NCBI GenBank assembly: GCA_008080735.1
Contig: SHMW01000076.1
Location: 1-20,835, forward strand
Direction of reading: 5' to 3'
Origin: Promethearchaeota archaeon
GTDB taxonomy: Archaea > Asgardarchaeota > Lokiarchaeia > Sigyniarchaeales > SOKP01
DNA length: 20,835 nucleotides
Shown here: positions 1-20,835 of the stretch, piece after piece
Numbering within the stretch: position 1 is the first letter of the stretch
Layout: every line of letters starts with the position of its first letter
The notes under the pieces: generated by a model
Databases searched by the model: none
Told to the model about the DNA's origin: nothing
The model's input: only the letters and a program-made list of their open reading frames with translations
Made by a program: the position numbers and the translations under genes

Positions 1-126
1 CCTATGTGTAGTAGTAGTAAATAATACCGATTCACGCAAGTGTTGAGGTCAAAAGAGATGTGCACTCCAAATGCATACTTATTACTACTTAATTTATCTT
101 GAAAGAATAAGAGCATTGATAGACTC

Positions 127-1698
127 TTGAACTATAAAACTGATTTTTTGGTTATTGGTGGTGGTATTTCGGGACTCTCGTTGGCGATTAAGCTTGCCCA
201 ACTTGCTCCTAATGAGCGAATTCTCTTAATCACTAAAGAAGAATTACATGAATGTAATACATATTATGCGCAAGGTGGGATGGCTTGTGTGTGGGATGAA
301 GGAGATAGTTTTGAAAAACATATCCAAGACACATTAAGGGCTGGTGATGGTCTCTGCAATGAAAAAATCGTCAGAGAAATTCTCACTCAAGTTCCCAAAC
401 GGATGCAAGAACTGATTGAGTGGGGTGTACAATTTAGTAAAAATGATGATGGAACCTATGATTTAGGCCGAGAAGGAGGGCATTCTGAACGGAGGATCCT
501 TCATGTAGATGACCTCACCGGACAATATGTTGAGGAAACCCTCATTAAAAAAGTTAAAGAATATGAAAATATTAAAATCAGAGAAAATTTTTGCGCAATC
601 AATCTGTATGCGAAAAACCTCAAATGTCGTGGGGTATATGTATTGGACCAGACAAGCGACGAGATCTATAATATTTCAGCTAAGGCAACAATTCTGGCAA
701 CTGGAGGTGCGGGAAAAATCTATCTCTATACTACCAATCCTGATGTTGCTTCAGGAGACGGGATAGCGATGGCTTACCGGGCGGGTGCGGAAATTGCTAA
801 TATGGAATTCTTTCAATTTCATCCCACATGTCTATATCATCCGTACGCAAAATCCTTCCTCATAACTGAGGCAATGAGAGGAGAAGGAGCTAAACTAAAA
901 GATATCAGAGGACATCAATTTATGGGGAAATATCACGAGATGAAGGAACTCGCACCCCGTGATATCGTATCGAGAGCGATTGACGCGGAACTCAAAAAAT
1001 CGGGAGACGACTATGTATATCTTGACATTGGCTCATACAGAGACGCAGAATTTATCAGAAATCATTTTCCTGGAGTCTATGAACAATGCTTAGAGTTTAA
1101 CATCGATATAACCAAAGAACCAATACCCGTTGTTCCCGCAGCACATTATTGTTGTGGAGGGGTAGTTGCAGATATCGATGGTTCCACAAAAGTTCAAAAC
1201 CTTTATGTAATTGGGGAATCCTCATGTACAGGACTTCATGGGGCTAATCGATTAGCGAGTAATTCATTAATTGAGGGATTAGTGTGTGCTTATAATTGTG
1301 CACAAACTCTTGTAAAGCAGAAAGATTCTTTAAAAATCAAAGAATTCGAACCGTGGGAACCCGGAAGTGCTATCCCCTCAACGGAAGCGGTGGTCATAAC
1401 CCAAAATTGGGAGGAGGTCAGAAGGTTCATGTGGAACTTTGTTGGGATAGTACGTACTGATCGCCGTCTCCAACGGGCTAAAAAGCGGATTAATTTAATT
1501 TTGGATGAGATCGAGCGATATTACTGGGATTTTAAGATAGAAAAGGATTTAATCGAGTTGCGAAATCTCGCTACAGTCGCAAAAATTATTATTGTTAGTG
1601 CGATTTCAAGGAAAGAAAGTCGAGGAATCCACTACAATGTGGATTATCCTGATAAAGCTAAGATTCCGCGTCCCACGATGATAGAACGACCGTGGTGA
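127..1698 (+). CDS. nadB: L-aspartate oxidase (NAD biosynthesis)
   Basis: 523 aa, TTG start. FAD motif VIGGGISG, NTYYAQGG, REGGHS.RRILH, QFHPT, LITEAMRGEGA, ELAPRDIVSRAI, PAAHYCCGG, TGLHGANRLASNSL, ESRGIHY: the NadB motif set. Confidence 0.95.
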   Translation: MNYKTDFLVIGGGISGLSLAIKLAQLAPNERILLITKEELHECNTYYAQGGMACVWDEGDSFEKHIQDTLRAGDGLCNEKIVREILTQVPKRMQELIEWGVQFSKNDDGTYDLGREGGHSERRILHVDDLTGQYVEETLIKKVKEYENIKIRENFCAINLYAKNLKCRGVYVLDQTSDEIYNISAKATILATGGAGKIYLYTTNPDVASGDGIAMAYRAGAEIANMEFFQFHPTCLYHPYAKSFLITEAMRGEGAKLKDIRGHQFMGKYHEMKELAPRDIVSRAIDAELKKSGDDYVYLDIGSYRDAEFIRNHFPGVYEQCLEFNIDITKEPIPVVPAAHYCCGGVVADIDGSTKVQNLYVIGESSCTGLHGANRLASNSLIEGLVCAYNCAQTLVKQKDSLKIKEFEPWEPGSAIPSTEAVVITQNWEEVRRFMWNFVGIVRTDRRLQRAKKRINLILDEIERYYWDFKIEKDLIELRNLATVAKIIIVSAISRKESRGIHYNVDYPDKAKIPRPTMIERPW

Positions 1699-1858
1699 CA
1701 TAGGATTACAACCTTTTCGCTAAAACCACAATTTTTTTCAATTCCCTAAATTGATTCTATTCCATAATCTCAAATATTTAGTTCTTAAGTATATCATTTA
1801 AATCAAAGCAATTCTTTAAAAATACCTAAAAATATGTGAAAATGTTTTTATCTTACTG

Positions 1859-3175
1859 ATGAACTTAATTCTACTAAGAGATAGGAAAGTCTTCTTATTA
1901 TTTATTCAACTAGCTTTAATCTCATTCGGTTTAGGTATGGCAAGATTGCTCTTACCATTCCAGATAGTTAATTTAGGGGGTGAGGAATATCTAGTTTCAG
2001 TAACCTCAGTACTTTATTCAATCGGTCAGATTTTAGGAATAATATTTTTATCAAAATTAAGTGAACGACGTAAATCGGAATTTGTGGTAACCACATTGCT
2101 ATGGATCTTGAGTTTACTTATCCTAACTATTCCCTTTTTACCCATATTTGTGATAGGAAGGTTTTTTGAGGGGTTAGGATATGGATTGCTCTTGGTGGGG
2201 ATCTTGAATTTTGCTGATAGAAATTATCAAGATGGTAAGGGGGAGGTCGTAGGAACCGTATTTGGAAGTATTTTTTTGGGAGGTGCAATAGGACAAGGTT
2301 TAGCGGGTTTTTTGGAAGACAAAATTGGGACTTTATTCCAATCCAGCATCTTCTCAGCGTTTCAAATGCTCATGTTTGTTGGAATAACTCTTTCATTTGT
2401 CTCTCTTCTCATTTCGTTTATGAATTATGAACAAGAGAAGAAATTTAAGATCTTCAAAATGGAAAGGATAGAGCTCCCTCATCTTCATTTGAAAAACATT
2501 AAAACAATATTGGGATTTGCTCCATTTACTTTCTTGTTTCTCATATACGTATTCTATGACTTTTCCCACGGAATTTATACCCCTAACTTAGCGCTTGTCC
2601 TTGCATCAAATACTTTAACAAAAACACAAATATCTATTGTATATTTTACGGGAGATGCTATTTTAGGGTTGTCTCAAATAGTTACTGGACGTCTAGTTGA
2701 TAAACTCGGGTCATGGATACTAATTTTTCTGAGTTTAGCGATTAAAGGATTAGCTGTCTTTTTCTATGATTTGTTTTATTTATGGACATTAGTTTTAGTA
2801 CTTTTTATAGTTGTTGGAATTGGAGAATCATTAATTGAACCAGCAAGAAATATAGCAATTTTGGAAATTGAAAATCGCTTCGATGTAGGATTACTTGATA
2901 GTTATTCGGAACATTCTCACAGACATCTAAATATTTCATTCAGCAAGGGACAGGGCTTTACTTTTGGAGCACACACTCATATGCATGAGCATATCCCCAA
3001 CAGAGAATCCATAATCTCTTGGTTACAACTGACCAGTATTATCTCATACGGTTCAGGCGGCTTCATTGGAAGTATTATTCTCACATTTGGTGGTAGTGCT
3101 GAACTGCTAATTTATATCGGTGCGATAATTTTACTTTTTGGTTCTATAATCTCTCTGTTTGGAAGATTGAGGTAA
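1859..3175 (+). CDS. Major facilitator superfamily transporter with His-rich loop
   Basis: 438 aa with about 12 hydrophobic segments in 6+6 arrangement; motif-A-like SKLSERR and GRLVDKLG, motif-B-like GRFFEGLG. Confidence 0.85.
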   Translation: MNLILLRDRKVFLLFIQLALISFGLGMARLLLPFQIVNLGGEEYLVSVTSVLYSIGQILGIIFLSKLSERRKSEFVVTTLLWILSLLILTIPFLPIFVIGRFFEGLGYGLLLVGILNFADRNYQDGKGEVVGTVFGSIFLGGAIGQGLAGFLEDKIGTLFQSSIFSAFQMLMFVGITLSFVSLLISFMNYEQEKKFKIFKMERIELPHLHLKNIKTILGFAPFTFLFLIYVFYDFSHGIYTPNLALVLASNTLTKTQISIVYFTGDAILGLSQIVTGRLVDKLGSWILIFLSLAIKGLAVFFYDLFYLWTLVLVLFIVVGIGESLIEPARNIAILEIENRFDVGLLDSYSEHSHRHLNISFSKGQGFTFGAHTHMHEHIPNRESIISWLQLTSIISYGSGGFIGSIILTFGGSAELLIYIGAIILLFGSIISLFGRLR

Positions 3176-3322
3176 TTAAATCATGGTATATCTAAAGAGC
3201 ACCTTGATAATATGAAAAAAAGCATCTCTTATATCTTTAAGATTAGATTTGTTAATTCAATAAGCTAATATTTTAAAATAAAGATTACTCATTATTCTAC
3301 CTAATTATAGAAATCATCAAAA

Positions 3323-3736
3323 ATGGACAATTTAAGATTAAAAAGATATAAAAATAAAATTAATTACATCTTGGACAATATGGAGGATCTTCCATTAATT
3401 CCAGAGAATACCTTGGAGAAAAAAGGTATCTTTTATTCTCTCCAGACATCTATTGAATCCACCGTAGATTTGGTTGCTATGTTAGTAAAAGACCTATCTA
3501 TACCCGTAAAAGATGATTATACAAATATAAAAAAGATTATTGATTTAAGAAACATTGACCCTTCATTAGGAGAGAAACTGATAAAAGCCAATGGACTAAG
3601 AAATATTTTAGTAGATAGATATAATTCAATTGAAGACGAAATTATTTTGAATAGTGTTTCAGATATAAAAGATTTATTATATCAATGGTTAGACATAATT
3701 GAGGGATGCTTAATTGAGATTAAAAACGATGAGTAA
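3323..3736 (+). CDS. HepT-like (DUF86) HEPN ribonuclease toxin; catalytic His apparently replaced by Asp
   Basis: 137 aa; LQTSIES..DL and GLRNILVDRY resemble the DUF86 GxRNxLVHxY motif; overlaps a downstream minimal nucleotidyltransferase gene. Confidence 0.88.
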   Translation: MDNLRLKRYKNKINYILDNMEDLPLIPENTLEKKGIFYSLQTSIESTVDLVAMLVKDLSIPVKDDYTNIKKIIDLRNIDPSLGEKLIKANGLRNILVDRYNSIEDEIILNSVSDIKDLLYQWLDIIEGCLIEIKNDE

Positions 3737-4130
3737 AATTAAAAAAGATTTGAGAGAACTTAAAGGGAGATTTGATACAATAATATTTGGGTCTTATTTG
3801 GAAGATGCAATGAGACCAAGTTCGGATATAGATATTGGAATTATTACATACAAATCAAAGATGAATGAGAATATTGAAATTCAAAAGGAATTGCTTGGGA
3901 AGTTCCCCCTCATTTATGATATTAGAGTATTTGAGTTATTCCCAATAGATATCAAAATTCAAATTATAAAAAATTATGAAGTTCTTTTTGGGGATATCTT
4001 AGAAATATCAGAATATTTTTATATATTTAGAAAAAAATGGGATGATATAAAATATCGAATCTTAGAAAATCAATTTTCAAGTTTTCAAGAGAGATTGTCC
4101 CTTATGAAAAAGTATTCGAAATCAGAATGA
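3729..4130 (+). CDS. Minimal nucleotidyltransferase (MNT/MntA-like antitoxin)
   Basis: IFGSYLEDAMRPSSDIDI = GS-x10-DxD. ATG at 3729 overlaps the HEPN gene end by 8 nt and is a more likely start than TTG at 3714. Confidence 0.88.
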   Translation: MSKIKKDLRELKGRFDTIIFGSYLEDAMRPSSDIDIGIITYKSKMNENIEIQKELLGKFPLIYDIRVFELFPIDIKIQIIKNYEVLFGDILEISEYFYIFRKKWDDIKYRILENQFSSFQERLSLMKKYSKSE

Positions 4131-4152
4131 CAAAATTGAACACACTCAATCA

Positions 4153-6279
4153 TTATTTACCTTCTAATAACTCATCGGCGGTACAAAATCCGGACTCCTT
4201 ATTCGGTTTGGGCTTGATTTTTACCGACGACTTCCGATAAACCTTAGGATCCAACTCTTCAACGAAAAGAGATAGGTCTGCAGTTTGATACCCTCTCCAC
4301 GATTGTAAAAGAGCAGGCGAGATCAAGTAGAGTTGGTCTTTAGCCCGAGTAATTGCGACATAAAATACTCGTCGTTCTTCCTCGATAGCTTCTTGATCTC
4401 CTTTTACCCTACTGGAGGGAAAAAAATTCTGACAGAGCATTGGAATGAACACCGCCCGCCATTCCAAACCTTTTGCTCTATGGATGGTAGAGATCACAAC
4501 AGGCTCCTCTATCTCACTTTTATTTCCTGCTAACACGGTCTTAGATTCGATATTATTTCTGTTCAAGCTCAATGTTTCTAAAAATTGTTGGACGGTTGCA
4601 TAATTTTGGGAATAGATAGCTAATTCTTTCAAATCCTCTAATCGCTCGTCCGAATTTTCATAGGTACTTTTGATATAATCCTTAATCAGTTTATTGATTT
4701 CATTCAAAATTTCTGAAGGATTATCATTCGAAGAGAAATTTCGAAGGGAAGTGATATGATTAAGTAGATTTCTGCTCCCTTTACTGGGTATACGCTCCCC
4801 CTTCATAGTAATACTGAAAAACCCCTTCTCAAACAATTTCTCCAAGGGAGCCTCTGATTGTGAAATTTTAGAAAAGATTTTTGCTCCCGATGTTTTCCCT
4901 AGATCTGGGATCATCTTAAAAATTCTGGACCACGCAATTTCATCAAATGGGTTTTCAATTATTCGTAAATGGACTAATGCGTCCTTTATATGAGCTTTTT
5001 CAAAAAATCCGACTCCCGCTCTCACCACATAAGGAATATTTCTTGCTTGGAGTTCTTGTTCAATTTTTAAAGAATGCCTACCTGCGCGGCACAAAATTGC
5101 AATTTGATTGAGTTTATAACCTTCCTCTCTTAAGCGTAAGATTTGATTCGCAATGAATTTTGCTTGCTCTTCTCCATCTGCTACGTTTACTAAGAAAGGT
5201 TGAGCTCCTGAAGGTCTGGTTGGCTTCATTTCTTTTTGATGTTGGAATTGATTATGTCTTATTGAATCATTTGCGAGGGTTAAAATCTCTGGAACACTCC
5301 GATAATTATAGGTTATCTTATATTTCTTACAATCCTTATACATATCTTCAAAATCTAATATATTTTTAAAATTAGCACCTCGAAAGGCATAAATACTCTG
5401 AGCATCATCCCCAACAACCATTATATTCCTTTCCGGATTCAATCTTGCTATTTTATGAATGATCTCTGCCTGAATATGATTAGTATCCTGATATTCATCC
5501 ACAAGAATATATTTAATCTTTCTTGCAATCATCCGTGCGACAATTTTCTCATCTAATAGACGATTCCAGAACAGCAGTAAATCATCGAAATCAAGTAGCC
5601 CATCTTCTTCTTTTTTCTTTTCATATCTGGTATATGCTTTTTTTAGTTTTTTTTCTATTTTATCATCATCAAAATCGGAATACTTCCAGAGGATTACTTC
5701 TCGTATCGTCTTATCGCAGTTAATGGAATAGGAGAGAATATTTTTTGCCATTTTTGAGGTAGGAAAACGTTCTTCCATCTCTGAGACTCCAACTTTATCC
5801 ATAGCTAATCTCATCAAGGCACGAGCATCCGTCTCATCCATAATATTATAATTAGGCTTTAATCCCAATGTTTGAGAATAACGACGAATAAAACGATTTG
5901 CCATAGAGTGAAATGTACCCGCCCAAATTCCTTTCGGTCTTTTTCCTAATAGAAGTTCCACTCGTTTTATCATCTCTTTGGCAGCTTTATTTGTGAAAGT
6001 GACAAGCATAATTTCGTTCGGATGTACCCCAGAGGTTAGCAATTTAGCAACAGCGTAAGTAATTGTTCGAGTTTTCCCAGAGCCCGCCCCCGCAATTATT
6101 AGCATTGGACCTTTTATATTATTAATGATTTTAAGCTGTTCATCGTTTAAATTTTCTTCAAATTTTACATCATTATATTTGTTTGGCATTGAAGAAGCTT
6201 CTGCTTCGAAATTTTGTTCCATATCTTCATAAAACTCGAATACATACTCTTCCTCTGTGTGATCTTTCCCATTTTTCAT
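4153..6279 (-). CDS. UvrD/PcrA/Rep-family SF1A DNA helicase
   Basis: 708 aa; LNDEQ, AGAGSGKT, TFTNKAA, GTFHS, VDEYQD, VGDDAQSIYAFRGA, NYRS, STIHRAKGLEW, EERRVFYVAITRAK. Confidence 0.96.
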   Translation of the reverse strand: MKNGKDHTEEEYVFEFYEDMEQNFEAEASSMPNKYNDVKFEENLNDEQLKIINNIKGPMLIIAGAGSGKTRTITYAVAKLLTSGVHPNEIMLVTFTNKAAKEMIKRVELLLGKRPKGIWAGTFHSMANRFIRRYSQTLGLKPNYNIMDETDARALMRLAMDKVGVSEMEERFPTSKMAKNILSYSINCDKTIREVILWKYSDFDDDKIEKKLKKAYTRYEKKKEEDGLLDFDDLLLFWNRLLDEKIVARMIARKIKYILVDEYQDTNHIQAEIIHKIARLNPERNIMVVGDDAQSIYAFRGANFKNILDFEDMYKDCKKYKITYNYRSVPEILTLANDSIRHNQFQHQKEMKPTRPSGAQPFLVNVADGEEQAKFIANQILRLREEGYKLNQIAILCRAGRHSLKIEQELQARNIPYVVRAGVGFFEKAHIKDALVHLRIIENPFDEIAWSRIFKMIPDLGKTSGAKIFSKISQSEAPLEKLFEKGFFSITMKGERIPSKGSRNLLNHITSLRNFSSNDNPSEILNEINKLIKDYIKSTYENSDERLEDLKELAIYSQNYATVQQFLETLSLNRNNIESKTVLAGNKSEIEEPVVISTIHRAKGLEWRAVFIPMLCQNFFPSSRVKGDQEAIEEERRVFYVAITRAKDQLYLISPALLQSWRGYQTADLSLFVEELDPKVYRKSSVKIKPKPNKESGFCTADELLEGK

Positions 6280-6288
6280 AATTTAAAT

Positions 6289-6293
6289 CCTCC
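6289..6293 (-). promoter_or_regulatory. Shine-Dalgarno-like GGAGG for the helicase gene
   Basis: Minus strand reads ctGGAGGatttaaattATG, a 9 nt spacer to the ATG at 6279. Confidence 0.55.
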
Positions 6294-6365
6294 AGAAAAT
6301 TCTTTCAAGAAGATAATTAGTATTAGTATAAAAATATAGTGAGGGTGAAGATTGATTGTTAATTG

Positions 6366-6373
6366 TATATAAA
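6366..6373 (-). promoter_or_regulatory. Candidate archaeal TATA box (TTTATATA) with purine-rich BRE-like upstream bases
   Basis: Minus strand GAACAGA-TTTATATA in the divergent intergenic region upstream of the helicase. The AT-rich background lowers specificity. Confidence 0.3.
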
Positions 6374-6615
6374 TCTGTTCTCCTTGAATTATAAAATCAA
6401 TGAATTTTTGAGATATTTTTTGCGTTCTAAATATATTGCATAATGAAAAAATCCATTTATTATTAATTAAGATACGAATCTAAGCCAAAATATTTATTAT
6501 CGGGGAAATACCAATAGAATGGTAAAAGATTATTATTTACGCTTCATTCTTTTCATTATACATCAATTAAGTAAAAGATGTAAATATTCGAATAATACAA
6601 AAAAAGGAAGCAAAT

Positions 6616-7419
6616 ATGTCTGAAATTGGTAAAGCAATCCGAATAGAGCGAATAATCGATAGAAAATCGAGAAGAGCCATTATTATTCCAATGGACCATG
6701 GGTTAACTTTAGGTACTATAAATGGTTTGGAAGATATGGCAGAAATGGTCGATAAAGTTGCTCTAGGCGGTGCAAATGCGGTTTTAGAACATTCAGGAAT
6801 GGTAGGAGCAGGACATCGTCAACATGGAAAAGATATTGGATTAATTATCCATTTATCCGGAGCTACCAAATTAGCAGTCGATCCAAACAAAAAGGTTATA
6901 GTGTGTAGTCCCGAACGAGCATTAAAATTGGGGGCAGATGCCGTTTCAATACATATCAATATTGGAGCAGATGATGAACCAGAAATGTTTCAAGATTTCC
7001 AACGTGTAGTTGAATCTTGTAGGGAGTGGAATATTCCACTCTTAGCAATGATGTATCCAAGAGGGAGGAAAATAGAAGATGAAAACGATCCCGAAGTGGT
7101 AAACATCGCGGTTCGCGCTGGAGCCGAACTTGGAGCGGATATTGTTAAAACTAACTATACGGGGGATATTGCCTCTTTTAAATATATAGTTGAGGGAGTT
7201 GATATTCCTGTTATTATCGCGGGTGGGCCAAAAATGGATACTACAGAAGATTTACTACAGATGGTATATGACTCCATCCAGGCAGGGGGGTCTGGAGTTG
7301 CGTTTGGCCGTAATGTTTTTCAAGCGAAAGATCCTACGAAGCTTGTCAGAGCTATTGCCGAGATTGTCCATAAGGAGCGCAGTGTAGAAGACATTATTAA
7401 AGAATATGATTTTGATTAA
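6616..7419 (+). CDS. Class I DhnA-type aldolase, probably 2-amino-3,7-dideoxy-D-threo-hept-6-ulosonate synthase (AroA'/MJ0400 family)
   Basis: 267 aa; [44 protein letters not shown] (Schiff-base Lys), IAGGPK, GRNVFQ. Confidence 0.85.
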
Positions 7420-7479
7420 AATTTCCAATAAGAGATCTTGAATAGATCTTTGAAAAGATATGTAAATTGAATTGAGGAA

Positions 7480-8808
7480 ATGAGTTCTAATATGTCGCAA
7501 GAAGTGAATGAAGATAAATTATATCCTTTATTTCTTAAAAAACTGAAAAATATTGAAAATAAGGAAATTCTCAATGGGAAAAAAAAACCTAAAGATAGTC
7601 AGGACTATCATAGAATAGTGATCAGTTTTGAGACCTTGGAAAACAGAGATACTTTTTTGTGTGAGAATGAAGATTTTTCGGTTTTAGATACCTTCCAATT
7701 AATTCCTTCAGTCATCTCGTTACAGCCCCTCCCAAAAATTAAGAATTTATCTAAGAATCCGCTTATAAGAAGGATTGAAGAAGATCAAGTGCTTCACCTA
7801 AATAATAATGATATTGGTAAGCCATTAGGTCTTAACCGCTTAAAGACGTCTCAATTCAATTTTACGGGAAAAAATGTAAATATTGGAATTATAGATACGA
7901 AAATTCAGAGTTATTATGAATCATTTTATCAGTCGAAGCTAAGAGGGCACTATAGAAATCAGACAGAAGGTTCCAAAAAAAATTATAGAATATCTGAAGA
8001 TATATCCCATGGCACACTCATAGCAAATATTCTCATCAACCAGCTTAAAAATAGGGATGAGATAAGACTTGGAATTGCTCCAGATGCGAATATTTATGAT
8101 CTCAGTATATCAAATAACCGAAGAAAGACTTATTTTTCGGACATTATAATGATTTTTGATAGGATTAGTGAGGATTACATACCATTAGATATTATCCTAA
8201 TTTCATTTTCCACTTCTGAACCTTCAGATGGGGAGGATATCTTATCAAACGCTTGCAATTTGCTGATCGAGCAACAGGGAATAATAATAGTTGCACCTGC
8301 CGGCAATATAGGTCCAAAACCAGCATCCATTACTAGCCCTGGAGCTGCATCAAAAGTTATTACTGTGGGTAGTCTTGAAGAGAACGGGAAAATTTCCAAG
8401 TTTTCAGCAAGAGGGCCAACCTTGTCTGGGATTTCTAAGCCAGATATATATTTTCCAGGGGCAAAAATTGGGATAAAATTAGAAAGGAATCATACATTTA
8501 ACGTCTCTGGGACCAGTATTGCGGCTGCAATCGCAACTGGAATAATTGCACTGATAAAAGAATATGATAGAGGGCTAGAAACCGAGGAGATTAAAGAAAT
8601 ATTCAGTAAATACCAGAGAGATTATAGTAGAGGAATAGATCTTCCACGGCTTTTTAATAATTACTGCATATATTCACCCAAACTAGTTCCCTATAAATAT
8701 TTACTAAAGCGATCAATATGGATTTCTATTCAAATTATCATAATCCTTCTTTTGGTTTTTTTCTGGAAGGATATTTATAACCTTATTCGTATTATTTACG
8801 GTTTTTAA
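7480..8808 (+). CDS. S8 subtilisin-like serine peptidase with I9-like prodomain and C-terminal transmembrane helix
   Basis: Triad IGIIDT / SHGT / SGTSIAA, oxyanion PAGN, SITSPG, FSARGP, KPDI; hydrophobic tail IWISIQIIIILLLVFFW; GAGG just upstream of the ATG. Confidence 0.88.
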   Translation: MSSNMSQEVNEDKLYPLFLKKLKNIENKEILNGKKKPKDSQDYHRIVISFETLENRDTFLCENEDFSVLDTFQLIPSVISLQPLPKIKNLSKNPLIRRIEEDQVLHLNNNDIGKPLGLNRLKTSQFNFTGKNVNIGIIDTKIQSYYESFYQSKLRGHYRNQTEGSKKNYRISEDISHGTLIANILINQLKNRDEIRLGIAPDANIYDLSISNNRRKTYFSDIIMIFDRISEDYIPLDIILISFSTSEPSDGEDILSNACNLLIEQQGIIIVAPAGNIGPKPASITSPGAASKVITVGSLEENGKISKFSARGPTLSGISKPDIYFPGAKIGIKLERNHTFNVSGTSIAAAIATGIIALIKEYDRGLETEEIKEIFSKYQRDYSRGIDLPRLFNNYCIYSPKLVPYKYLLKRSIWISIQIIIILLLVFFWKDIYNLIRIIYGF

Positions 8809-8841
8809 AATAATAGAATAAAATAAATCTGAAATTTTCTT

Positions 8842-10839
8842 TCACTTAATCACAGGAACGCTAAAATAAAACGTACTTCCTTTATCCTTACCTTCTGATT
8901 CAACTCCTATTTCGCCCTCATGCAATTCAATAATTTTTTTTGAGATATAAAGTCCAAGACCAGTTCCTTCCGTTCCGATATCCCACCCTTGCCCATATTT
9001 TTCTATTTTGCCAAATTCTCTAAAAATTGTCTCTTTTTCCTCTTTTGTGAGTCCGATACCCGTGTCAATTACGTATATTTTAATAAAATCAGAGGTTTTC
9101 TCAGAAGATATGGTGATATCTCCCTCGGGAGGGGAGTATTTAATCGCATTTATCAACAAATTTTCGATTACTTCTTTTATTCGTTTCGGTTCAAATAATG
9201 TTTTCAGTTCATTGTGAATATCCAGATGGATTGAATGTCTTCTTTCTTGTATTGCTCCCTTCATTTCAGTAAGTACCGTTTTTATAATATTGGCTAAGTT
9301 TCCAAATCTTTTTTCTAGTTTAATTTTTCCAGATTGAAGTTTTGAGGCTTTTAATATATCTTTTATCAAACTTTCCAATCTCTCGCTACCCTTTTTGATC
9401 TCATCCACGATTGCCTTCATTTCTTCATCCATTTTATGGCTATACAGTTCTGTGAGTAAATTAGAAAATCCCTTTATAGAAACCAAAGGGGTTTTTAATT
9501 CATGCGAAGTTCTTCTGAGTAATTCAGACTTTAGCTTATTTAATCTTTTTAATTCCTTTTCAGCTTTCTTTTTTTCAGTTAAATCGACTATAATAATCAA
9601 CGTTGCATCTTTATTTTTATATCTTATACTCGTTAAAGTGGTTTCTAACCATTTAATTTGCCCATTTTTTCTTTTAATTCTGGTGATATAATCAACATTA
9701 TTTTGTTTTTCGGGATGAATGTGGAATTCCTTGAAAATTTTTCTTAGTTTGATCATATCCTCTTCAGGAATGATTTCTGCAAGATCAAGATAGCTCCAAT
9801 TCTTAACCTCTTCATAGGGATACCCAACTAAATTCGCATAGGCATGATTTAGATATTGCATTTTTTGATTTTGAAAAATTGCAATTCCTATAGATGTTTG
9901 TTCTGCTATCGTCCTAAATTTTTCTTCTGATTCTTTTAATGCTTTTTCTCGTAGTTTTCGTTGAGTAATATCTAAGGTTAGTATAAGATCTGCTGTCTTC
10001 CCTTCATATATAACAGGTTTAGAAAAGATTTCACACCAATATACTTTTCCGCTTTTTTTAATCCCGCGAAATTCATAATTCTCTATATAATCGTTTTTTC
10101 CTTGTTGCTTTTTGATTGCTTGTTGCTTAACGAATTGCCTATCATCTGGATGTATAATTTTAAGATATTCTCCCGGAGCCCAATTTTCTACTTCTTCTCT
10201 TGAATATCCTGTGACTCTTAAAAATTCATCATTGAAATATAAAAATTTATCATCTTGAAGCATTGTGATACTAATAAATGATTGCTGGGCAATTGCTTTA
10301 AAAATTTCCTGAGATTCCTTTAACTTTTGCTGAGATTTTTTTCGCTCTGTTATATCATCCAGCAAGAATTGAATATATCGTTTACCTTTAATTTCATAAA
10401 TCGAAGTATATGCTTGAACCCATACCACACCTCCCTTAGATTGATAAATTGGAAATTCTAATTCTGAAGGCTCACCCGTATTAAGTAATTTTTCAAAAAA
10501 CCTATCATAAATCGGAATTAGTTGTTTATTTTTTTTATTAAAGCTCCAGATATCTCGATAATGTTTTCCGATCAAATCTTTAACCGTATGGATAGACATT
10601 AATTCATTTGCCGATTCATTGATATCAATTAATACTCCCTCAGAATTAAATAAAACTACGGTAAGTGGGGAATGTTTGAAAAGATGTTGATATTTTTTCT
10701 CTGTTTTAGATAACTCTTCCTTAACCTTTTGGTTAATTATATTATTAATTCTTGAAATAATAGAATCTGAATTAATGTTCTTTTCTAATAATTCTTCTAA
10801 TTCGTCTTTTTCTGATTTCGATAATGGATTGTTTGCCAT
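8842..10839 (-). CDS. Cytoplasmic sensor histidine kinase with three PAS domains
   Basis: Three PAS/PAC repeats ending DITERK, DITQRK and DLTEKK; H-box SHELKTPL, N-box NLLINAIKYS, DTGIG, GTGLGL. Start uncertain: ATG 10839 chosen, ORF open to 10893. Confidence 0.93.
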   Translation of the reverse strand: MANNPLSKSEKDELEELLEKNINSDSIISRINNIINQKVKEELSKTEKKYQHLFKHSPLTVVLFNSEGVLIDINESANELMSIHTVKDLIGKHYRDIWSFNKKNKQLIPIYDRFFEKLLNTGEPSELEFPIYQSKGGVVWVQAYTSIYEIKGKRYIQFLLDDITERKKSQQKLKESQEIFKAIAQQSFISITMLQDDKFLYFNDEFLRVTGYSREEVENWAPGEYLKIIHPDDRQFVKQQAIKKQQGKNDYIENYEFRGIKKSGKVYWCEIFSKPVIYEGKTADLILTLDITQRKLREKALKESEEKFRTIAEQTSIGIAIFQNQKMQYLNHAYANLVGYPYEEVKNWSYLDLAEIIPEEDMIKLRKIFKEFHIHPEKQNNVDYITRIKRKNGQIKWLETTLTSIRYKNKDATLIIIVDLTEKKKAEKELKRLNKLKSELLRRTSHELKTPLVSIKGFSNLLTELYSHKMDEEMKAIVDEIKKGSERLESLIKDILKASKLQSGKIKLEKRFGNLANIIKTVLTEMKGAIQERRHSIHLDIHNELKTLFEPKRIKEVIENLLINAIKYSPPEGDITISSEKTSDFIKIYVIDTGIGLTKEEKETIFREFGKIEKYGQGWDIGTEGTGLGLYISKKIIELHEGEIGVESEGKDKGSTFYFSVPVIK

Positions 10840-11092
10840 TTCATTTAACACTAGGTGACCATCTCTGGAAAATCCTCTATCTGGATTATGCACATGTAGT
10901 ATGTTATATTCTTAAGATGAATATCATGGATTAATTCACATTTAAATTTATAATTTGAATTGAAAATGCAATTTTTTTTCCAAAATATTCTACAATAGAT
11001 AAATAAATCAATAGACTATAAAAATATATTTCATTAAATATTCTCAAGATAAAGGAAGAGTTCTTTAATACATTCACTGTTAAAACCTATCA

Positions 11093-11608
11093 ATGTTTAT
11101 ATTTTTCCATCTAGCCATTCCCTTGTTAATCTTTGAGATCCCGCCTATTAAAGAAAGGATCTCTATCAACCGTTTTGCGCTTTTAATAGGTGCGGTTATA
11201 CCTGATCTAATAGATAAACCATTGGTCTTATTGGGATGGGGATCGGGAAGGGGGATTTCCCATAGTCTTCTATTTTTAATAATTAGCACGAGTATTGTAT
11301 TTTTAGGCGAAGCGGTTCAAGGTAGAAAATCCTTTCTCAGGGATAATATAATTACAATCTCTTATCTTACGGGAATAACAATTCACCTCTTATTAGATAT
11401 ACCAGAGGTACCCCTATTCTATCCATTTATTCCCTATCCATACTCAGTAGAAGGAGATCTTATTTTGATGTGGTTAGAAAATTTATTCTTAGATCCATTT
11501 AACCTCTTTTCAGAACTATTCGGAATAATGGTGATTGTATTTATCATTTATAAAAATAAATTATATCATTTCAAGGATCTCTGGGATTATATAACCATAA
11601 ACCAATAA
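11093..11608 (+). CDS. Membrane-bound metal-dependent hydrolase (YdjM/DUF457-like)
   Basis: N-terminal His, PDLIDKP, GRGISHSL, HLLLD, LFYPF pattern in a hydrophobic 171 aa protein. Confidence 0.8.
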   Translation: MFIFFHLAIPLLIFEIPPIKERISINRFALLIGAVIPDLIDKPLVLLGWGSGRGISHSLLFLIISTSIVFLGEAVQGRKSFLRDNIITISYLTGITIHLLLDIPEVPLFYPFIPYPYSVEGDLILMWLENLFLDPFNLFSELFGIMVIVFIIYKNKLYHFKDLWDYITINQ

Positions 11609-11623
11609 AAAATCCACAAAAAA

Positions 11624-12415
11624 ATGTCTGAGCGGATTAGGAAAAATTTACTGCTATTTTTTTGTATCGCATTTATTTGGTCTTGGGGCTTGTGGCTTCC
11701 GAAAGTGTTATTGAATTTTGGTATTGAATGCTTGGATATATGGTTATATCTAAGTGATTTTGCTGTTTTTGGGCCTTTAATCGCTGCGATCATCGTCACA
11801 TATATAAGATTGGGGAAAAACCAGCTACGTTTGTTATTGATAAAAGGGATAAGAACTAATTTTAGAACGATTTGGTTAATTCCTGCAATTTTTTTAATGC
11901 CACTATTCGCTCTCCTGTCTTTTTTATTAATAATTCCAATTGAAGGTTTATATATTCTCAACAATGCCCTTCCGTGGCAATTATTAATGTCCTTCACTCT
12001 CGAAATCTTTTTATTAGGAGGGCCTTTAGGAGAGGAATATGGCTGGAGGGGATTCGCCTTAGTTAGATTAGAATTTAAATGGAATGCGCTAATATCGAGT
12101 TTAATTTTAGGTCTTGTTATAGCTTTGTGGCAATTACCCTTGTATTTCATTCAAGGCACTATACAGCAGTATATTACTATTTTCCCAAATATAGTTATAG
12201 TTATCCTAAGTTCGATTATCTATACTTGGTTATATAATAATACTGATAAAAGTGTTTTAATAACAATGATATTACATCTTTCTACTATCGTGGCGAGCGC
12301 AATATTTCCTTATTGGTCAAGTACAGTCGGATCATGGATATTTTGTGGATGTATTTTCACTTCTGCGATAATTATTTTATGGAAATATGGAATAAAAAAT
12401 TTAAAATCTGAATAA
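11624..12415 (+). CDS. CPBP/Abi (type II CAAX, Rce1-like) intramembrane protease homologue, partly degenerate active site
   Basis: Polytopic membrane protein; GPLGEEYGWRG (EExxxR), ALWQLP, WLYNNTDKSV, ILHLSTI. Confidence 0.85.
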   Translation: MSERIRKNLLLFFCIAFIWSWGLWLPKVLLNFGIECLDIWLYLSDFAVFGPLIAAIIVTYIRLGKNQLRLLLIKGIRTNFRTIWLIPAIFLMPLFALLSFLLIIPIEGLYILNNALPWQLLMSFTLEIFLLGGPLGEEYGWRGFALVRLEFKWNALISSLILGLVIALWQLPLYFIQGTIQQYITIFPNIVIVILSSIIYTWLYNNTDKSVLITMILHLSTIVASAIFPYWSSTVGSWIFCGCIFTSAIIILWKYGIKNLKSE

Positions 12416-12472
12416 TTTTTTCTTTTAAAAACGAGCGCGTATAATATAGGTTATATCAAAAATTAATTGATA

Positions 12473-12480
12473 TTTATAAC
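12473..12480 (+). promoter_or_regulatory. Candidate TATA box (TTTATAAC) positioned for a leaderless or short-leader xpf transcript
   Basis: Lies 22-29 nt upstream of the ATG at 12502, the usual archaeal TATA-to-start spacing. Confidence 0.3.
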
Positions 12481-12501
12481 TACACAGAGGTTAGGACTCT
12501 A

Positions 12502-13254
12502 ATGAGTAAAGAAGAGCATGTTTACATTATAATAGATACACGAGAGAATAAATTAATAGAGGTTTTGAAAAAGAAACACGAGATTGTCGATTTAGAGATT
12601 AAACAACTGGATCTAGCCGATATCATCGTCTCCAAGAATGTTGCGATTGAACGGAAAGAAGGGGGAGACTTCGTCGCATCTATTATGGATAATAGACTCT
12701 TTGATCAATTATTGCGATTAAAAGAGACTTATCCGAATCCCGTCCTCATCTTGGAAGGATTAAACAATGAGGTCTTTGAGAATACAGGTATGAATATCAA
12801 ATCAATATATGGCGCACTGGCATTTATTTCATATAAATTAGGGATAGCGGTAATTCCCACCAGACATTTGGAAGATACGGCAATCGTGGTTGAAAGAATT
12901 GCATATAGAGAACAGATTAAGGATGAAATGCCAGTTCTAAGCCGATCTGCTCCAAAAAATATGGATACTTTCGAACGGAGATGTTTTGTATTAGAAGGAT
13001 TATTAGATATTGGACCGACGAAAGCAAAACAATTAATTGAACGATTTGAAACACCATTTAGGGTTTTTGAAGCAATTAAGTTTACGAAGATTCTGTATAC
13101 AAGTACAGGAAATCCGAAAGGCATTCAGGGACCACTGGATACTCTTAGAGGATTTGGTCCGAAATTTGTTAGAAAAAATAAAAAATTGATTTTGGGAAAA
13201 GAGAATGAAATAAAAAAAGACAAGGAAAAATCAATATTAGATGAATATATCTGA
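12502..13254 (+). CDS. xpf: Short-form XPF/ERCC4 structure-specific endonuclease (nuclease + HhH2)
   Basis: IIDTRE, ADIIVSKNVAIERKEGGDFVASIMDNRLFDQ (ERKxxxD), LILEG; HhH motifs LLDIGPTKA and LRGFGPK; no helicase module. Confidence 0.9.
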   Translation: MSKEEHVYIIIDTRENKLIEVLKKKHEIVDLEIKQLDLADIIVSKNVAIERKEGGDFVASIMDNRLFDQLLRLKETYPNPVLILEGLNNEVFENTGMNIKSIYGALAFISYKLGIAVIPTRHLEDTAIVVERIAYREQIKDEMPVLSRSAPKNMDTFERRCFVLEGLLDIGPTKAKQLIERFETPFRVFEAIKFTKILYTSTGNPKGIQGPLDTLRGFGPKFVRKNKKLILGKENEIKKDKEKSILDEYI

Positions 13255-13463
13255 AAAATAAGCAAAATCTATATTGTATTATAGTATCTAATTCGTTGAC
13301 TTTCTGGACGATAAAATCTCAAATTATACATCATGATTCGGGATTTTCAATGTTAAATAGGTAAGAGAATAATATCGGTTTTACGATTTTTTCCTGAGTT
13401 TGTTCTCACAGAATTAACAGAATAATAGAGATGAGTGAATCTAAAAGTTTCCCGATGAAAACT

Positions 13464-13490
13464 AAAATGTGGCAATATATGGCACATTTT
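13464..13490. terminator. Inverted repeat / candidate terminator between convergent genes
   Basis: AAAATGTG-gcaatatatgg-CACATTTT, 8 bp perfect arms, 18 nt past the GTPase stop; T runs at the 3' end on both strands. Confidence 0.35.
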
Positions 13491-13508
13491 CTATTCGTTT
13501 GATTGTAC

Positions 13509-14303
13509 TTACATGAGAACGTTCTTAGAAAACGCATCTATAATAACATTACTAAGACATTCATAGAGTTCTTGCTCATAGAGACTACTTAAATGCTCTT
13601 TGTCGAAATTATAGATACTCGTGAGATGGATATCATATTCACAAGGAAAATCTATATTGCTTAGTTTTTGTTCCAACCAAACAATATTGCGATCGACTCG
13701 TTTGGATTTTTCTAAAAGAATTGGGTCTATTTTATGAAATAAAATCGTGATCTTCAAATCCTTGGGAAACAAGTTTTCATATTTTGCGGTAAAAATTTCG
13801 ACCAGATTAGTCAAATATTCCAAAGATTCATTATAGGAAGACTCGTCTGTAATATCAATAAAAAACATAATTTCATCCGTGTGGGCAAAATAATGACATG
13901 AATCGAAATATCTTTTTCTGTACTTCAATGCCCCTCCAAAATCCCAAATACAATACTTATAATTATTATATTCCATTTCTACTCTATTTATATATCTCGT
14001 GGGAATAAGGTTGGTCGATTCGGTTAAGTTTCGTGTTTGGAGAAGCTTTAGCATACTACTTTTCCCAGAATTATGCAAACCCAAAAAAATGAGTTTTCTA
14101 GTTTCGAGGTGCGAATGTGTGGTTATTTTGGAGATCATAATATGATAACATTGACAGCAATATAGCTCAATATGAGGACTTCTCCATACTTGTGTCAGCT
14201 GGTGCTTTGATCTCCCAATATTACTAGAAAAAAATTCATGAAATGATAATGGACGCTGGCATTCCCAGCATGTTCTTTTCTTAAAATTCTCTGAATTTTT
14301 CAC
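13509..14303 (-). CDS. Small GTPase (Rag/Gtr- or Arf-like) with N-terminal Cys-rich Zn-finger-like domain
   Basis: G1 GLHNSGKS, G2 IPT, G3 WDFGGA, G4 FHKID, G5 TSIY; N-terminal CWEC...YCCQC; GTG start. Confidence 0.88.
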   Translation of the reverse strand: MKNSENFKKRTCWECQRPLSFHEFFSSNIGRSKHQLTQVWRSPHIELYCCQCYHIMISKITTHSHLETRKLIFLGLHNSGKSSMLKLLQTRNLTESTNLIPTRYINRVEMEYNNYKYCIWDFGGALKYRKRYFDSCHYFAHTDEIMFFIDITDESSYNESLEYLTNLVEIFTAKYENLFPKDLKITILFHKIDPILLEKSKRVDRNIVWLEQKLSNIDFPCEYDIHLTSIYNFDKEHLSSLYEQELYECLSNVIIDAFSKNVLM

Positions 14304-14611
14304 GAATGGTTAGTAGAAAAAATCGTTTAAAAAGGTTTATTTCTCACAGCTTGTTGTCCTAATCATCCTAAATGATTGATTTTTTTAAGGAATTTTGAGT
14401 ACAAGAAGCTTGCCCCGAAACGGAACAAAGATTACCATATTAAGTCAAACAACTCATTTTAACGCTTTTAAATGATCTTATTCGATGGTTTATTCCATTT
14501 AACGATTTTTAGTCTTTTGAAACTGAACTGAAAATTATGGGAGAAATGATCATAGAGAATTTCTTATCTATGTATAAATATAATGGAGAGTTTAATAAAA
14601 AAGAAAAGAAA

Positions 14612-15880
14612 TTAGAATAGACTTTTGTATCGGCGTAATTGGTTCTGGATAATAAAAAGCTGGATGTTGCGGGCTCCACCAATAACTTCCTCGATTTTAC
14701 TGGTATCCATAAGCTCATCTATAGGCGTATTGTCAGTTACCGAAATGCCTCCTGCATGCTGTTGAACTTCATAGCATACTTCATGAGTGAGCTTCGATAC
14801 ATAATATTTCCCTTGGGATGAGACTCCCGCGACCCATTTCTCGGCATCCTTATTAACTTCATCCGCAAATAAGACTTTCTCATCATAAATTGTAGCTGCT
14901 TGTAAAGCTAATGATGTCGCAGCGGTACATTTACTCAGTAATTCTGCAAGTCCGAATCCAACCCCCTCAAATTTAATTACTTCTTGTCCGAACTGCTTGC
15001 GTAAGTTAGTATAGATAATTCCGTAAATTAAGCCCGCCCAACAAATGCCAATTCCGCTCCCCATAATTCCTAATCGTTCTGGAACCAATCCCTCAAATAA
15101 CCGCACATATCCTTCTCCATTATCAGCCAATATGTATTCTTTTGGAATGCGAACATTATCTAAAATCGTGTGTGCGATATGAACTCGTGGTACGGAGCTT
15201 ATGTTTAATCGGTTTGTTTTCACTCCCATTTCACGGGAGATCATTGATTGGACCATCGTTTTTCGCGGCTTTTCTGTGTCATAAACCGCATAGGTGCAGA
15301 AATAATCCGCCTTTGGTCCATTAGTAGTATAAACTTTCTCCCCATTATAGATTATATCTCCCTCCTCCGATTTCGTACAGGTAGTCTTCATATTAACCGC
15401 GTCAGACCCTTGACTCGGCTCAGTAATTCCGATACAACCCACTTTTTCTCCCGACATCAATTCATCTTGAACTTTTCGAATCTCTTCATTCGACCCCCCA
15501 TGTTTAAAGTAATGAAACGTCGGATTTCCACAGAGAATTCCACTGGCAAGACGGGCAAGCTCCAGCTGCGGGTCGAGCATAGACATATGGGTTGCCAAAA
15601 GGATCTCTTTCTTCATCCCATATGGTTTAAAGTCTTTCCAGAGATTAATTCTCTGCATATAACCGTGCTTCCCCAATTCTGGGAAAAGCACGTACACATC
15701 CTTCGATTTGTCAATCTTAGGATCCAAATTCAAACAAAACTCTTGTAAGTCTCTGCAATACTCCCTCTCTTCCTCATCGAGCATCGGAAATACATTATCG
15801 TTGAAGATATTAAATACATTCTCTAACGACATTTTTTCCAAAATGCTGTCATCGATGATCTTTTCTTGAAAGTTCCTCAT
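14612..15880 (-). CDS. Acyl-CoA dehydrogenase family flavoprotein
   Basis: GCIGITEPSQGSD, NGEKVYTTNG, RKQFG, VQQHAGG. Confidence 0.93.
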   Translation of the reverse strand: MRNFQEKIIDDSILEKMSLENVFNIFNDNVFPMLDEEEREYCRDLQEFCLNLDPKIDKSKDVYVLFPELGKHGYMQRINLWKDFKPYGMKKEILLATHMSMLDPQLELARLASGILCGNPTFHYFKHGGSNEEIRKVQDELMSGEKVGCIGITEPSQGSDAVNMKTTCTKSEEGDIIYNGEKVYTTNGPKADYFCTYAVYDTEKPRKTMVQSMISREMGVKTNRLNISSVPRVHIAHTILDNVRIPKEYILADNGEGYVRLFEGLVPERLGIMGSGIGICWAGLIYGIIYTNLRKQFGQEVIKFEGVGFGLAELLSKCTAATSLALQAATIYDEKVLFADEVNKDAEKWVAGVSSQGKYYVSKLTHEVCYEVQQHAGGISVTDNTPIDELMDTSKIEEVIGGARNIQLFIIQNQLRRYKSLF

Positions 15881-16039
15881 TTTAAATCATCAAATCAAAT
15901 AGTAATTGTTGAAGAAATTTATATTTATTTAGAGTAAATTAATTTAAATTATAAAAGTGATGAATTCAAGACGAATGAAAAAGAATAAAAAAATCAACTT
16001 TTATTATTCTATTAAAGAATTGTTTTGATTCGAATTAAA

Positions 16040-17767
16040 ATGAATATACTAATTATTGCCATTGTAAGTGCGATTGCTCTGATCATCATTATACTATTAC
16101 TAAATAAATACTATTGGAATCGTTCGATCTCGAGAGTCGTGAAGAAATATTTTGCCGACGAGGAAAAGCAAGAGGTGATAGACAAATATAAGGAGATCAG
16201 CAAGATTGTGGAAGAAACGGAGAAGGAAATGGAAAAGTCGATTCAGCAAAAGACGGAACTTGTAAAATCGCAATTTAAAAAAGCGGAAAGAGAACTCATT
16301 AAGAAAGGTACCCAGCAATATACTAAATTCTCGTCAAGCTTACGCTCCGCGATGCCAGAAACGGAGGAGGAACGGAAGCAAGATATCGAGGACCTCAAAG
16401 GTGCAATATCACTCTTAGAATCACTTGATGAAGTGGCGGTAGAAGCCGCAAAAAAGAAAATCGATGTTGGATTAGGAATGTTCTATGATAAGATGTCCAG
16501 AAAGTTCAAAAGAATCATCGATGAGAAGAGTTTGGAACAGTTTGATTTTATTCCAGTACCACGATTAAAATATCACGCATTTCAAGAAATAAAAAACATT
16601 AAAGATGAAGATTTTCTGCCTATTTTGAATATCATGATTGAAACCAATTTACTCAAAGACATTATCGAGATTAATCCAGCACTTCATCTGATCAAATTCA
16701 CTGACGATGAGCTGGAATTAACGCGAACGGAAAAGGTCGTGCTCACGTTCGTCTATGAAGAGGAGAAACTCACCAAAAGAAAATTAGTGGAATTGACAGA
16801 ATGGGATACGAGCTATGCAGATAAAATCCTTGATGAATTATCTGCCAAGGGAATTATTGAACTTAATACTACAATTAACGTTGAGAGTTTCAATCCCCCT
16901 GAGGAAAGAAAAAAATGGAAGCAATTAATCAGGGATATCATCAAGCAAAATCAGCAAAAAGAGGAAGAAAAGTTTCAGAAATCGCTTCTTAGGAGACAAC
17001 AACTCCAAGAAAAATTAGCAAAATCAAAAGAAAAACCGAAAGCATTAGAAATTTCACAGAAAGAGCCCGAACAAAAAGAAATTGATGATGTGCCCGAGGA
17101 AATCAACTTTGGGAAAAAGCCGGATACCAAACCTCTTCCGGGAACAAAAATCGAAGATGAGCCAGAATTTGAAGAAAACATCCAAGACATTAAAGATAAA
17201 GACTCCTTAATAAGCGCAATGGAAGCATTAGATCAAGAGTTAAAAACGTCCAGACAAGAAAATCTAAAGGAGGAAAAGAATGAGGAGGAGGAAATATCCG
17301 ATCTTTCATTGGGTATCGGCGAGATGGGTGATGGTACACAAGATTTGGATGATTTGATCTCTAGTTTTATTCTAAATTATGATGAAAAATACTCTATGGT
17401 AAATGGGGGTTTTGTGCAGTTTGAAAAAATTAACGAATATATTCTTAAAAAAGATGAGCGAATTACCGGAGATATGGTCAGAACAGTCCTAAATGAGCTC
17501 AACTCTCTCCAGATGATTAATAGGATTATAGAAATCGGGGATACCACATTTTATGCTTTCAATAAACTGGAATTGAACGAGGAACAGAAGGATTTCATCC
17601 ATTTTCTCATCGATAAAAAACCAATGTCCAAACAAATGGTTCTTGAAGAACTTGAATGGGATGAGCAGAAAGTCTTACAAACAATGAAATCTCTACAAGA
17701 AAAAAATCTCCTTCGGTTGGAAAATGATAAGATACTGATCCCCGGAGCAAAGCAAAAAGAAGAATAA
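16040..17767 (+). CDS. Single-pass membrane protein with coiled coil and two EAP30 (Vps22/Vps36, ESCRT-II)-like winged-helix tandems
   Basis: N-terminal TM ILIIAIVSAIALIIIILLL. Two internal repeats each with ..IIEI..., LEL(T/N)..(E/Q)K, EL.EW(D)......L..L..K.(I/L); second repeat has the NGG hallmark and first has G.FY. ATG 16040 preferred over TTG 16025. Confidence 0.7.
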   Translation: MNILIIAIVSAIALIIIILLLNKYYWNRSISRVVKKYFADEEKQEVIDKYKEISKIVEETEKEMEKSIQQKTELVKSQFKKAERELIKKGTQQYTKFSSSLRSAMPETEEERKQDIEDLKGAISLLESLDEVAVEAAKKKIDVGLGMFYDKMSRKFKRIIDEKSLEQFDFIPVPRLKYHAFQEIKNIKDEDFLPILNIMIETNLLKDIIEINPALHLIKFTDDELELTRTEKVVLTFVYEEEKLTKRKLVELTEWDTSYADKILDELSAKGIIELNTTINVESFNPPEERKKWKQLIRDIIKQNQQKEEEKFQKSLLRRQQLQEKLAKSKEKPKALEISQKEPEQKEIDDVPEEINFGKKPDTKPLPGTKIEDEPEFEENIQDIKDKDSLISAMEALDQELKTSRQENLKEEKNEEEEISDLSLGIGEMGDGTQDLDDLISSFILNYDEKYSMVNGGFVQFEKINEYILKKDERITGDMVRTVLNELNSLQMINRIIEIGDTTFYAFNKLELNEEQKDFIHFLIDKKPMSKQMVLEELEWDEQKVLQTMKSLQEKNLLRLENDKILIPGAKQKEE

Positions 17768-17790
17768 TTTTTTTAATTCTCACATTTTAG

Positions 17791-19551
17791 TTAGACATAG
17801 TGTTTTTTTACGTATTTTTTTACTTTTTTTATTTCCTCAAGATATGTGTCTCTGTCTCCGAAGATATAAAATCTCACCTCTGGACCTGTACCTGATGGAC
17901 GGAAATATAATGTGGAGTCTTCACTTTTCAATTTATATATTTCGATGTTTTCGTTATTATCATATAAGGCTGTAATATGATATGTTTTCTCCCCAATCGC
18001 TATATCTTTCCCATCTTCCTTCTCGAAGTTCTCCATAATTGCTAACTTTTCCCGATCGGTCGCCTCTATAGTCTGATTTATTCCTTTGATGGACCAGTCA
18101 ATTGCATTTTTTATTATATACCCTCTACTAAGAAGCTCCGTCACCAATACTAACGCGGGAACGATATATTTATCTGCAATTAATGGGAGGGGTGTGCTAA
18201 ATTCATAGTTTTGGGTGTTTTTCTTCTTTTGAACATTCAATATGTTAAGTGTGTGTCCACCAGATTCTTCCCACATAACTACAATGAACCGAGCGTTTTC
18301 TAATCCTTCCGCCTCCATTTTTTTTATTATTTCATTCTTTAGAGGAGTGGGTTCTTTTATTTGAATTAATTGATTTCCATTTCCTTCCATATAGAGAATT
18401 GCGGAATCGATTTTAGATTGATCTACCTCCACACCGAATAGAAAATACAATATTACTCCAAGATGTTTATAACCCACGCCCGTCAGCACATTTAAAAAAC
18501 TGGTGTGATCGCCTCGTAAATCGGAAGGGATTGTGCGTACATTAATTATCTTTTGTTTAAACTCTTTTGCTAAAATATTATGAGTCGCAGAATAAATCTC
18601 ATTTGGGATATAATAAGAGAATTCCCCATTCTGCTTTACATAAAGCGCGATTCTGTCCCTATCCGCGTCGAGTAAAAGCGCAAGGTTTGAATCTGTTTCC
18701 TTCATAATTCGTTGAAGTTTTTGTTCTTTCACAACCTTTATTGGGTTTGGAGGGTTAAGATTTTCCTCAATTAAATGTACATTAGCACCGTAATCTCTAT
18801 AGAGTTTTATGATTCCTTCAGCTTTTCCTAAATAAGGCCATACGACAATATTCTCTCCTTCAAGGCTTCGAATATCGATGATCTTTGATAATAGTTCACG
18901 TACATAATCATTGTTCTTTTGAATCGCGTCGGTAAACTTTAGAGTATAATCTGTTTGCAGTTCTATCTGGTTTATCTTAAGAGCCTTTTTTGAAACATCT
19001 TTGAAAAGGTCTCCGGAAATGGGGATGGGATAATCTATATAGAACTTAATACCGTTCCAAGAGAGATCATTATGACTTGCGGTAAGCACGATAATGAGGT
19101 CTATTTCTTCATATAAAGCTACTGAGGCCGCCCCATAGGGAGATGATACTCTTGACTTCCCCGCTTCATCTTTTTGATGATAGATTTCATATCCTTGATA
19201 TGCGAAAATTTGAGATGAATAGTTCAGCAATATTTCGCTGCTCGGGCGATCATCAGTCACAATTAACACATTTAAGTTTTTATGCTCATCCATTTCCTTG
19301 AATTTCAAACTAATAGCCTTAAATACTCGGAGAAACAAGAATAATTTACCGCGTGTAAGTGAATAGGTAGTACCTTGACTTGATTTATCAATATCATAAA
19401 TTTGAATTCTCAATCCAGAAGTAGGGGCTACCATTGGATCAATAATACTTTTTTCCTCCTCGCTCAATTCTGGTAATTCGATAACCTTGATATTGCCGTC
19501 AATTTGTTTGAATTGAATACTCTCCACTTCAAAATCTATATTATCAATCAC
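17791..19551 (-). CDS. Alpha-D-phosphohexomutase (phosphoglucomutase/phosphomannomutase family)
   Basis: TSGLR, TASHN (phospho-Ser), NGIKF, DADRDR (metal loop), EESG (sugar loop), RPSGT (phosphate loop). Confidence 0.92.
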   Translation of the reverse strand: MIDNIDFEVESIQFKQIDGNIKVIELPELSEEEKSIIDPMVAPTSGLRIQIYDIDKSSQGTTYSLTRGKLFLFLRVFKAISLKFKEMDEHKNLNVLIVTDDRPSSEILLNYSSQIFAYQGYEIYHQKDEAGKSRVSSPYGAASVALYEEIDLIIVLTASHNDLSWNGIKFYIDYPIPISGDLFKDVSKKALKINQIELQTDYTLKFTDAIQKNNDYVRELLSKIIDIRSLEGENIVVWPYLGKAEGIIKLYRDYGANVHLIEENLNPPNPIKVVKEQKLQRIMKETDSNLALLLDADRDRIALYVKQNGEFSYYIPNEIYSATHNILAKEFKQKIINVRTIPSDLRGDHTSFLNVLTGVGYKHLGVILYFLFGVEVDQSKIDSAILYMEGNGNQLIQIKEPTPLKNEIIKKMEAEGLENARFIVVMWEESGGHTLNILNVQKKKNTQNYEFSTPLPLIADKYIVPALVLVTELLSRGYIIKNAIDWSIKGINQTIEATDREKLAIMENFEKEDGKDIAIGEKTYHITALYDNNENIEIYKLKSEDSTLYFRPSGTGPEVRFYIFGDRDTYLEEIKKVKKYVKKHYV

Positions 19552-19687
19552 TTTTTTTCCTTTAATAATTGTGTAAGAAGATATTATGAATATTACAAAT
19601 AGTTAAATGAGAAATAAAACCTTTCTTGTGTAATATTTTAAATAATCTTTCAAAAGAAATATAGGTAGGTTTATAGTAAATTCGAAT

Positions 19688-20572
19688 TTAGGAATCATTA
19701 AATTTCTTTTTTTCTATTTGATCAATCGCATCATTAAGAATTGCATGAATTTTTTCCCGATAGTTTTCATTGATGGCTATCATCCCATGAGTGGTAATTT
19801 GTCTTCCACCTTCGGATAGAATTTTTTCACAAAATTCAGGAGTCAAACGATTTGGTAAATCTTGCTTATTTGCTACTCCGATCACGAATGTGTCTTTATA
19901 ATATTTATCGAGAAGGTCTTGGATTATGCTTTTTGTCGAGTTGACATTTTCAAATGTCGAGTCTGTTACCAAGAGCGTAATGTCAGTACCCTCTAGGAGG
20001 TTTTTCCACAGACTTCTAAACTGTGATTGACCTGCAAAATCCCAAAATATAACGTTTCTGTTAGTTTTTATCCCTTTTCCGTCATAGGAACTGATGTCCG
20101 CATTTACCGTTGGCACATATTCAAGATCAATTTCCTTACCACAAATGAGGTGGAGAAGTGTAGTCTTTCCAACTCCGCCAAATCCAATAATACTCACTTT
20201 AATTGACCCCAAAATGATATTGTCTAAATCCTTCTCAAAGTCTAGAAAAAGCGATCGGTTTCCTGCCCAGCTCCCATCCTCGATCATCTCTCCGTATTTC
20301 TCTACAAATCTGGCTCTAATTGAGCTTATTTTAGTGTTGATTACCGCATCTTCTTCTTCTAAATCCGTACACACGACAATGATAATATTATTAATAATTG
20401 TATAATAATATTTGAAATCTTCAGTTGCCGTGCTCTTTATATCGGATTGGCTTATTTCTTTAATAAACCCAGAAAAGGCACTTAAAAAGCCAGCTAATAG
20501 ATCTCGATCTATCTCGGAATCACTATAATTTCTAAATACTAAGGATTTACCGTCCTTACTGAGGACATTCAC
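19688..20572 (-). CDS. Longin-domain / small GTPase (Arf/Rab-like) fusion; true start possibly 20584
   Basis: N-terminal ~120 aa with longin pattern (G..L..RNY, LLAGFLSAFSGF..E, three beta strands, F...Y, F..F...LD); G1 GFGGVGKTT, G2 YVPT, G3 WDFAGQ, G4 ANKQD. Confidence 0.9.
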   Translation of the reverse strand: MNVLSKDGKSLVFRNYSDSEIDRDLLAGFLSAFSGFIKEISQSDIKSTATEDFKYYYTIINNIIIVVCTDLEEEDAVINTKISSIRARFVEKYGEMIEDGSWAGNRSLFLDFEKDLDNIILGSIKVSIIGFGGVGKTTLLHLICGKEIDLEYVPTVNADISSYDGKGIKTNRNVIFWDFAGQSQFRSLWKNLLEGTDITLLVTDSTFENVNSTKSIIQDLLDKYYKDTFVIGVANKQDLPNRLTPEFCEKILSEGGRQITTHGMIAINENYREKIHAILNDAIDQIEKKKFNDS

Positions 20573-20835
20573 ATAATTTATGATGGTTTATCACTTACGT
20601 AGGATTTTTCTCGGATTAATCATGGATCGGATAAAGTCTTCTTGTTAAATCTATAATCGAACACTTGAATTTAAATTAACCTAATATAATTAATTTATTA
20701 AAAACAAATAAATTAACTTTTTTAGATGTTCCTATCACGTGATGAAAAAAGGAAAAGTAAACATGAATTCGGTGAGTGATGATTATTGACGGAAAATGAT
20801 GATAATGTGAAAGAAGAGTACAGCACTCAAGATAT

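What the first reader, a model, noticed from the sequence alone, without database searches (positions are those of the whole stretch)
4153..4230. UvrD helicase ends in GFCTADEL, a RadA/Rad51 FxxA (BRC-like) motif: candidate Srs2-like anti-recombinase
Seen: after the last helicase motif there is a basic flexible linker (RKSSVKIKPKPNKES) and a terminal GFCTADELL (about 4165-4191), instead of the Tudor-like C-terminal domain of bacterial PcrA/UvrD. Established: Rad51/RadA protomers polymerise through an FxxA motif (GFTTATE in human RAD51), and BRCA2 BRC repeats and RECQL5 mimic this motif. Yeast Srs2 is a UvrD-family helicase that strips Rad51 filaments via a C-terminal region. Inference: this helicase may dock on RadA filaments by molecular mimicry, giving an archaeal recombination-control module that parallels eukaryotic ones. 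A short motif can arise by chance, but the match extends over G-F-x-T-A-x-E at the end of a disordered tail.
Basis: partly seen in the sequence, partly recalled or inferred. Interest (0 to 1): 0.8.

Follow-up and report, generated by a model that had tools for sequence, protein, structure and literature searches.

The report
Archaeal UvrD helicase with RadA-mimic tail
A bacterial-type DNA helicase of a Loki-type Asgard archaeon ends in a short conserved peptide that copies the 'glue' motif by which the recombinase RadA joins its own subunits, so it is probably an undescribed archaeal brake on recombination, although binding is only predicted.

Summary
Observation confirmed. A 708-aa UvrD/PcrA-like helicase (4153-6279, minus) of a Promethearchaeia genome lacks the Tudor domain and ends in FCTADELL (4165-4188). 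F-x-[ST]-A-x-[DE]-L stands in 134 of 136 distinct orthologue tails (shuffles 0.17) behind a variable-length linker; the preceding G is not conserved. It matches the genome's two RadA polymerisation linkers. A second lineage (Micrarchaeia) carries it; no named bacterial homologue does. A predicted complex puts Phe698/Ala701 in RadA's FxxA pockets (score 0.86, best control 0.02; possibly from memory). It is a RadA-linker mimic like RECQL5/FIGNL1, not a BRC repeat; no sign of Srs2 orthology: nearest relatives are bacterial, and it is largely confined to one Loki family. In Micrarchaeia, motif-bearing copies go with MutL and motif-less ones sit beside uvrAB, suggesting filament stripping or heteroduplex rejection with MutSL. 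Odds: RadA binding about 0.75, anti-recombinase about 0.55. No paper found. The scan noted this motif before in other Loki genomes (e1-5589973, e1-5425905); those short notes mention neither Micrarchaeia nor MutL.

The parts
4153..6279 (-). UvrD/PcrA-like superfamily 1A helicase gene, 708 aa, the only UvrD found in this genome
6199..6279 (-). Acidic N-terminal extension (residues 1-27, pLDDT under 50); a Y-x-F-E-F stretch recurs in orthologues
4321..6150 (-). Helicase core (residues 44-653) with motifs I (GSGKT), II (DEYQD), III, IV (NYRS), V (HRAKGLE), VI (EERR..TRA) intact
4222..4320 (-). End of the folded core (residues 654-686), including the conserved F..EL helix and the strand 682-685
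4192..4221 (-). Lys/Ser-rich linker (residues 687-696); length varies by about 20 residues among orthologues, 32% Lys
4165..4188 (-). FxxA motif F698-C-T-A701-D-E-L-L705: candidate mimic of the RadA polymerisation motif; helix 701-706
4153..4155 (-). Stop codon; a convergent HepT/nucleotidyltransferase pair ends 22 bases away (4130)

Best explanation
The tail is a mimic of the RadA polymerisation motif. Phe698 and Ala701 slot into the two pockets on the RadA ATPase core that normally take the FxxA motif of the next subunit, and the following helix lies where RadA's own linker helix lies. This tethers the helicase, on a short flexible linker, to a RadA subunit with a free pocket or lets it compete for the subunit interface. 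The 3'-5' translocating motor then removes RadA from single-stranded DNA or unwinds a strand-exchange intermediate, as UvrD/PcrA do to RecA and Srs2 to Rad51, probably also in heteroduplex rejection with MutS-MutL. Shown: the motif, its conservation, its likeness to the cognate RadA linkers, intact helicase motifs. Predicted: docking. Inferred: binding in the cell, polarity, filament removal, the MutSL link.
For: Conservation: F 134/135, [ST] 135/135, A 132/135, L/I/V/M at +6 135/135, behind a variable linker; kept in paralogues at 43-57% identity. Cognate RadAs read G-F-K-S-A-[E/Q/S/D]-x-[I/V/L]-W in 30 sequences of the family. Second lineage: 9 of 17 complete homologues in Micrarchaeia end in the motif; among 30 high-scoring tails around them F and A are 30/30 and D at +4 28/30, and RadA linkers of four of those genomes read F-E-S-A-D-x-I-[LF]. 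Among 252 more distant homologues only 8 score above 11 bits (next 6.0); the 6 placed in the tree fall in the Loki or DPANN clade. Tolerated variants fit the published peptide data (F and A essential, Pro tolerated at +2, Gly for Ala weak; PMC4855620): one tail has Pro at +2, three have Gly at +3. Complex prediction: score 0.86 against best of 3 controls 0.02 (mark reached by 58 of 80 solved complexes and 2 of 110 mismatched pairs; counts hold only roughly with my alignments); runs agree in at least 69% of contacts; partner pLDDT at least 54; interface = RadA 150-151, 158-163, 175-185, 195, 198, 202 with tail residues 696-705. These include L150, G184, L195, I202, which at an offset of 8 correspond to the RAD51 Phe-pocket residues M158, A192, L203, M210 (offset from my knowledge of RAD51 K133). 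Direction: UvrD and PcrA dismantle RecA filaments (PMC4999840; PMC8865920); MutS-MutL recruit UvrD to unwind recombination intermediates (PMC13470658). MutL was found in 5 of 9 motif-bearing and 0 of 8 motif-less Micrarchaeia genomes, 10 of 301 overall; mutS-mutL lie 0.9 kb from the helicase in one genome, while 4 of 7 motif-less copies lie beside uvrA/uvrB.
Against: No binding or activity measurement. RAD51/RadA complexes with FxxA peptides are solved many times over, so the predicted complex may show likeness only, and no alternative partner (MutL, MCM, RadB) was folded. Under a profile of the tails the two own RadA linkers rank only 337th and 2480th of 1.15 million windows: similar, not a copy. 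radA is adjacent to the helicase in only one genome. Patescibacterial homologues end in a parallel conserved motif (F-L-R-D-I-D-E-L) in cells without archaeal RadA, so the tail may descend from an older docking motif with another partner. FxxA motifs also serve mediators. The co-occurrence counts are among kin and in incomplete genomes.
Confidence: 0.55

Rival explanations
1. The tail binds RadA as above, but the helicase helps recombination: it is recruited to RadA-bound intermediates to extend D-loops, clear the end of a filament for the polymerase, or chaperone RadA monomers.
For: All sequence and model evidence for RadA binding is neutral on direction. Rad52, BRCA2 and SWSAP1 use FxxA to promote filaments. 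Orthologues lie near a Rad50/SMC-like gene in 14 loci and directly behind radA in one genome.
Against: Characterised UvrD-family helicases that act on recombinases dismantle them; a single FxxA without a second anchor or multiple copies is unlike Rad52/BRCA2.
Confidence: 0.2
2. The tail docks the helicase on MutL (or another mismatch-repair factor), replacing contacts lost with the Tudor domain; the likeness to FxxA is incidental.
For: MutL is in 41 of 41 family genomes and co-occurs with the motif clade in Micrarchaeia, once as a neighbour. MutL recruits UvrD in bacteria, and Asgard archaea have MutS/MutL with UvrD homologues (PMC13644597).
Against: No MutL found in 4 of 9 motif-bearing Micrarchaeia genomes (incomplete genomes). 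MutL is in 137 of 201 Asgard genomes, this helicase in 47. The known MutL-binding box needs two aromatic residues after Ser (my knowledge); position -1 here is L, N, F, S, G or D. The near-invariant Ala at +3 fits the small RadA pocket.
Confidence: 0.1
3. The tail binds the replisome (MCM or a partner), like the short C-terminal tail of E. coli Rep that binds DnaB, or folds back on the helicase's own core as a regulatory element.
For: In nine loci of the divergent copies an MCM gene lies directly upstream, overlapping by 11 bases in L044. A few orthologues add a PIP-like box after the motif. The monomer model gives the tail pLDDT 67-73. The parallel patescibacterial motif shows that tails of this subfamily dock on something in bacteria too.
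Against: MCM adjacency is limited to those copies. A fold-back element would not be expected to be lost cleanly in sister clades nor to vary its tether by 20 residues. Comparison of the patescibacterial motif with DnaB and RecA linkers of one such genome was inconclusive.
Confidence: 0.12
4. The motif is a chance or functionless terminus.
For: The pattern is short and occurs 65 times in the proteome.
Against: 134 of 136 tails against 0.17 in shuffles; kept across 43-80% identity and in a second class.
Confidence: 0.02

Closest known systems
Human RECQL5 (BRC variant, F666) and FIGNL1 (FxxA, F295/A298)
   Same: A motor protein carrying one FxxA motif in a flexible region that binds the recombinase and is needed to dismantle filaments.
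   Different: Unrelated motors (RecQ SF2, AAA+); here an SF1A helicase, the motif is terminal and the target is archaeal RadA. Activity here is untested.
Saccharomyces cerevisiae Srs2
   Same: UvrD-family 3'-5' helicase with a C-terminal region that binds the recombinase and, in Srs2, PCNA; a few orthologues here add a PIP-like box.
   Different: Srs2 has a long C-terminal region with Rad51-, PCNA- and SUMO-binding sites; I found no report that it uses FxxA. Here the tail is about 22 residues; nearest relatives are bacterial and the gene is sparse in Asgard archaea.
Bacterial UvrD / PcrA
   Same: Same core and fold (best PDB match Deinococcus UvrD, E 7e-89, TM 0.81); strips RecA and works with MutL and UvrAB.
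   Different: No Tudor-like C-terminal domain; below the equivalog cut-offs (457 bits against 911); carries a recombinase-type motif instead.
BRCA2 BRC repeat / yeast Rad52 FVTA
   Same: FxxA core competing for the same pocket.
   Different: No G-K hairpin or LFDE module, single copy, followed directly by a helix as in RadA's own linker; attached to a motor.
E. coli Rep
   Same: UvrD-family helicase without Tudor domain whose short C-terminal tail docks on a partner (my knowledge).
   Different: Rep binds DnaB, which archaea lack; tail sequence differs.

Membership tests
UvrD/PcrA/Rep (SF1A) helicases | Helicase motifs I-VI intact | tested here: met
UvrD/PcrA/Rep (SF1A) helicases | Four-subdomain UvrD fold | tested here: met
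   model pLDDT 89.9, TM 0.81 to Deinococcus UvrD
UvrD/PcrA/Rep (SF1A) helicases | 3'-5' ATP-dependent translocation | not testable with these tools
   inferred from family
PcrA / UvrD equivalogs | Score above NCBIfam cut-off and C-terminal Tudor-like domain | tested here: not met
   457 of 911 bits, match ends at 649 of 725
RadA/RAD51 FxxA polymerisation-motif mimics (RECQL5, FIGNL1, Rad52 type) | Conserved Phe at 0, Ala at +3, usually Ser/Thr at +2 | tested here: met
RadA/RAD51 FxxA polymerisation-motif mimics (RECQL5, FIGNL1, Rad52 type) | Motif in an accessible, flexible region | tested here: inconclusive
   linker length varies 19-39, but model pLDDT 67-73
RadA/RAD51 FxxA polymerisation-motif mimics (RECQL5, FIGNL1, Rad52 type) | Cognate recombinase with intact Phe and Ala pockets, peptide modelled in them | tested here: met
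   two RadAs above cut-off; predicted complex 0.86 against control 0.02, possibly from memory
RadA/RAD51 FxxA polymerisation-motif mimics (RECQL5, FIGNL1, Rad52 type) | Measured binding lost on Phe/Ala mutation | not testable with these tools
   needs ITC or pull-down
BRC repeat | FxxA followed by the G-K hairpin and a downstream LFDE module (definition from my knowledge; for the extended helix) | tested here: not met
   positions +4 to +7 are x-[DE]-L-L and most chains end within about 20 residues of the Phe
Srs2 | Long C-terminal region with Rad51-, PCNA- and SUMO-binding sites | tested here: not met
   22-residue tail; PIP-like box in only 4 of 136 tails plus L098
Srs2 | Orthology to eukaryotic Srs2 | not tested
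   no Srs2 sequence in the tree; named distant relatives are bacterial or archaeal
Srs2 | Strips recombinase filaments | not testable with these tools
   needs reconstitution

The most novel reading that the evidence does not exclude
Archaea that acquired a bacterial UvrD fitted it, in Lokiarchaeia and in DPANN lineages (possibly twice), with a copy of RadA's polymerisation motif. This would be the first archaeal protein outside the RecA family that regulates RadA filaments by FxxA mimicry, a helicase anti-recombinase coupled to MutS-MutL and convergent with RECQL5 and FIGNL1.
Probability: 0.45. Interest if true: 0.85.

Novelty: new variant of a known kind. Interest (0 to 1): 0.72.

Why it matters
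FxxA mimicry is known from eukaryotic regulators of RAD51 (BRCA2, Rad52, RECQL5, FIGNL1). The two reviews searched name no archaeal helicase that strips RadA; the archaeal anti-recombinase they mention is a RadA paralogue (Sso2452), and mispair removal in archaea with MutS/MutL is described as unstudied. A 10-residue peptide and a 237-residue RadA core make the claim cheap to test. If true, it shows that the RadA pocket was already a regulatory hub in archaea, gives an archaeal model for filament stripping and heteroduplex rejection, and supplies a search motif for further RadA partners. It does not bear directly on the origin of Srs2, since the gene is family-restricted and bacterial in affinity.

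Tried and rejected
Profile of the tails against the PDB: no RadA/RAD51 hit, only a chance-level match to an integrin tail (E 0.15). Proteome scan for further motif carriers: the ten hits examined are unrelated proteins (small GTPases, VWA, JAB, tRNA-binding, polymerase B interior) or unannotated, so no second RadA partner was found. Independent origin in Loki and DPANN: not shown; the AU test does not reject one clade (p 0.133, 59 rows, LG+G4); the larger test did not finish. Idea that the patescibacterial terminal motif mimics a DnaB or RecA linker: inconclusive in one genome. UvrB as partner: not found in five motif-bearing Micrarchaeia genomes and present in 155 of 201 Asgard genomes, mostly without this helicase. 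Assigning P0162, P0305, P0360 to genomes failed; they are placed by the tree only; P0435 and P0438 (motif-like tails) were not placed. Sequencing runs: no RNA holder listed. Promoter/terminator scan uninformative. Literature searches for an archaeal or Asgard UvrD with FxxA found nothing relevant. NCBI labels Hodarchaeota and Odinarchaeota on some hits were not taken as wider distribution: L012 and L039 are the same loci as G064 and G098 of the own family.

Full report
Observation. The stretch 4153-4230 is the 3' end of a 708-codon gene on the minus strand (4153..6279). Its product is a UvrD/PcrA-like helicase: Pfam UvrD domains cover residues 44-653, all six helicase motifs are intact, and the model matches Deinococcus UvrD at TM 0.81. 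The PcrA model matches only to position 649 of 725 and below its cut-off, so the Tudor-like domain is absent. The motif GFCTADELL lies at 4165-4191 as reported. The closest relatives come from Promethearchaeia (Lokiarchaeia) genomes. Two details need correcting: residues 682-685 are a strand of the core, so the linker is about 687-696, and the tail is modelled at pLDDT 67-73 with a helix at 701-706.

Conservation. In 136 distinct orthologue tails, 135 have F-x-[ST]-[AG]: F 134, T 71 or S 64, A 132, D 62 or E 55 at +5, and L 111 or I 19 at +6. Gly at -1 is present in only 10. The Phe lies 19 to 39 residues behind the last core anchor, across a linker that is 32% Lys. The strict pattern is in 134 tails against 0.17 in shuffles; its background in the own proteome is 65 in 1.17 million residues. 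Copies at 43-57% identity keep it. This is a selected linear motif, not chance.

Distribution. The helicase was found in 40 of 41 other genomes of the own family and in 7 of 159 genomes of other Asgard families; the six of those seven that were read lack the motif. Named distant relatives at about 40% identity are mostly bacterial: Patescibacteria, Omnitrophota, Verrucomicrobia, Bradymonadales. Of 252 such proteins, 8 score above 11 bits on a profile of the motif and the next scores 6.0. One lies among archaeal genes, and a search of its class, named Micrarchaeia by cluster members, found 18 of 301 genomes with a homologue; 9 of the 17 complete ones end in the motif. In the tree, motif bearers fall in two well-supported archaeal clades, the Loki family and a DPANN clade. 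Whether these share one origin is open (p-AU 0.133). No named bacterial homologue has the motif, but patescibacterial ones end in a parallel conserved motif, F-L-R-D-I-D-E-L, with a larger residue where archaea have Ala.

The candidate partner. The genome encodes two full RadAs, both above the NCBIfam cut-off; all 19 family genomes searched have at least two. Their linkers read G-F-K-S-A-x-x-[ILV]-W and align with the polymerisation motif of Pyrococcus and Sulfolobus RadA. The tail agrees at positions 0, +2, +3, +6 and +7 and often at +5. In the Micrarchaeia clade both tail and RadA have Ser at +2 and Asp at +4. The likeness has limits: the own RadA linkers rank 337th and 2480th of 1.15 million windows under the tail profile. 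Published peptide work shows Phe and Ala essential, Pro tolerated at +2 and Gly weakly tolerated for Ala (PMC4855620), which fits the variants seen.

Predicted complex. The RadA core without its own motif (residues 90-326) was folded with the last 32 residues of the helicase. Score 0.86, best of three controls 0.02; the mark was reached by 58 of 80 solved complexes and 2 of 110 mismatched pairs, counts that hold only roughly with my alignments. The runs agree in at least 69% of contacts; partner pLDDT is at least 54. The confident interface is tail residues 696-705 on RadA 150-151, 158-163, 175-185, 195, 198 and 202, the surface that holds the Phe and Ala pockets in RAD51 (with an offset of 8 from my own knowledge). 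Many such complexes are solved, so this may show likeness rather than binding, and no rival partner was folded.

Context. radA lies directly upstream of the helicase in one genome only, which could be chance. Divergent copies follow an MCM gene in nine loci, and 14 loci have a Rad50/SMC-like gene nearby. The genome has UvrB and MutL and only this UvrD. Across Asgard archaea UvrB (155 of 201) and MutL (137 of 201) are far commoner than the helicase (47), so it is no obligate part of either pathway. In Micrarchaeia the pattern is sharper: MutL occurs in 10 of 301 genomes, five of them motif bearers and none of the eight motif-less ones; mutS-mutL lie 0.9 kb from the helicase in one genome, and four of seven motif-less copies lie beside uvrA/uvrB; UvrB was not found in five motif bearers. 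These genomes are kin and incomplete, so this is a lead.

Mechanism. Most likely the tail plugs into the FxxA pockets of RadA (about 0.75) and tethers the motor to filaments or competes for the subunit interface. UvrD and PcrA dismantle RecA filaments and Srs2 Rad51 filaments; RECQL5 and FIGNL1 need their FxxA motif to do so; MutS-MutL recruit UvrD to unwind recombination intermediates. An anti-recombinase or heteroduplex-rejection role is therefore the best reading (0.55 overall). Rivals: RadA binding with a pro-recombination role (0.2), since mediators use the same motif; docking on MutL (0.1); docking on the replisome or on the helicase itself (0.12); chance (0.02).

Comparison and novelty. 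It is a member of the UvrD/PcrA/Rep family but not a PcrA or UvrD equivalog, not a BRC repeat, and not shown to be an Srs2 orthologue. It works, if at all, like RECQL5 or FIGNL1 in its docking and like UvrD or Srs2 in its motor. Searches of the paper library found no description of such a tail in archaea; a 2026 review notes Asgard UvrD homologues only as possible mismatch-repair helicases. The scan itself has noted the motif in other Loki genomes and reached the same reading; these are unchecked notes and I did not count them as support. Verdict: new variant of a known kind, interest 0.72.

Noticed in passing
P0459-P0517, P0141, P0174, P0186, P0202; L200-L202: Patescibacterial homologues carry a conserved bipartite tail: an E-P-T-I-V-L-D element and a terminal [SG]-F-L-R-[DNS]-[IV]-[DE]-[DE]-L. 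Partner unknown; the last four residues also occur in the DnaB linker helix of one such genome.
   Followed up: partly
G000:C55:24382-25701 and C72:7701-8681 (L072, L071): Two full-length RadA paralogues in all 19 family genomes searched, often a third divergent one; the C55 copy has a long acidic N-terminal extension with a CxxC..H..H zinc-finger-like start.
   Followed up: partly
P0022, P0050, P0102, L026, L098; P0012, P0029: Some orthologues extend beyond the motif with a PIP-like box (QKTLSxW or similar) and/or a CxxC..CxxC zinc ribbon, an Srs2-like arrangement of recombinase and clamp sites.
   Followed up: partly
L044:1184-7064 and L104-L108, L117-L119: In the divergent copies an MCM gene (with a LAGLIDADG intein in L044) lies directly upstream of the helicase, overlapping it by 11 bases in L044.
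   Followed up: partly
L205:6127-13185 (G228): mutS-mutL divergent from a motif-bearing helicase in a Micrarchaeia genome; MutL is rare in that class (10 of 301).
   Followed up: partly
L086:348-3621 (G064): radA directly upstream of the helicase on the same strand, 139 bases apart.
   Followed up: yes
window 6199-6279 (minus): Acidic N-terminal extension with a recurring Y-x-F-E-F stretch; could be a second docking motif.
   Followed up: no
window 3323-4130 (plus): HepT-like RNase and nucleotidyltransferase pair (HEPN-MNT toxin-antitoxin type), convergent on the helicase.
   Followed up: no
window 12502-13254 (plus): Short Xpf/Hef-type nuclease ending in a PIP-like KSILDEYI; also near the helicase in L001.
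   Followed up: no
L012, L039, L048 and several named proteins: Records labelled Hodarchaeota, Odinarchaeota or Thorarchaeota at NCBI carry typical family-f1 genes; L012 and L039 map to genomes of the own Loki family, so the labels look wrong.
   Followed up: partly
window 16025-17767 and 13509-14303: Membrane-anchored protein without NCBIfam hit and a zinc-finger-fused small GTPase; the scan already noted them as ESCRT-II-like and Rag-like.
   Followed up: no

Follow-up and report, generated by a model that had tools for sequence, protein, structure and literature searches.

A conserved Lokiarchaeial membrane protein with two predicted Vps22/EAP30-type modules in a single chain

In a 20,835-nucleotide stretch of Lokiarchaeial DNA (hereafter, the window), we found what is very probably a real and conserved gene for a type-II-like membrane protein, whose cytoplasmic stalk carries two Vps22/EAP30-type modules. 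The same body of evidence makes it highly probable that the modules arose by one ancestral intragenic duplication, once the lineage had separated from the canonical Asgard Vps22-like gene. Within Lokiarchaeia, at least one order thus appears to have doubled the Vps22 module inside a single gene and tethered it to the membrane.

Published surveys describe the Asgard ESCRT-II as one soluble Vps22/36-like protein together with Vps25 (PMC9192718). Asgard genomes are reported there to contain a single Vps22/36-like gene, the product of which homodimerises, and the split into Vps22 and Vps36 is treated as a eukaryotic innovation; Hatano 2022 describes Asgard Vps22 as a soluble homodimer acting in place of the eukaryotic Vps22:Vps36 stalk. 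The searchable literature yielded no published description of a transmembrane helix combined with two Vps22 modules, and this architecture does not appear in the ESCRT-II passages of Hatano 2022, Makarova 2024, and a 2026 structural-clustering preprint. The accessions and locus tags of six family members were likewise in none of the papers found and are absent from ten supplementary files of Makarova 2024 (mBio).

Gene and domain architecture

The gene is a single open reading frame on the plus strand, as are all features given below (window positions 16025-17767). Its start is the ATG at 16040; a database homolog, 92% identical, is also 575 amino acids long and has the same beginning. The complete gene, comprising the transmembrane segment, the coiled coil, and both modules, spans 16040-17767 (575 codons plus the stop codon), and its full-length homologs share 34-92% identity with it. 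No NCBIfam family matches the 575-residue protein. A promoter and terminator scan returned nothing above shuffled expectation; its consensus is bacterial and not informative for an archaeon.

The chain opens with a predicted transmembrane anchor of strong hydrophobicity (aa 2-22, 16043-16105), in which the Kyte-Doolittle 19-mer mean reaches 3.6. Basic juxtamembrane residues (K/R) come next, and aa 25-40 have a net charge of +3. By hydropathy, no other hydrophobic segment occurs in the protein. Of 46 homologs, 35 have a called transmembrane helix; among the seemingly TM-less entries, at least one owes this to a start-codon miscall. Hydropathy and the flanking basic residues thus agree with the membrane anchor proposed in the initial annotation and place the bulk of the protein in the cytoplasm. 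We also considered a cleavable signal peptide and rejected it, given the missing basic n-region, the 21-residue hydrophobic run, and the basic residues behind it.

Between the anchor and the first module lies a helical, coiled-coil stalk (aa 23-139, 16106-16456; AlphaFold2 (AF2) helices at 40-76, 81-102, and 109-138), in which the conservation profile singles out the helix LRSAMPxTEEExxQDIxxLKxAISxLESLD (aa 100-130, 16337-16429). Module 1 (aa 140-285, 16457-16894), delimited by the model and by structure and profile matches, consists of a helix (143-162) and two winged helices (166-222 and 223-285). Behind it runs a long basic helix (aa 286-331, 16895-17032; AF2 helix 287-331, pLDDT 83-91) with a net charge of +6, opening with the conserved motif FGxxEERxKW, in which W293 is invariant and E289 and R290 are near-invariant among homologs.

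The modules are separated by a flexible linker of about 150 residues in the AF2 model. The initial annotation described it as charged, which the computed charge and the low pLDDT support: values fall below 50 at aa 332-387 and 409-434. Its first part is disordered and acidic (aa 332-386, 17033-17197; pLDDT below 50) and contains the short linear motif (I/V)KFxxKPx(V/T)KxLP (aa 355-367, 17102-17140), a conserved island in variable surroundings. A helix with the conserved sequence IKDKDxLxxAMEALD (aa 387-419) and an acidic low-complexity spacer (aa 420-434) follow, together covering 17198-17341 as judged from the AF2 helix and conservation. This helix mirrors the one before module 1, its motif paralleling aa 114-130. 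Module 2 (aa 435-570, 17342-17749), delimited by structure and profile matches, again comprises a helix (436-455) and two winged helices (457-508 and 509-570), ending in an invariant PG..Q. The two repeats seen earlier at 16469-16870 and 17345-17745 correspond to aa 144-277 and 436-569, where the strings quoted for them were found.

Relationship of the modules to the Vps22/EAP30 family

Both modules show the fold that defines the EAP30 family, in which one helix leads into a pair of winged helices arranged in Vps22 topology. For module 2, comparison with the PDB (VIA-align) returned SNF8 (2zme_A, Z 13.6, 149 aligned residues, rmsd 6.0) and yeast Vps22 (1u5t_A, Z 13.2, 145 aligned, rmsd 4.5), and further matches had Z scores of 10 or less and spanned single winged helices. 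The module 1 model (aa 105-300, pLDDT 85) gave a similar picture in an exhaustive PDB comparison: among 48,161 chains, only Vps22 (1w7p_A, Z 11.1, 141 aligned, rmsd 3.6) and SNF8 (3cuq_A, Z 10.8, 156 aligned, rmsd 4.2) reached a Z of at least 8, and the next chain stood at 7.3. Its best match in the ESM Atlas was an SNF8 cluster (TM 0.57). Foldseek searches with the full-length model matched Vps22 chains at 8e-6 to 6e-5 and the next family at 2e-3, with Vps36 chains matched weakly (1.7e-2). In these structure comparisons, no unrelated fold came close to the Vps22 match over the whole module.

Homology to bona fide EAP30 family members was also detectable at the sequence level, by profiles, by exhaustive search, and by a PDB sequence match. 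In hhalign comparisons with a reference profile of 28 Lokiarchaeial Vps22-like proteins, all PF04157, module 2 matched with 94% probability (E 9.7e-8) and module 1 with 82% (E 1.1e-5). The module 2 profile found SNF8 as its top hit among PDB sequences (E 0.0023) and, in its own genome, the canonical Vps22-like gene as its second-best match. When the same profile was run against 1.84 billion proteins, 18 weak matches were scanned, 17 of them from outside the two-module set, and 10 of the 18 proved to be Pfam EAP30 proteins (best 1.3e-49); the nearest outsiders to the two-module family in this exhaustive search are thus EAP30 proteins. Direct EAP30 matches (E <= 0.01) were obtained for 6 of 27 distant two-module members and for 1 of 46 close ones. 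In the 575-residue protein itself, Pfam EAP30 (PF04157) aligned to aa 61-273 over model positions 7-215 of 219 with 20.5 bits (E 5.8e-4), below the curated cut-off of 26.8 bits, and the family is absent from the hmmscan output for this protein; by Pfam's threshold the protein is therefore a divergent homolog rather than a member. Structures, profile-profile comparison, and the exhaustive sequence search together uphold the assignment of the repeats to the EAP30/Vps22 type. Two of the family hallmarks named in the initial annotation have counterparts in human SNF8, where NGGf aligns to NGGL and LxW...L..LQ..G to LKWETERARQVLEHLLKEGL. A comparison of the full-length profile with the canonical Vps22 profile aligned over the winged-helix region only, and the N-terminal coiled coil showed no similarity to the SB-like N-terminus.

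Several other assignments were considered and rejected. The transmembrane segment, charged helix, and winged helix recall DDRGK1/UFL1, which Foldseek matched at E ~0.14, compared with 8e-6 for Vps22. The tandem winged helices of KITE/ScpB, Nse1/3, SelB, and RNA polymerase III gave Foldseek E-values of 2e-3 to 8e-2, were not top by Z, and have no sequence link to the modules.

The two modules are also related to each other. A BLASTP comparison of the two halves gave an E-value of 2e-5 (22% identity over 116 aa), and the module 1 and module 2 profiles, built from 46-sequence alignments, matched in hhalign with 97.6% probability (E 3e-12, 129 columns), which indicates an internal repeat well beyond chance. 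In the tree, the module-1 clade (support 100/98) and the module-2 clade (98/80) join each other (98/92) with canonical Vps22 outside (100/99), and the sub-clades within one module's clade are matched by those within the other's. Both modules are present in all 27 distant family members. This pattern points to one intragenic duplication in the ancestor of the family, later than its split from canonical Vps22. The suggestion that the modules are the counterparts of Vps22 and Vps36 therefore fails: since the tree makes them each other's closest relatives, they appear to reflect an independent intragenic duplication.

The nearest known relative is the Asgard Vps22/36-like protein (PF04157; asCOG cog.002769, Makarova 2024), which occurs in the same phylum, is the nearest paralog in the genome, and shares the homologous helix and both winged helices. 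It is soluble, about 240 aa long, and single-module, has an SB-like N-terminal region, and is encoded next to Vps25 and Vps4, whereas the two-module protein has a transmembrane anchor, a coiled coil, and two modules, lies at another locus, and forms a separate clade. Likeness to the eukaryotic ESCRT-II stalk of Vps22 (SNF8/EAP30) and Vps36 (1u5t, 1w7p, 2zme, 3cuq) lies in two Vps22-type modules per unit, in the aligned NGG and LxW motifs, and in Vps22/SNF8 being the best structural match of both modules (Z 10.8-13.6). However, eukaryotes build the stalk from two individual soluble chains and recruit it through ESCRT-I and the GLUE domain of Vps36, while here a single membrane-anchored chain lacks GLUE, PH, and zinc-finger domains, and its duplication, by the tree, took place independently of any divergence into separate EAP30 genes.

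Distribution and genomic neighbourhood

The initial annotation had called for a survey of the architecture across Asgard genomes. In the genomes sampled here, the conserved family was seen in a single order of Lokiarchaeia. Closed Lokiarchaeial genomes, for example that of Ca. Harpocratesius repetitus, contain close relatives of the gene. Of 69 genomes sampled within its own family, 41 gave no strong match, among them all 22 of one genus; several of these genomes are ~100% complete, and the gene is therefore dispensable.

ESCRT-II genes of Asgard genomes are usually linked to genes for ESCRT-I, ESCRT-III, or Vps4. As stated at the outset, the window contains no other ESCRT gene, which Pfam scans of all its large open reading frames confirmed, and none was found in six homologous contexts. 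The EAP30, Vps25, and Vps4 genes of this genome lie on a different contig (C75), where the canonical Vps22-like gene (L001:1498-2223; PF04157, 41.7 bits, above the Pfam cut-off) adjoins Vps4 and the minus-strand Vps25 gene (L001:2270-3160); Snf7 genes are found on contigs C112 and C36. Instead, the neighbours of the two-module gene in every context examined were an acyl-CoA dehydrogenase gene on one side and, on the other, a co-directional pair encoding a divergent PGM-superfamily protein and a long Arf-like GTPase. The pair lies within 0-5 kb even in the rearranged contexts of distant members. The two-module gene is either convergent with the pair or apart from it and shares no common operon with it.

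Possible roles at the membrane

Our preferred reading, which we hold tentatively, is that the protein serves as a permanently membrane-resident ESCRT-II-like platform. One chain would hold two Vps22-like modules permanently at the cytoplasmic side of the membrane, where their acidic winged helices could act as docking surfaces for Vps25, directly for an ESCRT-III subunit, or for both. ESCRT-III would then assemble on the membrane independently of ESCRT-I and of recruitment through ubiquitin; a further docking site, or an autoregulatory one, may lie in the linker's conserved linear motif. The platform may involve pairing of the modules in cis, in the manner of Vps22:Vps36, or binding of Vps25 or ESCRT-III. 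The ESCRT-II complex itself has two Vps22-type subunits packed as a single stalk and takes up two copies of Vps25 by C-terminal winged helices. In the full-length AF2 model, the individual modules are confident, but the pTM of 0.37 means that module 1 is not confidently packed on module 2. Prediction of a complex between aa 140-575 and aa 105-296 of the genome's Vps25 scored 0.01 and 0.00, where the mark to reach was 0.32, a result that speaks neither for nor against binding. The missing genomic link to ESCRT genes, the dispensability of the gene, and the EAP30 score below the cut-off argue against the platform. In addition, divergence from canonical Vps22 is high (~20% identity), and the modules therefore need not have kept its partner-binding surfaces.

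Precedents exist for the individual elements of such a platform. Yeast two-hybrid data in PMC9192718 show Vps25-ESCRT-IIIB contacts for Asgard proteins and a Vps20-Vps22 contact in the fission-yeast control set. VIA1, a chloroplast membrane protein whose winged helix is Snf8-like, has VIPP1 of the ESCRT-III superfamily as its binding partner (10.1101/2023.10.10.561251). Like the two-module protein, it is integral to the membrane, and by offering a winged helix of ESCRT-II type to a polymer of the ESCRT-III superfamily it sets a precedent for the proposed mechanism, by analogy rather than by membership. It belongs to the chloroplast/cyanobacterial lineage and has three transmembrane helices and a single winged-helix region. 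The N-terminal domain of CHMP7 likewise brings ESCRT-II-like tandem winged helices to the ER/nuclear-envelope membrane, where it seeds ESCRT-III without ESCRT-I (10.1101/049221). This likeness is one of description, and CHMP7 differs in having a Vps25-like module that is joined to an ESCRT-III domain, binds the membrane peripherally instead of through a transmembrane anchor, and is specific to eukaryotes.

A more far-reaching version of the platform appears unlikely. It would make the protein a second, constitutively membrane-anchored ESCRT-II of Lokiarchaeia, a single chain in which duplication supplied both halves of the stalk, independently of and convergently with the asymmetric stalk of two subunits that eukaryotes made from Vps22 and Vps36, and which recruits Vps25/ESCRT-III without ESCRT-I or ubiquitin. 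Such a single-chain ESCRT-II could be used at the cell membrane in, for example, protrusion, vesicle, or membrane-repair events.

Alternatively, and as a plausible if somewhat doubtful reading, the protein may be an exapted scaffold, a Vps22 descendant that no longer works with ESCRT and whose tandem winged helices dock another cytoplasmic partner, such as a small GTPase or its regulator, a ubiquitin-like system, or an enzyme complex. The gene's absence from the vicinity of ESCRT genes, its patchy distribution and dispensability, the strong divergence of its modules, and the family's own conserved motifs, which canonical Vps22 lacks, all fit such a change of role. The persistent proximity of the PGM-superfamily/Arf-like GTPase pair points the same way, but the convergent or separate arrangement and the lack of a shared operon weigh against a partnership; moreover, this neighbourhood says little about function because it is part of a large conserved gene-order block among related genomes. 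Family-wide retention of a complete Vps22 module in two copies fits retained ESCRT-II-type interactions equally well. Both outcomes bear on the diversification of eukaryote-like trafficking parts before eukaryotes. If contact with Vps25/ESCRT-III was kept, the platform would allow ESCRT-III to be seeded on a membrane by minimal means and independently of ESCRT-I, and would also be a tractable reconstitution reagent whose cytoplasmic domain can be tethered to liposomes; if it was lost, the family would exemplify an ESCRT-II module exapted for another membrane-proximal job.

It is rather improbable that the protein serves as an anchor for the canonical complex, with one or both modules heterodimerising with the soluble Vps22-like protein through a Vps22-Vps22 interface and so tethering ordinary ESCRT-II (Vps22 and Vps25). 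Self-association of Asgard Vps22, for which PMC9192718 gives SEC-MALS, cross-linking, and Y2H evidence, and the homology of the modules to the canonical protein would allow such pairing; the dimerisation surfaces of a Heimdall Vps22 have been mapped. The ~150-residue flexible linker would let each module engage a separate partner, but the low identity to canonical Vps22 speaks against a shared interface.

Finally, a membrane-bound MarR/TrmB-type DNA-binding protein, acting as a membrane-tethered transcription regulator or a chromosome-membrane tether, is very improbable. The initial annotation had named a better match to MarR/TrmB than to EAP30 as grounds for abandoning its proposal, and single-sequence Pfam scans do show this for one winged helix: MarR_2 scored 28.5 bits on aa 227-275 (cut-off 27) and TrmB 22.6 bits, under its own cut-off, and across the 46 family members TrmB matched 15 (E below 0.1), MarR_2 5, and EAP30 1. 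Single winged helices also superpose on MarR-family repressors (rmsd 1.1-1.3 Å over ~57 residues). However, these matches span a single 50-residue winged helix, a fold common to the whole HTH clan including EAP30, and the preference is reversed with whole modules, profiles, and structures: complete modules fit Vps22 far better than any DNA-binding protein, and the closest outside sequences are EAP30 proteins. Regulators of this type are small, soluble, and dimeric, and read DNA with a basic winged helix; the protein found here has 575 residues, a membrane anchor, and tandem acidic winged helices. Acidic character is untypical of DNA-reading wHTH domains, and all four winged helices are acidic (net charge -2 to -7, pI 4.4-5.2), which argues for a protein-binding rather than a DNA-binding character.

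Protein architecture and internal repeat

The product of the window gene (16040-17767, +) is anchored in the membrane, faces the cytoplasm and carries two Vps22-type modules. The gene occupies a single ORF (16025-17767, +; window G+C ~34%), and a start at the ATG at 16040 yields 575 aa, a beginning shared by a 575-aa database homolog that is 92% identical. The closest database proteins all come from Lokiarchaeia/Promethearchaeota MAGs. Hydropathy of the sequence revealed a sole hydrophobic segment, a TM helix at aa 2-22 followed by K/R residues, which places the bulk of the protein in the cytoplasm. In the full-length AlphaFold2 model, built from 46 sequences (pLDDT 74 on average and about 88-90 in both modules), a helical stalk (aa 40-138) leads to module 1 (aa 140-285), in which a helix is followed by winged helix 1 and winged helix 2. 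Next come a helix that is long and basic (aa 287-331), a linker that is acidic and disordered, a further helix (aa 387-419) and module 2 (aa 435-570), which repeats the order of module 1. Within the otherwise variable linker, one short linear motif is conserved, (I/V)KFxxKPx(V/T)KxLP (aa 355-367, window 17102-17140); it is a candidate site for docking or autoregulation.

The TM anchor was called in 35 of the 46 family members. The database entry of one homolog, P0011, lacks it only through the choice of a start codon too far downstream; translation from an in-frame ATG upstream of that entry (L004:7940-8001, in the genomic context of this homolog) restores the helix (MILQVLGITFLTVFYLSLTSIF). 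Further "TM-less" family entries may be similar start miscalls.

The internal repeat is real, as the initial annotation had claimed: the two halves of the protein matched each other by BLASTP (E 2e-5), and so did the repeats by profile-profile comparison (97.6% probability, E 3e-12, 129 columns). A similar conserved helix precedes each module (QDIxxLKxAISxLESLD for module 1, DKDxLxxAMEALD for module 2).

Assignment to the EAP30 superfamily

The two repeats had also been described as EAP30-like, a claim borne out by structure, profile-profile comparison and exhaustive profile search. The Pfam EAP30 model covered aa 61-273 (model positions 7-215 of 219) and scored 20.5 bits, short of its 26.8-bit cut-off. 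By this cut-off, the window protein is no EAP30 member; its fold and its profile homology place it clearly within the superfamily. Among PDB sequences, human SNF8 was the best match to both the full-length family profile (E 0.033, with NGG and LxW...L..LQ..G aligned) and the module 2 profile alone (E 0.0023). Foldseek with the full-length model gave E of 8e-6 to 6e-5 for SNF8 and Vps22 chains, against 2e-3 for the next family. VIA-align of module 2 gave Z 13.6 (2zme_A, 149 residues) and 13.2 (1u5t_A, 145 residues), the remaining matches each spanning one winged helix at Z of at most 10. Module 1, folded by itself (pLDDT 85, pTM 0.71) and compared with 48,161 PDB representatives, reached a Z of at least 8 only with yeast Vps22 (1w7p_A, 11.1) and human SNF8 (3cuq_A, 10.8), and the third-ranked chain scored 7.3. 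SNF8/EAP30 clusters also ranked top for both modules in the ESM Atlas.

When 28 Vps22-like proteins from Lokiarchaeia, all PF04157, served as the reference profile, profile-profile comparison gave E 9.7e-8 for module 2 and 1.1e-5 for module 1. Searching 1.84 billion representatives with the module 2 profile recovered 88 proteins; EAP30 was present in 10 of the 18 weaker matches scanned with Pfam (of which 17 do not belong to the two-module set; best 1.3e-49), and 6 of 27 distant two-module members matched EAP30 directly. Within the window's own genome, the second-best match to this profile was the canonical, single-module Vps22-like gene. Overall, every whole-module comparison pointed to Vps22/EAP30.

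The double-Vps22 protein is a new architecture and a new subfamily of this known superfamily. Hatano 2022 (PMC9192718) reports one Vps22/36-like gene per Asgard genome. The ESCRT-II passages of the Makarova 2024 survey cover Vps22+SB, variants of Vps25 and further fusions, and the TM + double-Vps22 architecture is absent from them. The family accessions were not found in the Makarova 2024 mBio supplements or in the searchable full text of the literature, no NCBIfam model covers the window protein, and the database names are all "hypothetical protein".

Distribution and origin of the family

In the window's genome, another contig (C75) still carries a canonical ESCRT locus with the Vps22-like gene (241 aa, EAP30 41.7 bits), Vps25 and Vps4, and Snf7-family genes lie on two more (C112 and C36); the window gene is thus an extra paralog. 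Across 301 sampled Asgard genomes, strong full-length matches occurred in 28 of 69 genomes of the window's taxonomic family (its own included) and in 6 of 7 of a sister family of the same order, and nowhere beyond these two families; one genus had none in 22 genomes. The other sampled genomes gave only weak matches, to ORFs of about 240 aa. Distant double-Vps22 members are 520-770 aa long, and all 27 tested contain both modules. In NCBI, some of them are assigned to Hodarchaeota, Sigynarchaeota or Bathyarchaeota (P0200, P0205, P0210, P0037 and P0045); since strong genome-wide matches are confined to one Lokiarchaeial order, several of the MAGs concerned are probably mislabelled. Some related genomes carry two paralogous copies of the gene in tandem, with membrane-anchored double-Vps22 pairs at G282:C211:36380-38122 and 38174-39850 (a related genome) and at L006:6186-7931 and 8001-9683 (a homolog's context).

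The modules were placed in a maximum-likelihood tree together with canonical Loki Vps22-like proteins and further EAP30 matches, with Vps25 as outgroup. In this short, divergent alignment (70 rows, 144 columns; bootstrap correlation 0.979, not fully settled), module 1 and module 2 each formed a clade (ultrafast bootstrap/SH-aLRT 100/98 and 98/80), the two grouped jointly (98/92), and canonical Vps22 formed a clade outside them (100/99). Module 1 sub-clades mirror those of module 2, which, together with this clade structure, indicates one intragenic duplication in the double-Vps22 ancestor, later than the split from canonical Vps22. In a quick tree, two longer single-module EAP30-like proteins, P0248 (378 aa) and P0256 (462 aa), adjoin the family with weak support (SH-aLRT 83) at a fork that the tree does not resolve, and may be its closest single-module relatives.

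Genomic neighbourhood and possible function

The window gene is a single transcription unit, with an acyl-CoA dehydrogenase gene divergent to it. Convergent with it is a gene for a divergent phosphoglucomutase-superfamily protein (17791-19551, -; 586 aa; 67.6 bits against the 439-bit archaeal GlmM cut-off), itself downstream of and co-directional with a long Arf-like GTPase gene (19688-20572, -; 294 aa, with a roughly 120-aa N-terminal extension). Gene order is equal around homologs of 40-46% identity. Where the context is rearranged, as around two distant members, this pair still lies 3-5 kb off, and it lies 0-5 kb from the double-Vps22 gene overall (window, L004, L005, L006, L007 and L009). 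Because relatives share a large conserved gene-order block, we treat the GTPase link as a lead only. Small GTPases of the Arf/Rag type are encoded in the window, as are, among others, a PAS histidine kinase and an ERCC4 nuclease. One of the GTPases is Gtr1/RagA-like (13509-14303, -; Pfam Gtr1_RagA 8.7e-18; N-terminal extension about 65 aa), and overlapping HepT-like RNase and nucleotidyltransferase (MNT) genes at 3323-4130 (+) form a typical HEPN/MNT toxin-antitoxin pair.

We tentatively propose that the window protein serves as a resident ESCRT-II-like platform. An Asgard Vps22 homodimer is reported to stand in for Vps22:Vps36 (PMC9192718), and two modules in cis could supply a Vps22:Vps36-like stalk; alternatively, each module could dock a partner, whether Vps25, ESCRT-III or canonical Vps22. 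A precedent for a membrane-held Snf8-like winged helix meeting the ESCRT-III superfamily is VIA1, a membrane protein reported to bind the superfamily member VIPP1 (10.1101/2023.10.10.561251). Against such a platform, the gene is not linked to ESCRT genes (consistent with the initial annotation, none was found near the window gene or its homologs in any context examined), it is dispensable in many relatives, and the full-length AlphaFold2 model has a pTM of 0.37 with no confident module-module packing. A scaffold exapted to serve a partner outside the ESCRT system is possible, if somewhat less likely, and an anchor acting in trans for canonical ESCRT-II is unlikely.

The initial annotation had asked whether generic DNA-binding families might match better than EAP30. 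This proved true of single-sequence Pfam scans (MarR_2 28.5 bits, TrmB 22.6 bits), whose matches were restricted to winged helix 2 of module 1, but not of whole-module comparisons; across 46 family members, such scans called TrmB in 15, MarR_2 in 5 and EAP30 in 1. A DNA-binding regulator is highly improbable, as these comparisons favour Vps22/EAP30 and all four winged helices are acidic (pI 4.4-5.2), which argues against DNA reading.
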